64,000 nt of DNA from a virus, in IMG/VR virus record IMGVR_UViG_3300044635_002180, positions 1 to 64,000 of that record. The stretch is one strand, 5' to 3'. The notes below the pieces were generated by a model, which worked only from the letters and a program-made list of their open reading frames with translations, did not search any database and was not told the origin of the DNA. The translations under genes were made by a program, and so were the position numbers. Of this stretch, positions 1-64,000 are shown piece after piece (position 1 is the stretch's first letter; every line of letters starts with the position of its first letter).

Positions 1-28
1 CTGCGTCTTGCCTGCGCGCCACACGCTC
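1..28 (-). tRNA. 5' fragment of a probable class II-type tRNA (Leu/Ser/Tyr-like D arm), truncated by the window edge
   Basis: The minus strand reads aattt|GAGCGTG-TG-GCG-CGCAGGCAAGA-CGC-AG: a 7-nt acceptor strand, U8-G9, a 3-bp D stem GCG/CGC and GG in the D loop. It is a GC-rich island in AT-rich DNA. The anticodon lies outside the window. Confidence 0.45.
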
Positions 29-34
29 AAATTG

Positions 35-451
35 TTATTCATCACCTAAATTTTCAAAATCCCTACCAAAACCTTCAAAGTCACACAAGCTAATTTTCGT
101 TGGCCAGTTGGTAATTATACCATTCTCATTAATTTTGAGATCAACATAATCACCAAACTCACCAGGAACAATACCATGAGGCACATAATCGTTGCGTTCA
201 GCAATGTTGATACCTTCGCTATCACGCAAGATGTATATGCCACCATCAACCACTTTCATGTACATGTCCAGCGTTTTGCCGCGAGGCCAATCATAGATCC
301 CACCTGTTGCAATATCGATTTCAGCTTGCCATTTATCTCCATAACGCCCTGGTGCATCATAAGGAATATCTTCATCATTATACCGCACAGGTAGAATGAC
401 ATCAATGGTCTGAACGTCTACTTCTCTTTGAATAGTTTGAGTAAATTTCAT
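35..451 (-). CDS. conserved phage hypothetical protein (acidic; YVP...GDYVDLKI motif)
   Basis: ORF coupled to the upstream gene (stop at 453, ATG at 451). Confidence 0.7.
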   Translation of the reverse strand: MKFTQTIQREVDVQTIDVILPVRYNDEDIPYDAPGRYGDKWQAEIDIATGGIYDWPRGKTLDMYMKVVDGGIYILRDSEGINIAERNDYVPHGIVPGEFGDYVDLKINENGIITNWPTKISLCDFEGFGRDFENLGDE

Positions 452-452
452 A

Positions 453-1019
453 TTAGTCGTGATCGTATTTGTCGGTTTCAATTCCATCGCGAGTGATGAT
501 CACTTTGACGTGATCCCCAACCATGTCCATCCAATTGTCATCATCAACAACTTTAAGAGCTTCACGGAAAGCATCAACTGCTTCTTTGTAAAGAGGGTTG
601 AAATCAGGATTAGGCTTCTTGACCCATCTAGTCTTGCTGTAATGTGATCCACCCCATTCGCGATTAGAAGGATCATAATCAGGATTTGGTTCTTCAACGT
701 AGATGGTTTTACGAGACAACTTTAGAACATCTACATTTTCTCCCTCTTGCTCATCATCATCTTCATCATAACCATTGAATTGGCAGTATTCATGATTCAC
801 ACTATATTCGCATGTGTCGCCGTCATTAAAAAAAGGCTGAAAAGCGGTAAAAGAAACACTATTAACAAACGGATATTCATCAAAAAGCTCTTTCAATGAG
901 TTGTGAAACTCACTGCGCAATTCAGTTGCCATTTCTTGCTTGAGTTTACTAATTTTTTCGTTTGCAGCTTCAATTTTTTGTTTAAGTAGGTCAATTTTTT
1001 TCATATTTGTTATCTCCAT
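453..1019 (-). CDS. conserved phage hypothetical protein (N-terminal coiled coil, PFFNDGDTCEY motif)
   Basis: 188-aa ORF with a sigma70-like promoter 7 nt upstream. Confidence 0.75.
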   Translation of the reverse strand: MEITNMKKIDLLKQKIEAANEKISKLKQEMATELRSEFHNSLKELFDEYPFVNSVSFTAFQPFFNDGDTCEYSVNHEYCQFNGYDEDDDEQEGENVDVLKLSRKTIYVEEPNPDYDPSNREWGGSHYSKTRWVKKPNPDFNPLYKEAVDAFREALKVVDDDNWMDMVGDHVKVIITRDGIETDKYDHD

Positions 1020-1026
1020 CGTTGTA

Positions 1027-1054
1027 ATAATAGACTCTTTTGAATAAATATCAA
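1027..1054. promoter_or_regulatory. overlapping divergent promoters: sigma70-type on minus (TTGATA-16-TATTAT) and late TAAATA on plus (1045-1050)
   Basis: Read directly; ATGs at 1019 (-) and 1056 (+). Confidence 0.6.
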
Positions 1055-1055
1055 C

Positions 1056-1958
1056 ATGTATATTGTATATAAAACAACAAATTTAATTTCCGGTAAGATT
1101 TATGTTGGTGTTCATTGTGTTAAAAAGATGAATGATGCTTATCTTGGTTCGGGTGTGCAGCTCAAAAAAGCTGTAAAGAAATATGGAAGACAGAATTTTG
1201 CAAGAGAAACTCTATTTGAGTTTGCAAATGAGCAGGATGCTTATGACAAAGAACAGGAAATTGTCAACATTGAGTTCATTAGTAGGTCAGACACATACAA
1301 CACCTGCATTGGTGGTAGGAATGCTGGACGAAAATTTGAAGTGGGTATTATCATGTGCAGAGACATTCATGGAAATGTTCATAGAGTCACAAAAGAGGAT
1401 GAAAGATATAAATCTGGTGAGTTGCAGCATATTGGATCAAAGAGAGGTCTGGTGAGGATTATTAACATCAATACTAACAAGCAGTTAGAAGTATCTCTTG
1501 ATGTAGCAAAAGAAATGGTGCAAACTGGTCAATACGAGTATTGGTCAAAAGGTTATTGCAAATACATTGACTCAGCAGGCAAATACTATTGGATTAAAAA
1601 TACAGATCCTATTATCAAAAAATTCAACTTAACAGCATGGTTTAAAAACAAAGTTGTTGTAAAGGATAAAGATGGTAACATCAAATCAATCAACAACAAT
1701 GATTGGAAAAAATCTGGTGAATTTGTAAGCATAGTAAAAGATACAGTGACAGTTAAAGATGTATTTGGCCATTATCATAGAGTTTCTATTGCAGACCCAC
1801 GCTACACATCTGGTGAATTAGTGGGGGTAAACAGTGGTAGAAAAGGTTTAACAACTCATCTTAACAGTATCAAAAAAACGTGTGAGCATTGCTCTAAACA
1901 AGCTAGCTTAGCAAATTACAAAAGATGGCATGGTACAAACTGCAAGCATAAGCTTTAG
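1056..1958 (+). CDS. GIY-YIG homing endonuclease (Seg-like, free-standing)
   Basis: YIVYKTTNLISGKIYVG...YLGSG...KKYG..NF.RE...E..YN...GG; repeated small DNA-binding modules; C-terminal CEHC...KRWHGTNCK; antisense to its neighbours. Confidence 0.9.
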   Translation: MYIVYKTTNLISGKIYVGVHCVKKMNDAYLGSGVQLKKAVKKYGRQNFARETLFEFANEQDAYDKEQEIVNIEFISRSDTYNTCIGGRNAGRKFEVGIIMCRDIHGNVHRVTKEDERYKSGELQHIGSKRGLVRIININTNKQLEVSLDVAKEMVQTGQYEYWSKGYCKYIDSAGKYYWIKNTDPIIKKFNLTAWFKNKVVVKDKDGNIKSINNNDWKKSGEFVSIVKDTVTVKDVFGHYHRVSIADPRYTSGELVGVNSGRKGLTTHLNSIKKTCEHCSKQASLANYKRWHGTNCKHKL

Positions 1959-2215
1959 TCAATATAAATTGTGCTTTTGTTTATTCAACGGTTTCTTTGC
2001 AAACAACTGTCAGACCAGTAACAATTACGTTGTTATAACAATTACTTTCAAGATCCGGTCCTAGTCTAATTTCCCAATGAGTAGGCTTAATGCCTCGTGC
2101 ATGAAGCGATTCATTAATCATTCCTGCTAGTTCTGCTTCTGTGAAGCGATATGTAATTTCTTTTTGCATGTTAGTCAATGTGAATTTGTTTTTGTGTTTG
2201 TTCAACTGTTTCTTT
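1955..2215. repeat. imperfect ~45-bp direct repeat (1955-1998 and 2171-2215) flanking a small gene
   Basis: Manual alignment gives 36/45 identities. Confidence 0.6.
1981..2169 (-). CDS. small hypothetical protein
   Basis: ATG at 2169, 1 nt after the upstream stop. Confidence 0.55.
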   Translation of the reverse strand: MQKEITYRFTEAELAGMINESLHARGIKPTHWEIRLGPDLESNCYNNVIVTGLTVVCKETVE

Positions 2216-2590
2216 TATTTTTCTTTGTCTGAGGATGAGTGCATGTGATGGAGGTGAACCCTTACCATTCATCATCCAATCCGGAACATTCATGCAGTCC
2301 AAATAGTCAGAAGCACTTGGAATGAATCCATTGAAGTCTTCTGAAATGTGCTGTTCACCAATGTCGCGAGTGGAGATGAGCTTGCCATCAGATTTGCGTT
2401 TGAACACTTCACCAAACACTCGAGTCAGTACAGTTGATACAAACCAAGTGTTGTGGGTTAATGCGCGATGACTTGGAAGAGATGTTACAGCTTTGGAGCT
2501 GTCCATGAACTCATGGATCTCAATGTAGTCCTCAAAAGTACCTCCGTATCTGCGCGCAGAAGATCTAGCATGTATTAATGGTTTACTCAT
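2171..2590 (-). CDS. DUF6915-like His-rich protein
   Basis: MSKPLIHARSSARRYGG..EDY..IH..MD.SK.....HRAL.H...EQH..ED. Confidence 0.75.
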   Translation of the reverse strand: MSKPLIHARSSARRYGGTFEDYIEIHEFMDSSKAVTSLPSHRALTHNTWFVSTVLTRVFGEVFKRKSDGKLISTRDIGEQHISEDFNGFIPSASDYLDCMNVPDWMMNGKGSPPSHALILRQRKIKETVEQTQKQIHID

Positions 2591-2624
2591 ACAATTATTA
2601 TAACGACTTTCCTATCTATTAGAT

Positions 2625-3197
2625 TTAACATATAGGATATTTGCAAGGACCCAATCCACATGTTGCACATGTTCGTGGACTTGCAAACCCCGCTGCATTC
2701 AGCAATTGACTACAATTAAGAGTCTGAATCTGAACTGCAATGGGATTATTCATATCTGGCTTCTCTGGTTGAGGTGCCATTGCTTCGGGTTCACGATCGT
2801 TCCAGATGTTGTCCAGGAAGATCTCCAGTGCATCCAATGCTTGTCCCAATCCTGCGCGGTCGTCTAGCAAAATATTGTAATAGATCTTACCATTGTTGCC
2901 AAACGGGAGCTTGATGGGGTTCTCATTGATTGCATCTACATGAATGCCATTGTCTTTCATGTAGTTTTTCATGAAGTCGAATCGTTCAGGAGCAGATGCA
3001 GTCCAAAGAACCACATAGAATCCAACCGCAGCACACTGCTTTACAACATCGATAGCTCTTTCATGCAGAGCGCCCATCTTGTGAAAGTCGTAAACTGTAT
3101 CATCAAAATCCACTGCAACGACGAGCTTGGGATGTTTTTTGTATTCTTTGTGCAACCGCTTGACAATGTTGCTGGTGCTTGAAAAGGGGTCTGTCAT
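2625..3197 (-). CDS. HAD-superfamily phosphatase with a fused C-terminal Cys-rich tail
   Basis: VAVDFDDT (motif I), LWTA (II), K (III), LLDDRAG (IV); tail PRTCATCGLGPC. Confidence 0.8.
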   Translation of the reverse strand: MTDPFSSTSNIVKRLHKEYKKHPKLVVAVDFDDTVYDFHKMGALHERAIDVVKQCAAVGFYVVLWTASAPERFDFMKNYMKDNGIHVDAINENPIKLPFGNNGKIYYNILLDDRAGLGQALDALEIFLDNIWNDREPEAMAPQPEKPDMNNPIAVQIQTLNCSQLLNAAGFASPRTCATCGLGPCKYPIC

Positions 3198-3198
3198 C

Positions 3199-3462
3199 TT
3201 AGTGTTCGGTGAAAATTACTTTGCCTTCCATCAGACCAAAATTGGAATCTTCTTCCATGGTAATGACATCAGGTGTTTCACCTGCTTTGCGAGGACGATG
3301 AATGTACCAAAGCTCTTCTTCCTTCCAAGTTGCAGCTACAAACTCTGCATTGACTGGCAAGTCAACTTTCATTGAGCCTCCAAACGATTTAGCCATTTGA
3401 TTTTCAGTGCAGCTAGCAAATGCAAGCGCTGCAATAAGAGAGAGAATAAATTTCTTTTTCAT
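3199..3462 (-). CDS. small lipoprotein
   Basis: Signal peptide with lipobox AFASC; leaderless sigma70 promoter. Confidence 0.7.
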   Translation of the reverse strand: MKKKFILSLIAALAFASCTENQMAKSFGGSMKVDLPVNAEFVAATWKEEELWYIHRPRKAGETPDVITMEEDSNFGLMEGKVIFTEH

Positions 3463-3467
3463 GTAAT

Positions 3468-3496
3468 ATTATAACACAGGTGATATAAAAAAGCAA
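3468..3496 (-). promoter_or_regulatory. sigma70-type promoter TTGCTT-17-TATAAT, 5 nt before ATG
   Basis: Read directly. Confidence 0.75.
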
Positions 3497-3523
3497 ATGC
3501 AGAAGAGGAAAACCTCTTCTGCA
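3487..3523 (-). terminator. intrinsic terminator after the SPFH gene
   Basis: 11-bp stem tgcagaagagg-aaaa-cctcttctgca (3498-3523) followed by a T-tract on minus. Confidence 0.8.
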
Positions 3524-3546
3524 CTTTTATTGCTATGATGTTATGA

Positions 3547-4611
3547 TTACTGACTGACCTTAAGTCCTGGAATTCCCATAAGCGTCGTCACATTATCTGT
3601 GCCGATATAACTCTGTGGCAACTTACCATCCCATTGTGTATTGAACTCCTTGGTTACATTGAGACGTTGCATTTCAATGTATAGCGGGTTGCTTTGAGCT
3701 TCCTGAAGAGCCTTGGCTTCTAATGTAATAGCCTCAGCTTTACCAGCAGCTTCCAATTTATAGGCAGCTGCTTTACCTTCTGCTTCTTTCTGGAATGCTT
3801 CAGCTTTAGCCTGTGCTTCAGACAACATCTTTTGGTTGATAGAATCCTGTGCTTCAAAGGTAGCAAGGTTCTTATTCTTCTCCTGCTGAGCGACGAACAC
3901 ACCGTCAATGGCTTCTTGAATCTTTTCATTCTCATAGACGAAGCCTCCGAACATACCGATATTGGTAATAGTAATACCTCGCTCGATGAAGAACTTCTTA
4001 ACATCAGTCTGAATGCTTTCCGACATTTCACCCTTCATCTCTCGTAGCTTATCCATCTTCTGCTTAGCAGCAAATGTCTGTGCTACTTCCATGACGCGAC
4101 CATGCACTTCCGTATCCATTACATCCTTGAGCGCTCGCCCAGCATACATATAAAGGAACTTACTTGCATTAGGAGCCTCAATATAAGCGCTTACATTAAA
4201 CCCAATACTAAATCCAACCGAGTCCTGACTTTCAATCCAGATGGAATCATCACCCTGACGTCGAATAGGTCGCCCATTTGGATCAACACTAGACTGCCAT
4301 TGAACAGTAACAGGTGCTCGATCAACTTTGATGAGGATCAGTTCTGGGATGTATTCACCATCAATCCACAAAAATCCTGTTGGGCGCCACTTCTTAGGAA
4401 TCTCAATTCGACCAACACTGATCTTGTTCTTCTCGAGGAATTCCTCTGAATCGAATTTGACCTGTTTGTCTCGCTCACCTTCTAGTGGAACAAGGAATGC
4501 AGTTTCATTTGGAGCAATCTGCTGTTGATCTGGCGCATTGTATGGGCGGCAAGAGCTGAACAGCATGGTGATTGCGATTGCGAGTAGAGTAACTAGCTTT
4601 GTGTATTTCAT
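3547..4611 (-). CDS. SPFH/band-7 (prohibitin-like) domain lipoprotein
   Basis: Lipobox-like FSSC, band-7-like core (GITITNIG, I..AI), Ala/Glu-rich coiled coil, C-terminal WDGKLP. Confidence 0.85.
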   Translation of the reverse strand: MKYTKLVTLLAIAITMLFSSCRPYNAPDQQQIAPNETAFLVPLEGERDKQVKFDSEEFLEKNKISVGRIEIPKKWRPTGFLWIDGEYIPELILIKVDRAPVTVQWQSSVDPNGRPIRRQGDDSIWIESQDSVGFSIGFNVSAYIEAPNASKFLYMYAGRALKDVMDTEVHGRVMEVAQTFAAKQKMDKLREMKGEMSESIQTDVKKFFIERGITITNIGMFGGFVYENEKIQEAIDGVFVAQQEKNKNLATFEAQDSINQKMLSEAQAKAEAFQKEAEGKAAAYKLEAAGKAEAITLEAKALQEAQSNPLYIEMQRLNVTKEFNTQWDGKLPQSYIGTDNVTTLMGIPGLKVSQ

Positions 4612-4659
4612 GTTTTGTTTATTTGTTTTCTTTAACGAGATTAATATACGTTGTGTTTA

Positions 4660-4908
4660 TTACGCTTCAACGGTTTTCTTTGCTGGTTTCCAAATTGCAA
4701 TCAGCGCTGAGATACCTAGCACAGCAACAAAGCTGTTGATGTATCCAATGTTGTCTGCAATCTGAAACATCTGGTAACTAGATTCAGTATTATCAAACTG
4801 ACCTAGAGCCAAATACTTTCGAGTAATGGTTTCTGTTTTATTAATAAAGGCAAATGGAATACTCCAAACGCCAAATACAAATAAGGTTTTAAGGATTTTA
4901 CTTTTCAT
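4660..4908 (-). CDS. small two-TM membrane protein
   Basis: Two hydrophobic segments; directly upstream of the SPFH gene. Confidence 0.65.
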   Translation of the reverse strand: MKSKILKTLFVFGVWSIPFAFINKTETITRKYLALGQFDNTESSYQMFQIADNIGYINSFVAVLGISALIAIWKPAKKTVEA

Positions 4909-5267
4909 TTGTTATTCTTTTTGGTTGGTGCTGCTGCTTTTGTGGTAGCACTGAGTTGTGATTCAATTTTATTGTGTTGTTCACGACTACAATGAAGAGT
5001 CCACTCGTGAGTTGTAGGCGGTGTTGCACGTTGTTCGATGAAACCAATAATGGTGCGTTCATCATCAGTGCCTATATGGATACGTTCAACGCTAAATGCT
5101 ACAAAGCCAGCAGCTTTTGCGACATCAAAATCAATTGCAAAATTGACTTTACTTCTTTCAGCATCAATCTCATCGTAATAAGTGGAGACGAAATTTGGTA
5201 GCTTCTGTTGTACCGGTGTTGGTGGCTCTGCAACAGGTGTTGGTTTGCGTTTAAATAGATTGAACAT
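4905..5267 (-). CDS. hypothetical protein
   Basis: ORF with ATGA overlap. Confidence 0.65.
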   Translation of the reverse strand: MFNLFKRKPTPVAEPPTPVQQKLPNFVSTYYDEIDAERSKVNFAIDFDVAKAAGFVAFSVERIHIGTDDERTIIGFIEQRATPPTTHEWTLHCSREQHNKIESQLSATTKAAAPTKKNNK

Positions 5268-5276
5268 AGCTATATA

Positions 5277-6743
5277 TTAAATGTGTTTTGCAAGATTGCT
5301 ACGGATTTCTGCAAGAGTCCAATCTTTCACAAGATTGCCATTCTCGAAGACCTTGACGAATTCGCAGTTGTTAACTTCATCCCAAGTGGCTTGATCCTTG
5401 AGATAGAATTCACCATTGGCATCTTTATAGACTGCGGTCAATCCCTTAGCACTCTTCTTGAACGAAGCACCCTTAGGCGACTTGAAGATCTCCTTATCAA
5501 CGCCATTGATCTTGGCAAAGGTTGCCTTGACTGCGTAACCATCAGTGTCACGCGTTGCATACTGGTAAGTGAAGCTGCCAATGCCAAATACAATGTTGGT
5601 GCTGGCAAAGCCTTTGCGCTTGAGACCTTCACAGATCTGCTGAGCACGTTCCAAAGTGATGCTGTCGCCATAGATCAATCCTACATGTGGATCAAGCTCT
5701 TTGAAGCCTTTGTCATTGACTTTGCCACCAAAGACTTCCCACAGACACTCAATGGAGCCTTTATATTCAGGAGAATCTTTTTCTGCATCTTCATTACCAA
5801 CAACCACCTTGACTGGATCTCCAGTATCGGGACGAAAGACTACCTTGCCATCACGCTGCATGATCTCATTCTTGAGCTCACGAGCAATGTTGGTAAGAGT
5901 ATTCCAATAGTCCCATGTGTCTGATACAATGCTGACAATGCCTTTGGGATACACTTCATTGATCAATCGACGGAAGGTACCAATCTCATCATCAGCACCA
6001 CCTGCGCACATGACGCTGTGTTCAGTTGCAGCAACGCTACCACCAACAAGCTCCTTGGTTGCATCAGCATTGTAGTATTGCTCCAAGAAGTCAATGGCTG
6101 GAATGGTATCAGTGCCTGTGAAGCTGAACAAGTGAGCAGCACCACTCATGCAAGCGGCCTCCAAACCGAACATACCACGGAAGCTGAAATCATGACCCTG
6201 CCATTGAACGAAATCAGTATTGCCAACAGTCTCTGCAGCATATTTAGTCAGCAGCTTCTTATACTGGTGAGCAGTAGTTGCACTGGTGCACATACCCCAA
6301 ACACTGGTAGACAAGATAGTCTCTAAGTAGTTGGTGAACCATCCAAAGCGCTCATCTGTATTCCATAGCACCAAGCTTGGCACCTTGAGAGGATGCTCAC
6401 TACCTTCAGGCAAAGCGAGAATCACAATAGGCAGATGGCCTAATTCATGCAAATCACGAATGTGCTGTTCACCAACATCATTGGGACCAAGATAGTTGTT
6501 GATGCGGTTGCGGAACTTCTCCATCACTTGTTCAATGGGCTTATGGAAGAAATTTTCATCCCACTGCTTGATGAGATATTCCTTGACGAAATACTGTAAT
6601 CCTGCAAAGACAACTTTGTCAGTATTGGTGCGACGAGTGCTTCGAGCGGTAAGATTGCTGAAGATGATTTCAGTATTGTCGGGGTATTGACGACGATGAT
6701 CGACTTTGTAGCCGTCGATTAGTGTAGCTGGGTTTGTAATCAT
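5277..6743 (-). CDS. nadV: nicotinamide phosphoribosyltransferase family protein (Nampt; probable Namat of NARP1)
   Basis: DGYKVDH, HDFSFRG, GTDT, ATEHSVMC, SIVSDTWD, VFRPDTGDP, IYGDSIT, GIGSFTYQ, KKSAKG. Confidence 0.93.
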   Translation of the reverse strand: MITNPATLIDGYKVDHRRQYPDNTEIIFSNLTARSTRRTNTDKVVFAGLQYFVKEYLIKQWDENFFHKPIEQVMEKFRNRINNYLGPNDVGEQHIRDLHELGHLPIVILALPEGSEHPLKVPSLVLWNTDERFGWFTNYLETILSTSVWGMCTSATTAHQYKKLLTKYAAETVGNTDFVQWQGHDFSFRGMFGLEAACMSGAAHLFSFTGTDTIPAIDFLEQYYNADATKELVGGSVAATEHSVMCAGGADDEIGTFRRLINEVYPKGIVSIVSDTWDYWNTLTNIARELKNEIMQRDGKVVFRPDTGDPVKVVVGNEDAEKDSPEYKGSIECLWEVFGGKVNDKGFKELDPHVGLIYGDSITLERAQQICEGLKRKGFASTNIVFGIGSFTYQYATRDTDGYAVKATFAKINGVDKEIFKSPKGASFKKSAKGLTAVYKDANGEFYLKDQATWDEVNNCEFVKVFENGNLVKDWTLAEIRSNLAKHI

Positions 6744-6748
6744 GTTAA

Positions 6749-6777
6749 ATTATAATATGTGTTTAGTTGTTATGCAA
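6749..6777 (-). promoter_or_regulatory. sigma70-type promoter TTGCAT-17-TATAAT, 5 nt before the Nampt ATG
   Basis: Read directly; the -35 lies in the 3' end of the NDT gene. Confidence 0.75.
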
Positions 6778-7281
6778 CGCAAATCGAAGAACTTGATTTA
6801 CTAATTCATCTTTTGAATGAACGATTCTATTAGCAAGTTTTATATCTCTCAATCCTGTTTGATAGAAGACATCATTCTTACGTTTATATTCAGGATCAGT
6901 ACCAATAAAAATCTTGTCATGGTCATGCGTATGAAGCGCACTGCCCAATTCAAATAAGGTAATAGGTGCAAGTGTTTCAGGTGCGAACCAAAACAGAATG
7001 TAGTCGCACTGATGAATGCATTGATACTCCCACGTAATCTGTTCTCTTTCGAGTTCAGGATTCAATGCATCATAGTTGCTCCGTCGAGGATTGAACACGT
7101 TCAAAACGTCAATGATTCGCAAGCTTATAATGCCATGTTGAGTTGCGGGAGCATATGCTAACTCTTTCTGCCAATCCTCAGCGCCTGTAATAGATCCAGC
7201 CATAAAAATACTCCTGGCTGGATCTCTACGAGCGACCGCAAGATTGTATTGAGGTGCTTCGATATACATTCTTTCTTTCAT
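6763..7281 (-). CDS. nucleoside 2-deoxyribosyltransferase-like protein (NDT fold N-glycosidase)
   Basis: IFMAGSI..AEDWQ, VFNPRR, EQITWE, ILFWF, PITLFELG (catalytic Glu position). Confidence 0.85.
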   Translation of the reverse strand: MKERMYIEAPQYNLAVARRDPARSIFMAGSITGAEDWQKELAYAPATQHGIISLRIIDVLNVFNPRRSNYDALNPELEREQITWEYQCIHQCDYILFWFAPETLAPITLFELGSALHTHDHDKIFIGTDPEYKRKNDVFYQTGLRDIKLANRIVHSKDELVNQVLRFALHNN

Positions 7282-7283
7282 AA

Positions 7284-8165
7284 TCAAATTAAGCTAATGA
7301 TTGGTGTAATGTTGAGCATGACACTGCGGTCAGCAAACTCTTTGCTGTTGGTTGTGAATACACCATCAATGCCTGACTCTTTGAGAATTCGAAGTATAGC
7401 AGTGCCCTCGTAATGGGAAACTACCAAGTATACCTTTTCGGCACCCTTTGCCTTGAGCACTTTGGCAAGAGCACAAAACGTACCACCTTTACTGCAAATG
7501 TCATCCACAATGATGCAATGTTTGCCGGTCAAATCATCTGCATACACCGTGGTCTCGATAATCTCACCCGTTGCAACATTGCGCAGCTTGTCAGCACGAA
7601 CAACAGGAACATCTTTGTATCCATCCTTGTAAAGATGTTTAGCAACATTGGCAACTTTTTTGTTGCTGCCTGCATCAGGAGAGACAAGGACAGCACGCTT
7701 CATGAAGTCAGTCGACATGCCGTTAACAATTTCACCATTAAGCCTAGAGAAAACATGAGCCACGAACTCACAATTGTCAACGACTTCTACATTGTTGAGC
7801 AATGCTGGTGTCACATCGCTATGAGGATCAAACACAACAACTCTGTCAAACTTCATAGCGTTGATGAGATCTGCATATACTTTGACGCTTAAAGGTTCTC
7901 CTTCATTACAGACACGGTCTTGACGAGCTGCTGGGAAGTATGGAATCTTGAGACTCATGCTTTTGCAACCAGCACGGCGCAATGCATCGACAATCAAAGC
8001 AAGTTTGATAATTTCAGAATCCTGCATGAATGGCAGAGTAATAGTAACAGATTCCGCCATATGCAATCGTTCTGCATTAAGCTGAACGTGTTGCTCACCT
8101 CCGCCAAAGAAGAAATGCTTGTAGTAAATGTGGTTGTGATCGATGTTAGATTCGATTGTAATCAT
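7284..8165 (-). CDS. prs: ribose-phosphate pyrophosphokinase family protein (probable Adps of NARP1)
   Basis: F.GGE, PYFPAARQDR, DPHS, SPDAG, K.R, IVDDICSKGGT, VSH. Confidence 0.92.
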   Translation of the reverse strand: MITIESNIDHNHIYYKHFFFGGGEQHVQLNAERLHMAESVTITLPFMQDSEIIKLALIVDALRRAGCKSMSLKIPYFPAARQDRVCNEGEPLSVKVYADLINAMKFDRVVVFDPHSDVTPALLNNVEVVDNCEFVAHVFSRLNGEIVNGMSTDFMKRAVLVSPDAGSNKKVANVAKHLYKDGYKDVPVVRADKLRNVATGEIIETTVYADDLTGKHCIIVDDICSKGGTFCALAKVLKAKGAEKVYLVVSHYEGTAILRILKESGIDGVFTTNSKEFADRSVMLNITPIISLI

Positions 8166-8170
8166 GTGTT

Positions 8171-8199
8171 ATAATAAACGATTGTTGTTTGTTAATCAA
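8171..8199 (-). promoter_or_regulatory. sigma70-type promoter TTGATT-17-TATTAT, 5 nt before ATG
   Basis: Read directly. Confidence 0.7.
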
Positions 8200-8202
8200 C
8201 TA

Positions 8203-8562
8203 CTATTGCAGTCTTTCTAGATTGAACTCTTTGATCAGTTTTTCTGCTGGTTCCATATCAATATTGATCCACAAAAAGTAATCAGTGTCTTGAGTATTCA
8301 TTGTGGATGCACCAATGTCATAGTACATCTTGCCTGTAACATAATCTCGCTCATCTCTCAAGATGCATACATAATGAGAGTTTTTTGCAGCTAAGCACAA
8401 CTGCAGAACTTCTTCAATGGTTTTATCAGTAGGTTGCCTTGCCCGGGATACAGAACAATCCAATTGATCAACCCGAACGTCAAAGGCAAGACTCAATGCT
8501 TTGCGCAAGAAGTCTTCCTTTGCGTTGGGTAAACGATATGCTGCTCGTCGGATTTGATTCAT
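8203..8562 (-). CDS. hypothetical protein
   Basis: Start reassigned to the ATG at 8562, 1 nt after the upstream stop. Confidence 0.65.
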   Translation of the reverse strand: MNQIRRAAYRLPNAKEDFLRKALSLAFDVRVDQLDCSVSRARQPTDKTIEEVLQLCLAAKNSHYVCILRDERDYVTGKMYYDIGASTMNTQDTDYFLWINIDMEPAEKLIKEFNLERLQ

Positions 8563-8563
8563 A

Positions 8564-9130
8564 TTAAAACCATTCAATGTGACCATCAAGATAATGGATT
8601 GCAGTTTCTTTTTGTCCCTTCTTAAAGAATCCAGATGGTTCCTTTTTGGAAGGATGTTCATCATATACTTGCGGTTCTTCTGTGCCTTTATCATCCCATG
8701 GCTCATACCATCGATTACCGCAGCATTCACAATCTCGTCCAGATGCAACACCATGAAAGTAAAGACCAATGTCTTCAGCACGACTCATTGCATGCTTAAG
8801 ATCATGTGCTTCAATGATCGCATAATGAGTAATACCAGATCGCTTATCGTAATCAAATGAACCACCAGAATTGTTTTGACCGAATGTATAAAATTTACCT
8901 TTCACTTGCTGTTTGGTTTGGTTGAAGATTTTATTGAATTCCTCTTTCATGGTGCTGAATTTGTTGAGAGGGTGGTCATCAGACCATTCGCCAACGTCTA
9001 CGCTTTGCATATCCATCACATAAGGTGCAATGCAACGGTTGGGATACTTTTGATTTTCGATGATGTCTTTGATATCATCTCCGACTGCATCATGGTCAGT
9101 AATGAGTAGTGTTAATTTGTATGCTTTCAT
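8564..9130 (-). CDS. two-domain hypothetical protein; C-terminal DUF7296-like domain (QNNSGG...DCECCGNRW)
   Basis: Motifs recognised from phage proteins. Confidence 0.65.
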   Translation of the reverse strand: MKAYKLTLLITDHDAVGDDIKDIIENQKYPNRCIAPYVMDMQSVDVGEWSDDHPLNKFSTMKEEFNKIFNQTKQQVKGKFYTFGQNNSGGSFDYDKRSGITHYAIIEAHDLKHAMSRAEDIGLYFHGVASGRDCECCGNRWYEPWDDKGTEEPQVYDEHPSKKEPSGFFKKGQKETAIHYLDGHIEWF

Positions 9131-9139
9131 TTTTACTCT

Positions 9140-10303
9140 TTAATTATATTCTCTTTCCTTTGACTCTGCAACTTCAAAATCATCTTTGGTGAGACTCTGC
9201 AGTACATGATCGCTAAGTTTAAATGCATCCATATTGAGATCCATGTACTTGAATGCATACTTCATTACATCCGTTACACGATAATACTGCTGCAAGTAAA
9301 GTGCAAACTCCTTGCGAGTATCTTTTGGAGCATTGTATACAACTTTGTCAACCTTTGTAACAATTTGACTCACCTTGTTGTCAATCATCCATTTGTAACG
9401 ATCAAACTCAGGCAAAAGTTCTTCTGGAAGAGCTTTGCGAATTTCTTCATCCTCATTTAATTGCACAGCTTCAAGCACACGCTTGAAAGTAAACTGAGCA
9501 ATGATGCGATGCAAACGCATGTAATCTTCAGACTTAAATTTAAAGATGGAGCCATCAGAAAAGTGCACCACAAAGCCTTCAAATTCAGTTCCCTTGGTAG
9601 CATTGAGCCAAGCAACCATTTCTTCTTTTGTATTGAACCTATAGTTGTTTACATAATGAGGCCAAGTAGGAACTGCATTACTACCATAGAAGCATTCACC
9701 GGAATGAATGTTGCGCATACCAATGAGCATCAAGAGGTTTTTATCATACTTGACAACAATGCGACAAATGTCATCAATGATTTCAAACAAATAAGTGTAG
9801 CTTGTATTTAAAACCATCGAGGTCAATGGTTCATCTTTCATAGCATCATCAAATAGTCTCTGACCCACAATACCAATGTCAGAGTTGAGGGAGCCGCGAG
9901 TAGTCAAATGCCACTTACCATGCCAGAAGAAACAAATACCAAGAGAGCCATCAGCCTTTTCAAATACTTTGTCAATGGTTGCACCTTGGGATGGGTAATG
10001 AATATTACCTTCACCATAGTTGAAGAACTTGGAGAAAGGAAGAGCTACAATCTTGTAGTCATTAGTGGCATCAAAGATGATGCCACGGCAGTGCTGCACC
10101 AGAGGATCCCAAGGAACAGAGTTATGCTCGTATTGATAGGTCTTGGAGTAAGTAACAAGCTTGAGACCTTCGCGCTTGCCCTGACCGATGTTGACTACAA
10201 GTTCATTTTTTTCGATGTGATGTTGTAGGGCATTCCATAGCTTCAACCCATCAATTGAATTAGTTTCGTAGTTCCAAAAATGTTGTGCGAGATAGTTACT
10301 CAT
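9140..10303 (-). CDS. rnlA: RNA ligase 1 (T4 RnlA family)
   Basis: CRGIIFD, PFSKFFN, motif I EKADGSL, TRGS, TYLFE, motif IV EGFVV, K.KS..Y; start at MSNYL. Confidence 0.88.
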   Translation of the reverse strand: MSNYLAQHFWNYETNSIDGLKLWNALQHHIEKNELVVNIGQGKREGLKLVTYSKTYQYEHNSVPWDPLVQHCRGIIFDATNDYKIVALPFSKFFNYGEGNIHYPSQGATIDKVFEKADGSLGICFFWHGKWHLTTRGSLNSDIGIVGQRLFDDAMKDEPLTSMVLNTSYTYLFEIIDDICRIVVKYDKNLLMLIGMRNIHSGECFYGSNAVPTWPHYVNNYRFNTKEEMVAWLNATKGTEFEGFVVHFSDGSIFKFKSEDYMRLHRIIAQFTFKRVLEAVQLNEDEEIRKALPEELLPEFDRYKWMIDNKVSQIVTKVDKVVYNAPKDTRKEFALYLQQYYRVTDVMKYAFKYMDLNMDAFKLSDHVLQSLTKDDFEVAESKEREYN

Positions 10304-10589
10304 TGTTGTAATTTCTAAATAATTTAAATGGTACAAGTGTTTCTTCGTGTACGTCCCAATCATCAACCCAATCCCAATTATCAGATGCAATAACAATGGT
10401 ATCATCTTTTGATGTACCATCTGTTCTGTATGGTGCATTATCTAAATGAATCATCAATGTCTCATCATCTGTAATATGAAAATCTTTGCAAATGCACACC
10501 ATGTAAGGTACGGTGTCCGTTGATCTATTTACTGCAACAATTTTGCGAGTGTCTTCAAGTTTTTCAGTGTCATCAATTGTGTGTTGCAT
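10296..10589 (-). CDS. hypothetical protein
   Basis: ORF overlapping the RNA ligase start. Confidence 0.6.
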   Translation of the reverse strand: MQHTIDDTEKLEDTRKIVAVNRSTDTVPYMVCICKDFHITDDETLMIHLDNAPYRTDGTSKDDTIVIASDNWDWVDDWDVHEETLVPFKLFRNYNNE

Positions 10590-10593
10590 ATAA

Positions 10594-10902
10594 TTAAATT
10601 GTATCTTTGCTTTGCATCTTTTTCATCTGCATCTTTGCATACAAGTCTAATATGGTGTGTAGTTCAATGCTACTTCCAGCATACTCTGTTGCAAGAACAA
10701 TGTATAGATTGGCTTTCAATGACCCATCTGGCATGGCCTCAATGATTCGCTTCAGCTCTTCAATGTTAGACACCTGCTGCACCTGCTCAATTGGCTGCGG
10801 CTGAATACTGTGAGATGTTTTGAAATAAGCAGCTGCACATATGCTCATTGCAAATGCAGTGCAAAGAATCACAGAATGCCAGTTATTAGAAAAGATTTTC
10901 AT
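10594..10902 (-). CDS. membrane-anchored hypothetical protein
   Basis: N-terminal hydrophobic helix; TTGATT-17-TATAAT promoter (10909-10937) 6 nt before ATG. Confidence 0.65.
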   Translation of the reverse strand: MKIFSNNWHSVILCTAFAMSICAAAYFKTSHSIQPQPIEQVQQVSNIEELKRIIEAMPDGSLKANLYIVLATEYAGSSIELHTILDLYAKMQMKKMQSKDTI

Positions 10903-10937
10903 GTGAACATTATACAATGGCTTGTTAACCAAATCAA

Positions 10938-11210
10938 CTATTCTTTGTAATCTTCTGCACCTGGCTTCCATTGTTCATAAACAAGTGAAATGCTCATGAG
11001 TTCTCGAACAATCAGTGGAATTACTGGTGCAGTATAAGTTGCAAACGCCATGGCACTTGCAGAATAATCTGCGCTTTCAGGAGTTTCTTTGATGTGCTCT
11101 TGAAGCAGTTCACATCTTTCTTTTAAAGATTGAAGATAGTGCAGTGCATTAGCTGCATGACTATCTCTTGCTCGTAGAAACTTTTCATAATGCTTTTGCT
11201 TAGTTGTCAT
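10938..11210 (-). CDS. hypothetical protein
   Basis: ORF in operon context. Confidence 0.6.
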   Translation of the reverse strand: MTTKQKHYEKFLRARDSHAANALHYLQSLKERCELLQEHIKETPESADYSASAMAFATYTAPVIPLIVRELMSISLVYEQWKPGAEDYKE

Positions 11211-11215
11211 GACTG

Positions 11216-12316
11216 TTAATTTTCATAGTCGCGAATTGCTGTTACAAACGGGAATCGGGGAATATTGTCTGGTGTTAAGTTGAAGTACTTAACTGTAGCT
11301 TGTTTACCAATGAGATCAACTTTTTCTTTGAGAAGTTGTGCACAGTATTCACGAGAGCCTTTGATGTTGCTGTTGAATCTAACACCCTGTTCATTTGCAA
11401 ATGTCATGGCTCCAGCACCTCCAGCACGATTGCCTTCACCTTCAATGACATCAAGAATAATATACTCCTTGTCTTCAAATTCTTTGCGCTTCAAGAGACT
11501 CTTGCTGCGCTTGTTCTCATATGGTTTATCCAGACGAACCATTTGACCTTCATACCCTTCATTGATGTACTTGCCATATAGTTCATCCAAGTAATACCGC
11601 TGCTGCACAAACATAGTTGGAACTTCTTGAATGCACCCCCCAACTCTGTCAATAACATCTTGCACAATGTGATAGAAGCGCTTGCCAAAGGTTTTGCCTG
11701 TATCAGCTGCATCATAAATCCAATACTGAATGCTAGCTGCAGAGTCAGCTAAATCTTGTGCTGTTGGCTTGGTTTTCTTGACTAAAGAACAAATGGCATT
11801 GAAATCATTGCTAAACTTATCACAGTACAATTCACCATCTAAAACCAAATCTGGATTGGATGCAAAGATGCATTCCAGTGCTTGCTCAATGTGTGGCACG
11901 CTTGCAAACTTCTTACCATTGCGGCTCCACAAGCCATCCTTGCGCGCAATGCATCTGATGCCATCTAGCTTAGGTTGTGAGTAAACAGGCAATGTAATCT
12001 TTTGTGCATAGTCTTCATACTTCTTGGCCAGCATAGGCTCGGTGAACAGTGCAATGTCAATGTCTGCAACATCCTCAAAGCAGCCGCTATCTTTCTTTTT
12101 CTTCCATAGAGCCTGTGCATCTTTGAGCGCTTGTTCTGCTGCAGTTGTGGCATTGGCTTTGCCTTCATTTTTGGGCTTGCAATGAGTGAGTTCAGTAGTT
12201 TGCTGCTTGCCATCAATTTGACCAAAGTGAGTGCGATAAGAATCATCTTCGATTTCAATGGTCCATTGCTGAACAGCACCAGTTGAGGTGCGAGAATAGA
12301 GTGTAGGTAATTTCAT
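11216..12316 (-). CDS. ATP-dependent DNA ligase with an N-terminal WGR-like domain
   Basis: PMLA, QPKLDGIRC, SRNGK, LDGELY, EGQMVR, KRS..LLK.K, OB-fold ..PRFP. Confidence 0.92.
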   Translation of the reverse strand: MKLPTLYSRTSTGAVQQWTIEIEDDSYRTHFGQIDGKQQTTELTHCKPKNEGKANATTAAEQALKDAQALWKKKKDSGCFEDVADIDIALFTEPMLAKKYEDYAQKITLPVYSQPKLDGIRCIARKDGLWSRNGKKFASVPHIEQALECIFASNPDLVLDGELYCDKFSNDFNAICSLVKKTKPTAQDLADSAASIQYWIYDAADTGKTFGKRFYHIVQDVIDRVGGCIQEVPTMFVQQRYYLDELYGKYINEGYEGQMVRLDKPYENKRSKSLLKRKEFEDKEYIILDVIEGEGNRAGGAGAMTFANEQGVRFNSNIKGSREYCAQLLKEKVDLIGKQATVKYFNLTPDNIPRFPFVTAIRDYEN

Positions 12317-12317
12317 A

Positions 12318-12635
12318 TTATTCTGCTTGGTAAACGTCATATGCAGTTGCTTCGTCTTCAGTGACTTCTTTGAAGTGTTCAACTTCAATCTCGTCAGGAA
12401 GTTCAATCTCCCAGTCGTAGTCTTTGACGTTCTGAAAAACTGCAGCTTTTGCAGTTTTTTGTGCATTCTTCCAGTTAATTGGTTTATCAGCTGCAACACG
12501 TATATTGACAAATGCAAGTTGCTTGCGACTCACTTCAATCTCGTAGTAGCGATATTGAGGCGCTTCATCTTTGATAGTATCTACTGTTTCATATACTCTG
12601 TCTGGTTCAGTATGTTCTAGTTTGAAGTCTTGCAT
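12318..12635 (-). CDS. hypothetical protein
   Basis: ORF coupled between the NTase and ligase genes. Confidence 0.6.
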   Translation of the reverse strand: MQDFKLEHTEPDRVYETVDTIKDEAPQYRYYEIEVSRKQLAFVNIRVAADKPINWKNAQKTAKAAVFQNVKDYDWEIELPDEIEVEHFKEVTEDEATAYDVYQAE

Positions 12636-12636
12636 A

Positions 12637-13704
12637 TTATTGATTGGTGAATTGCCTGTGGGCATCTACTACGAGATTGATTATATCCTCTGAACTCATC
12701 TCGAGCAACTTGTATTTGCCGAGTTCTCTAACTTTGTTCATGATTTGCCCAACTAGCTTACCATCCTTCTCGGTGAGATCAAGCCACTCCATGACAAGCT
12801 TGCCATTTACTTTAGCGGCGACAATTTTGTCAATCTCATACAGCAAACGATAATTGCTAATGGCATTTTGCAAATGTTTGTATTTGCATTGCATCATCAA
12901 GCTATATTCATGCTTGCTCTTGAAAGTAAAACCAGCAGGCCTCCAATACTGATCATTTACATACTCAATGAAACGCATATACATTCCACGCTTGCGATTG
13001 CGAGCACGATTGGTATGATTGAGATTTTCCAACTGAAACAAATCTGGATGAAAGCATTTGCTATTAACAACAAATTCAAAAGCATCTTGTTCAGTATCAA
13101 AGCCTCTTTGCCAACTCAAATAATCAAAGCCACCAATCTCACAAATTTCAATCATATTGTTTGTGAGAATGACTTTTTCGTAAATGTGATCACTATCACT
13201 CCATTGAAGATTGTTGTCAAACAATCCTTGACGAATCCAGAATGAAAGACCAGAATGACCAAAGTGTAATCCCATTTTATGAAAGACTCTACCCATGATG
13301 TTGCCAAGATCTCCCCAAGAAGAGTAATCAATAGCCATGTTGAAGTCATGCATGGGGTGAAAGGTTACATCCACCTGAAAGCCTTTGTATGGGAAAGAAT
13401 AGACATTGCTGTTCTTGAATGGTTTATAACCGAACTCTTTTTCTAGATAAATGCCAAAATCATTTTCATTTTTCCAGTGCATAGAAATAACTGGATCTTC
13501 AAAACGACCAATGATGATATCTAAATCTCCATGAGTCTCCTTATCTCTAATAGATGGAGCTACATTAGCCCACAGTCGGGTAGGTCTATTGACCTTGCAA
13601 TCAGTTTTGAACTTAGAGATTAGTTCATTTTTAATCCAGTTATACTCCTCTGTAGGAATACGCTTTTCTGGAAGATTCCAAGTTTTAAGTAGATTGCCGC
13701 CCAT
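12637..13704 (-). CDS. Pol-beta superfamily nucleotidyltransferase (MGGN-type, large-phage family)
   Basis: MGGN start, KETHGDLDII (G-D-x-D), third Asp in FQVDV; C-terminal NGKLVM...G..VG.IM. Confidence 0.75.
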   Translation of the reverse strand: MGGNLLKTWNLPEKRIPTEEYNWIKNELISKFKTDCKVNRPTRLWANVAPSIRDKETHGDLDIIIGRFEDPVISMHWKNENDFGIYLEKEFGYKPFKNSNVYSFPYKGFQVDVTFHPMHDFNMAIDYSSWGDLGNIMGRVFHKMGLHFGHSGLSFWIRQGLFDNNLQWSDSDHIYEKVILTNNMIEICEIGGFDYLSWQRGFDTEQDAFEFVVNSKCFHPDLFQLENLNHTNRARNRKRGMYMRFIEYVNDQYWRPAGFTFKSKHEYSLMMQCKYKHLQNAISNYRLLYEIDKIVAAKVNGKLVMEWLDLTEKDGKLVGQIMNKVRELGKYKLLEMSSEDIINLVVDAHRQFTNQ

Positions 13705-13924
13705 GTTATAGAATAGAGAGGATTAAAAGAATAGCAAATGAAATGGATGTAACAAGTGCTGCTTTGCAACCTTTAGCATAGCAACTGTTGTGTAACTGAG
13801 ACATAGTCATAATACAAGGGAATTACATTGTTGTAGTACAGCTCAAAAATTGAAAACGCCACCAATAAAAGCAAAATGCCAAATGTATTGTAGATCAAAA
13901 TTTTTAAGATTTCATTAGCTGTTG

Positions 13925-14140
13925 CTATGTACATGATTGTTGTAATTTTTTGTATTCCTGTTCTGTAAGCAAGTCTTCAGAATTATGTTGTTCAAATGCA
14001 GTTTGATCAATGATAGCATCATTGAAGTAGCATTGCCACTGTTTAATTGTTTTTCTTTTGCGAAAAACATCATCGTAATTGCTCCAGTATGCGTCAAGGT
14101 TTGCACCAGCACGTAGTTTATCTCCTTTGCCTGCTGACAT
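13925..14140 (-). CDS. hypothetical protein (GKGD.R....Y..NYD motif)
   Basis: Small conserved-looking phage ORF. Confidence 0.6.
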   Translation of the reverse strand: MSAGKGDKLRAGANLDAYWSNYDDVFRKRKTIKQWQCYFNDAIIDQTAFEQHNSEDLLTEQEYKKLQQSCT

Positions 14141-14141
14141 A

Positions 14142-14711
14142 TTATTTAAAAAGTATTAAGCCGTTGTTGTTGAAATTGATGACACTCTTGTTGTCTGCCA
14201 CAGTATTTTCACTGCAAAAATCTTGCTTTACATTTTCATAGAGCGTTTGAACATCATATGAAATGTTGGCTCTCATGAGCCGAGCAAACAAATAGTTTTG
14301 CTCATGAACAGCATGCTCATCAACCACTGAAGTATACATGCTGGAAGGCAAACAAAATCGCGCCTCACCATCTTCAGAGATAAACATGCTGGTTGAAAAA
14401 CCTTTGAGTTGATGATGACTCGCAAAAGTTCCAGCATAGCACCAAATGAAAACATTATTAGTTTTTTTAGCAAGAGCTTCAACGTTTTTTGAACTAATGA
14501 TGAATGGATCATGGGATCTAAAATTGTTGCTGAACAATCCTTGTGAACTGCCATGTCCGAGCATAATCACCTGATCATGCGCATCAATGAGCTCATTCAT
14601 CAATTCATAATGAAGCGCTGTACGAACAATGGTTGCATCTGGAAGATGCGAATAAATGGGGCACAAAAAATCTGTGCTGCTATCTTTCACATGTATAATT
14701 AATCTTTGCAT
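14142..14711 (-). CDS. hypothetical protein with a His-Gly/Cys dyad pattern (possible clan CD protease fold)
   Basis: VIMLGHGS...VFIWCYA; leaderless promoter TTGATT-17-TAACAT (14718-14746). Confidence 0.55.
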   Translation of the reverse strand: MQRLIIHVKDSSTDFLCPIYSHLPDATIVRTALHYELMNELIDAHDQVIMLGHGSSQGLFSNNFRSHDPFIISSKNVEALAKKTNNVFIWCYAGTFASHHQLKGFSTSMFISEDGEARFCLPSSMYTSVVDEHAVHEQNYLFARLMRANISYDVQTLYENVKQDFCSENTVADNKSVINFNNNGLILFK

Positions 14712-14911
14712 AAAGCAATGTTATGATGGTATTTGCAGTAAATCAACTGCAAATCTAAAAATTTTTATCAACAATGTCGTCAATGTTGGAGATGCGCCGT
14801 TCTACAAATTTACACAATTGTAGCACGCGCAATGAGATGATATAAATTGCATCATACAGCAATTCCCAGAAAAATCCCATTGCATAGCAATACACCAACA
14901 AACACAATTTG

Positions 14912-15175
14912 CTAATATTCATCTTTGTCCCAATCGCTGATTTCTTCTTCTTGAGACTCTTCATATTCAGCTAGCACATCTTCTAGCCAATCATCAATAT
15001 TTGCCTCAACAATTTTTTCAACCTCATTGATTTGATGCTCTGACAAACCAGCTTCATCGTAGCTGTAATTGCTGTCATACTCATCGCAGCGAGCCGCTGG
15101 TCCCTCCACGCTAAACATCACATCAATGGGTGTTGAATCACTTAGTGTAACAATGTAATTTTTTTCTAGTAACAT
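14912..15175 (-). CDS. acidic hypothetical protein
   Basis: 87-aa, strongly acidic ORF. Confidence 0.6.
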   Translation of the reverse strand: MLLEKNYIVTLSDSTPIDVMFSVEGPAARCDEYDSNYSYDEAGLSEHQINEVEKIVEANIDDWLEDVLAEYEESQEEEISDWDKDEY

Positions 15176-15197
15176 ATTTTAATCAATTATATTCAAA

Positions 15198-16154
15198 TCA
15201 AGCAAATGCAACTACATTTTGCATTTTAATTGCAACTTTCCACACTGCATTTTCGCCGCGGCCAAACTTCTCAAGCTTGCCTTCTTTCACCAGCAGCCAC
15301 AGCAAATATGTGGCTCGTTGAGCATCAATGTGGAGTTCATTGCACACTCGCTGCACATTGATGTGTGGTGGTTCATCCATGGACATAACAGCCTGCATTT
15401 GCTCAATGCGTGCATTGCTGCGTGCACCATTTTTTGCAGGCTGTTCATCTTCTTGAAGCATCTCCACTTGTTTGTGAAAATCATATCCAGCAGCGCCAAA
15501 GTAGTATTCATAAGATGCAGCACATCCCATGCGGTTTTTAGTAAAATCAATGATGCGCACATCTGGCCTCTCTTCATCACGCAAAATGCTGATGTTGATA
15601 TCCACAGCATGCTGCACCGTTGTGCTGCCCTTGTATGTACCGCTCTTTGTAACGTGCAGAATAATTCCCACTGCACATTTGCTGCTGTTGGCCACTTTGA
15701 TGATTTCAATGAGCTTTTTCTCCTCACGCTCAGTGCGACTCAACTCCTCAGCATCATCCAAGTCGTAGATGATGCTTGGATAACTATCCACAATGACCAA
15801 TTCATTGTTGGCAATTGTATTGAGAATTTTGCTGAGACGATTTTCCATGGCAATGGCAACATCTCCTGAATTGATGCGGCGAGCTCGCATTGCAACCATG
15901 TAGATGTTTTCTTCACCACTCAAGAGAGCAACTTCATGATTGGCTTCAGCATACAACTGACACAGCTGCAGCAGCAATGTGCTTTTGCCCGTGCCTGGTG
16001 CAGCATCAACTGTAAATGTGCTGCCAGGAAGAATACCATCTCCAAACATAACATCAATGCTTTCAATGCCTGTTTTGAGGCGGTTGAAATAGATGTCAGG
16101 GATTTCAATTTCGTTTGCGCGCTTGAGTGTGGTGTAGTTGTGATTAAGAATCAT
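15198..16154 (-). CDS. RadA/Sms-like ATPase with a C-terminal winged helix
   Basis: TGIESID..FG.G, Walker A APGTGKST, SGEE, Walker B VIVDS, HVTKSG..KG...H.VD, KNRMG; start at MILNH. Confidence 0.85.
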   Translation of the reverse strand: MILNHNYTTLKRANEIEIPDIYFNRLKTGIESIDVMFGDGILPGSTFTVDAAPGTGKSTLLLQLCQLYAEANHEVALLSGEENIYMVAMRARRINSGDVAIAMENRLSKILNTIANNELVIVDSYPSIIYDLDDAEELSRTEREEKKLIEIIKVANSSKCAVGIILHVTKSGTYKGSTTVQHAVDINISILRDEERPDVRIIDFTKNRMGCAASYEYYFGAAGYDFHKQVEMLQEDEQPAKNGARSNARIEQMQAVMSMDEPPHINVQRVCNELHIDAQRATYLLWLLVKEGKLEKFGRGENAVWKVAIKMQNVVAFA

Positions 16155-16160
16155 GCATGC

Positions 16161-16189
16161 ATCATAACATCTTTTTAGAGTACCTGCAA
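16161..16189 (-). promoter_or_regulatory. sigma70-type promoter TTGCAG-17-(TG.)TATGAT, 6 nt before ATG
   Basis: Read directly. Confidence 0.7.
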
Positions 16190-16250
16190 CTACATTTTTA
16201 TTAAGTTTATCAGTTGACTTGTAATGCAAAAGAGCGTATTAAATAGAGAG

Positions 16251-16976
16251 ATGAAAAACATCTCTGACAACAACACAATCTATAACCTATATACTGAAAT
16301 GGCCTTTGGCATTGCATCAAATCCTCAAAATCAGCACACCATCACTCGCGCTGAACTCGTTAATCTCATCAAGCTGCTTGATGCTGGTCGCAACGGTGGC
16401 ACTAATTTCTTCAGCGTTACACAAGTGACGCCAGCTCGCTCCAACAAGATTCCTAACTTTGCACCATTTGTCATGAGCGGCCTCAAACAAGGCAAGACTT
16501 ACCTTGCCAAAGTTGCCCAGGTGAATGGCATTTACAATCAAGATTATCAAGGCAAAGTGAATCAATTGCGAGCTGCAGAAGGCAAGCCGCAGGACTTTGT
16601 GGCTCGTGCAAGCTCTTACAATGCTGTGGAAGGTACTCATGCTTTGGGTGAGAAAAATGGGCAATTGTATTTGCGTCTCAAGCCTCTCTCCAATGCTCGT
16701 GCTTTTGCGCCGCAAATTCTACGCAAAAATAGTGATGCATTTGAAGCAGTCAACAAGGCAGATGTAGAGAATTATCTCATCAAGAGCAACCCTGGTGCAT
16801 ATCAGGGCTTGGAACAGTCAGCAGAGCAGTTTCGCATGCTGAGTCTTGATGGCATTGCTGCCATCAACATCAATGGCAAGGATTATGTGATTTCTGATTT
16901 GGATCAGATGCGCAAAGACATCTGGAAAGCTTCTGGTGCTCCAATGCCCATTGAACAACCACAGCAGCCACAATGA
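16251..16976 (+). CDS. late hypothetical protein (possible virion protein)
   Basis: TAAATA at 16240-16245, 5 nt before ATG. Confidence 0.7.
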   Translation: MKNISDNNTIYNLYTEMAFGIASNPQNQHTITRAELVNLIKLLDAGRNGGTNFFSVTQVTPARSNKIPNFAPFVMSGLKQGKTYLAKVAQVNGIYNQDYQGKVNQLRAAEGKPQDFVARASSYNAVEGTHALGEKNGQLYLRLKPLSNARAFAPQILRKNSDAFEAVNKADVENYLIKSNPGAYQGLEQSAEQFRMLSLDGIAAININGKDYVISDLDQMRKDIWKASGAPMPIEQPQQPQ

Positions 16977-17215
16977 TATCGGCACAACAAGCTGCTGAAA
17001 TATCAGCAAATTATTCACCAGATTTGCCCAATGTTTGGAGCAAGATTAAACATGCTGCAACGCGGGGTTATGATTGCATCACAGTGCATCACCTTGCTGA
17101 GACTGCTCAGCAGGCATTAAAAACTGCTGGGTATACTCTGTATTTTGATGATTGCGACAGAGGCATGAGTTTTTGGGTGGTTTCATGGAAAGATGCAGCT
17201 GCAGAGACTAAATAA
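16973..17215 (+). CDS. hypothetical protein
   Basis: ATGA overlap. Confidence 0.55.
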   Translation: MISAQQAAEISANYSPDLPNVWSKIKHAATRGYDCITVHHLAETAQQALKTAGYTLYFDDCDRGMSFWVVSWKDAAAETK

Positions 17216-17219
17216 TGAT

Positions 17220-17444
17220 ATGAAAGACATTATTACTTCAATCGTTTCTACAAACAAAGGCTGGCTCGTAAGACAAGCACTCAAATATGCTACCATCGGT
17301 GGTGCTGCTTTATCAGCTTGGTTAATCTCAAAAGGAGCAGAAGCATCAAGCGCAGAGCTTATTGTATCTGGTCTTATTACAGCTGCTTCAGGTGGTTTGG
17401 AGCTTGTGCTCTCTAAGCTTGCATCTAAAATTGCTGCTAAGTGA
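17220..17444 (+). CDS. putative holin
   Basis: Small, two hydrophobic helices, basic C-terminus; late promoter at 17209-17214; heads the lysis cassette. Confidence 0.55.
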   Translation: MKDIITSIVSTNKGWLVRQALKYATIGGAALSAWLISKGAEASSAELIVSGLITAASGGLELVLSKLASKIAAK

Positions 17445-17716
17445 TAACCACTTGGTTAGAAATAATTAAAAACCTACTTTTGGCTTTGACGGCATATCTA
17501 AACCTCAAAGCCAAAACTTTTTACATTGATCTCCATGAAAAATCTAACGCAAAACAAGATTCCCTTGTTAAAGAGATTCAAAAGCTTACTGCTAGTCCTA
17601 GCCCTGCTAACATCGCTCTCGTTAGCAGGCTGCAATTGCAATTGCAACAAGAGCGCGCTCGGCTCGCAGATATATCAGCCTACTATCCTAAGAGTTCTAC
17701 CGAACCAAACCCTTAA
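17441..17716 (+). CDS. putative i-spanin (Rz-like)
   Basis: N-terminal hydrophobic segment plus coiled coil; overlapped by a lipoprotein ORF. Confidence 0.55.
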   Translation: MITTWLEIIKNLLLALTAYLNLKAKTFYIDLHEKSNAKQDSLVKEIQKLTASPSPANIALVSRLQLQLQQERARLADISAYYPKSSTEPNP

Positions 17717-17825
17717 AACTTGCGATGGAATTTACACTACACATGGTGGTGATAAATGCGGATATGAAAGACTCTACTCAGAAAAAGAATATCTACGTGT
17801 AGTTGAGCTGCTTAATTATAAATAA
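17535..17825 (+). CDS. putative o-spanin lipoprotein (Rz1-like)
   Basis: Basic N-region, hydrophobic core, lipobox LAGC; starts inside the i-spanin gene in another frame. Confidence 0.6.
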   Translation: MKNLTQNKIPLLKRFKSLLLVLALLTSLSLAGCNCNCNKSALGSQIYQPTILRVLPNQTLKTCDGIYTTHGGDKCGYERLYSEKEYLRVVELLNYK

Positions 17826-17831
17826 TAGATC

Positions 17832-17861
17832 ATGAGCTTCGCGAACGTGGGAAAAGTGTGA
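17832..17861 (+). pseudogene. relic duplicate of the amidase 5' end (MSFANVGKV*)
   Basis: 7/9 aa identical to the amidase start MSFNDVGKV; has its own TATAAATA at 17817-17824. Confidence 0.65.
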
Positions 17862-17956
17862 TTCATAATAACCATAATTATTATTTCTATTTTTAGCTTT
17901 AAATATTAGACTATTATACCACCTTTGATACTTATTTACCATAAATATATTTATTT

Positions 17957-18715
17957 ATGAGCTTTAATGATGTTGGTAAAGTACAGACATTTAATGAATT
18001 TGCAAAAACCCTACAAGCAAAGCGGCCACCTGCATGGGCTACCAGCATTACTCTACACCATACTGCATCTCCCTCACTCACTCAACGACCTAGAGGTTTT
18101 ACAATAAAACATATAGAAAATATGCGCGATTTTTACAGGTCCCTGGGGTGGAGGAGAGGGCCACACCTTTTTATAGACGAGGATCAGATATGGCATATGA
18201 CTCCTTTGATGGAGAGAGGTGTTCATGCTGTTTCTTTCAACTCAAGAGCCATTGGCATTGAGGTATTGGGTGATTATGATGATGAAGATCCATTTACAGG
18301 CAGAGGGTTGCAATGCTGGCACCTTGCTGCAAAAACCACTGCATTGCTATTAAATTGGCTTGGTGCTGAGATGAACGAATCAACCATCTTGTTTCACCGA
18401 GATGATCCTAAAACCAGCAAGACATGCCCAGGTTCCAAAATTAAAAAAGATTGGTTCTTCAATTTAATTTCAAAAGATCAAAGTTCTGTTGATGCATGTG
18501 AGCCGCAATTTTTAATCAAAAGCAATTGTGATGCTGTGGTGGATTACGTAGTCAAACACAAAGGTTACTCTCAAAAGGAAGCAGCAAAGCTATTATCCAG
18601 AAAAAACAATTTGTTCTTTTTTGGCAATGACTGGCTAGAGGGTGCCTTTTATGATAAATCTGCAGGTGCCACCATTGCACCCATTGCAGAGTTGCAACAA
18701 ATTAAGAACAAATAG
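17957..18715 (+). CDS. N-acetylmuramoyl-L-alanine amidase (Amidase_2) endolysin
   Basis: ITLHHTA, PHLFID, GVHA..FN..AIGIE, FHRD...K.CPG. Confidence 0.9.
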   Translation: MSFNDVGKVQTFNEFAKTLQAKRPPAWATSITLHHTASPSLTQRPRGFTIKHIENMRDFYRSLGWRRGPHLFIDEDQIWHMTPLMERGVHAVSFNSRAIGIEVLGDYDDEDPFTGRGLQCWHLAAKTTALLLNWLGAEMNESTILFHRDDPKTSKTCPGSKIKKDWFFNLISKDQSSVDACEPQFLIKSNCDAVVDYVVKHKGYSQKEAAKLLSRKNNLFFFGNDWLEGAFYDKSAGATIAPIAELQQIKNK

Positions 18716-18743
18716 TTGACTGTTTGCAATGATACACTATAAT
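18716..18743 (+). promoter_or_regulatory. sigma70-type promoter TTGACT-16-TATAAT, 6 nt before ATG
   Basis: Read directly. Confidence 0.75.
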
Positions 18744-18749
18744 TGGTGT

Positions 18750-19304
18750 ATGAAGAAACAGAAAATTATTTTGACGAGAGGTTTGCCTGCAAGTGGCAAG
18801 AGTACCTGGAGCATGGAGTTTGTAAAGAACTCTAATGGCAAGGCTAAGCGAGTAAATAAAGATTTGCTCCGTGAGATGATTGATGCTGGAGTTTACTCCA
18901 AGCCTAATGAGCAGATGATCCTTGCTGCTCGAGATGCTCTGGTTGATACGTGGCTTGCTAATGATATTGAAACCATCATTGTTGATGATACCAACTTTGA
19001 GGAAAAACATTTTGAACGCATGAAGGAAATTGCTGATCAACAACGATACAAACACGAATGCAAATACCTTACTACAGACATCAATATTGAATATAAAGAC
19101 TTCCTGGATGTACCTCTTGAAGATTGTTTGCATCGCGATTCTTTGAGACCTAAACCTGTTGGTGAAAAGGTCATCAAGAGTATGCATCAACGTTATATTC
19201 TACCAACTATCAAGGATAACACATTTACAAACATCAAAAATGCAGGCGTTGATAACTGGCAAGGCTATGATTATGCTCGCGAACTCAAACAAGAAGCATC
19301 ATGA
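18750..19304 (+). CDS. polynucleotide kinase (PseT/Pnk kinase domain only; phosphatase domain absent)
   Basis: GLPASGKST, RVNKD.LR, IVDDTN, C..RD..R...V...VI..M; unrelated tail AGVDNWQGYDYA. Confidence 0.8.
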   Translation: MKKQKIILTRGLPASGKSTWSMEFVKNSNGKAKRVNKDLLREMIDAGVYSKPNEQMILAARDALVDTWLANDIETIIVDDTNFEEKHFERMKEIADQQRYKHECKYLTTDINIEYKDFLDVPLEDCLHRDSLRPKPVGEKVIKSMHQRYILPTIKDNTFTNIKNAGVDNWQGYDYARELKQEAS

Positions 19305-19666
19305 ACTTAAAAGATTACACAACAGAACAACTACTTGCTGAATTAAAAAAACGAAAAGTTTCTAGTGATGAAATAAGTTTTAAAATGCAAAAAGTAGAAG
19401 GTGCAAAATGGAGTGATTTGACTCTTGTTTATACCATTGAAAAGACAGTCTTTACAAATAAAGAATATCTAAAAATAGCACCTTTTTACAAAGGAGTTTT
19501 TTGCTACGAAGATCTTGGACGAGCTGTTGACAATCTGTTGCCATCTTGTTTGTCAGAATCAGAAGAGTGCATTTATGAGTATGAAGGCGATCCACAAACA
19601 GGCATTTCATATCTTCAAAATTTGGGATTCAAAATGAAAAGAGATGATGAATTTTTCGAATATTAA
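19301..19666 (+). CDS. hypothetical protein
   Basis: ATGA overlap. Confidence 0.6.
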   Translation: MNLKDYTTEQLLAELKKRKVSSDEISFKMQKVEGAKWSDLTLVYTIEKTVFTNKEYLKIAPFYKGVFCYEDLGRAVDNLLPSCLSESEECIYEYEGDPQTGISYLQNLGFKMKRDDEFFEY

Positions 19667-19757
19667 AACGTTGCCCTGCAAAATACAAGAAAATGAATAA
19701 ACTAACAATTTTTGCAAACGGTGAACATCACAGCATTGACGAAGCACTAAAAATACT

Positions 19758-19958
19758 ATGAAAAAACTATCTCTTGAGGAAGGTCATCTTGTTTTGCGTA
19801 ACCTTGACGGAACTCTTTGTTGGAGTCGTCATTGGGTTGATATGATTGGTTCATACCAAGGCAATAATGATGGTGGTGGCTATATTGAAATCTTCATCGA
19901 AGGAACCCTTCATCAAAAATCAAAATATCCAGAAGAGGAAGGAAAATATGAACTTTAA
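19758..19958 (+). CDS. hypothetical protein
   Basis: Small ORF in a gene-dense run. Confidence 0.5.
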   Translation: MKKLSLEEGHLVLRNLDGTLCWSRHWVDMIGSYQGNNDGGGYIEIFIEGTLHQKSKYPEEEGKYEL

Positions 19959-20235
19959 AGAAACAAAATTCGCATATCGTCACAAGCCAACAGGCAAGTG
20001 GGTTAGATTATATACAGGTTTTTTTGATAATAAACCTTACATGGATTTTCATCATGAAAAATTCCATCCTGAAATGCTTAGTAATAAAAAACCCATTAAA
20101 AAAGATTTGCTTCGAAGCACTATGAATGGTGAAAGATATGCTGCTCAAAACTTTCTTGAGTTTGAGCTTGTGGAAGTTGAAGTCGAATATAAGATTAAAC
20201 AATCAGGTGCTTGCAAAAACCCAAACACACTTTAA
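19948..20235 (+). CDS. hypothetical protein
   Basis: Start at MNFKE. Confidence 0.55.
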   Translation: MNFKETKFAYRHKPTGKWVRLYTGFFDNKPYMDFHHEKFHPEMLSNKKPIKKDLLRSTMNGERYAAQNFLEFELVEVEVEYKIKQSGACKNPNTL

Positions 20236-20243
20236 AATACATT

Positions 20244-20798
20244 ATGGCACACTACGATACAGCACCAGAGGAAATCATTAATCTCATCAACGACACCATT
20301 GAAGAGTTTCACCCAGAACTTGTAGAAGCACAAGTTACCATTGATGCAATGCTTGCTTATGATGACAAGGGAGGATTTCCAGTAAAAGCAGCAGGTTATC
20401 CAGCTCTTGCTGCAATCAAAATTACTTCTTTGAAGAACCGCGTCAAAGGCATGGCTGATGCAGAAATCACCATTGATGCAGATGCATTCAAAGGCATGAA
20501 CAGTGATCAGCAAAAAGCATTGATTGATCATGAATTGTATCATTTGATTGTTGCAAGAGACAAAGAAGACAACATCAAAACAGATGATGCCAATCGGCCT
20601 AAATTGAGAATTCGCAAGCATGATCATCAAATGGGCTGGTTCAAAGCCATTGCCATCAGACACAAGCAAAATTCTCCTGAAGTTTATCAGGCAACATTGC
20701 TGTGGGATAGTGATGCTCCCATCTTTTTTGCCAAACAAGTTGAAAGTATTGCAAAAGATGTTACATTGCAACATGTCACACAAGAGACCAATACTTAA
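20244..20798 (+). CDS. putative phage metallopeptidase
   Basis: ALIDHELYH (HExxH), R.HD; promoter TTGCAA-16-TAAAAT 5 nt before ATG. Confidence 0.75.
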   Translation: MAHYDTAPEEIINLINDTIEEFHPELVEAQVTIDAMLAYDDKGGFPVKAAGYPALAAIKITSLKNRVKGMADAEITIDADAFKGMNSDQQKALIDHELYHLIVARDKEDNIKTDDANRPKLRIRKHDHQMGWFKAIAIRHKQNSPEVYQATLLWDSDAPIFFAKQVESIAKDVTLQHVTQETNT

Positions 20799-21390
20799 AC
20801 TCAATGCAGCGTTCTTTCCACTTGCCACAAGCTCCTGGACTGACATTGTAGTCAATATTTTTTCTGGGGCAGCGCATCCATTAGACATTTGGTATGCTCA
20901 AAATGAAGATGGTACCTATGATGAAACAACTGTTGAATACTTCAATGTAGTTAAAAATTGGAAAGAATGGGCTTCATTGCCTATTCGTTGCATTGATGAT
21001 TATGTGCACACCACATCTGGTCCTGTTCGCTTGCCCAGTGTTGTTATAGCTTCTCGTTACAACAAGGTGAAGTACAAGACTGTGCAGTTTCCTACCAAGC
21101 AAAACATCTTCAAGAGAGACAAATACACTTGCGGTTATTCTGGCCGCAAGTTGCAAAAGAATGAATTGAGCGTAGATCACATTTTGCCCATTAGTCGTGG
21201 GGGTGGTAATACCTGGGAGAATTTGATCACTTGCTGCAAGTCTGTGAATACGTTCAAGGACAATAGAACTCCAACAGAATGTGGTTTAAAATTGCTTTGG
21301 AAACCTGCAAAGCCTTCTAATGGTATTGAGAGCCTTGTGTTTGACAACATGCGCGATGATTGGAATATGTTTTTAGGGTCAATGAAATGA
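20773..21390 (+). CDS. HNH endonuclease (McrA-like family)
   Basis: ILKLN..., IFKRDKYTCGYSG, VDHILPISRGG.NTWENL, N..K..RTP; promoter TTGAAA-16-TACATT 5 nt before ATG. Confidence 0.85.
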   Translation: MSHKRPILKLNAAFFPLATSSWTDIVVNIFSGAAHPLDIWYAQNEDGTYDETTVEYFNVVKNWKEWASLPIRCIDDYVHTTSGPVRLPSVVIASRYNKVKYKTVQFPTKQNIFKRDKYTCGYSGRKLQKNELSVDHILPISRGGGNTWENLITCCKSVNTFKDNRTPTECGLKLLWKPAKPSNGIESLVFDNMRDDWNMFLGSMK

Positions 21391-21983
21391 GCAATAGATT
21401 ATATAGTGATATTAAAATGAAAAAAGATTTATGGTATAAAACTCCACACGCATTGTCATGGGACGATTGGGAGAGCTGGCGCGTTAATGTGCGCCAACAA
21501 TATCCAGTTCAATACTTCTTTCGAGAGGAGGTGAGCCTATGTTTTAGCATCATGTGGCGCAGAATCAAAGATTTCAAATATAAGATCAAATGTTTCTTCT
21601 TTCCTAAGCATCAAGAAATTCGTAAAACAATTCCCCGCACATGGATGGATCTCTGCGATCTCGTTGTTGATCTCAACTTCGCCATGATTCTCAGCTTTAA
21701 GAAAGAGGCTGATGAATCTTTGGTTGATTGGGATGGAACTGTAGAACATCGTAAGTTTAAAAACTGGCTTGCTGCTGCTGCTGACTGGATTGAAAAGGCT
21801 CGCCCAGCTTTGGAGAAGCAAAAAGATAATTCCTACCCACCTCTGGGACCGTTTAAAGAACGGTCAGGAAAGACATATGAGGAGCTTTATGGTGAAGTTA
21901 ATCGCATAGAAAAACTGATCAACGAAACTGACTCCAATATTCTCAAACAGATGATTGAGTACCGAGATTACATGTGGACATAA
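21387..21983 (+). CDS. conserved phage hypothetical protein
   Basis: Long ORF ending ..YMWT. Confidence 0.7.
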   Translation: MSNRLYSDIKMKKDLWYKTPHALSWDDWESWRVNVRQQYPVQYFFREEVSLCFSIMWRRIKDFKYKIKCFFFPKHQEIRKTIPRTWMDLCDLVVDLNFAMILSFKKEADESLVDWDGTVEHRKFKNWLAAAADWIEKARPALEKQKDNSYPPLGPFKERSGKTYEELYGEVNRIEKLINETDSNILKQMIEYRDYMWT

Positions 21984-21985
21984 TT

Positions 21986-22249
21986 ATGGAAAACCGAAAA
22001 TGCACTTGCGATTGGTGTTCAATTCGCTCACCTTTGTGTGAAAAAATTCGTTTCTTGCTACAAGATAATAAAGAAGAACAAAAGGCATTTGATGATATGA
22101 TCAATGATCTGATGATGTCAGAGACTGATGCAGTTTATTGGAAAGACAAATATTATGGCACATGGCCAAGCGATACTGTGGAAGATATTCAACATCACAT
22201 TGAAAGACTACAAGCTCGCATAAAAGAATTACAGAATGAAAATCAATAA
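21986..22249 (+). CDS. hypothetical protein (CxCxxC)
   Basis: ORF. Confidence 0.55.
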   Translation: MENRKCTCDWCSIRSPLCEKIRFLLQDNKEEQKAFDDMINDLMMSETDAVYWKDKYYGTWPSDTVEDIQHHIERLQARIKELQNENQ

Positions 22250-22394
22250 AGAAAAACTCTACAAACTCTACATGCAAGAGGTGGAGGCTATTTGTGAAGT
22301 GTGTGATTGGAAAACTAATTTCAGCGCAGAAGAATGCGTAAACATTGTATCTTATCTTTTAGAAGAGAATCCAGATTTAATTAATTATGAATAA
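22236..22394 (+). CDS. small hypothetical protein (not in the ORF track)
   Basis: MKINKEKLYKLYMQEVEAICEVCDWK..., overlaps both neighbours. Confidence 0.55.
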   Translation: MKINKEKLYKLYMQEVEAICEVCDWKTNFSAEECVNIVSYLLEENPDLINYE

Positions 22395-22557
22395 TAAAGT
22401 AGAACTCATAGGCGTTTATGGATCAGACGATATTCATGCATGCTCTGCATGGACTTCAACTGGTAGAGACATTACAGAAGAACAGCGCAATTTGCAGTTA
22501 AAATCCAACATGGAAGCTGCTACAAAATTTTTTAAAGATAAAAATATTAGATCATGA
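22387..22557 (+). pseudogene. thyX: truncated ThyX-like N-terminus fused to an unrelated tail
   Basis: MNNKVELIGVYGSDDIHACSAWTSTGRDITEE resembles the N-terminus of phage flavin-dependent thymidylate synthases; only 56 aa, no HxSxFE/RHR motifs. Confidence 0.55.
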
Positions 22558-22988
22558 ACACAGTTAATCACTACACAGACTTTGCCAATGCAGAAAAATA
22601 CGCCAAAGATTATGATGCCATCATTTCTCTTGGTCATTTTCTTCCAGAACAATTTCGCGAAGGTAAAAAATATTTGTTTTTAGATTTTGAAGATGAAACA
22701 TTTGGCTCCATTGCAACCAATCCCGAAGATGCAAAGCATGCGCCCACTGAAGGACATGTTCGTCAAATTATTGAGTTTGTGCGCGAGCTTGCTCCCATTG
22801 ATAAGCTGCTGATTCATTGCTTTGCTGGTTACAGCAGAAGCCCTGCTGGGGTTTTAATTGCAAAATGTGAGCGAGATGGTAAAACTCCTCATCAAGCAAA
22901 AGACGAACTCAAAGATGCTAGAATTCCAGACAAGCTGATACCTCATCCAAATGATATTATGCTGCATCAATATCTAATGATCAAATGA
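22554..22988 (+). CDS. protein tyrosine/dual-specificity phosphatase-like protein
   Basis: LLIHCFAGYSRS (CX5R), F.D loop, C-terminal PN. Confidence 0.85.
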   Translation: MNTVNHYTDFANAEKYAKDYDAIISLGHFLPEQFREGKKYLFLDFEDETFGSIATNPEDAKHAPTEGHVRQIIEFVRELAPIDKLLIHCFAGYSRSPAGVLIAKCERDGKTPHQAKDELKDARIPDKLIPHPNDIMLHQYLMIK

Positions 22989-22989
22989 T

Positions 22990-23184
22990 ATGAAAATTGG
23001 ACCAAGAGAATACAATGATCAAGAGACTGCTATAATTGGGAGTTGTAAGATGCAAATTCAATCTCTTCAATCAGAAATTGAAGAACACTGGCAAATACTC
23101 ATCAAGCAGTTGAATGTACCTGATAAAATTCCAAATCCAGAAACGGACCATCTTTGGGATTATATCATGAATGATTTCATTTGA
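22990..23184 (+). CDS. hypothetical protein
   Basis: ORF. Confidence 0.5.
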   Translation: MKIGPREYNDQETAIIGSCKMQIQSLQSEIEEHWQILIKQLNVPDKIPNPETDHLWDYIMNDFI

Positions 23185-23214
23185 TTTTTACAGGAAATAT
23201 CTTATACTATAAGA

Positions 23215-23928
23215 ATGAAAGAAAAAGATAAAATAATAATGCTTGGTGATATTCATGGCGAATTTGGTAAATTCCGGTGGTTTCTAAGAAATATTAGCGA
23301 CGCTTATATCATACAAGTGGGTGACTTTGGCGCTGGTTTTCACAAAGAAAATTATTACAAGACTGAGTTTAATCAACTCAATGATAAGCTCGAAGATACG
23401 AATTGCCATGTATACGCAATTCGAGGCAACCATGATAATCCTGCATGGTTCAAAGAATCTAACAACCCGTTCGATTTAAAGAATATCACATTGCTGCAAG
23501 ATTATTCAGAGTTGAATCTACTTGGCAAAAGCATCTTGCTTGTTGGTGGTGCCATAAGCATTGACCGAAGATTCCGTGTACCTGACAAAAGTTATTGGCA
23601 TGATGAAAGTTTTGTCCTCAAGCTAGACGATGAATTTCCATACAAGGATCGCCAGTATGATGTTGTTGTAACTCACACTCGACCAGGTGTATGTGGTTCT
23701 TTCAAAGGATTTTCCAACATCAAAGATTGGATTGATCAAGATGCAGATCTCAAGAATGATTTGATTGAAGAAAGTCAAGCATTAGACTATCTGTACGAAC
23801 ACACTAAACCCAAGCATTGGATGTACGGACATTTTCATTGTGGTGATGTAACTACGTATGAAGATACAATCTTTAGATGCTTAGACATTGATGAATTATA
23901 TGAACACAACACCCTCATACTTCCATAA
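23215..23928 (+). CDS. calcineurin-like metallophosphoesterase
   Basis: GDIHG, QVGDFG, RGNHD, GGA.SID, VTH, GHFH; promoter TTGATT-16-TATACT 6 nt before ATG. Confidence 0.9.
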   Translation: MKEKDKIIMLGDIHGEFGKFRWFLRNISDAYIIQVGDFGAGFHKENYYKTEFNQLNDKLEDTNCHVYAIRGNHDNPAWFKESNNPFDLKNITLLQDYSELNLLGKSILLVGGAISIDRRFRVPDKSYWHDESFVLKLDDEFPYKDRQYDVVVTHTRPGVCGSFKGFSNIKDWIDQDADLKNDLIEESQALDYLYEHTKPKHWMYGHFHCGDVTTYEDTIFRCLDIDELYEHNTLILP

Positions 23929-24126
23929 ACATGCTGTTTTTATCAGCAGAATTTCAGATACCATTTGCTTTGGCCACACCGGCATAAGCTTCACTGATGC
24001 TTCATGCGGTAGTGGTTATTGGTTTCACCCAGATGGCATGGAACAAGTAATTCATGTACAACCAACTGAAGTTTGGTTTGATGAAGACGCTTATATCATT
24101 GGACCACCCAATTATAAATAAAATTT

Positions 24127-24327
24127 ATGAACGAAGAAATGCTTAAAAATGAAATTGCACAATTGCAAACTGATCTCGAGATTATGCGCAAGAAAAAAGA
24201 ATACTATGAACAATTTTATTCTCCTTGCTTAGGCATTTATTATGGTCGCGTTGCAATGAGTGATGATGCCATCATTGACAACATTAAAAAGATCGAAAAG
24301 CTTCTGCGTGAACCAAACTTCAATTAA
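24127..24327 (+). CDS. hypothetical protein
   Basis: ORF. Confidence 0.5.
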   Translation: MNEEMLKNEIAQLQTDLEIMRKKKEYYEQFYSPCLGIYYGRVAMSDDAIIDNIKKIEKLLREPNFN

Positions 24328-24331
24328 CATT

Positions 24332-24640
24332 ATGACAGAAAAAGAATTCGTAATTTGGCTGCATGGCTTTTTAGAAATAAGCAGCGTTAAAACGCTGGAC
24401 GAAAATCAACTGCAGGTGATCAAAGATCATCTTAATACTTTTTTCGTCAAGGTTACACCAAACCGTGAGAAAGATGATGTATCAGAAGAGCAGAGAGAAA
24501 TGCGTATACCACCTGTTTATCCACATGCTAACTGGCCTACCATTCCAAAAGCTCCAGGTAATACGCCACCAAAATTTTCAGAAATTTGGTGCTGTGATAA
24601 TACCACCACACAATATCCCAACAATCAAACATACTGCTAA
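24332..24640 (+). CDS. hypothetical protein (F..WL.GF.E...IKDHL..F.KVTP family)
   Basis: Motif familiar from phage proteins. Confidence 0.6.
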   Translation: MTEKEFVIWLHGFLEISSVKTLDENQLQVIKDHLNTFFVKVTPNREKDDVSEEQREMRIPPVYPHANWPTIPKAPGNTPPKFSEIWCCDNTTTQYPNNQTYC

Positions 24641-24641
24641 C

Positions 24642-25247
24642 ATGGATAATCAAATTAATTTCGAACAACAATTAATGCAAAAATACCCAGACCTCTTCTA
24701 TAAAAAAGAAGACGGTACTTTGGAATGTCCTTGTGGTGCATGGGTACCACGCGGATGGGAGTCCATTGTAGATGAGTTGTGCGGCTCAATCACTAACTAC
24801 ACTAAAGGCACATATCGAAGCAAATGCGAAATCACCAGCAAAAAATATTACCTCTGGAGTGGGGTGGCTGATATTCTTAATTGGGTTCACAGACATTTGT
24901 TTGTTAAACTATTTCCAAAATACAATAAATGGAAGTATAATAAATCATTCTTTTTATTTCTTAATAGGTTTAGGAGCCGCACGCACAAGCATGTCAAGTA
25001 TCTCAAAGATTATCCACCAGATGTAAAAATTGATCAAATCAAAGAAAAATTCGGAGAGCTTCGATTTTACTATTCAGGTGGTGATGAGCAAGTGGCTGGA
25101 ATGGTTCGCTTTGCAGAATATCTTTGCAGCAAAACATGTGAAGTGAGTGGTGAAAAGGGACGTCTTTGTATTCGTGGTAATTGGTATAAAACTCTTTCTG
25201 AAAACACTCGCAGTACAGACATTTACAAAGACTACAAACCTGTATAA
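24642..25247 (+). CDS. conserved phage hypothetical protein (GW..I / QIKEKFG.LRFY / CE..G family)
   Basis: Motifs. Confidence 0.7.
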   Translation: MDNQINFEQQLMQKYPDLFYKKEDGTLECPCGAWVPRGWESIVDELCGSITNYTKGTYRSKCEITSKKYYLWSGVADILNWVHRHLFVKLFPKYNKWKYNKSFFLFLNRFRSRTHKHVKYLKDYPPDVKIDQIKEKFGELRFYYSGGDEQVAGMVRFAEYLCSKTCEVSGEKGRLCIRGNWYKTLSENTRSTDIYKDYKPV

Positions 25248-25419
25248 TAACATTCAACCTCTGGTAAAATATGTTTGAAAGATTTGACTCTGGCCCTGGT
25301 TGGAGAGATGAAACTGATGAAAATCAGCCACCGCCTCCTTGGTATATGCAAGTTCTAGGTTTGGTTATAGTTGCGGCAGTCATTTGGATTGTTTACGAAG
25401 GAATTAAAAGTCTATAATT

Positions 25420-25740
25420 ATGGAATATTCAGAAACAGTCACAATCGAACGCAATTACTACTTTGATATAAATGGTGAAAAAGTGCCAAACGAAGAAGAC
25501 ATGCTGGCATTTCTACTGGATGAAGGCATCTTGTTTTCTGGCAATGATTATGGAGATGGCACTGTAAATCTTTACATCAACATTAATGATTATTTTGCAC
25601 CTGCTGCTGATGCAGAGAGTTTACCAGACAAAGACATTGCGAAACTATTTGAAATGTATAGGGAAAACGGTTATAATGGTGTTGCTCAATATGTAGCAGA
25701 TAAAAGAGGCATTCCAAACAAAAGATGGAGAGACAAATGA
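25420..25740 (+). CDS. hypothetical protein
   Basis: ORF. Confidence 0.6.
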   Translation: MEYSETVTIERNYYFDINGEKVPNEEDMLAFLLDEGILFSGNDYGDGTVNLYININDYFAPAADAESLPDKDIAKLFEMYRENGYNGVAQYVADKRGIPNKRWRDK

Positions 25741-25902
25741 ACGAAACAGAACAAAAACTACTAGAGAGAGCAATCAAAGCAGAAGCTCAAGCAAAGTTTC
25801 TTGTTGAAGCGTTATATAAAATTAGAACAATTTCTCCTTTTGATAAAGCTTATTATATTGCAGATGCCGCATGTGCTGGCTATGAAAACCCAAAAGAATA
25901 AT

Positions 25903-26205
25903 ATGACACAAGAACAAATCAAAAACGTCGAATCAGTTGTTAAACTCGCTCTTGAAATCTATGCTGACAAGCAAGAACAGTGGGACACCAACATTGAAAC
26001 AATCACCAAAGAAGCTTTTGCAGAACTAAGGATAAAACCCGTGCACCAAACGACTCTTCAAAGAAAAGACTGTGAAATAGATCGTTTCAAAGAAGGACTA
26101 AGGCAACATGAAAACGCCATTGACAATCTGAGAGGATACATTACATTCTTGGAGAGCAAAATCTCTAAACTAGAGAATGAACTTGACGAACATGAAAGTT
26201 ATTAA
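25903..26205 (+). CDS. coiled-coil hypothetical protein
   Basis: ORF. Confidence 0.55.
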   Translation: MTQEQIKNVESVVKLALEIYADKQEQWDTNIETITKEAFAELRIKPVHQTTLQRKDCEIDRFKEGLRQHENAIDNLRGYITFLESKISKLENELDEHESY

Positions 26206-26209
26206 TTAT

Positions 26210-26560
26210 ATGAGTAAAAAAACAAAAAATCTTTTTAGAGTTGACCTCAATTTAAAATATCTTGTTTATACTGACAAAGAAAAATATACAGAGGACGATG
26301 TGTTAGATTGGATTCAAAATGAGGTGCATTCTAATGAATTTGATGGTGATGGTGCATTAGAAATTGAAAAAGTTGAATCTTCTGAACAAATTCAAGACTT
26401 TTTAGACATGGATATTGAATATTATGTCTATTATACAAGCGGAGAAGATGACAGTACTTCTATTGATACTTTGGTTGAAGAGCTAGGTCTTGATGCAAAT
26501 ATTCTTGTTGAAAAACTTCGCAAGCTTGGATATACTGTCTCTAAACCCAAAAAGAAATGA
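26210..26560 (+). CDS. acidic hypothetical protein
   Basis: ORF. Confidence 0.6.
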   Translation: MSKKTKNLFRVDLNLKYLVYTDKEKYTEDDVLDWIQNEVHSNEFDGDGALEIEKVESSEQIQDFLDMDIEYYVYYTSGEDDSTSIDTLVEELGLDANILVEKLRKLGYTVSKPKKK

Positions 26561-26705
26561 ATATTATGAGTAATCTACTAGCATTAGCTATTGAAATCCC
26601 TGATTGGCTCTTTTGTGGTCCATATTGGGGAGGATTTTTTACAGCAACTGCACTTGGAGTGGCATTGTTCCTATATGTAATGTCAAACTTTAATCCGTTC
26701 GGATA

Positions 26706-27062
26706 ATGAGTGAGGAAGATAAGATTTATGAATATCTTGTTGCTAACAGCAAGATAAAACGAACTCCAAAAGCAATTATGACAGAAGAAGAATTTAAAAC
26801 AAAATACAAATACCGAAGCTGGGAATGGCCAAAAATTGGTGATAAAGTAAAATTCAAAACATTCCTTGGAATGTTCTACCCATACTTCACCAACGTTATT
26901 CAATTCGCCAAAGACAACTTAAAGGTTGGTGAAATTTATACAGTCCGCAATTGTGAAGTTTATAGTTCATGGTGCGCTGTATGGTTAGATGAAATTGAAG
27001 GCGATCATTTCTTTCACCTCTCAATGTTTGAATGGCCAATAAAGGAGGGAAACAATGAGTAG
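26706..27062 (+). CDS. hypothetical protein
   Basis: ORF. Confidence 0.6.
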   Translation: MSEEDKIYEYLVANSKIKRTPKAIMTEEEFKTKYKYRSWEWPKIGDKVKFKTFLGMFYPYFTNVIQFAKDNLKVGEIYTVRNCEVYSSWCAVWLDEIEGDHFFHLSMFEWPIKEGNNE

Positions 27063-27345
27063 ATATAACGACCCAAACAATAAAGTAATGGATGGTTGGC
27101 CAACTATTATAATGTTGATTTTATTCATTTCGGGTATAGTTTATATTTGGCTCAATAATTAAAAAAGCAAATGAATATTAATACAAAAATAAGTGAATTA
27201 GAAGAACATGCTGTTTATGGTGTGACTTGTAAATCTTTTGCAATATTACTAAAAGATAACAACATCTCTAAGAAAGAAATTATAGAATATTATAAACATG
27301 ATAGAGAATTTCTTGAGTTAGCTGATTTAGATGATATTTTTAAAA

Positions 27346-27801
27346 ATGAATAGAGAACTAAAATTCCGCATTTGGGATAAACAATATAAAAAGTGGATAG
27401 AAAACAGCAGCAGTCTTCACTGCTTTAGCAATTGGACAATTTGCCCGTTCACAGGTAATCTTGTTGATTATGTTGGAGCCTTTGGCTGTGACAACTTCAC
27501 AGCTTCTCCTGCTCATGGTTATTACTTTGAAGGGGTAGAAGTCGTCAGAGAGCCACGCTATGTCATTCAGCAATACACTGGACTAGAAGATAAAAATGGA
27601 ACTCCCATTTTCGAAGGTGATTTGGTGAAAGCATATTTTAAAACCGAAGAAATCGGTGATATTACTTTTGACCGAGCGGGATTTTGTTTTAACTCCAAGT
27701 CCTTAAACGGAACATTCTTAGGAATTGTGGAGAGCGGTTTTCCTATTGAAGTTGTAGGAAATATTTTTGAGAACCGTGAACTAATTAAAAACAATGAGTG
27801 A
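27346..27801 (+). CDS. YopX family protein
   Basis: MNRELKFRIWD...QYTGLEDKNG..IFEGD...EVVGNIFEN.EL. Confidence 0.9.
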   Translation: MNRELKFRIWDKQYKKWIENSSSLHCFSNWTICPFTGNLVDYVGAFGCDNFTASPAHGYYFEGVEVVREPRYVIQQYTGLEDKNGTPIFEGDLVKAYFKTEEIGDITFDRAGFCFNSKSLNGTFLGIVESGFPIEVVGNIFENRELIKNNE

Positions 27802-27810
27802 AGAAATTAT

Positions 27811-28071
27811 ATGATTCCAATCAAAGACAAAAAATACATGCTCAACTGTCAAGGCCCATACGACTATAACAGATATGCAGGTGATGAAAAAGAGACATTG
27901 CATTTCGGTCCATTTGGTCTTGAAGATGTACCTGTTACTCTCACAGACATTTATATTCCATACAAAATTGGCTGCGGATTAGGTGGTGCTGATTGGAGCA
28001 TTGTACAAGAAATTATTCACAAAACATTTGAGAAGAGCAAAAACGACGTCTATATTTGCAAATATGAATAA
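27811..28071 (+). pseudogene. chimeric ORF carrying only the C-terminal part of a macro (ADP-ribose-binding) domain
   Basis: IYIPYKIGCGLGGADW..V..II is the macrodomain C-terminal loop; the N-terminal GD/NC motifs are absent. Confidence 0.55.
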
Positions 28072-28318
28072 TACTAAAACCATCAAATGTTCATGCTATC
28101 ATGAAATGCTTCACCTTGAATGGGTTGAAGATCTCAATGTACTTGATATGTCTATTTGGGCTCCTTATAGCACAGATACAAGAATGTCATGGAAACAGAG
28201 GCTGCGGTATTGTTGGAGAATTTTAACGCATGGCAAGCCTTATGGTGATCAGCTTGTTTTGGAAAAGAACCATATTGCAGATCTAGTCGATTTTCTAATA
28301 AGCGTACAAAATCGCTGA
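28064..28318 (+). CDS. hypothetical protein
   Basis: ORF. Confidence 0.55.
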   Translation: MNNTKTIKCSCYHEMLHLEWVEDLNVLDMSIWAPYSTDTRMSWKQRLRYCWRILTHGKPYGDQLVLEKNHIADLVDFLISVQNR

Positions 28319-28361
28319 GAGTGCTGCATTTAAATTGATGTTGATGTGCATAAATACATGC

Positions 28362-31300
28362 ATGTTAAACTTTCTTTTAGAGAATTACATCAGAAAACGT
28401 ACCAGATTATCAAAAGATCAGAGCTTTATTCGTGATATTTATAATCAATTCAGTGATGCGTTTGATGAAGAGCTGAATGCTGAAGAGTTTGTTGATAAAA
28501 TTGCGGAACTTTATGATCCAACTTATGAATTAACAAGCCCAGAACACAAGGGCATTTACATTGATTACATCATAGATAATCTCAAGCGCAATGTAATTCA
28601 GTTTGATCAAGCAAGTCAGCAAAAAACTCGCCGCATTCTCAAACAATACAATGAGGATCAAACTGGCGGCAGTCCAATGCTCAGCAAAGACTTGCAGCGT
28701 GCATATAGAAATATTACACCTGATCTGGAAAATGCCGCAAAAGATTTGGAAAATTACAACAAACAGGAAGTTATAAGCAGTCCTGAGTTTGAAACATTTT
28801 ACAGACAAGAAAGCAGTGGTGCCTTTGGTGGCCAGAATCAATCTGCTTTTTTTGAGGTTTTGGCGCGATTGTTTGATCCTTCACCAGATCAACGATACAT
28901 GAGATACATTGTTTATAATCTCACGCCACATGATTACATTGCAACTGTCAAAGAAGGAAAAAAAGAACAAAGAACAAGAACACCCAGCATTACCAAAGAA
29001 GATGGTCCTTTTGTAAAAAGTCTTCTCACTGCTCACATGGAGCAGGTGAATTTGGGCAATACCAAAATCAAGCGAGATGTCATGCGCTTTTATAGAGACA
29101 TCAGACCAATGCTGGTTGATGTTATAAAGCCTTACATACCAGTATACAACACAACAACAGAAATATCACAATCACTTGAATTGACCAAGGAATTTTTCAA
29201 AGAGAAAATTGGTGATCCCATTTACACAAATAATTCCAATTTATATTATTTGCTGCAAGATGTTTCTGATGCAAAAAAAGTTATTCAAGTAAAAACAAGT
29301 CAAGAGTTTGCCACTGTGCAGCGCCACTGCACAGGATATTGGTGCCTGCCCACCATAAGTTCGTATTTTCCATCTTGGATTTCCTTGGATGTGTATGGCT
29401 TTGTTGATTATGCTGTTGTACCAAAACCGCAATCAGGTTTTGTTAGCGGTGAAATTAAAAACAGACTCAACAATGCTGGACAAGGTGCGCCAATATTCAA
29501 AGCCAATGCAACTGATTATGAATCTCTGTTGGACTTTATGCTCAACAGCCCTGTTAGCAACATTGTAGCAACTCCATTCAAAAAGTTAGATATTTCTGAA
29601 ACTTTTAGTAGTTCATATGCCAATGATTATGCCATCTTTTTAGCAAGATCACCAGACATTGAAACAGTCAATGCTCTTGCTAATAAAAACTATGCTGACG
29701 CAAATGATTATCTGAGAGATGTGTTCAATATAACACCAGCAACAACCAAAGATTTGATGAGTTATCAAGCTTATGTTTTGCCAAAGTACATTATGTTTCA
29801 GCGCATTTTCAGCAAAATGCCAGATAATTATCCATTGTTTGAACAATTCAAAGGCAAAGCTGAAGGAGTTACAACTGGTACAATTTTAGATTATAGTCAG
29901 CTGGCCACAGGCTTGTTTGATGATTGGAAAAACAAATTGCAAGCATTTGTGAATGCATTCTTAAAAGATGCAAATGCATCTTTGCTTGATGCCAACAATT
30001 TAAAAGCCTTTGCATCAAGTTTTTCATATGCCAATGCCAACACAATAAAAACTTTGTTTCCAGAAAAATTCAACAAAGTATGCAGTGCATTGACAAAAAA
30101 AGTGCAGGATAGCACCATTCGCTTTGAAGGTGCATCTACATATGGCCGCGTGCGTGTATTCCTTGCTGATGTTTTGAGTGAAACCACAAACTACATCAAC
30201 AAAGATTTGCGAGATGCTTTATCAGCAAGCTTTGCTGATTACCTCAAAACTGGTGGCTTGCAAATGATGCAATGGAAAGCAGATGAAGGTGGTGATGAGC
30301 AGGTTTTAGAAAAATTAGCTGAACTTGTTAAATCAAATGTTTCAGACAAAGCAAAAGTCAACATCATTGGCATATACATGCAAATGCTTGATGATGTTTT
30401 GGATAATGAAGCACATCAGCGCAGCAGCAATGCAATTGCCGCACGCGCCAATGCAATATTGGAATCAATGAAACGATCTGCCGGTTACTTTGCAGTTGAT
30501 CAAAGTTCCATTGCACTGGCTGTTGCTAAATCATTGGAAAAACAAATTGCAAACAATGTGCCTTTGAGTGATGCTTTGTTTCAAGCCATTTATAAAACAT
30601 TTGCAGATGTTTATGTTGCAAAAATAAAAGCAATTAATGCACAAGCACCAAATTTTGTGCAGCGCATTGCTGTTTGTTTTCCAAAATCATCTCGCAGACC
30701 TCCCAATACTGCAGCACTGCTTTACCCAAATGCAGTCAATATTTCCAATGTTTATGTTAGTGTGGTGTTGAGAAACAAAGATTTGACAAGCTTTTTAAAA
30801 ACACCATTGGAATACAAAGATGCAGAAGATATTCAAGTGCGCAGTGGCAATCAAACATGGGATATAAACCATGGAGCTGTGGGCATGCATTATTTCTTTT
30901 ACAAGCAAAATCCATCATGGTCTGCAATTGAGCATTTGTTATCACTTGCAGCAAGTGATAACAGAGATGCAAGCAAAGCATCATTTGCACAGCAGTATTT
31001 GGTAGTGGTGAGAGATTGCCTTAATAAACTTGTGAGCACCTTTGATGCAAAGCCCATAGGATTGTATTTCAGACCATTCAGTTACTTGGCACGCAATGCT
31101 AATCAAATATTGAGTGAATACAAACAAAACAGAAGCAAATTTGATCAATTTGCTTTTATAATTACATTGAAGTTAAACAATGATAAGATCGTTGCCATCA
31201 GCGACCGCGGTCGTGTTATGCATGTTAGTCCTGCTGGTACATTGCGAATTTCCACATATGATGATTTTGCTGATGATCAAGTGCAAGCTGAAAATCGCAC

Positions 31301-31373
31301 ATTAAAAATTAAAAATTTCAATGTTTTATTTGAACGAGTCAATTCATACAATAAATTAATTGATGCAAGATGA
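28362..31373 (+). CDS. large late orphan protein (1003 aa), possible internal head protein
   Basis: TAAATA at 28351-28356, 5 nt before ATG; N-terminus MLNFLLE. Confidence 0.8.
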   Translation: MLNFLLENYIRKRTRLSKDQSFIRDIYNQFSDAFDEELNAEEFVDKIAELYDPTYELTSPEHKGIYIDYIIDNLKRNVIQFDQASQQKTRRILKQYNEDQTGGSPMLSKDLQRAYRNITPDLENAAKDLENYNKQEVISSPEFETFYRQESSGAFGGQNQSAFFEVLARLFDPSPDQRYMRYIVYNLTPHDYIATVKEGKKEQRTRTPSITKEDGPFVKSLLTAHMEQVNLGNTKIKRDVMRFYRDIRPMLVDVIKPYIPVYNTTTEISQSLELTKEFFKEKIGDPIYTNNSNLYYLLQDVSDAKKVIQVKTSQEFATVQRHCTGYWCLPTISSYFPSWISLDVYGFVDYAVVPKPQSGFVSGEIKNRLNNAGQGAPIFKANATDYESLLDFMLNSPVSNIVATPFKKLDISETFSSSYANDYAIFLARSPDIETVNALANKNYADANDYLRDVFNITPATTKDLMSYQAYVLPKYIMFQRIFSKMPDNYPLFEQFKGKAEGVTTGTILDYSQLATGLFDDWKNKLQAFVNAFLKDANASLLDANNLKAFASSFSYANANTIKTLFPEKFNKVCSALTKKVQDSTIRFEGASTYGRVRVFLADVLSETTNYINKDLRDALSASFADYLKTGGLQMMQWKADEGGDEQVLEKLAELVKSNVSDKAKVNIIGIYMQMLDDVLDNEAHQRSSNAIAARANAILESMKRSAGYFAVDQSSIALAVAKSLEKQIANNVPLSDALFQAIYKTFADVYVAKIKAINAQAPNFVQRIAVCFPKSSRRPPNTAALLYPNAVNISNVYVSVVLRNKDLTSFLKTPLEYKDAEDIQVRSGNQTWDINHGAVGMHYFFYKQNPSWSAIEHLLSLAASDNRDASKASFAQQYLVVVRDCLNKLVSTFDAKPIGLYFRPFSYLARNANQILSEYKQNRSKFDQFAFIITLKLNNDKIVAISDRGRVMHVSPAGTLRISTYDDFADDQVQAENRTLKIKNFNVLFERVNSYNKLIDAR

Positions 31374-31456
31374 ACATGAACACATTGCCTTTTTAATTTT
31401 GTTTGCAGCAGCATGCATTAGTGTTGCAATTGCAATGCAACAAATTAAATGCATCC

Positions 31457-32335
31457 ATGATTCTGCTCCTTGGTGCGACTGGTTATGTTGGTAAAGCTTT
31501 TGAAAAATACTTCAAGAGCAATGACATTAATTTTTTAACTTACAGCATTAGATTTCCACTCAACACAAATGAGCTTAGAAAAGTTTGTTTGCGCAACAAA
31601 GTTTCAGCAATTTATAATTGTGCAGCTTATGTGGGCAAGCCCAATGTGGATGCATGTGAATTGAACAAAGATGCAGCACTCATGGCCAATGCATTTCTGC
31701 CACAACAGTTGCGCAAGTTTTGCAATGATTATGCAATAAGTTTGTTGCACGTATCATCTGGATGCATTTTTACAGATGATGCTTGTGATCAAGCACATGC
31801 ACCAACTCGAGAATTCACTGAAAAAGATAAACCAAATTTTTGTTTTGATTCATCAAAATATTCATGGTACAGTGGCACCAAAGCTTTGGGCGAACAATTG
31901 ATCGAAAAAGATTACAATGTCACCATTGTTAGATTGCGAATTCCTTTTGATGGTGAAAATGATGATCGCAATTACATAACAAAAATCATCAGGTACCCTG
32001 TTTTGTTGAATGCAACAAACTCTTTTTCACAACTCAATGAATTTGTTGCAGCTGCACACAAATTACGACACACACCAGGCATTTTTAATTTGACGCAGCC
32101 CGGTTATTTGACCACCAAGCAGGTGATTGAAATGCTAATCAAACACAATCTGACAACCAGCAAGCTATATTTTAAAAACATTGAGGATTTTGAAAAAACA
32201 GTGGCAACACCACGCAGCAATTGTGTACTTGATAGCTCCCTTGCTATTCGCACCGGCATCAATCTTACACCCATTGAAGATGCAATGCAACTGGCCATTG
32301 ATGAATACGCTTTTAATTTAAAACAACATGCATAA
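31457..32335 (+). CDS. NDP-4-keto-6-deoxyglucose 3,5-epimerase/4-reductase (RmlD-like SDR of the bifunctional UER1/NRS-ER type)
   Basis: GATGYVG, NCAAYVGKPNVDACE, SSGCIF, YSGTK, LRIPF, RNYITK..RY. Confidence 0.8.
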   Translation: MILLLGATGYVGKAFEKYFKSNDINFLTYSIRFPLNTNELRKVCLRNKVSAIYNCAAYVGKPNVDACELNKDAALMANAFLPQQLRKFCNDYAISLLHVSSGCIFTDDACDQAHAPTREFTEKDKPNFCFDSSKYSWYSGTKALGEQLIEKDYNVTIVRLRIPFDGENDDRNYITKIIRYPVLLNATNSFSQLNEFVAAAHKLRHTPGIFNLTQPGYLTTKQVIEMLIKHNLTTSKLYFKNIEDFEKTVATPRSNCVLDSSLAIRTGINLTPIEDAMQLAIDEYAFNLKQHA

Positions 32336-33326
32336 AAATATCTTAATAACAGGTGGTTGTGGTTTCATTGGATCACATTTTGTTCAGCTTGCCAAACAAA
32401 ACTTTGAAACAGTTGTGGTGCTTGATGCTCTCACGTATGCAGCCATCAATGCACCTGCAGCTTTATCAGTCAAGACTCTTTGCTGTGTAGATAATATTCA
32501 TTACTACAAGGGCAGCATCAACAATTCACAATTGGTAGAAATGTTGCTACAGCAACACAACATTGACGTGGTTGTAAATTTTGCTGCTGAATCACATGTT
32601 GATAACAGCATCAGCAATTGCATGCCCTTCATTGAAACCAATGTAACAGGAGTTGCTGCATTGTTGGATGCATGTTCTAGAACATGGAGCAATGAGTTCT
32701 CCCACAAGCGCTTCATTCAAGTATCAACAGATGAGGTGTTTGGTTCTCTAACAGGAGAACAAGAGAGCTTCAAAGAGACAACACCATATGCACCACGCAA
32801 TCCTTATTCAGCTAGCAAAGCTGCAGGAGATCATTTGGTTGATGCATATGTGAATACTCATGGCTTTCCTGCCATCATCACTCATTGCTGCAACAATTAC
32901 GGACCAGGTCAGCATAATGAAAAATTGCTGCCCAAAGTCATTGGCAACATTTATCTTCACAATCAAATTCCAGTTTATGGTGATGGTGAAAATTACCGTG
33001 AATGGATTCATGCTGCAGATCATTGCACTGGAATTTTAGCAGCCATCAAGAATGGTAAAATTGGTGAGCATTATAATCTTGGCACTGGCTATGAAATTTC
33101 CAACATTGAACTCATCAAGAAAATTTGCCATTTAATGAATGCCAATCACCGCGCATTGATCAAGTTTGTGCCAGATAGGCCAGGACATGACAAACGCTAC
33201 AGCATTGACAGCACCAAAGCAAGAACACAGCTTGCATGGCAGCCCAAAATAAACTTTGAAGATGGTTTGCAGCAAAGCATAAAATGGTTTTGCAAAAGCA
33301 AAATTTGCTCAGCAACAGAATTTTAA
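32328..33326 (+). CDS. rmlB: dTDP-glucose 4,6-dehydratase
   Basis: TGGCGFIGSHF, DALTYA, FAAESHVDNSI, STDEVFG, PYSASKA, NNYGP, DRPGHD.RY. Confidence 0.95.
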   Translation: MHKNILITGGCGFIGSHFVQLAKQNFETVVVLDALTYAAINAPAALSVKTLCCVDNIHYYKGSINNSQLVEMLLQQHNIDVVVNFAAESHVDNSISNCMPFIETNVTGVAALLDACSRTWSNEFSHKRFIQVSTDEVFGSLTGEQESFKETTPYAPRNPYSASKAAGDHLVDAYVNTHGFPAIITHCCNNYGPGQHNEKLLPKVIGNIYLHNQIPVYGDGENYREWIHAADHCTGILAAIKNGKIGEHYNLGTGYEISNIELIKKICHLMNANHRALIKFVPDRPGHDKRYSIDSTKARTQLAWQPKINFEDGLQQSIKWFCKSKICSATEF

Positions 33327-33328
33327 TT

Positions 33329-34111
33329 ATGATGCATCAAAATAAAAAATCGCATCGTGGCATTATTTTAGCTGGTGGAAATGGCACACGTTTGCACCCC
33401 CTGACACTTGCAGTGAGCAAGCAATTGTTGCCAGTTTACAAATATCCAATGATTTGTTATCCCATCAACACATTGATGCAGATGAACATCAAAGACATCA
33501 TGATCATCACCATGCCAGATCAGCAGCATTTGTTTGAAAAAGCATTGCGCAAAATCATTGATGACAATGACTTGAACATAACATTTGCTGTTCAACATGA
33601 GCCCAAAGGGTTGCCAGAAGCATTCATCATTGCTGAACAATGGCTTGATGGTTGTGATGCAGTATTGATTCTTGGAGACAACATCATCATTAATCATGAT
33701 GCAATTGAAATGGACTGCAACAGCATCTATACTTTTCCAGTGCAACATCCAGAACGGTATGGTGTTGTCACATGCAAGCCCAATGGTTGCATTGATGAGT
33801 TGATTGAAAAGCCGCAGCAGTTTATAAGCAAAGATGCAGTCATAGGAATGTATGCTTTGAGCAATGCTGCATGTCAAAGAGCCAAGCTTTTAAAACCTTC
33901 CAAAAGAAATGAATTGGAAATAGTTGATTTGATAAGAGACATGGATACATTTGACTCACAGGTGAAAGTGAAAAAGCTCAATGGATTTTGGTTTGATGCT
34001 GGCAATCATGATGATTTGCTGGATTGTGCAAATCTTGTGAGAACCATTGAACAACGCAGCAGCAAGCCTGTGATACAACTCAAATATGAAAAGATGCACA
34101 ATAACATATGA
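33329..34111 (+). CDS. rmlA: glucose-1-phosphate thymidylyltransferase
   Basis: GIILAGGNGTRLHPLT...SKQLLPVY, LILGDN, EKP, S.R.ELEI, WFDAG. Confidence 0.93.
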   Translation: MMHQNKKSHRGIILAGGNGTRLHPLTLAVSKQLLPVYKYPMICYPINTLMQMNIKDIMIITMPDQQHLFEKALRKIIDDNDLNITFAVQHEPKGLPEAFIIAEQWLDGCDAVLILGDNIIINHDAIEMDCNSIYTFPVQHPERYGVVTCKPNGCIDELIEKPQQFISKDAVIGMYALSNAACQRAKLLKPSKRNELEIVDLIRDMDTFDSQVKVKKLNGFWFDAGNHDDLLDCANLVRTIEQRSSKPVIQLKYEKMHNNI

Positions 34112-34295
34112 TGATGTGGCTTTTTGGGCTGAAAATGCAGCTCATGCACATAAATTCATCATTGTCAAAAAACAATGCGAAAAACTCATGGGAATGACTA
34201 CCAAAAAGCCCAGTGCAGAGCAATTGAGTGAATTTGGCAAACGATACTGCATCATTTGGAATGCAGATGATTCTTTTGATTTGATGCCCATATGA
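34086..34295 (+). CDS. hypothetical protein
   Basis: ORF. Confidence 0.5.
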   Translation: MKRCTITYDDVAFWAENAAHAHKFIIVKKQCEKLMGMTTKKPSAEQLSEFGKRYCIIWNADDSFDLMPI

Positions 34296-34543
34296 TGGAA
34301 GCAATTGGATGGCTTGGAAGCATGTTGTTTGCATTTTGTGCATTGCCACAAATGCTCATGGTTTTGCAGCAAAAACACGCTCGTGGATTGAGTTGGGGCT
34401 TTTTGAACATGTGGTTTTGGGGTGAAATCTTTTGCTTCATTTATGTTTACAATCAACCAGCATTGCAAATTCCACTGCTTGCCAATTATATTTTGAACTT
34501 TATTATGCTGCTAATCATAATTTGGTACAAATATAAAGATTAA
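34292..34543 (+). CDS. PQ-loop / SemiSWEET-like three-TM transporter
   Basis: IGWLG...F..ALPQ....K.A.GLS; three TM helices; PL.AN. Confidence 0.8.
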   Translation: MMEAIGWLGSMLFAFCALPQMLMVLQQKHARGLSWGFLNMWFWGEIFCFIYVYNQPALQIPLLANYILNFIMLLIIIWYKYKD

Positions 34544-34581
34544 TAATTGAAGGCCGCGCTGCACGACTAAATAACCACAAA

Positions 34582-37500
34582 ATGGTCATTGAAGTCGCAA
34601 AACATAATGCAAGCATAGTTGATGTAGGGCCGAGCGTAATTGCTTGCAGCAACATAACTGAAGCATTTCTTGATGTTTTTAACATTGATTATGGCAAGGA
34701 TTTTGCCATAATCAAGCAAGCGCATACATACATCAACAACAATCCAATCATCAAGGTGGATGTGGTTGTCAAAGATCAACTTTACAAAGATGTAGAATTT
34801 ATTCTCATCAAAAGCGAGCAGCAAGGCATATTCATCAACGAAAACTCGCTTGTTGATGGAATTTTAATTGAGCAGCATCAATTGCAAGAAATTGCTGAAG
34901 AAGATGCAACGGTTGTTGATTGCATTGCTGAGCAAATGGCAGCAGTTGTGGATAATGTTGTTGTTGATGAATCCACCACCATTGATGTTGTGGATCTCAA
35001 GCAACAAGCCAAATTGCAGCAACAAAACAAAATTGCTCAACATTTGCACACAATTCAAGAAGAATTGTCTGATCAAGTAAGTTTTGAATTGCAGCAAACC
35101 AAGCAATCAATATTAACTGAAGCGCTCAATTTGCAAAACAAGCTTCAGCAAGATGGCATTGAGCTGGTGCAGCAAAGCATTGAGATGTTTAGGCAGCAGC
35201 TCAGAGATTGGGCTTTGTCCACAGAGCACCATTTGACTGCTTATGCAGAAGAAGCCATTGCTGATGTTGAACATCAGTGGACTGAAAAATGCGTTCAATT
35301 GCTTGATGAAAACAAAGAGAAATCATTGCAGCATTTGCAGCAGGATATTTCCATTGCAACCATCAACAGCATGGCTGCAATCAAAGAGAAACTCAGCGTA
35401 GAAATTGCAAATCACCTAAAAATGGTGGATGAAAGCAATGCTAAAAAAGATGCTGACATTGATGCATTTGTTCAAATGCAGATTAGCCAATTGCACGGGC
35501 AAATTGAGCAATCTCAAATGCAAAAATTTGATGCAAAAGTTGCTGAACTGTTGATTAAACAGCACGATTGGTTGCAGCAAAATATAAATGAAACAACTGA
35601 TGCTTATGATGAAAAAGTTGGTCAAATGTCCAATGAGATCAACAAAGTGGTTGCAGCAGCATCAACTGATGTTGTGGATTGCATAAAAAATGCAGATGCA
35701 ACCATTGCAGAAAAAATTCAAAATGCACTGCAGCAGCTCGATGCAACAGCGCAGCAATTGCATGAACAGCGCATGCAAAGCATTGAGCAAAGTGTTGCAC
35801 AGGTGCTCAAAGACAACATTGCTGAAGAACAAACTGATGTAATTTCTGAAGCACGCTCTTCAGCACGCAATGCTGTGCGTGATGCTCTTGCATCTTATAA
35901 GTCAGATGTGAGCAAAGATTTGAATGCTCAATTGATGAACATTCAAAAGGAATTGCATGCAAAAATGCAAATCTATATTCAATCATATGGTGGCGGTGGT
36001 TCTGTAGCCATGCAGTTTGCAGATGGAGGCACCATGAATGGAACATTGAATGTGTCCAATGGTCAGATCTTGTCTGCTGGCGTGGACTTGGCTGATATTT
36101 TTTCTCAAAGCAGCGGTGGCTCTCAGACACTGTCTTTTAATGAAAGCACTGCACAGCTCACCATTGCTCCAAATGGCAATACTGTTTCTCTTTCAGCTTT
36201 GAGTGGCGGTGGTGCAATTGCTGCTGGCAACTACTTGCCTCTGTCTGGCGGCACAATTGCTGGCAGCGTTACAATCACTAATACTTTGTCAACAACAACA
36301 TTGTATGCCACATCTGCATACATGACCATAATTGATATTACACAATATGAATTGTCTGGCTTCAACGTAACAGGTGATGTAACAGTGAATGGTACATTGA
36401 GTAGCTCGCAGATAATTTATGCTGACAGCGGCAACAGCAATAAATGGAGTTCAGTATATTCAACTGTTAATGCAAATAGTGCTACAACTTGGAACTATCA
36501 AGGAGCAGATGTTAAAGCACTTACAGCAAATTGGCAAGGCACTTATTCAACCGTTAACACTAATAGCGCAGCATGGGGCATAGATAATACCACTGATGCT
36601 GAAGTTAGAGCTTTAACAGCAAATTGGCAGAGCACATATTCAACTGTTCAAACAAATAGCGCAGGCTGGATTCAAACACTTGTGTTTGATGAAAGCAATG
36701 CACAGCTGTCCATTTCAGGAGGTAATACCATATCATTATCATCACTTGATGGTGGCTATGCTGATAGATTGGTTAATGGCTCTTATCAAGTAATGTTGAG
36801 TAGTGATGGCATTGTTAATATTCCAGGCACTTTGACTGTGCCAAATTTAACTGGTGGTAAAATTATCACTGCATCACCTTTTGATGATATATCAAGTTTT
36901 TATGGTTTGACAGGTATACCTGTTAGTCAAAATGGTGTTGATGGTACCATTGATATAAGCAGCGTTGGGGTAGTTACTGTATCAAATCAGGGTAAAAATT
37001 ATACAGATGGGGTAGCCATTATAGGTGGTGGTACAAGAATTTTAATTACCACAACATTGTATGGTTGGATATTTAGCCCAGATGGCTCAATTACATTTCC
37101 TGATAATACAATACAAACTACTGCTTTTATTGCAGGTGAGCCATTGTTTACCACATGGGCGCAGACTTATTCTGCCAATTATGATTCAACATACACAACA
37201 GTCAATGCCAATTCTGCATCATGGGGAGGTGGTAGTACGATTGATACTGGTGTACGAGCATTAACTTCAAATTGGCAAAACACCTACACAAGTTTTAGCA
37301 CACAAAGCGCTAACAATATATCAACTTACACAACAGTCAATGCTAACTCTGCATCATGGGGTGCAAGCACAGGTGTAAGTTATTTGTCTGCACTCAATGA
37401 TGTTAGTATTCCTGCTCCTGTTAATGGTCAGGTATTAACATACAATGCAATTTTAAATAAATGGACTGCAGGAACACCTTTATCAGCAACAGGTGCTACT

Positions 37501-38151
37501 GGCTACTATGGTTCATTTTATGATGAACGAAATCAAAATGCCACAAGCCCCACAAGTGCTTATACAGTATCCATGAGTGGTACATTTGAATCAAATGGCA
37601 TTTCTCTCAGCAGCAACAACATAATTTTTCAATATGCTGGAACGTATGAAATTATTTACAGCTTACAAATTGAAAATAGTCATAATGCTCAGGAAGATGT
37701 TCAAGTTTGGTTTACTAAAAATGGTGCAAATATTCCCAATTCAAATTCTGTTTTTACCGTTCATGCAAAAACAGGCAATATAACAGGTAAAATTGTGATG
37801 GTCACACCTTTCATCACCACAGTAAATGCAGGTGATGCAATTGGCATAAAATGGGCAGCAGCAGATACAGGCGTCTCTATAGTCTCTCTGCCACCCAATA
37901 CAACACCAACAACACCTGCTGCTCCCGGTGTAATTTTTACTGTAAAACAAGTCACCAATGTTCAAGTACCAGGATCCATTACATCAAATTATTTGCCACT
38001 TTCAGGTGGCACTCTCACCGGCACTGTTTCAACCAACAGTGACATTGAAATCACAGATTCTACCAAAGGAATCATTTTGAGATCACCCAGCAGCTTTAAA
38101 TACAGAGTAACAGTCAGTGATGCTGGTGAACTCATAACCACTTTAGTATAA
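34582..38151 (+). CDS. large fibre/structural protein: coiled coil, repeated ANS-W modules, C1q/BclA-like C-terminal domain
   Basis: ~470-aa coiled coil, GGGGSVA hinge, YLPLSGG x2, LSALNDV, YYGSFYD; late promoter at 34568-34573. Confidence 0.75.
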   Translation: MVIEVAKHNASIVDVGPSVIACSNITEAFLDVFNIDYGKDFAIIKQAHTYINNNPIIKVDVVVKDQLYKDVEFILIKSEQQGIFINENSLVDGILIEQHQLQEIAEEDATVVDCIAEQMAAVVDNVVVDESTTIDVVDLKQQAKLQQQNKIAQHLHTIQEELSDQVSFELQQTKQSILTEALNLQNKLQQDGIELVQQSIEMFRQQLRDWALSTEHHLTAYAEEAIADVEHQWTEKCVQLLDENKEKSLQHLQQDISIATINSMAAIKEKLSVEIANHLKMVDESNAKKDADIDAFVQMQISQLHGQIEQSQMQKFDAKVAELLIKQHDWLQQNINETTDAYDEKVGQMSNEINKVVAAASTDVVDCIKNADATIAEKIQNALQQLDATAQQLHEQRMQSIEQSVAQVLKDNIAEEQTDVISEARSSARNAVRDALASYKSDVSKDLNAQLMNIQKELHAKMQIYIQSYGGGGSVAMQFADGGTMNGTLNVSNGQILSAGVDLADIFSQSSGGSQTLSFNESTAQLTIAPNGNTVSLSALSGGGAIAAGNYLPLSGGTIAGSVTITNTLSTTTLYATSAYMTIIDITQYELSGFNVTGDVTVNGTLSSSQIIYADSGNSNKWSSVYSTVNANSATTWNYQGADVKALTANWQGTYSTVNTNSAAWGIDNTTDAEVRALTANWQSTYSTVQTNSAGWIQTLVFDESNAQLSISGGNTISLSSLDGGYADRLVNGSYQVMLSSDGIVNIPGTLTVPNLTGGKIITASPFDDISSFYGLTGIPVSQNGVDGTIDISSVGVVTVSNQGKNYTDGVAIIGGGTRILITTTLYGWIFSPDGSITFPDNTIQTTAFIAGEPLFTTWAQTYSANYDSTYTTVNANSASWGGGSTIDTGVRALTSNWQNTYTSFSTQSANNISTYTTVNANSASWGASTGVSYLSALNDVSIPAPVNGQVLTYNAILNKWTAGTPLSATGATGYYGSFYDERNQNATSPTSAYTVSMSGTFESNGISLSSNNIIFQYAGTYEIIYSLQIENSHNAQEDVQVWFTKNGANIPNSNSVFTVHAKTGNITGKIVMVTPFITTVNAGDAIGIKWAAADTGVSIVSLPPNTTPTTPAAPGVIFTVKQVTNVQVPGSITSNYLPLSGGTLTGTVSTNSDIEITDSTKGIILRSPSSFKYRVTVSDAGELITTLV

Positions 38152-38152
38152 T

Positions 38153-38476
38153 ATGCCAATTCATGTAACAACATCTACAACGCAAAGCCTGAGTAACAAA
38201 ACATTTGTTGATCATTTGTCAACAACTGGAGTTGCATATGCAAGTGGTGGCAACAGCAATCAATGGAACAGTGCTTACACCACAGTAAATGCAAATAGCG
38301 CCACATGGGGAACAGGTGGAGGCAGTACCATTGATACAGGTGTTAGAGCTTTAACAGCTGATTGGCAAAGCACATACACAACAGTACTGGCTAATAGCGC
38401 CACATGGGGTACAGGCGGTGGATCATTTACTGTTGAAGATGCCAACACCATCATTGGACTATCCGTGTTTTTATAA
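38153..38476 (+). CDS. short fibre adaptor protein with ANS-W modules
   Basis: TQSLSNKT, two module copies. Confidence 0.7.
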   Translation: MPIHVTTSTTQSLSNKTFVDHLSTTGVAYASGGNSNQWNSAYTTVNANSATWGTGGGSTIDTGVRALTADWQSTYTTVLANSATWGTGGGSFTVEDANTIIGLSVFL

Positions 38477-38488
38477 CTAAATACTTTT

Positions 38489-38839
38489 ATGGCAACTTAT
38501 TCTAAAATTCCTTTTTCACAAAGTTCAAATGGAAAGAGCATTATACTCTCTCTTTCTTCTGCACCAGGTGTATTAATTCACACTGCAGTTGCAACTCCAT
38601 CAACAGATGAAATTTGGCTGTACGCTTCAAATATAACAGCAGCAGACAGCATGACTACTTTTTATTGGGGTACTACTGCAATTGGTGATGTATTAGCCCA
38701 GGTGAATGTGCAGGCATATGCTGGCCTGATATTGATTGTGCCTGGATTAATTCTTAGTGATGCAAATACAATTTACGCCTTTACACAAACACCAAGCGCA
38801 GTTGATATTGCTGGATATGTCAACAGAATCACTGCATAA
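38489..38839 (+). CDS. conserved phage structural beta-protein (IHTA...DEIWLYA...GYVNRI)
   Basis: Late promoter at 38478-38483. Confidence 0.7.
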   Translation: MATYSKIPFSQSSNGKSIILSLSSAPGVLIHTAVATPSTDEIWLYASNITAADSMTTFYWGTTAIGDVLAQVNVQAYAGLILIVPGLILSDANTIYAFTQTPSAVDIAGYVNRITA

Positions 38840-38841
38840 TT

Positions 38842-41202
38842 ATGAGCATCAGATACGGTCAGAAAGCAGCAACGTCTGCGGATAAAATCATCTCTTCCTC
38901 TTTCATGGGGTACAATAGATTTAATAATCTAAACAAACCCATTGCTGCTGCAGGCACCACAGATCGTCCCACTGATTTGCTTGCATCCCCTGTTATCTCT
39001 AGCTCAGAACAGAAGATTGCTTTGTTGGTTTTTATATCAAATGATTCATCTAATTTTTTAGCTTTTACAATTGCAGGCAACTATACAGTTGATTGGGGAG
39101 ATGGAACAGCACCACAAAACGTCTCATCTGGTACCGCTGCGCAATACTCTTACAACTATTCAACATATGATCCAACCAATTCCACTCTAACATCTAGTGG
39201 ATTTAAACAAGCATGGGTGATTATAACACCACAAGGTGGAGCAAATATAACATCTGTAAATCTTCAGACCAGACACTCTTCTGCGCTAGCGGCTAACTAT
39301 TATAGCCAGCCTATAAATGAAATATATCTTTCTGCTCCAAATCTAACATCATTAACAATTGGGTCATCATCTCCTACTACTGTTGTATTTTCTAGATATT
39401 GCAGATACGTTAATTTAATTAATACAGGAGCACTAACCAGTTTTGCAAATTTGTTTTATAGTATGTATTCTTTAGTGCTTGTTGATGTTGGTACAACAGC
39501 CGCAATAACAAGCATGGCTAGTATGTTTGTTTTCTGTTGGAGTTTATTAGATGTTAGATTTAGTTCCAATGCAAATTTAGCGGGGGTGCTGACCACATTT
39601 CAAATGTTTTATGATTGCCGCAGATTAACAGCAGCTCCATTATTCAATACAGCATCCGTGACAAATATGACAACTATGTTTTATCAATGTTATTCATTGG
39701 TGAGTGTACCGCTGTATGATACTCGTAGTTGTACTGCGATGAATCAAATGTTTCAGCTTTGCTATGGACTTAAAACAGTTCCACTATTTAATACAGTTAG
39801 AGTAACAGACATGACACAGATGTTTGCTAACTGCCATGGTTTAGTATCAGTGCCACTATTTAATACAATCGCATTAATAAATATGAGTAGCATGTTTTCT
39901 TCTTGCTACAGTTTAGAGACAGTGCCACTATTCAATACAGCCGCAGTAACAACCATGGCATCTACATTTACTAGCTGTTTCTCTCTACAAAATGTTCCAG
40001 CGTTCAATGCAGCTAATGTTATAAACATGGTCAGCACATTTAACTCATGTCATTCATTGATTAATGTTGGATTGATTAATACTATTAAAGTTCAGGACAT
40101 GTCTAATATGTTTGTAAACTGCTATAGTTTAAAAACAGTTCCTTTATTTAATACCATAGCTGTGACAAACATGACACAGATGTTTAGTGGTTGCGTCAAT
40201 TTAGTAACTGTACCTTTATTTAACACTGGTGCAGTAACAGCGATGAGTAGTATGTTTAACGCTTGTCACAGTCTAACATCAGTGCCTTTATTTAACACAG
40301 CAAACGTCACTTTATTTAACAACATGTTTACCTCTTGTTATAGTTTAACAAGTGTACCATTGTTTAATACTATTAAAGGAACCAACTTTGGTAATATGTT
40401 TCTTGTGTGTACCAGTTTAATGAGTATTCCTACATTCAATACAGTTGCTGCAACTGAAATTACAAGCATGGTTAGCCAGTGTTACAGTTTAAATACATTT
40501 CCTGCTATGAATTTTAGTGCAGTAAATTCTTCAACTCAGACAATCAACCAGTGCTATAGCATGGCTTCTTTCAATGCCACAGGTTTGAGATACACTATGG
40601 ATTTTAGCAATTGTAAATTTTCAAAAGATGCTCTTGAAACAATCTTTGCAAATTTAGGAACAGCTTTTGCAGGCGCAACGAGAACTATAACTATAACAAA
40701 CAACTGGGGCGCACCTACTCCAGTATCATTAACAGGAACACCTGCTGCTGGCTCTACAACCATCACAATGGCAAATACCACTGGTTTATCTGCTGGCATG
40801 CAAGTCACAGGAACCAATACTAGTCTCACAACAGGACGAGCAGTAACATTTATAGATGCAGGTGATTTAGTAAATCTTACAGCACATGGATTGAGCGATG
40901 GAGATGAAGTTGCTTTCTCAGTCATCACCACAACAACAGGCATTGTAATTAATACAATTTATTTTGTGGTTAATGCTGCTGCTGATAATTTTCAAGTAGC
41001 TAGCACATTAGGAGGCTCAGCATTACCATTAACAACCAATGGTTCTGGAACAGTGAAATACAATTCAACCATTGTTAGCATTGTGCCAAATACAAGTGTC
41101 ACCATGTCAAGACCCATGGCTGGTGGTTCAGCGCAAACACTAGCGTTTCGCTTGCTAGGCACATACAGAGCTATTCTCAAAGGATTCGCAGTAACAGGTT
41201 AA
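38842..41202 (+). CDS. putative receptor-binding protein with DUF285/BspA-type LRR-like 22-aa repeats
   Basis: YTVDWGDG; about 15 repeats of VPLFNTxxVTxMxxMFxxCxSL; C-terminal HGL..GD.V....TIYFV module. Confidence 0.8.
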   Translation: MSIRYGQKAATSADKIISSSFMGYNRFNNLNKPIAAAGTTDRPTDLLASPVISSSEQKIALLVFISNDSSNFLAFTIAGNYTVDWGDGTAPQNVSSGTAAQYSYNYSTYDPTNSTLTSSGFKQAWVIITPQGGANITSVNLQTRHSSALAANYYSQPINEIYLSAPNLTSLTIGSSSPTTVVFSRYCRYVNLINTGALTSFANLFYSMYSLVLVDVGTTAAITSMASMFVFCWSLLDVRFSSNANLAGVLTTFQMFYDCRRLTAAPLFNTASVTNMTTMFYQCYSLVSVPLYDTRSCTAMNQMFQLCYGLKTVPLFNTVRVTDMTQMFANCHGLVSVPLFNTIALINMSSMFSSCYSLETVPLFNTAAVTTMASTFTSCFSLQNVPAFNAANVINMVSTFNSCHSLINVGLINTIKVQDMSNMFVNCYSLKTVPLFNTIAVTNMTQMFSGCVNLVTVPLFNTGAVTAMSSMFNACHSLTSVPLFNTANVTLFNNMFTSCYSLTSVPLFNTIKGTNFGNMFLVCTSLMSIPTFNTVAATEITSMVSQCYSLNTFPAMNFSAVNSSTQTINQCYSMASFNATGLRYTMDFSNCKFSKDALETIFANLGTAFAGATRTITITNNWGAPTPVSLTGTPAAGSTTITMANTTGLSAGMQVTGTNTSLTTGRAVTFIDAGDLVNLTAHGLSDGDEVAFSVITTTTGIVINTIYFVVNAAADNFQVASTLGGSALPLTTNGSGTVKYNSTIVSIVPNTSVTMSRPMAGGSAQTLAFRLLGTYRAILKGFAVTG
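39415..40570 (+). repeat. 66-bp degenerate tandem repeat encoding LRR-like units
   Basis: Recurring ccwytwtttaatac...atg...atgttt...tgy motif. Confidence 0.8.
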
Positions 41203-41206
41203 TTTT

Positions 41207-41632
41207 ATGAACAACGCAGGATTTTACAAAAAAGACGAAACGCAAATTTTATTTGCCCCAAATATAGTGGATGGCCCTGGCTATATGCTGGTAGTGGCTG
41301 ATAAAGATTCATATGAGTATCCAGTGGACGGTTGGATTTATGCTGATTCTTTGGATGCTGCAATTGCTTACTTTGCCAGCAATTCGAACGCATCAACTGA
41401 TGCCTTTGATGTGCAACCAGAGAATTATAAACTTGCTACAACCAGAGATGATGAAGCAGAGTTTAATAAATTGATTACGCTCTTGACATTAGCATTGCAA
41501 CAAAATAGAATGCTGCCATCCACAGAGATCGCAATTTGGGACAGCAATAAGCAGCCTCGCACCATCACAGTGCAGCGATTTTTAGAAATCATGGTGGATT
41601 ATGGTCTGCACTGCTACAGCAGCAGAAATTAA
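41207..41632 (+). CDS. putative fibre chaperone/assembly protein
   Basis: GFYK...APN.V...Y.YPVDGW; follows the RBP gene. Confidence 0.55.
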   Translation: MNNAGFYKKDETQILFAPNIVDGPGYMLVVADKDSYEYPVDGWIYADSLDAAIAYFASNSNASTDAFDVQPENYKLATTRDDEAEFNKLITLLTLALQQNRMLPSTEIAIWDSNKQPRTITVQRFLEIMVDYGLHCYSSRN

Positions 41633-42036
41633 CCAACTGCAATCATTTTTATCACTGATGCTTGTGATGCATCGCATTCACAATCTTCTGATTCATAATC
41701 CATGAACTGTGATGCATCAGTGATGTACTGATTGGCAATGGTGATTTTGCTCTGCACCCACCCTGGAATGGTTTCCATGGATTGCAAATGCTGCATCATG
41801 GTTTCCACTTGCTTTTTGATGGCAAGCAAATCAGCCATGGCCATTTTTATCTCTTGATGCTCACCGTGCTGCAATTTATCCATTTGCTCACAATCTTCTG
41901 ATGGTGCATTGCTCAGCATGCCTGGTGTGTTGAATGGACCACCACCAGTTGACATGTCAGCTTGCATTGGCAACCCACCTTCACGAGGGCTCATGTAGTT
42001 TTCCCAAATTAAATCGGATTCAATGGAGTATTTCAT
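41629..42036 (-). CDS. T4-like conserved protein (E..MA...L...IPGWVQSKI), possible head protein
   Basis: Late promoter at 42042-42047. Confidence 0.65.
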   Translation of the reverse strand: MKYSIESDLIWENYMSPREGGLPMQADMSTGGGPFNTPGMLSNAPSEDCEQMDKLQHGEHQEIKMAMADLLAIKKQVETMMQHLQSMETIPGWVQSKITIANQYITDASQFMDYESEDCECDASQASVIKMIAVG

Positions 42037-42094
42037 ATGTTTATTTATTAAAGCAAGCGATGTATGTTCTCAATGCTTTAACAAATTATGCAAA

Positions 42095-42997
42095 TCACCA
42101 AACCGTAATTGCCCCACCAGATGGTAGAGTGACGTTAGTTCCAGCAGTCATGTTAGCAACATTGAAAACTGATGTAGCTGTAATCGTTCCTGTGCCGCCA
42201 CCAATGTTGCCGATGAGCCCAACTGTGCCGTTGTTGGTCGTAACTGTATCGAAATTAGATGAGACTGCTGCACCACTAGTATTTGTAGTGACTGTGCCGT
42301 AGTTGGTGGAGACGATGCCGCCGCTGGCGTTGGTGGTGACTGTGCCGCCGTTGTTGTTGGTGTCGACTGTGCCGTTGTTGGTGGTGACCGTGCCCTGATT
42401 AGTGGTGACTGTGCTGTTGTTGGTGGTGACTGTGCCGTTGTTGGTGTCGACTGTGCCGTTGTTGGTTGTGACCGTGCTCTGATTAGTGTAGATCACACTA
42501 CCAGCGGCGTTGGTAGTGACCAAACTATCGTAGGCGCTGGTGTTGATGGTGCCGTAGTTGTCCGTGACGGTGCCGCCGTTGTTGGTGATGACGGTGCCGT
42601 TGTTGGTGGTGATGGTGTCGTAGTTGGTGGTGACATCGCCGTTGTTGGTGGTGATGGTGTCGTAGTTGTCCGTGACGGTGCCGCCGTTGTTGGTGGTGAT
42701 GGTGCCGTAGTTGGTGGTGACTGTGCCGCCGTTGTTGGTGGTGATGGTGTCGTAGTTGGTGGTGACATCGCCGTTGTTGGTGGTGATGGTGCCGTTGTTG
42801 GTGGTGACCGTACCGTAGTTGATAACAGTGTTATATCCGCTTAAAGGAATTTCATCAACCGTATTACCAGCATTGATTTCGCAATCATCGCTTCCAGTTG
42901 GAATTGAGCCATTAGAGATAGTACCAGCTTGGTCCTGAAACCAGTTGGCAGAATCATTCCAAAGTCCTGATCCTTGATCTATGTAGTAAAGAGTCAT
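42095..42997 (-). CDS. Thr/Asn-rich beta-solenoid adhesin-like protein
   Basis: N-terminal G.W....NW.....P...DD cap, then about 25 TVTTNNG-type units. Confidence 0.75.
   Translation of the reverse strand: MTLYYIDQGSGLWNDSANWFQDQAGTISNGSIPTGSDDCEINAGNTVDEIPLSGYNTVINYGTVTTNNGTITTNNGDVTTNYDTITTNNGGTVTTNYGTITTNNGGTVTDNYDTITTNNGDVTTNYDTITTNNGTVITNNGGTVTDNYGTINTSAYDSLVTTNAAGSVIYTNQSTVTTNNGTVDTNNGTVTTNNSTVTTNQGTVTTNNGTVDTNNNGGTVTTNASGGIVSTNYGTVTTNTSGAAVSSNFDTVTTNNGTVGLIGNIGGGTGTITATSVFNVANMTAGTNVTLPSGGAITVW
42222..42820 (-). repeat. GC-rich 21/24-bp tandem repeat (ggc acc atc acc acc aac aac)
   Basis: Directly visible; C-ending codons unlike the flanks. Confidence 0.9.
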
Positions 42998-43635
42998 GCT
43001 GCAAATTCTTGGTTACGAACGAGCCACCATTTCGTTCCATTATAATTCATTTCAAACAGGCGAGTGAATCCTGATGATACTATTCCACTAAATGTGGTAC
43101 CTTTCGGAGTTTGTATATTTGCTCCTAAAGTGATTGTTCTATCTGCTCCAGAAGCAGTAAAGCGACATTTCCACAAACTACCATCAGTTGCATTTGTTAT
43201 TGCGTTGAGTGTGAGATTACCAGTCATTGTAACTTTTCTGCTGATGCCATCACTTAAACTAGGTGTTATTGATAAAGCATAAGTAAGTGATGTCGGTGCT
43301 GAGCCTGCGCCGGTTGCCCAGGTGCTTGAGTTGGATTGAACTGTTGAATACACTGATGCATTTGATGCACTTTGACTGGAAAATGTTGTGTATGTATTTT
43401 GCCAGTTAGCAGTCAATGCTCTCACGCCTGCATCTGTAGTGCTGTCTGTTGCCCATGAAGCAGAATTTGATCGAACTGTTGAATAAACGCCGAGACTTTT
43501 TTCTACGTTTGTTACAGTAATTTGTGCAAATCCATTGGCACCAGAAAGTGCATTGTCAAGTCTAATCAAAAATTCATCTGATGTTGCAGCAGATGAAGCT
43601 ATTTGTAAGCTTGTAAAATTTATACCTTGTGACAT
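42994..43635 (-). CDS. fibre adaptor protein with ANS-W modules and a C-terminal beta domain
   Basis: Module copies; TMTGNLTL..ITN...G...Y.GTKW; late promoter at 43641-43646. Confidence 0.7.
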   Translation of the reverse strand: MSQGINFTSLQIASSAATSDEFLIRLDNALSGANGFAQITVTNVEKSLGVYSTVRSNSASWATDSTTDAGVRALTANWQNTYTTFSSQSASNASVYSTVQSNSSTWATGAGSAPTSLTYALSITPSLSDGISRKVTMTGNLTLNAITNATDGSLWKCRFTASGADRTITLGANIQTPKGTTFSGIVSSGFTRLFEMNYNGTKWWLVRNQEFAA

Positions 43636-43643
43636 GTGTATAT

Positions 43644-45866
43644 TTATGCTAATTGCAGGATTGATGCATTATCATCCAAGGTTAAAACTGTTGATGAATC
43701 ATCTAAAAATAATTCATACAATGTTGTTGGAATTAGTTGTGCAGAAACACCAGATATGGTGGAGAAAAGATTTAACCCAGCAAAAAGTGCATTGGCCAAC
43801 AATAATTGCATTGTTCCATTATCTTTTGACCAATCATTGTAGCTGCTGCTTGCTCTATTGATTGTAGTATTAGCATCATCCCAATTGATGATGTTGTCTA
43901 ATATTGTTCCTTGTGCAACATTGTTGTATTTGTAGAACAAATAATATTTGTCAAAATCTGCTGCAGCAAAGTCAGCAGGCAAAATTAATCCCCATCCCCA
44001 ATAATTGTTGTAAGCACTCAAGGCATAAGTTTGCTTGTTTGCATCTATGAATTGCAAATTGCTGGAGCTCAAAGCATCAGTGTTGATTAATCTGTATGTG
44101 TTACTGAATTTTTCATATGCAACAATGCTCTGTGATGCAGATCCTGCTGTTAAAATGGCTGTGAGTGCATCAAGTTTATCACCTAAATTTATTCCCCATG
44201 TTGTACTATAATCAAAACCTTTTTTATCAAAATTATCAGCAAATTCATTGGCATGTCCCCAAAGTTTGCTTTGCTTGATGCTCAATGCATCCATGATGCG
44301 TGCAAGATTTGCTGGCACAGAAAAGTTGTAGCTATCAAATTGTTTGATGTTTATATTGAGCATCTGCTTCAAAGAATATAAAGCAGGAATGTTGCATGCA
44401 TTGATGTCTTGGGTGTTTGAAACAAAGTTGGACATTTTTTCATGAACTCTTTTGCCAAGCACATTGGGAGTTGCATCTGCATCACCCACAATGGTGCCCA
44501 AAAAGCCATCAAAGAACGCAGTTTTATCAAGCAGCGTCTCTTGAAATCTATAACTCTTGTATGTTGCCGCTTGATCAAAGTTTTCATTGATTTTTGCCAG
44601 ATAATAATCATTGTCCATCACAGCAAATGCAGCTGATTCACCAGAAAGTGTTTGAATGCCAAAAATAGAGCTCACTTGAGCAGTAGATGTTATTTTGATG
44701 CTGCTCAGAGGTGTATTAAAGGAGCAATATCCTTTGTAAATGCCTGTATCGTAATTGGCAAAAAAGCCAAACTCATCATTGAATGCTGCTGTTAAAGGTG
44801 CATTGGTTGTTGCATCAACAACATCGATTTGAATGGTATTTGCTGATAAAGAACCATTGCTATCCACTCTTTTCAAGTTTGAACAATATTTGCATGCAGC
44901 ATCATTTGCATCAGTGATTTGAACAACAAAAGGAATGCGAGTATTTGCAAACTGCATTGCATTTATTTGCATTGCACTGAGGCCAGTGCTTGTGATGCTT
45001 AAAAATGCAGGTGGCATTGATGTGAGTGTGCAATAAAAAGATTGCGCGTTTGTCTGCAATACTGGCAATGCAGTGGCAGCAGCATTGTTGTAATCTGGAA
45101 ACGTTACATTTGTGAAGTGTGCTAATATCAGTGTTGGATGCGTGGTGGTTGGTTCATCATCTTTGTAAGATGCAGTTGCAACTCCAGATGTTCCTACAAA
45201 TGTAGCATTTTGATCCAATGCATTGCAAAAAACAATGCGGTTGTTTGCAATTTTTACATACAATTCTTCATTGGTTGTTTTGATTGTATCACTTGCTGCA
45301 TAATCAAATGCTTGAATATCTTCATTGTAAGCATATTGATAAAATTGACTGTACTTTTTTAAATGAGCATACTTGTCAGCATTATATTCTTGCTGAACTA
45401 TGAATGGTGCATTGTTGCCGCTGACTGCCAATGCAATGGTGTATCCATTGGCACTCAATGCATTGTATGTCTGCCAAGAATTGAATCTATAAATTACAAA
45501 CTTGTTGTTGATGCTGGATGTTTCAAAATTTAAATCTGCAGCAGACAACACAATGCTGTCTTGCAGAAAATTATAAACAGTAACTTTTTGTGTGAAGATG
45601 TCATAATATGATTCACCCTGACCATCATACAAATACAGTGAAACTGTGTATTCACCGGGCAGATCATAAACATGTGTTGCAGTTATGCTCTTGGATGTAG
45701 TTCCATCACCAAAATCCCACAAAACTCTTTTGTTGGAAAACAATGATTCATCATATTGTGGCTTAAAAGTAAATGGAGCTATGCTCAAAGCATAGCCAGA
45801 TGTTGCAAATTCATTGGTAAAATTTACAACATCAAAGTATGCATAGCTGTATTTAACTTGACTCAT
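43644..45866 (-). CDS. PKD-domain baseplate wedge protein (gp7-like position)
   Basis: WDFGDGT...HVY..PG.YTVSL; downstream of gp6. Confidence 0.65.
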   Translation of the reverse strand: MSQVKYSYAYFDVVNFTNEFATSGYALSIAPFTFKPQYDESLFSNKRVLWDFGDGTTSKSITATHVYDLPGEYTVSLYLYDGQGESYYDIFTQKVTVYNFLQDSIVLSAADLNFETSSINNKFVIYRFNSWQTYNALSANGYTIALAVSGNNAPFIVQQEYNADKYAHLKKYSQFYQYAYNEDIQAFDYAASDTIKTTNEELYVKIANNRIVFCNALDQNATFVGTSGVATASYKDDEPTTTHPTLILAHFTNVTFPDYNNAAATALPVLQTNAQSFYCTLTSMPPAFLSITSTGLSAMQINAMQFANTRIPFVVQITDANDAACKYCSNLKRVDSNGSLSANTIQIDVVDATTNAPLTAAFNDEFGFFANYDTGIYKGYCSFNTPLSSIKITSTAQVSSIFGIQTLSGESAAFAVMDNDYYLAKINENFDQAATYKSYRFQETLLDKTAFFDGFLGTIVGDADATPNVLGKRVHEKMSNFVSNTQDINACNIPALYSLKQMLNINIKQFDSYNFSVPANLARIMDALSIKQSKLWGHANEFADNFDKKGFDYSTTWGINLGDKLDALTAILTAGSASQSIVAYEKFSNTYRLINTDALSSSNLQFIDANKQTYALSAYNNYWGWGLILPADFAAADFDKYYLFYKYNNVAQGTILDNIINWDDANTTINRASSSYNDWSKDNGTMQLLLANALFAGLNLFSTISGVSAQLIPTTLYELFLDDSSTVLTLDDNASILQLA

Positions 45867-47674
45867 ATAACCATTATTTTGCTGGATAGTTTGTTGCTAT
45901 CAATTAAGAAAGGATACTTGAAAGAAGGTAAAGCTATGTTTTGTGATGTGATGGATACATCCTCAACACTGTACAATGGATTCCACAGCACAAAGCTCAC
46001 ACCAGGTGTTTCAATATTCTTGTCAATGCGCTTTGTAAAGATTTTTTCCACACCAGCAATGGCTAATAAATCTTTGGTGAGTGCAAAAAAGTCTAATGTC
46101 ATTCCCAATTTCATTTTGTTAATGTCAAAGAAATTGAGCATTGCATCAAGCGCATTGGCTTTGATTTGACTTGCTGTGATTTTGCTGTTTTGTGCGCGTT
46201 GTATCACAAGCATACTTTTTTCTCTCAAGTCAACACTAGCAGGCTCATCAAAAGCTGCAACGGCAACATCTACAGCAATGTAAACTGGATCACTTGGCAC
46301 TAATTCTGTGCTTTGCATTTGCAAGCTCTGCATTTGATTGACAATCAACTGCTTGAGATTTGTTGAAAGTGTTTGAGGTATGCTGTTTTGCACCACAAAA
46401 TTGCGAGGCACAACAAACATATACACATTGTTAAAATCACATGCATCTGCAAAAGAAACTTGATTCAACAGCACTCTGGTATCATCATTGGGTTGCTTCA
46501 ATCCAATGTCATAAAAGTATTTCATGTATGCATTGACGTAGTCTGCATTGCTGATGGTCTTGACATCACGAATTAAATTTGCAAAGTTGCGTTTTGCAAA
46601 GGCATCAAAGTCAACTGTTGTAACTGCACGATTTTGAGCAGAAAAAATGCGTGGAGCATTTTCTCTTATTTCTTGCACTGTTTCCAGTGATTTGGGGTCA
46701 GTTGATTTGTTGGTGTTGGTGATGAAAACAGCATTGAGCTGATCTTGCGTAGCAATGGGATCAGTTGCTTCATAAATATTGGAAGAAATTTCTCTAAATC
46801 GAGGTGTAGTAAATCTTACCAAGGCTGCATCATTGATGGCTTGTGCAGCAATGACACCTTGTGAGCCATTGCTTTGCAAATAATACACTGCAACAAGATC
46901 ATTAGCATTGAGCTTTTTGCCATTGATATCATCACCAAACTTGAGCTCATATCTTCCTGCATCATTCAAACGCTTTTCAAAAGACTTGGAATTGGTTTGC
47001 TCATTGAAAAGAGATTCAACCAAATTCCACTCACTCCACAATTGTGTTGTTGCATCTTTGACAAACACAAAAATATTGCTGTAATCTACAAACGAATCAG
47101 CATTTGTTACAATGCTTTCAATGGCCATTGTAATGATTTCAAATGGAGCACCTGCTGCTGTTTGTGTTGGGTATTCACGAAATTGTCCTTGATACAACAA
47201 ATTTTGACTGCCAATTGATTGCAAATCTTCTGCACCATTGGTTGTTTTTTCAAAGTAAATGTCATTTGATACAGAATAAAATACTCCATTGGCTGTAACA
47301 AAAGAAAATCTTGGAATTATGTAGTTGCCAGCTGCCAAACCAGCACCAGCAGCAGCATCAAAGGATGCAATTGAAGTTTGTGAACCAAGAGGATTGTATC
47401 CAATGAGATTCACAAGTTTATTCATGTTTTCAAGCAAAGCAGATTGTGAAAAATAAGATTCTGCAGCCTGATTGTTCAAATAAAACAATGAAACGTGGTA
47501 GGAATACGCAATGATGTCAATGATTGCAGAAAGATTGCTGCCTTCAAATGCTTGATCAGTAAACACATTGGATGTTTTGAGTCTTTGAATTATGAGACTC
47601 TTGAGACTAGTTGCATCAAATGCAGCATATGCATCTTTTGGTAAGTTGAACTCTGTAAAATTTTGTGCAGACAT
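45863..47674 (-). CDS. baseplate wedge subunit (T4 gp6-like)
   Basis: FTD..FEGSNLS..IDI.AY, KFGD...GK, ET...IR.NAP..F.AQNRAVT..D. Confidence 0.9.
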   Translation of the reverse strand: MSAQNFTEFNLPKDAYAAFDATSLKSLIIQRLKTSNVFTDQAFEGSNLSAIIDIIAYSYHVSLFYLNNQAAESYFSQSALLENMNKLVNLIGYNPLGSQTSIASFDAAAGAGLAAGNYIIPRFSFVTANGVFYSVSNDIYFEKTTNGAEDLQSIGSQNLLYQGQFREYPTQTAAGAPFEIITMAIESIVTNADSFVDYSNIFVFVKDATTQLWSEWNLVESLFNEQTNSKSFEKRLNDAGRYELKFGDDINGKKLNANDLVAVYYLQSNGSQGVIAAQAINDAALVRFTTPRFREISSNIYEATDPIATQDQLNAVFITNTNKSTDPKSLETVQEIRENAPRIFSAQNRAVTTVDFDAFAKRNFANLIRDVKTISNADYVNAYMKYFYDIGLKQPNDDTRVLLNQVSFADACDFNNVYMFVVPRNFVVQNSIPQTLSTNLKQLIVNQMQSLQMQSTELVPSDPVYIAVDVAVAAFDEPASVDLREKSMLVIQRAQNSKITASQIKANALDAMLNFFDINKMKLGMTLDFFALTKDLLAIAGVEKIFTKRIDKNIETPGVSFVLWNPLYSVEDVSITSQNIALPSFKYPFLIDSNKLSSKIMVI

Positions 47675-47676
47675 AA

Positions 47677-48156
47677 TTATGTAAAGGTGGCATAGCCTTG
47701 GCTGTTGAGATTAATGCTAAGATTTAATTTAGCATCATTTTGCAGAAAAGGCACACCAACAGTCATATTTATCGTATACTGCTGATTATCATAATCAGGT
47801 ATTACTTGTATAGAAATGATGCTGACTCTGGGTTCAAACACAGAAATATTGCGCTCTATGGTTGTTCTAATCAAGGACGCAACAGAATCAGATGTTGGCA
47901 TGAACAAATAATCCCGCAAATCCATGCCAAATTCTGGATTTAAGATTTTATCTCCAGGGCTTGTCAAGAATAAATTGACGATGCTGTTGCGAATAGCACC
48001 TAAATCATAATCTGCAGCTATGTCTTGCTGCTGAGCTTGTTTTGCAGCTTCATTGGTTATGAGTTGCTGCAATTTCAAATCTAAATGCAAATCAGAATAG
48101 GTGTATCCACTATCTGATTTGTTTGTTTTTGGAAATACTATGTTTACATTGCCCAC
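47677..48156 (-). CDS. baseplate wedge subunit (T4 gp25-like)
   Basis: YSDL, AI.NSI.NL..T.PG.....PEFG, FEPRV; GTG start 5 nt after TAAATA. Confidence 0.9.
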   Translation of the reverse strand: MGNVNIVFPKTNKSDSGYTYSDLHLDLKLQQLITNEAAKQAQQQDIAADYDLGAIRNSIVNLFLTSPGDKILNPEFGMDLRDYLFMPTSDSVASLIRTTIERNISVFEPRVSIISIQVIPDYDNQQYTINMTVGVPFLQNDAKLNLSINLNSQGYATFT

Positions 48157-48193
48157 ATCATTATTTAATCACCTGTTAGCATAAATAATTGCA

Positions 48194-48769
48194 ATGAAAA
48201 GTAAATACCTTAGCTTACTAGAAAACACTCTTACACGCTACCAAAGAGGTGGGTTTCTTGTGGGAGACTACATCAAATTTGCTGATGATTATAAGTCTAA
48301 GCCATGCTACAAAGATTTAGCTGCACAAATCAAAGATGCAGTTGCAGAAGTTGTAGAGCTGTCCAAAAACATGAACTTGCGTGTCATTTCCATCAAAAAT
48401 GAATATCCATCCAGTGCACCTGGCAATGAATTCAACACCAATGGCAATGTTGTGATTGATGTTGGTTTGGATTATGGTGGTGGTCGCTTCTACAATGTTG
48501 TTACTGTTCCATGTGATGTGCTTACAAGATTAGATTATGGTGTGAATTATGCACCACTTCCACAAGCAATTGTTCGTCCCAATCAAATTACACTCAAACC
48601 AGAATTGGTTAAAATTGATGGTGACACTGAAGCATATCGCCAAACACGCACAGCAGATCAAGATGGCAAAGACAAGGATGTTGAGACTGAGCTTGATGAT
48701 GAGCATGTCAAGATTCCTGCAAGCTCAGCAAAAAGCTCAGTTGGTGCCTACTTGAAATATCTCAAGTAA
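48194..48769 (+). CDS. late hypothetical protein
   Basis: TAAATA at 48182-48187; divergent from gp25. Confidence 0.7.
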   Translation: MKSKYLSLLENTLTRYQRGGFLVGDYIKFADDYKSKPCYKDLAAQIKDAVAEVVELSKNMNLRVISIKNEYPSSAPGNEFNTNGNVVIDVGLDYGGGRFYNVVTVPCDVLTRLDYGVNYAPLPQAIVRPNQITLKPELVKIDGDTEAYRQTRTADQDGKDKDVETELDDEHVKIPASSAKSSVGAYLKYLK

Positions 48770-49691
48770 CATTCAAGAGATTCAAGCAGCAGTGAAATGC
48801 ATTGATTTCTTGATCCATTACAAAGCTTGATCTATACATGTGTTCAGCAATGATGCAAATCATCATTTGTTTTTTCTGTTCTTCAACTGAAGATGAATAC
48901 AATGCATTGAGCAGGCTTTTCATGAGTGCAGCATAATCATTGCAAAAATCCTCTTCATTGTTGATGAGAAACTGACGAATTAGTTTGCAATCCTGCTTGC
49001 TTATAATCATTTGAAGCAATTCATTGCTTGTTTCATCAATGCAATTGGCAAAATAGATGAACTTGCCTGTTGCACACATGCGCTGCAAGTGACCAATGAT
49101 GCGTCTCACATCCGGATAAGTGCTTTTGATTGCTTGCAACAAGCCCTGCTTGTCATCTTCTGCAATGGTTATGTTTTCTTGCTTGAGAACTTGGGTGCAA
49201 CGCTTTACAACATCAAGCATAGAACTTTCTATTTGAATGCTTTGACAACGGCTCTGCAGTGCAGGAATAATGCGATGCAATTGATTGGCTGTGATGATGA
49301 AACGAGTATATCTGGCATACTCTTCCATGATGTTGCGCAAAGCACGCTGACCTGCTTCTGAAAAGCCATCAGCTTCATCGAGTACAATGATCTTGATGCC
49401 ACCATCCAAGCTTTTTGTTTGTGCAAAGTTGGTAATTTTGCTTCGCACAGTATCAATGCCATTTTCATCTGAGGCATTGATGTAAAGAAACTGGCACTTG
49501 AGCAAATCATTGATGATGACTCGAGCAAGAGTTGTTTTGCCAATGCCTGGACGACCAGCCAGCAGCAAATTAGGAATTTCACCCTTGCTGGTGTATGTCT
49601 TGATGAGACTTTTGATGTTCTCATCAAGACACATTTCATCCAATGTTTTGGGCCTGTATTTCTCGATCCAAAGACCTTGTAAATTGAGCAT
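48762..49691 (-). CDS. sliding-clamp loader ATPase subunit (T4 gp44/RFC-like)
   Basis: WIEKYRP, GRPGIGKTT, NASD, LDEAD, ALR, SRC, YPD.R. Confidence 0.95.
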   Translation of the reverse strand: MLNLQGLWIEKYRPKTLDEMCLDENIKSLIKTYTSKGEIPNLLLAGRPGIGKTTLARVIINDLLKCQFLYINASDENGIDTVRSKITNFAQTKSLDGGIKIIVLDEADGFSEAGQRALRNIMEEYARYTRFIITANQLHRIIPALQSRCQSIQIESSMLDVVKRCTQVLKQENITIAEDDKQGLLQAIKSTYPDVRRIIGHLQRMCATGKFIYFANCIDETSNELLQMIISKQDCKLIRQFLINNEEDFCNDYAALMKSLLNALYSSSVEEQKKQMMICIIAEHMYRSSFVMDQEINAFHCCLNLLNVT

Positions 49692-49699
49692 AATATAAA

Positions 49700-50212
49700 T
49701 TACTTGCCAGAAGAACCAAAACCATTTTCACCGCGATCAGATTCTGCAGCTTGCTCTGCAAATGTAACTTTGTTGGCACTGATGATGTGATACAGCACAA
49801 ATTGTGCAATGCGATCACCTTTCTTGACTTGATAATCTTTGTCTGTGAGATTGTAAAGCTTGATGCCAGCATCACCACGATATCCATTGTCAATGATGCC
49901 TGGGTGTGGCAAAATGCCGTGTTTGAAGCCCAAACCACTGCGACCCTCAACTTTGATCCAGTAAAGCTTTGGAATGTAAGCAAACTTCAAGCCAACATCA
50001 ACAACTGCAGACCCACGAGCTGGAATGAGTTTATCCTCTACACAAAATACATCATAACCAGTATCAGATGCATTGTTTTTCACTGGCAGTTGAGCATCTT
50101 CATGAGTCTTGATGAATTGCAAGCTATAATAATTGTCAAGAATTGTAGAGAGATCATTAGCAGTATTATTATGTGCAGTGCAGAGAGCAATGTTAGAATT
50201 AGTTTCGTTCAT
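49700..50212 (-). CDS. dut: trimeric dUTPase
   Basis: GYD, GRSG, GIIDNGYRG, RIAQ, RGENGFGSSG; promoter TTGAGA-16-TATCTT 6 nt before ATG. Confidence 0.95.
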   Translation of the reverse strand: MNETNSNIALCTAHNNTANDLSTILDNYYSLQFIKTHEDAQLPVKNNASDTGYDVFCVEDKLIPARGSAVVDVGLKFAYIPKLYWIKVEGRSGLGFKHGILPHPGIIDNGYRGDAGIKLYNLTDKDYQVKKGDRIAQFVLYHIISANKVTFAEQAAESDRGENGFGSSGK

Positions 50213-50268
50213 ATGCATAAGATAATGCATGCACTTGTTTTCTCAACTATTCCCCTAAATAAAAAATA

Positions 50269-50727
50269 ATGCAACAAGATGATACGCAAGAAGCAGTCAA
50301 CAATATTTTGAACCAGCTCAAAAACTTTGATGCTCCCAAACAGGTAATTCAGCATCAGCCACCAGCACCAGAAGAGCTGGAGCAATTCATCATTGACAAA
50401 TCTAGTGAACTCATCAACAAAAGCTTGCAAGTGTTGGATGAATACAGAGATTTTTTAACTGCAACACCATCAGAAGAATCAGCAGAAGCAATGTCAAATT
50501 TAATCAATGCTTCATCATCTGCCATTGAATCACTCAACAAAGTATTGGCTGCTAACAAGCGCGCAGCAACCTCCATCAAAGTAAAAGAGATGGAAATTAA
50601 AGCTCGCATTGACAACAACAAGCGTGACAATGCTACAAAGCTCATGATGACTCGCGGTGAATTGATGCAAATGCTCATGGATGCACCAGAAGCAATTGAA
50701 GTTGAGACTCAAAAAGTTGATAATTAA
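50269..50727 (+). CDS. putative terminase small subunit (T4 gp16-like)
   Basis: Size, central helical hairpin and C-terminal T..EL..ML; late promoter at 50256-50261. Confidence 0.55.
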   Translation: MQQDDTQEAVNNILNQLKNFDAPKQVIQHQPPAPEELEQFIIDKSSELINKSLQVLDEYRDFLTATPSEESAEAMSNLINASSSAIESLNKVLAANKRAATSIKVKEMEIKARIDNNKRDNATKLMMTRGELMQMLMDAPEAIEVETQKVDN

Positions 50728-52265
50728 TCAACTGCTACACCACTAACATATCGTGGCGGTTGAACATAGCCTGCAGGTGGTCCACTGGCTTTGGTAATGG
50801 TTGTTACAGCACTATCTAATCCAGCTGCTCTTCCCACAGGAGAGTAAAAATCAACTCTGCCAGTGAGATAATTTGCAGTTCTATCATCAAAGCGCTTTGG
50901 AAATGTTCTGCCATCAGCTGTTTGAACATTCACCCAATCACCTAATTTTACACCACTTGCTCTCATTTGCGCTTCAACATCTGGTGATGCAGCCATTGAG
51001 TAATCTTTTAGCAAATAATTACCGCCCTTCAATCCAGCAGGTCCTTTGCCAGCTTCTCCAATGCCACCTGCACCAATGCCTTTCATAGTGTTGCTATCTT
51101 TGTATGGATCATTGGCTTGCCCATAATCAGTAACTTTTGATCCATCAACATTAGCTTTGCCTTTGGCTGGCTGAGTTTGCTCATTGTTGGCATCATTGTT
51201 TTGTGATTGAGCTTCAGTTTCTTTTTTGCCAGTTTTTGGATATCTATTCCAGTTCTGATCATCATCCCAATCATATCTGCTTTCAGTGTAATCAAGAAAG
51301 TCTTTGATGGAGAGATAAAACGGCTTGACTGGTGGCGTTTTCAACTTGCCAAAGACGTTGAGCTCATAATTGGATCCTTCTGATGTTACATTGATGGTGG
51401 CATTGGTAGCAACAGCCATGTTCATGTTTGCATCCAATGGATTGTATCTGTATTTGAATTCATGCAATCTAAAGCAATCATTCAAAGAGCTTTTGGCACG
51501 AGCAAGCAAATTGCTTGCATTGTTTTGCGTTTGAAAGTAAGGAAAAGGATCTGTAGCAAAATAGCCACCATGAGGAATAAAGCTCATGCTCTTGCCTTGT
51601 TGCAGCAAGGATGTTTCTGTCTGCACCCGATTGCTATTAAAAAGCGGCTCAGTGGCTTTTGCAACAATGTTTTTTGTAGCAGTAGCAACACTGGCAAGCA
51701 ATTGCTGTGCAACAACTGATATTTTATTGAATGTAGCTCCAGCAATGTTGAGAGGTGCATGCAATAAACTTGATGCTCCATCCCATGCAGGCGCAACATT
51801 GCTGGTGTTTTGTTGCATAGCATTGGCAAGCAGTGCAACAACATCACCAATGGGCTTGAAATAATTGCATGGACCACCACATTGATTCAAAAGGTTTGCA
51901 AGTTTGCTTGGAAAGCTATCATCATTTGGTGATCTGCGTTGATTAGCTGCAACAAATGCATCATCTATTTCTCTAATGAGTGGATCAACCATCTGTGGAG
52001 GCAAACTCAACACTCTATCCACGTGCATTTGCAGTGTTTGTGCATCCAATTGATTGCCAAGCAAAATTATATCTTGCATGTATGTTCTCAATGCATTGAT
52101 GGGTGCAGCAGATTGTTCAAAATTCTTGTTATCAAATGATAGTTTATAATCTGCACTCAAAGCATTTGTAAATGCACACAAGTTTGCGTTCCTTTGTACA
52201 AATGTTGGACTATACAATGCTGTTGCATCAACAAGTTGAGGGGCTGTTGTTTTAATTAAAATCAT
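50724..52265 (-). CDS. baseplate-associated protein with a C-terminal 3D/DPBB-like (lytic transglycosylase-type) domain
   Basis: VTDYG...D, A.SPD, LGD.V, FDDRT...GRVDFY; follows the hub gene. Confidence 0.55.
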   Translation of the reverse strand: MILIKTTAPQLVDATALYSPTFVQRNANLCAFTNALSADYKLSFDNKNFEQSAAPINALRTYMQDIILLGNQLDAQTLQMHVDRVLSLPPQMVDPLIREIDDAFVAANQRRSPNDDSFPSKLANLLNQCGGPCNYFKPIGDVVALLANAMQQNTSNVAPAWDGASSLLHAPLNIAGATFNKISVVAQQLLASVATATKNIVAKATEPLFNSNRVQTETSLLQQGKSMSFIPHGGYFATDPFPYFQTQNNASNLLARAKSSLNDCFRLHEFKYRYNPLDANMNMAVATNATINVTSEGSNYELNVFGKLKTPPVKPFYLSIKDFLDYTESRYDWDDDQNWNRYPKTGKKETEAQSQNNDANNEQTQPAKGKANVDGSKVTDYGQANDPYKDSNTMKGIGAGGIGEAGKGPAGLKGGNYLLKDYSMAASPDVEAQMRASGVKLGDWVNVQTADGRTFPKRFDDRTANYLTGRVDFYSPVGRAAGLDSAVTTITKASGPPAGYVQPPRYVSGVAVD

Positions 52266-53698
52266 TTTGTTTGTTCAAATTTATATGTTTTAACTGCTTC
52301 AATGATGTTGTAGTAACTGTTGCCCATGAACACATGAGATACGCTGATGATGAACCATCTGCCTATCAAATTATTATCCACACCTGAACCAGCTACATCA
52401 GATTCAGTGGCAATGTCTATAAAATGCCCGCTGCGTCTGTGTGTACTGCCTACAGTTCTAAACACAATGTTGTCACCACCGCTAATTATTAAATCCATGA
52501 GCATATTGTTGCGAACATTGTAGTTATAATCAAGCGGCAATGCATTAGTTATAATTTTAGGCTTTAAAAAACTATAATTCTCAATGTCAGCCAACTCAAC
52601 TGATGGTTTAATGTTGGGTGATTTATTCTTGAATGGATCCACATACAGTTTACTGTAATCTTTCAACACATTCTTAATGCTACCATCTTCACAATTGAAA
52701 TAAAAATTTCTATCACCAGGGAAAAATGTGGCAAGCACATTGTTGGTAATGCTGCGAGTAAATTCATTGCCATTGAGTGGTGAAAGTTTATGTTCAAGAA
52801 TATTACTCATTGTTCGCAGCCTTGTGCCAAGAGTATTGTCTGATGTATTTTCTTTTGCACCAGCACCGCTGCCTACAATGAATGTTTCAAGAACATATTC
52901 CTCAGGATTTGTCTTTTGCAATTCAAACAATTTTGCAAACGAAATGTTCTTAAACTTATTGATGGAATAATCATAATAGAACAGGCACGGGTCTCTATCT
53001 TTTTCTGATTGATGCAAAGAGTTTACATACATCATGCTTTGAAATGCATTGGATGTGCTTCTGCTGTACCACATGATTTTTGTAGCACCCAAATCAAAAT
53101 TAGCTACATCAATTATTTTTTCTTGTTCGCCTTCATCTATACCATAAGTTCGCAAAATAATATCCTTGAGCAATTCACCCGTTAAGATAGAACGCTCTGA
53201 GTTGTTCATATCACGCAAAGCTACATCAGGATTTTTCTTTTGTGCAACTTGTGCAGATGAAAAGAGATCTGAATTTTCAATTGCCATTTGATGCTTGATG
53301 TCCCTAAAGTTCATTATGTTGATATTAGAAGCATTATCATCACTATCTTGCAGCTCATTGATGCAAAAAACATAAGTCAGCCCAAAAGCTTTTCTCAATT
53401 CATCATTATTATAATCATTTTTTAAATTGCCAGATACATTGGGCATGATATCTACAGCCAAATAATCTCTATTGTTGCCAGCAAAATTTAATGCTCTTTG
53501 TTTATCAACATCAGCTTGCAATATGTCTCTTGTGTTGTTGATGATGATGGAGCCAGATATAAACGGAATGAATACATTGTCAGTTATGGTGAGATTGCTG
53601 ATGGTATCGGCAGTAAGCAATCTCTTGTTCTTTGTTGTTGCATCTCCAATGAAAACATTGTAAGAAAAGAATCTGTTGTCAAATTTTTCAATGTTCAT
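52262..53698 (-). CDS. baseplate hub protein (gp27-like)
   Basis: I.D..F.P.ISG.I.I at the N-terminus; G...R.SG.FI...GRWFI.SV.H at the C-terminus. Confidence 0.65.
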   Translation of the reverse strand: MNIEKFDNRFFSYNVFIGDATTKNKRLLTADTISNLTITDNVFIPFISGSIIINNTRDILQADVDKQRALNFAGNNRDYLAVDIMPNVSGNLKNDYNNDELRKAFGLTYVFCINELQDSDDNASNINIMNFRDIKHQMAIENSDLFSSAQVAQKKNPDVALRDMNNSERSILTGELLKDIILRTYGIDEGEQEKIIDVANFDLGATKIMWYSRSTSNAFQSMMYVNSLHQSEKDRDPCLFYYDYSINKFKNISFAKLFELQKTNPEEYVLETFIVGSGAGAKENTSDNTLGTRLRTMSNILEHKLSPLNGNEFTRSITNNVLATFFPGDRNFYFNCEDGSIKNVLKDYSKLYVDPFKNKSPNIKPSVELADIENYSFLKPKIITNALPLDYNYNVRNNMLMDLIISGGDNIVFRTVGSTHRRSGHFIDIATESDVAGSGVDNNLIGRWFIISVSHVFMGNSYYNIIEAVKTYKFEQTK

Positions 53699-54078
53699 AC
53701 TTGTTTGATTGCTTGTAGAATTGTTTGCAGATATTCACGACGAGGCACTACAAACACTGAGCCTGCTGCTGGAATATTTATTGGATCGAGATTGTTCATG
53801 ATGGCAATCAACCACCACAAGTGCATAGTATTGTATAACCTGTAACTGATTGCTGTCAGTGGCATGTTGCTGTCAATAAAAACATACTCAACATATTGTT
53901 CATCTATGTTGGTTAAATCAACAACGACTTTGTTGCTAATGTTGTAATAGTAATAGTTGCTTGCATCCTGCGTTTGGTATACATTCAAGATATTTTCGTA
54001 ATACTCACCTGCAATTGGCGGTATATCATTTATATTTACTGGTTTTTGTGGAACTTGCATATTAAAAGGATATACCAC
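53695..54078 (-). CDS. baseplate wedge protein (T4 gp53-like, LysM-like)
   Basis: ISYRLY....LWWLI...N. Confidence 0.8.
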   Translation of the reverse strand: MVYPFNMQVPQKPVNINDIPPIAGEYYENILNVYQTQDASNYYYYNISNKVVVDLTNIDEQYVEYVFIDSNMPLTAISYRLYNTMHLWWLIAIMNNLDPINIPAAGSVFVVPRREYLQTILQAIKQV

Positions 54079-55204
54079 CTGTATTTGATTGTTTCCACAT
54101 CTCTAGCAGCATATTGCTGTTATTAACATTGAGTGATCCAAATGTAATTGATACATCATAAGCATCTGGCATGATTGCTGGTATAGAGGCATTGAGCCCC
54201 TTAATGGAAGTTTGTGGCATGTTTATATTTACATGCCTTCTATTGCCTATGAATTTAATATTCAATGATTCAAGATATCCATATTGTATATAGCAAACAC
54301 CTGGCACATTAACAGTGTACATTTTTGGCATCTCAAGCAATGACTTGGTTACTCGTTGCGGGGTGTTTTGAAAAATTAACAACCAAAGAAATTGATAATT
54401 TGCACATGCTTGCTCAAATGTTTGTGTATTAAACAATGGAAAATTAAATGTTACAGATGGGCTGTTGGAATGTGCTGGATCAAACATTCTAGGTTTTTCA
54501 ATGTATTGACCTGGTGCGGAAATTTTAGCAAAACCTGCAACTGTATCTTGCATTTGATTTATGCTATTTGATAGAGGATATGAAAGATCAGGCCAAGCAT
54601 TTGTAATGCTGCTGAAAGCTTGATCATCTAAATACGGAAGCAAATATTTAAACTTAGTAGGTGCAAGTGAATATAAATTTTTGTAAGGCTGCATCCATAA
54701 CGAACCAGGGAAGTCATATTTAGCATTAATATCTGCTGCTTCTCGTGCACCACTATTGATTGCATTTTGAGTATCTTTTGCTAATTGAGTAGCTCCAGCT
54801 AAGCCATCTGATATAGCTCCAAGTCCTGCTTTTTTAGCTATGGTGGTTAGAAGATTAACAGAAGATTCACCTGCAGCCACTGCAGCTTCAGATGCATAGA
54901 GCAGTGCTGCAATAACAGATGTATCCTCAACTCTATATTCTGAAATATCTCCGCGGGGAACTAATTTTTTGTTGAATCCAGCATATGCTACTGGTGTAGT
55001 AGTCCAGTCAAAATCATCGCAAACATTTATATAACTACTTGCACCACTATTTCTAGCCAATGGTCTTGCAGCAACTGTATTGCCATTTGATAATGTTTGA
55101 GTGCGCAAAGCAGAAGAACCACCTGCGGGCATAGCCTTTACATACGGATATGGAGTGTTTCCAAATTTTTCCTGATCAGTAAGGTTGAATAATGATTGCG
55201 CCAT
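54062..55204 (-). CDS. baseplate/tail tube cap protein (gp48-like)
   Basis: Synteny; F.FPL, P..Y.V, P..Y.VSITF. Confidence 0.55.
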   Translation of the reverse strand: MAQSLFNLTDQEKFGNTPYPYVKAMPAGGSSALRTQTLSNGNTVAARPLARNSGASSYINVCDDFDWTTTPVAYAGFNKKLVPRGDISEYRVEDTSVIAALLYASEAAVAAGESSVNLLTTIAKKAGLGAISDGLAGATQLAKDTQNAINSGAREAADINAKYDFPGSLWMQPYKNLYSLAPTKFKYLLPYLDDQAFSSITNAWPDLSYPLSNSINQMQDTVAGFAKISAPGQYIEKPRMFDPAHSNSPSVTFNFPLFNTQTFEQACANYQFLWLLIFQNTPQRVTKSLLEMPKMYTVNVPGVCYIQYGYLESLNIKFIGNRRHVNINMPQTSIKGLNASIPAIMPDAYDVSITFGSLNVNNSNMLLEMWKQSNTGGISF

Positions 55205-55236
55205 GCATATATTTATGTATGTAATGCAAAATCATC

Positions 55237-57135
55237 TCATGCATAACCAGCTGCTAACATTTGCTGTCTTACCTGCGTAGCAGTGTATTGCAAAGGAAAT
55301 ACATTATAATCTGTTGCTTGCATGTCTTTAGTTTGTTTTTGTGCAGCAGAAGAACTAAATCCAATTGAATTTACTGTTTTTTCTATTCTCAGCAATATGT
55401 CGTTTGTAATGGTTATGGCTCTAATTTGTGCATCTGCTTTAGAATCTTGTGTCTTTTTTAAAGCTTCAAACAGACCTTTTAAGCCTTCATTATTCAATTG
55501 TGTAGCAGCTGCAACATTTGTTTTGTCATTAACCTTTAAATTAGGCGCTGTTTCAGCATCAGCAGCATTTGATGCTTGAGTTTCTTCAGTTGTTGAAAAG
55601 TAACCTTCAACTGAGTTCCACATTGATTTGGCCCATTCAACTGGTTTGGATACAATTTTCTTAACAAAAGATTTCATTGCTTCAATTTTAGTTGCAAGTG
55701 CGTTTTTGATGGTGCCGATAAAGTCAAACTTCTCAATTTCAAATTTCTCTGTTGTAATTGGTGTTGCAGCTTCTTGTTCTCCAGAGGTTATTAATGATGT
55801 TACCCATTCATACACAGATGCAGCAGCATCAAATACAGCCCCTGCAGGTGATAATATGCCTTTGCCAATTAATTTGAGACCATCAACATAGTTTCCATTC
55901 TTGATCATTCCAATGCCATCAATGATGTCATGCACACCTTTGAACAAAGGCATTTTTTTAATTTTCTCCCAAATGCTTGAAAATTTTTCGCCAATATTAT
56001 CAAAGAAATTAGCAAGCCCTAAACTTTTATTTTGAGCAGCTTTGTCTTTTTCTGTGTATGTAAAATCTCTGTACAGACTATAGAAGTCAGCAATTATGCC
56101 AAACCCTGGTATTGCACCAGCTAATTCCAACAAAGTGCCAAGGTAATCGCCCTCCTTAAATTTTTCATATGCAAAATATAAATTTATTATGTCACCCAAT
56201 CCAGGTACAAGTTTAAAAAGCTTTAGACCTTTTTTGAGTATATCACCAAACATGCCTCCTAGACTCTTCAAAAAAGTCTTTATAGCATCTGTTCCAGGTA
56301 TGCTTTTAATTAGATCTTTGCCCATATCAAAAACACCAGATAGACTTTTGAAAATTTTATCCTTTGCCTCCACCAATCCTTTTTTAATTGAATCAGGGAG
56401 AAGATCAAAAAGCGTTTCTGGCAATTTAAGAACTGTATCACCCATTGATTTAAGAGCTTTAAAACCTTTGTCAAAAACAAACGATATTAATGATGTTATT
56501 TTGCCCAATGTCTTTTTAACCATTTTTTCACCAAGCTTAACAGCTAATTTTCCTATTTGAGACAGTCCACTTCCTATGTCACTGCCAAAAGCCAGCAAAC
56601 CTCCACCAAGCAACAGACCAAGTCCACTTAGCAGAGATGCCCAATCAAATGATTGCTTGTTATCTGCTTTTTTGTTGGAAAAGACATCAACCAAGTCTTT
56701 GATAACATCTTTGTCAATGCCTGCAATATAAACCTTCTTAGCATCATCCCTCTGAGTTAGCCTGTTGATATCTTCTTGTTCTGCTTGTTGTTTTTGTGCT
56801 TCTGCAGTCTCGTCTGAAGATTTTGTCAATACATCAAGCTTATCAAACATTTTTGTGCTTGCATCTTTTTGCTCTTTGCGTTCTTTTTCTTTATCAGATT
56901 TAAAAGCATCATTGAATTTCTTGATTAAGTTGTCAATGCTCTTGTTGTCTAGTGAAACAATTTCACCTTGTCCTTTGGATTTGTTGTCATTGTCTTGCTG
57001 ATCATCCCGGCTTATGATGCTTGGTGCAGCTTCGTTAACAGCATTTTTTGACTGCTTGACATTGCTAATGTTACGCAGCTCATCTACAACTTCTTTTAGT
57101 TGCTTGATAAAATTATCCAAAAATACTTGTTCCAC
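55237..57135 (-). CDS. tape-measure-like / baseplate hub protein (gp29 position)
   Basis: Helical, Gly/Leu hydrophobic stretch, K.IPG.G repeats; GTG start 5 nt after TAAATA. Confidence 0.6.
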   Translation of the reverse strand: MEQVFLDNFIKQLKEVVDELRNISNVKQSKNAVNEAAPSIISRDDQQDNDNKSKGQGEIVSLDNKSIDNLIKKFNDAFKSDKEKERKEQKDASTKMFDKLDVLTKSSDETAEAQKQQAEQEDINRLTQRDDAKKVYIAGIDKDVIKDLVDVFSNKKADNKQSFDWASLLSGLGLLLGGGLLAFGSDIGSGLSQIGKLAVKLGEKMVKKTLGKITSLISFVFDKGFKALKSMGDTVLKLPETLFDLLPDSIKKGLVEAKDKIFKSLSGVFDMGKDLIKSIPGTDAIKTFLKSLGGMFGDILKKGLKLFKLVPGLGDIINLYFAYEKFKEGDYLGTLLELAGAIPGFGIIADFYSLYRDFTYTEKDKAAQNKSLGLANFFDNIGEKFSSIWEKIKKMPLFKGVHDIIDGIGMIKNGNYVDGLKLIGKGILSPAGAVFDAAASVYEWVTSLITSGEQEAATPITTEKFEIEKFDFIGTIKNALATKIEAMKSFVKKIVSKPVEWAKSMWNSVEGYFSTTEETQASNAADAETAPNLKVNDKTNVAAATQLNNEGLKGLFEALKKTQDSKADAQIRAITITNDILLRIEKTVNSIGFSSSAAQKQTKDMQATDYNVFPLQYTATQVRQQMLAAGYA

Positions 57136-57160
57136 TCATGTATTTATGGTTTATAAACTG

Positions 57161-57871
57161 TTAGAATAGTGGAGTCTGTATATCAAGATTTTTGCCGTTA
57201 AATGCTTGTTCAATTACATCTTTTGCTTTTGTAATAAACTTTGCAACAGCATTATTGACTGATGCAGGCATTTGTTCTGCAATCTTTACATAAGAGCCAA
57301 TGTCAGCAACATCATCAAAACACACACTTTCATTTCGGATAGTTAATTTTTTAATGTGTTTAACAATTTCCAATACAAAGTAATCAGATGCAAGCTCTGA
57401 AGCACTGCGTGATGCATTTTTGTTGCTGTTGATGAACCAATTGTTTATATCAGAATCGCGTTGCAGATCAGGCAGCTGCATCTCTACCATTATAGCTTCA
57501 CCAAATGTTGCTGTAGCTTGTTGCAACTTTTCAACATCAATTGTTTTAGCGAAGGCATTTATTTCTTGAATTTGCTCTTTTGTTTCTTCTTCCTCTGCTT
57601 TAAGATTCAACAATATAAACTCCCGATCAAATGTTGATACATCATTGCTGCTATCATCACAGCAGTTGTCTGTAATGATGCTGTTGAGTGCATTTATAAT
57701 GCGAATATTATCCAAAGGGTTGTTGTTGATGTTGCCAATGATTTTTTTCTGCTGGAGCACACTAATGGGTCTGAATTTTTTTGTTTTCTTGGCCATTGGA
57801 ACGTAGATATCAACAATGGATTCATTGTTGATTGCTTCAAGATCTTTAAAAATTGCATCAAACTTATTCAT
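57161..57871 (-). CDS. baseplate hub assembly protein (gp26-like)
   Basis: P...K..KFRP..V.QQK, D.E.I.L.L. Confidence 0.7.
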   Translation of the reverse strand: MNKFDAIFKDLEAINNESIVDIYVPMAKKTKKFRPISVLQQKKIIGNINNNPLDNIRIINALNSIITDNCCDDSSNDVSTFDREFILLNLKAEEEETKEQIQEINAFAKTIDVEKLQQATATFGEAIMVEMQLPDLQRDSDINNWFINSNKNASRSASELASDYFVLEIVKHIKKLTIRNESVCFDDVADIGSYVKIAEQMPASVNNAVAKFITKAKDVIEQAFNGKNLDIQTPLF

Positions 57872-58718
57872 GTGTATTAAGCATACTTAGTGCATTGTTG
57901 CTGTTTTTCAATGCTTCGTTTTGTTGTGCTTGCTCCTCATTATAAAATGACATGAAGAGTTTAGCATCTGCTGGAGTTAAATTATTATAATCACTGCATG
58001 ATAGATGCAGCTTTGTTAAGCAAAAGTATTTTTGTCTAAAGTAATTGAACAAATCTTCTCTAAAAATAATTTTTAATATTTCAAATATGCTTGAGTTAAA
58101 GGGGTTTATGCTGATGGCATCAAATCCTAATGAAGTTACTTGTGGTATGAAATTTATTTTAGCATATTTTTGCTGCTCTCTACCAATATAATCAGCAAGT
58201 TTACGCAAAATATTGGCATTCACAATGTTTAACAATTTATCCTTTTGTTGAGCATTGAGATCATTGAGTAACAGCCCATTTATGCCATACAGTGAATTAA
58301 TGAGTGCATTATCTGCATTTAAATGCAGCTTTGTTGGTGCATTGAACTCAAAACAAATGTTGTCAATTGTTATTGTTTGTTTTTCCACATCAACTTGATT
58401 GAGTTGATCAATTATGCTTTCCAAATCAATGTTTATAGCAGAATTTTCTGCATTTACTAGTTTTAGTGTGCTGCTGTAACTTATGCTCTTTATTTTGCAC
58501 AGTATTGCGAACTTATCTATAATTGTCAAGTGGTTGCTTGCTAAATTTTCATTAAAGATGCAGCATTTTTGTATAATGTAATCAAAATACTTTTCTATCT
58601 CCTCATTGTTATCTTCCAACAAGAATTTTTGCAAGTTTTCATGCAATTCATTGGTGATGCTCTTTACAGAAATGATTGTTTTGCAACTTGGCAATGTTAT
58701 TTTTGATGTAAATGTCAT
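57864..58718 (-). CDS. gp26-like paralogue with a gp51-like C-terminus
   Basis: LT.IDK...L..IK.IS; C-terminal S..D..NLTP.D...F. Confidence 0.55.
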   Translation of the reverse strand: MTFTSKITLPSCKTIISVKSITNELHENLQKFLLEDNNEEIEKYFDYIIQKCCIFNENLASNHLTIIDKFAILCKIKSISYSSTLKLVNAENSAINIDLESIIDQLNQVDVEKQTITIDNICFEFNAPTKLHLNADNALINSLYGINGLLLNDLNAQQKDKLLNIVNANILRKLADYIGREQQKYAKINFIPQVTSLGFDAISINPFNSSIFEILKIIFREDLFNYFRQKYFCLTKLHLSCSDYNNLTPADAKLFMSFYNEEQAQQNEALKNSNNALSMLNTHE

Positions 58719-59410
58719 GTATTATTAACATTTACACTATAATTATCAAAACACCACGTGACAGATCGCATTTCAGGTGTTCCTTGATCTTCATTATACG
58801 AATATTTTTTGCCATCCACACCAAATGGTGCGCAGTTGTAAAAATTATACACCTTTCTAATGGGCCTAAAAGCATTGTTGTCATAAGGTGCAACAGGGGT
58901 GTGCTTTTGTCGACCAAAAGATATCAATTGTATTCTAGGAACTCGTACACGCTCATTTGCATTTTGATAAGCAAAATATCCATTGTAGCTGCTAACAATT
59001 ACCCAAGGACGAATTACAAAATCAACAAAATCAGAATTTGTTTCACGAAAAGTTGTGGCAATGCTCTTGCCTGCAAATGCATCACGTGCTCCAGCAACAC
59101 CAGGCTTTGTAAAGCCACCAAAATTATAGTTTCCAGCTGGAGATATATTGTATCTATCATCTGGAAGTGTTACTGAATCTACAAAAAAACATCCAACCTC
59201 AGACGTGCTCTGCAACTGTTGCTTGGTTAAATCATCATAAGCATCAGAAACCAACCAATCATTTGTTCTTATAGCTTCAAGCTGAGCTATTTGCTGCTTT
59301 ACAGTTTGAGGAAAGCCATGTATAATTAATACCCACTGTGAATTGAGTGCTAAATTATACTCGTAACGCTCGAGTAAAGTAAGATAAGATTCTCTAGGTG
59401 ATTGTGCCAC
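58715..59410 (-). CDS. tail tube initiator-like protein (gp54/gp19 fold)
   Basis: V.LP, F.ET..., Y.F.N..P, V.W.F..Y; adjacent to the tube gene. Confidence 0.6.
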   Translation of the reverse strand: MAQSPRESYLTLLERYEYNLALNSQWVLIIHGFPQTVKQQIAQLEAIRTNDWLVSDAYDDLTKQQLQSTSEVGCFFVDSVTLPDDRYNISPAGNYNFGGFTKPGVAGARDAFAGKSIATTFRETNSDFVDFVIRPWVIVSSYNGYFAYQNANERVRVPRIQLISFGRQKHTPVAPYDNNAFRPIRKVYNFYNCAPFGVDGKKYSYNEDQGTPEMRSVTWCFDNYSVNVNNT

Positions 59411-59421
59411 CTAATTATTTA

Positions 59422-59970
59422 TTATGCTGGTGCGTTCTCTTCAAAGAAGTGATAAGATATAGTCGCATCAAAGAATACTGGCTGACCTGTACCTTCTGCC
59501 ATGTTGTATTGAATTTGACCCACTTGGCGAATACCTGTACCAACTAATTTAAATGTTGATATTGGCTCAAGAGCTTTGTTGAGCTGCACCAATGTAATGG
59601 TGTTGGCACGAGAAGCAATGTTGTAATCACCTGTGCTTGTTGCATCATCAAAAACGCGACGAGATTCAGCTAAAAACTTATTTCTAAGTTGGGAATCTGC
59701 ATCACAATAAAAATTGAGCGTATAACCTTCAGCACCAGGGTATGTTGCTACACCTGCAATGTTGAACGGCAAACCCATGAATTTAGTCTGCACATTGGTA
59801 ATGCCACGTGCAGGTAGTGTTGCTGTTCTTGCGTAAATTAATTCACTTTCATCAAAAATAGCGCCACCAGCAAATGTAATGTTGATCACACGAAAGAGGA
59901 AGTCGCGTGAAAATTCTCTTGCAAGTGCGCGATCATAAAAATTACCAATGGTTTGATTAGTCTGTGCCAT
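59422..59970 (-). CDS. tail tube protein (T4 gp19-like)
   Basis: R.FLFRV, A.LP...I, F.G....AG..Y, T..F.D, LR..F, V.QL. Confidence 0.85.
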   Translation of the reverse strand: MAQTNQTIGNFYDRALAREFSRDFLFRVINITFAGGAIFDESELIYARTATLPARGITNVQTKFMGLPFNIAGVATYPGAEGYTLNFYCDADSQLRNKFLAESRRVFDDATSTGDYNIASRANTITLVQLNKALEPISTFKLVGTGIRQVGQIQYNMAEGTGQPVFFDATISYHFFEENAPA

Positions 59971-60006
59971 GCATTTATTTATTCATCACCGATGCAAATA
60001 GTTGAT

Positions 60007-60861
60007 TTATTTTGTTGCTTGCTTAGCAATATTTTGGGCATTGCGATACATTCTCATGGCAACGCCCTTGTCTTGTGCTTTGGGTTTGCTGGCTGCAATG
60101 TAATCATCATTGTCAAGATATTCCTTTGCTGCTTGCTTGTAAAGACCTTTGTTAATCAATTCAATTGTTTTTGGTGAGCCAGACAAATCACCTCTAAAAA
60201 TACCATTGAGAATAGTAATTTTAAAATCATCACTGTATTCTTTAAACTTAGGAAATAAACGCTGAGCTATTTGCACTTTGCTGTTGATATCTACATCAAG
60301 CAAGTCATTTATTTCTTTGTCTGACAATGTTTTGCCTTTATACTTTTTTAATTCGCTTTTTGATTTAATCAAATGCCCATATCCAATGGTCCATTTGCCT
60401 TTGGTATCTTTGTATAGTCGTGATTTTTTTCCTTCATCTTGTTTGAGCATTTGTCTTGCTTTGTTGTAAAACTCCTGACTCAATTGTTTGTTGGCTGCAT
60501 TAGGAACCTGTTGTTTTTTTGCAGCTGCATCAGCATAGGATTGTTTTTCTTTTGCTGTGGGTGGCTTCGGCCTATAGTTTTTCCAAGCAGCATTAATTTT
60601 AGATGCAATGTTTTGCACCTTTGGAGCATTTTGTTGCTGCACAGCACTGTTCTCAATTTGCTCCACCTGTTCAGGCGTTTTTTGCTGTAGGATCTGCTCA
60701 ACTTTTTGTTTAATTTCATTCAATTTGGGTACAATGTAACCTACATCAACGATGCCAAGCATTAATGCAGTAGCAATCAAAGCTTTTGGCGAATTAATGA
60801 TGTTTTTTATTGATTCACTTACAAGTTGTTGTGAGCATGCTTCATTGAATGGGGACTTCAT
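60007..60861 (-). CDS. T4-type (GH24) lysozyme with an N-terminal extension/TM segment
   Basis: DEG....YKDTKG.WTIGYGH (E-x8-D-x5-T triad). Confidence 0.88.
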   Translation of the reverse strand: MKSPFNEACSQQLVSESIKNIINSPKALIATALMLGIVDVGYIVPKLNEIKQKVEQILQQKTPEQVEQIENSAVQQQNAPKVQNIASKINAAWKNYRPKPPTAKEKQSYADAAAKKQQVPNAANKQLSQEFYNKARQMLKQDEGKKSRLYKDTKGKWTIGYGHLIKSKSELKKYKGKTLSDKEINDLLDVDINSKVQIAQRLFPKFKEYSDDFKITILNGIFRGDLSGSPKTIELINKGLYKQAAKEYLDNDDYIAASKPKAQDKGVAMRMYRNAQNIAKQATK

Positions 60862-60869
60862 CTTGTTAT

Positions 60870-61313
60870 TTATGGCAAATGCTTTTCAGTGATGATGAGA
60901 AACTCATAACCAATGCTTTGTGCATACTTTTTTGCAGCTTCCCACTTGCTATTGTTGATGAGCCACGTTGCATTCTCATACAAAATGGTTGATTCCTTTT
61001 TGTTGCCATGCTTTGAAGGTGGTTTTGTTTGACATTCTGGCTTTATTTCAACCAAATATTTTTTTATTGCATCACCTTCTTTAATTACAACAACATTGTC
61101 AATGAAATACCTGTGCATTTTGCGATCAATGGGGCTCATGTATGGAACAACAACAGACTCACTACTCCATTTGAGTACATTGGGATTTTTATCACACCAC
61201 CTCATGAATCGCAACTCCATGCCTGATCTATAAAAAGGCATGCCATTGCCAATGTACTTTTGTGCATTAACAGGTTTGTAGAAATTTTGCTTGTATTGTT
61301 GCTTGGCTTTCAT
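60870..61313 (-). CDS. head completion nuclease (T4 gp4-like, TnsA fold)
   Basis: P.N..KY.G, YRS.ME..FM.WCD.N..V..W.SE, PY.SP.D...HRYF.D, EIKP, N..KW.AA. Confidence 0.92.
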   Translation of the reverse strand: MKAKQQYKQNFYKPVNAQKYIGNGMPFYRSGMELRFMRWCDKNPNVLKWSSESVVVPYMSPIDRKMHRYFIDNVVVIKEGDAIKKYLVEIKPECQTKPPSKHGNKKESTILYENATWLINNSKWEAAKKYAQSIGYEFLIITEKHLP

Positions 61314-63087
61314 TGTGTGTATTTATATACTCAAATACCATGTGTCCGCAGTCCCAGATTCTTCTCCAACCCCGCTGCATCATAATCTGCAATTCAGTTA
61401 ATTTAGCATCATAGCCCTGTTTTACAAGTTTATGTTTTTGGAAATTAGATCTGTGCATCACTGTTTTTGTATCAGTGTACCAATAAGCAGCATTTGTCGT
61501 CTTAATATGTTTAAATCCTAATGTGGTGTAAAACGAACCATCTTTGCAGTATCTTAAATCAGCATATGTTGTTACTTTTTCAACATTGTAATTTCTTAAA
61601 AAATGTTTGAACAGTTTAGATGCTCCACCAATTACAATTGTGTTGAGTTTGCAGCAAAATCTTATGAGCTCAAATGTTTTATTTCTTGTTATTTTGCGGT
61701 TACCAAACGTCATCATTGCAACCATTTCTCCGTTATGCATTAAAGCTAGGGCAATCTGCGAATTATCATTGCCTTGAATGTGATTTGCATTTAAAAAATC
61801 TTTTTTTTGCATTTTTGTTGCTATTATTACTTTGCAGTTGCGTGCATATATTCTACTCTGCAATGCATTTAATCTACTTCGCAACATTGACTTAACAATT
61901 TCTTGCTTGTTTACCCATTCATTTTCAAAAATTTGAACTAAGTGTATATTATTTTGCATGCATAGCTTGCGCTTATTCAAATGCTTACATTTATTGTGTT
62001 GCTCCTCGTCAATGTTGTTGGGAAAATTGGAACCAAAGCTATGCCACAACAACCCATGAAATTCAATGCCCACATTTTTTTGTGGTATAAACACATCAAT
62101 TTCTAATTTCTTGCTACTTGTTAAACCTTTGTAAGAATTGACAACTTCTAAACTACAATCTTGCTGCAAAAAGTTCGCTACTTCTATTTCCAGCCTTGAT
62201 GTACCTGTAGCTACATTGTTGCATTTAGCACAAAAAACATCTTTCCAACGAGCATTTGTTAAGCGACGAAGCAGTATTGATCCACAGGCATTACATTTGA
62301 GGTGATACTCCTGTTGCTGATGGCTATTTACATCATTTAAAACAGAAAAATTTTGTTGCTCAACAGCATTTTTTATAATTTTTAATTTTGCTTTGTTTTT
62401 GTGCTGTTGTGAGCTTGAAGCATTATATCCCCTCAAAAAATTACAGTACTTTGCTTTTATGCTTGCATCATAACAACAAACAGCTGGTTGAGTGTTGTGA
62501 TATAGCAAGTAGAAGCGTTCACTCCAATTAATGCTATCAATGTCTTCGTATAAAAGGTGGTGCTGTGTGTGTTGTAGTATGCTGCAGCAGACATCAACAT
62601 TTTCTTTTAATATAGCAGTGTTAATAAACGCATGCAGTCTTCCATAATTTGTCTTTATTAATCTATCCTGTATAAATTCAAAACACTCACCACACTGCTT
62701 CAATATATATTCTTTGTTTTTGTAGATGTTAATGAAGTTTTGTTTGATACTATTTTTGGAAGCTTTTAGTTTTGCTGATAATTTATGTGCGTCAACTGTT
62801 TTTAGTCTTGCCCCATTTTGCTTGCCTGATGCAATTGCAAATCTGTGCTTATTATTTAGCCATGACAGCGGCAGATTTGTTATTGGACAAATGGGTTGTT
62901 GTGTGATGTTGTTGGTGATGCAATATATGCGCGCAGCAATGCAGGCTCTATCATCTAAAAAATTTGTTGCTTTGATTATATCATTATATAGTTGTGATTT
63001 TTTGAACCACCCCTGCCTTATTACAGCAGCATTTAATTTACCACTTTTGTTGTAGAGCTGTGTCTTAATTTCGTCACATATTTGCAT
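61267..63087 (-). CDS. Hef-like homing endonuclease (Vsr/PD-(D/E)xK) with a C-terminal GNAT-like domain
   Basis: S..E.E, EIDVFIP..NVGIEFHGLLWHS, IFENEW, IYAR.C, NHIQG, GGASKL, YAD.R, IWDCG; inserted between sheath and gp4. Confidence 0.8.
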   Translation of the reverse strand: MQICDEIKTQLYNKSGKLNAAVIRQGWFKKSQLYNDIIKATNFLDDRACIAARIYCITNNITQQPICPITNLPLSWLNNKHRFAIASGKQNGARLKTVDAHKLSAKLKASKNSIKQNFINIYKNKEYILKQCGECFEFIQDRLIKTNYGRLHAFINTAILKENVDVCCSILQHTQHHLLYEDIDSINWSERFYLLYHNTQPAVCCYDASIKAKYCNFLRGYNASSSQQHKNKAKLKIIKNAVEQQNFSVLNDVNSHQQQEYHLKCNACGSILLRRLTNARWKDVFCAKCNNVATGTSRLEIEVANFLQQDCSLEVVNSYKGLTSSKKLEIDVFIPQKNVGIEFHGLLWHSFGSNFPNNIDEEQHNKCKHLNKRKLCMQNNIHLVQIFENEWVNKQEIVKSMLRSRLNALQSRIYARNCKVIIATKMQKKDFLNANHIQGNDNSQIALALMHNGEMVAMMTFGNRKITRNKTFELIRFCCKLNTIVIGGASKLFKHFLRNYNVEKVTTYADLRYCKDGSFYTTLGFKHIKTTNAAYWYTDTKTVMHRSNFQKHKLVKQGYDAKLTELQIMMQRGWRRIWDCGHMVFEYINTHNESQATIQAKFLQTC

Positions 63088-63129
63088 ATTACTATTTATC
63101 ACATATTATAAAGAAATCATAACGAAAGC

Positions 63130-63169
63130 AAAAAAAAAGGAGGAGTAGCGCAACGCTACTCCCCCTTTT
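63130..63169 (-). terminator. intrinsic terminator after the tail sheath gene
   Basis: Hairpin ggagtagcg-caa-cgctactcc with a 9-nt T tract on minus. Confidence 0.85.
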
Positions 63170-63176
63170 AAGTAGC

Positions 63177-64000
63177 TTATCGCAATATTTCTTGGAAATT
63201 AGCACTAGTGCGCGTAGCATGGAAGTTTACCAAGATGAACTCTGCGGTGCGCACTGGCTTGATATATATATCAATAACCAATTCATTTGCATCAATGACA
63301 GAGGGCGGATTATTACGGTCATCGCAAATCAACAAGTAATCATAAATGCCTTGATTGACTGTATTGGCTTTTGCAGCTTCAAATATTGGTGTTAAATCAT
63401 CCACAACACGGGTGCGTGTGTACAATGAATTTGGCTCAAACACATAATAGCGTGCAATTGCTTTGGTTTGCTTCTCAAGCAAGATGAACAATCTACGAAC
63501 ATTCACTCGATCAAAAGCACTTGGAGTGCGCTGCATGGTTTTTTGACCATAAATTACAATGCCTTCTCTTACAAATTGCGCAATTGGATTTAGATTAAAC
63601 TTATACAAGTCATCACGCTGCTTTTGATTAGGCGCAATTGCAATGTCGTCAACGCCTTGCACCAAACCACGAGTGAAACCAGCAGGTGCAGACCAATAAG
63701 CAAAGTTTCTATCAGAACGTGCATAATCTGCTGCTACAATGCCAGAGAATGGCACCCACACATTGGTTTGTGAATAAGCATCATTAACACGAGCCCAGTT
63801 TGCATATGCTGCAGCATAGCTTGTGTTAGCAAGCTCAAATTGATGGCGCAGTGGTGAGAACACGTGCTCAGACCAGCTCTTGGTTGAATCGCTGAGTGTT
63901 TTGGTGTTGTTGCCTGTTACAAGAATATGACGAATTGGATCAGCAATGAAGATGTGGTCCATTCTATCTTTTGCAAATTCAGCAAACAAGCTAAACACTG
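63177..64000 (-). CDS. tail sheath protein (T4 gp18-like), C-terminal part
   Basis: W.APAG..RG, RD.LY...NPI, GQKT....SAFDRVNVRRL, FEPN, CD..NN...ID.NEL..DIY.KP...AEFI. Confidence 0.97.
   Translation of the reverse strand, partial: VFSLFAEFAKDRMDHIFIADPIRHILVTGNNTKTLSDSTKSWSEHVFSPLRHQFELANTSYAAAYANWARVNDAYSQTNVWVPFSGIVAADYARSDRNFAYWSAPAGFTRGLVQGVDDIAIAPNQKQRDDLYKFNLNPIAQFVREGIVIYGQKTMQRTPSAFDRVNVRRLFILLEKQTKAIARYYVFEPNSLYTRTRVVDDLTPIFEAAKANTVNQGIYDYLLICDDRNNPPSVIDANELVIDIYIKPVRTAEFILVNFHATRTSANFQEILR

Follow-up and report, generated by a model that had tools for sequence, protein, structure and literature searches.

A NARP1-type NAD+ reconstitution operon of an uncultured large phage with an inserted gene for a predicted NDT-fold N-glycosidase

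What might a third enzyme contribute to a phage pathway of NAD+ reconstitution that has been described with two? NARP1 is made up of Adps and Namat, restores NAD+ that bacterial immune systems have destroyed, and has been reported from phages SPbetaL1 and Bas63 (10.1101/2024.02.11.579819; PMC12774641; PMC13586617). In the window, the whole stretch of 64,000 nucleotides analysed here (positions 1 to 64,000 of IMG/VR record IMGVR_UViG_3300044635_002180), open reading frame calls place three co-directional genes on the minus strand in the order Adps-type, NDT-like and Namat-type. The Adps-type gene (7284-8165, minus strand) encodes a Prs homologue of 293 aa assigned by Pfam, PHROGs and motifs to the ADP-ribose pyrophosphokinase of NARP1. 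The NDT-like gene (6763-7281, minus strand) encodes a PF15891 protein of 172 aa, counted from its ATG, which is a predicted N-glycosidase of the NDT fold on the basis of Pfam and an AF2 model. The Namat-type gene (5277-6743, minus strand) encodes a Nampt homologue of 488 aa assigned by scores and clamp residues to the nicotinamide ADP-ribose transferase of NARP1. The first junction reads ...ATT TGA tt ATG AAA..., so that the ATG of the NDT-like gene lies 2 nt past the Adps stop; a TTG two codons upstream of this ATG is also open. A spacer of 19 nt separates the NDT-like stop from the Namat start. The source is an uncultured large phage, and the record of 116 kb is about 55% complete.

The Adps-type protein matches Pribosyltran_N, Pribosyltran and Pribosyl_synth in Pfam and phrog_619 in PHROGs (5e-76), is 36% identical to SPbetaL1 Adps, and contains the motifs DPHSDVTPALLNN and ADKLRNvaTGeI. 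The PHSDVTPAL(L/I)NN motif and the xDKxRNxxTGxI hairpin are common to it and SPbetaL1 Adps. The canonical Prs motifs DLHxxQxQGFF and KKR/KRR are missing from it, whereas the canonical Prs of other loci have kept them, and it scores below the cut-off of every NCBIfam Prs equivalog. Ribose-5-phosphate is not a substrate of Adps according to the available part of the original report (10.1101/2024.02.11.579819). The window Namat matches NAPRTase and NAMPT_N in Pfam, with which PHROGs concur, is 53% identical to the SPbetaL1 enzyme, and scores 561 bits against the SPbetaL1 Namat structures 9W5X/9W5W as compared with 241 bits against human NAMPT. Its adenine-binding selectivity clamp, made up of R37 and the F and Y of GIGSFTYQY, corresponds to R40, F392 and Y396 (PMC12774641 numbering), and its catalytic R304 corresponds to R306. 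Because the Adps and Namat motifs match those of the characterised SPbetaL1 enzymes, the flanking pair is, by its sequence, of the NARP1 type and not plain Prs/Nampt. A search of the whole 116-kb record, which is about 55% complete, for PF01467 (NMN adenylyltransferase) gave zero matches, and no profile match to NUDIX, Macro (PF01661), NADAR or RyR (PF02026) was obtained anywhere in it. The first-pass annotation had claimed a prs-like, NDT-like and nampt-like trio with a 2-nt junction, the NARP1 nature of the outer genes, and the absence of an NMN adenylyltransferase; all of these are borne out, by ORF calls, Pfam and PHROGs, by comparison of motifs and clamp residues with SPbetaL1 Adps and Namat, and by the PF01467 search of the record, respectively.

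The NDT-like protein matches PF15891 (Nuc_deoxyri_tr2) at 1.2e-17 and 64.6 bits, the Pfam cut-off being 30. Its AF2 model (pLDDT 89) has as top structural match 4mcj (Z 16.9), followed by YtoQ, DNPH1/RCL, NDTs, MilB and TIR domains, with Z of 10-11 for NDT, DNPH1 and MilB. The entry 4mcj is BDI_0649 of Parabacteroides distasonis, the only solved PF15891 member and the best match in both sequence and fold. The two proteins have the FLAGxI, DWQK, FNPRR, QxxWE and PITLxExG motifs in common but are only about 22% identical, and BDI_0649 is cellular and uncharacterised. The presumed catalytic Glu111 (PITLFELG), three Arg and other polar pocket residues are invariant in about 80 homologues. Glu111 aligns with PITLLEMG of the uncharacterised 4mcj, and its secondary-structure position fits the start of the helix after strand 4. 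The NDT-like family is like NDTs, DNPH1/RCL and MilB in fold and, by secondary structure, apparently also in where the strand-loop-helix element places an acidic residue with Gly after it; it differs from them in conserving two Trp, NPRR and YxR and in giving no match to them at the sequence level. A profile search of the PDB returned only 4mcj and no PF05014-type deoxyribosyltransferase, and a search of the ESM Atlas returned PF15891 clusters only. Thus the NDT fold with a conserved Glu in ITLFELG, proposed on first reading, holds, and PF15891 is probably a group of NDT-fold, Glu-dependent N-glycosidases. The genomic context would favour ribo/NAD-type substrates over 2'-deoxyribose transfer. 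ADP-ribosyl cyclase/CD38 is a structural relative of NDTs; it is absent among the 50 best structural matches of the model. The literature searched contained no report of activity for any PF15891 member, the solved 4mcj being uncharacterised, and no paper tying an NDT-fold enzyme to NARP.

Comparison of related operons indicates how far the third gene belongs to the other two. In a syntenic complete relative (G001, 224.7 kb) Adps and Namat are adjacent and the PF15891 gene is absent; the difference is a clean indel the size of the NDT-like gene. No NMNAT was found in this complete genome; its PF01467 match is an RfaE-II-like nucleotidyltransferase (82 bits, vs 20 bits for NadR). The NDT-like gene was present in 3 of 83 loci anchored on Namat which, together with its absence from the closest complete relative, shows that NARP1 works without it. 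The distance from the Adps stop to the NDT-like start recurs at -1 to +2 nt in four relatives (L006, L017, L056 and L083). In a tree built on profile-trimmed sequences, six NARP1-embedded NDT-like proteins form a clade (SH-aLRT 95), and three further NARP1-embedded copies fall outside it, which points to repeated recruitment. Among NARP1 operons the NDT-like gene is thus rare.

The contexts of the NDT-like family were read from IMG/VR and GTDB loci. Neither scanning viral contigs with the single NDT-like protein nor searching cultured phages by megablast with the locus gave a match, and a profile search was needed to find the viral homologues. Metagenomic homologues number more than 250. Those in cultured phages are all less than 41% identical and mostly lie among hypothetical genes, with the exception of Sinorhizobium phage Phosso, in which the homologue occurs with an NAD cluster. 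Of 80 viral loci from IMG/VR for which the NDT-like protein served as anchor, about half contain NAD/ADPR enzymes within 5 kb and about half have no recognisable NAD gene within that distance. The NAD-linked contexts comprise NARP1 (8 loci), canonical Prs with Nampt and NMNAT-Nudix, PncA/PncB/NMNAT/Nudix, and NADAR, with canonical Nampt and NMNAT as the largest group. Prs or Adps occurs in 26 of the 80 loci, Nampt or Namat in at least 22, metallophosphoesterase in 17, NMNAT-Nudix in 12, NADAR in 11, NMNAT, PncA-like and PncB genes in 7 each, and Nudix in 6. Each NAD-linked context type includes a consumer of ADPR, either Adps or Nudix. Canonical Prs adjoins the NDT-like gene in loci of the Nampt and NADAR/HD types, and clusters of PncA/PncB/NMNAT lack Prs and keep the NDT-like gene. 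The pocket residues are identical in all these contexts; a pocket differing between Adps-linked and Prs-linked copies was thereby ruled out, and the enzyme is thus not tailored to ADPR-based vs ribose-5-P-based routes. In addition, homologues from cellular genomes, of CPR bacteria and DPANN archaea, adjoin Nudix, Nampt/PncB-like and NMNAT genes, a setting that suggests ordinary salvage and not counter-defence. For these cellular loci only, Nudix genes were sought with a strict regular expression for the Nudix box, which missed viral Nudix genes that Pfam detects. Overall, the NDT-like proteins are a mostly viral subfamily of PF15891 that travels with several kinds of NAD+ salvage and reconstitution genes, and the survey supports a non-random tie of the family to phage NAD+ pathways that is not specific to NARP1. 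Since its relatives adjoin three different phage NAD+ pathways, the NDT-like protein probably assists the recovery of NAD+ in a way not described before.

The subfamily is also often found beside a phosphoesterase of the HAD, metallophosphoesterase or Nudix type, a kind of partner that the first reading had missed. In the window, 2 kb downstream of the NARP1 genes, a gene of the minus strand (2625-3197) encodes a protein of 190 aa that motifs, profiles and fold identify as a capless, BT0820/GmhB-like phosphatase-like member of the HAD superfamily. It contains DFDDT, T66, K104 and DD112-113, matches phrog_1238 at 9e-24 and NF046079 weakly, and has 2obb as best fold match, followed by GmhB, AfhF and T4 PNKP. 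The HAD-like gene lies within the NARP1 operons of crAss-like cr126_1 and Bacillus phage Nemo, and is a candidate second recurrent accessory of the module. Fusions of HAD with NDT (L009:4569-5471), of NDT with Metallophos_2 (P0124) and of NDT with NUDIX (P0126) were detected, and PF15891 is fused with an ADP-ribosyltransferase domain (ART-PolyVal) in phage Tunturi_5.

Accessory enzymes of NARP1 have been reported before. The window resembles the NARP1 of SPbetaL1 and Bas63 in both core enzymes, in their order and strand and in the absence of NMNAT, and differs in the NDT-fold gene between the pair and the HAD-like gene downstream. The NARP1-AP of Vibrio phage Gary has the order Adps-Adpp-Namat, in which Adpp is a Macro phosphatase that converts ADPR-1''-P, an ADPR derivative of no use to the pathway, to ADPR (10.64898/2026.01.28.702374). 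The window has the same three-gene layout with an accessory between Adps and Namat, but that accessory has an N-glycosidase fold and the record contains no Macro domain; by analogy, the HAD-like gene might be the functional counterpart of Adpp. In mycobacteriophage DyoEdafos, RyDEP, a glycosidase of the RyR-domain fold, linearises cyclic ADPR signals to ADPR, from which NARP1 makes NAD+, by cutting the O-glycosidic ribose-ribose bond of 2'/3'cADPR (10.64898/2026.05.28.727677). Thus Adpp and RyDEP are precedents for enzymes that funnel ADPR derivatives into NARP1 (10.64898/2026.01.28.702374; 10.64898/2026.05.28.727677), and the idea that a glycosidase supplies NARP1 is not new, having been published for another fold. 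The logic proposed on first reading for the NDT-like enzyme is the same as that of RyDEP with NARP1; the record, however, has no RyR domain, and the bonds cut by an NDT-type enzyme would presumably be N-glycosidic. A further parallel, unrelated in fold and organism to the NDT-like protein, is XopQ. XopQ has a nucleoside-hydrolase-like fold, and would hence be a repurposed nucleosidase-type enzyme. This virulence protein of plant pathogens converts the immune signal 2'cADPR to linear ADPR, as stated in the available part of its report (10.64898/2026.06.15.732069). N-linked ADPR immune signals include cADPR, N7-cADPR and His-ADPR (10.64898/2025.12.03.692087), and the literature searched contained no enzyme that degrades these Thoeris signals.

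For the NDT-like protein we infer catalysis, substrate, direction of flux and an anti-defence role as follows. The NDT-like enzyme would cleave the N-ribosyl bond of an NAD-derived compound with an ADP-ribose skeleton, for which N-linked cyclic ADPR isomers, His-ADPR and other ADPR-base adducts are candidates. Here the ADPR so released would go to Adps; in other phages it would go to Nudix and Prs. Adps would convert ADP-ribose and ATP to ADPR-PP, Namat would join ADPR-PP to nicotinamide to give NAD+, and the HAD-like phosphatase may trim phosphorylated variants of ADPR. That the gene inserted in this NARP1 operon encodes an accessory N-glycosidase supplying ADPR for NAD+ reconstitution is our tentative reading, plausible though short of probable, with supply of nicotinamide or ribose-5-P less likely. 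In its favour are the ADPR consumer in each NAD-linked context type, the clade of NARP1-embedded copies, the recurring tight junction, the fusions and the precedents Adpp and RyDEP. Against it count the searches that turned up no PF15891 member of known activity, the loci devoid of NAD genes, the NARP1 operons that do without the gene, the identical pocket beside Adps and canonical Prs, the CPR/DPANN homologues, and the absence of ADP-ribosyl cyclase/CD38 from the 50 best structural matches. The wider proposal is more doubtful: phage PF15891 proteins would linearise N-linked ADPR signals and adducts (cADPR, N7-cADPR, His-ADPR and ADP-ribosylated bases), silencing Thoeris-type signalling while feeding Adps or Nudix/Prs, with HAD or metallophosphoesterase removing extra phosphates, and, after Adpp and RyDEP, would make up a third class of NARP accessories, one specific for N-bonds.

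Other substrates would fit the same fold. A general nucleotide N-glycosidase of the DNPH1/PpnN type, splitting (d)NMP into base and (deoxy)ribose-5-phosphate for pool remodelling or PRPP supply, would make the position in NARP1 incidental or loosely related. Such chemistry is that of the fold relatives DNPH1, MilB and LOG; it agrees with loci of the Nampt and NADAR/HD types, in which canonical Prs adjoins the gene, with the absence of NAD genes from about half of the loci and with the gene being an indel dispensable for NARP1, and the Nudix and metallophosphoesterase fusions could make NMP from NDP/NTP. Yet, as far as the available part of the report on Adps goes, ribose-5-P is not used by it (10.1101/2024.02.11.579819), and the six-member clade has nevertheless been kept in Adps-Namat operons with a tight junction. 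PncA/PncB/NMNAT clusters retain the gene without Prs, and the enrichment of NAD genes would be far above the chance expectation for 10 kb, as inferred from the prevalence of roughly 5% given in the same available text (10.1101/2024.02.11.579819). We consider this activity rather unlikely.

Release of nicotinamide from NMN or nicotinamide riboside by a nucleosidase, perhaps once HAD has removed a phosphate, is unlikely as well. It would serve Namat, Nampt and PncA, nicotinamide being the one substrate that the NARP1, Nampt and PncA/PncB contexts share, and it accords with the identical pocket residues, with the nucleoside-5'-monophosphate N-glycosidases DNPH1/RCL and MilB as fold relatives, and with the HAD-NDT fusion, which would fit a route from NMN through NR to nicotinamide. 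The same reaction would be futile beside Nampt and NMNAT, where NMN is an intermediate; cleavage of NAD+ by defences already gives nicotinamide, NADAR/HD contexts have no user of it, and the three invariant Arg suggest that the ligand carries more than one phosphate. The NDT-like protein might also bind rather than cleave, either soaking up an immune signal of the ADPR type or regulating Adps, given that NDT and TIR folds bind NAD-derived ligands. This is very improbable, as the presumed nucleophile Glu111 and the full polar pocket do not vary across about 80 sequences, a pattern typical of enzymes, and the fusion partners are hydrolases.

Bacterial immunity relies centrally on depleting NAD+ and on signals based on ADPR, and phage counter-measures are emerging as add-ons of NARP1 such as Adpp and RyDEP. 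The locus described here suggests one more family of such add-ons, as yet unpublished, which recurs next to each of the three kinds of phage NAD+ pathway and has kept its presumed catalytic residues. If the protein is instead an NMN or NMP nucleosidase, an uncharacterised domain family would gain a function and a recurrent metabolic module of phages an explanation.

Promoters had been proposed before both prs and nampt. A consensus scan, which is weak evidence for promoters, found sigma-70-like matches on the minus strand upstream of Adps (8171-8199, TTGATT-17-TATTAT) and within the NDT-like gene towards its 3' end, some 80 nt ahead of Namat (6824-6852, TTGAGA-17-TAGAAT). Consensus-like sites are thus present where they were claimed, but their number in the region is not above that in shuffled sequence (11 observed vs 12.9 +/- 3.5). 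The short Adps-Namat spacer of the complete relative G001 holds TTGACT-17-TATAAT.

The operon consists of three co-directional genes on the minus strand, encoding an Adps-type Prs-like protein of 293 aa (7284-8165; Pfam Pribosyltran_N/Pribosyltran/Pribosyl_synth), an NDT-like protein of 172 aa (6763-7281; PF15891, Nuc_deoxyri_tr2, 64.6 bits) and a Namat-type Nampt-like protein of 488 aa (5277-6743; NAPRTase and NAMPT_N). PHROGs assignments agree with Pfam for all three. The NDT-like ATG lies 2 nt past the Prs-like stop (TGA tt ATG) and the Namat start 19 nt past the NDT-like stop, which confirms the gene trio of the first-pass annotation. The promoters that it placed before prs and nampt are present as sigma-70-like matches at 8199-8171 and 6852-6824 (minus strand), but such matches are no commoner in the operon region than in shuffled sequence and are therefore given little weight. 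The window is part of an IMG/VR record of 116 kb, with an estimated completeness of about 55%, which contains baseplate genes and for which no close cultured relative was found. Upstream of the operon, also on the minus strand, are a DUF7296 protein (8564-9130), a T4 Rnl1-like RNA ligase (9140-10438) and an ATP-dependent DNA ligase (11216-12517), and this stretch (8564-12517) possibly serves early repair or counter-defence. For a 611-aa protein (61267-63102, minus strand) the PHROG matches are to homing/HNH endonucleases, and there is a weak match to a Mom-like DNA modification family.

Comparison with characterised Adps and Namat and with canonical Prs and Nampt places both flanking genes with the former. 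The window Namat scores 561 bits against the SPbetaL1 Namat crystal structures 9W5X/9W5W and 241 bits against human NAMPT. It keeps the clamp residues (R37 and, in GIGSFTYQY, F and Y, corresponding to R40, F392 and Y396 in PMC12774641) as well as R304, the equivalent of catalytic R306; Nampt genes of other collected phage loci have the canonical GMGGGLLQK at the GIGSFTYQY position. The Prs-like protein has 36% identity with SPbetaL1 Adps, shares with it a DPHSDVTPAL(L/I)NN segment and an ADKLRNxxTGxI hairpin, and reaches none of the NCBIfam Prs equivalog cut-offs. In other loci, canonical Prs genes retain DLHxxQxQGFF and KKR. No PF01467, NUDIX, Macro, NADAR or RyR domain was detected in the 116-kb record at its completeness of about 55%, in line with the earlier reading that the window holds no NMN adenylyltransferase. 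The single PF01467 match in G001, a complete syntenic relative of the window phage, is RfaE-domain-II-like and was rejected as an NMNAT. Given the Adps- and Namat-type motifs and scores, and no NMNAT in the record or G001, the locus is regarded as NARP1 on every point that sequence can address, and the flanking genes are NARP1 and not plain salvage.

An AlphaFold2 model of the NDT-like protein, built on 37 homologues (mean pLDDT 89), matched 4mcj, an uncharacterised PF15891 protein of Parabacteroides (Z 16.9; Foldseek 1e-8), which was also the only PDB entry detectable by sequence. Further matches were YtoQ, DNPH1/RCL, several nucleoside 2'-deoxyribosyltransferases and MilB (Z 10-12), and TIR domains (Z 9-10.5). 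Invariant or near-invariant residues among about 80 viral homologues are F26, G29, I31, W37, Q38, N64-P65-R66-R67, Q81, W84, E85, F97, F99, T103, P106, I107, L109, E111, G113, Y132, R134, D137 and Q141. The protein thus has the NDT fold, and its conserved core resembles that of an enzyme, bearing out the fold and the ITLFELG glutamate noticed earlier. E111, within PITLFELG, opens the helix that follows strand 4, the place of the nucleophile in NDT-superfamily enzymes; at the level of secondary structure and family background it is the presumed nucleophile.

The NDT-like gene is an indel. In G001 (224,703 bp, terminal repeats, 70-81% nucleotide identity to the window phage) a spacer of about 65 nt with TTGACT-17-TATAAT separates the Adps stop from the Namat ATG; in the window the 519-nt NDT-like gene takes the place of this spacer, and no PF15891 gene occurs anywhere in G001. 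Among 83 IMG/VR loci collected with a Namat profile, Adps was present in 79 and the NDT-like gene in 3. As G001 lacks the gene and so few Namat loci carry it, it is evidently dispensable for NARP1. The proposed prs-NDT-nampt order does recur in further NARP1 loci, but as a minority arrangement. G001 also has no counterpart of a 120-aa ORF directly after Namat (4905-5267, minus strand; window 4914-5275 unmatched), which has no Pfam or PHROG match.

Scanning IMG/VR with a profile turned up 80 loci that encode an NDT-like homologue, and recurrent clusters of neighbours within 5 kb were annotated. The raw counts, inflated by near-duplicate contigs, were 26 loci for Prs/Adps, at least 22 for Nampt/Namat, 17 for metallophosphoesterase, 14 for a small HAD-like family, 12 for fused NMNAT-Nudix, 11 for NADAR, 9 for HD_4, 7 each for NMNAT, PncA-like isochorismatase and PncB, and 6 for Nudix. 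Since NARP1 and NARP2 together are reported in about 5% of phages (10.1101/2024.02.11.579819) and 10 kb is little of a large genome, this enrichment in NAD genes should be far above chance. Four contexts take in roughly half of the loci. Context A, true NARP1, has Adps, NDT and Namat in that order, with no interruptions other than homing endonucleases or NADAR (the window, L006, L007, L009, L011, L017, L027, L056 and L083). Context B combines NMNAT-Nudix, canonical Nampt, canonical Prs, HAD-like, NDT and metallophosphoesterase genes; context C, Nudix, NMNAT, PncA-like and PncB with NDT, as in the cultured Sinorhizobium phage Phosso; and context D, NADAR, a Clp_N protein, NDT, HD_4 and canonical Prs. 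In the NDT-like tree the window falls in a clade of six (SH-aLRT 95), all within Adps-Namat operons, and three more NARP1-embedded copies lie outside it, so the association is both old and repeatedly re-formed. The tight Adps-NDT junction, with -1 to +2 nt between stop and start, is seen again in L006, L017, L056 and L083. Homing endonucleases of the LAGLIDADG (L007:612-1412), GIY-YIG (L011:3440-4093) and HNH (L027:2681-3262) types lie between the genes of NARP1 operons, and these operons seem to be frequent landing sites for them. All cellular homologues found for this PF15891 subfamily came from CPR bacteria and DPANN archaea, on MAG contigs (L090-L101; Patescibacteria, Nanoarchaeota, Woesearchaeota) that may be cellular or mis-binned viruses; a canonical Nudix-box gene is often 1-4 kb away from the homologue, and Nampt/PncB-like or NMNAT genes are nearby in some cases.

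A search of longer proteins in a 5.8-billion-protein collection revealed fusions of the NDT-like domain to Metallophos_2 (P0124, 112 member sequences) and to NUDIX (P0126). Tunturiibacter phage Tunturi_5 (PP885688.1) encodes a 1262-aa protein (L088:4953-8741) annotated as MutT/NUDIX, a label overruled by its content of PF15891 (residues 16-115) and ART-PolyVal (207-380); it appears to be a polyvalent NDT-like and ADP-ribosyltransferase protein, probably injected. An unexpected pairing of PF15891 with an RGS domain (G-protein signalling regulator) occurs in P0125, a 336-aa eukaryotic transcriptome protein.

Since the NDT-like pocket residues are identical in every gene context, the reaction should be the same beside Adps or canonical Prs. 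All NAD-linked contexts could be served by any of three products. Nicotinamide could be used by Namat, Nampt and PncA, but to release it from NMN next to Nampt and NMNAT would be futile. Ribose-5-phosphate could be used by Prs, but is of no use to Adps, and yet the NDT-like gene is retained in Adps-Namat operons. ADPR would be used by Adps in context A, and in contexts B and C by Nudix, which in B would be followed by Prs. It is ranked first because an enzyme that consumes ADPR is present in each NAD-linked context, because Nudix is both the neighbour seen most constantly and a fusion partner, because NADAR (which we take to be an ADP-ribosyl-base hydrolase) co-occurs, and because three invariant arginines suggest a diphosphate ligand. 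We therefore tentatively predict that the enzyme releases ADPR from an NAD-derived N-glycoside; that its substrates are N-linked ADPR immune signals is less probable.

Published extensions of NARP1 turn unusable ADPR derivatives into ADPR: Adpp acts on ADPR-1''-P (10.64898/2026.01.28.702374) and RyDEP on 2'/3'cADPR (10.64898/2026.05.28.727677). The N-linked signals cADPR, N7-cADPR and His-ADPR also exist (10.64898/2025.12.03.692087), and no enzyme degrading them was found in the literature searched. Together with the ranking of ADPR, these precedents and signals make the three-enzyme anti-defence pathway of the first-pass annotation the leading hypothesis, at the hypothesis stage. NARP1 itself is already known, and the aRES preprint notes further genes in its operons; no literature link to NARP pathways was found for an NDT-fold enzyme or for the HAD family described below.

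The window also encodes a capless phosphatase-like protein of the HAD superfamily (190 aa; 2625-3197, minus strand) with all four HAD motifs (DFDDT, T66, K104, DD112-113), which matches phrog_1238 and, weakly, the BT0820 HAD family. Its model is nearest BT_0820, followed by GmhB, the phage sugar-bisphosphate phosphatase AfhF and the T4 PNKP phosphatase domain; RefSeq phage records label homologues 'phosphoheptose isomerase'. A homologue is fused to an NDT-like domain at L009:4569-5471, and in context B one lies directly upstream of the NDT-like gene. Homologues also occur in NARP1 operons lacking the NDT-like gene (for example L103, L110, L116, L150, L166 and L169) and in those of crAss-like cr126_1/cr111_1 and Bastille-like Bacillus phages such as Nemo, the cr126_1 and Nemo operons again being without it. 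The protein appears to be a separate, so far undescribed NARP1 accessory, perhaps equivalent in function to the Macro phosphatase Adpp. Other NARP1 loci with the NDT-like gene have a CX5R-type phosphatase (L017) or a metallophosphoesterase (L056), and in 11 loci (e.g., L019:5520-6161) the gene after the NDT-like one encodes a Metallophos_2 phosphoesterase (phrog_547).
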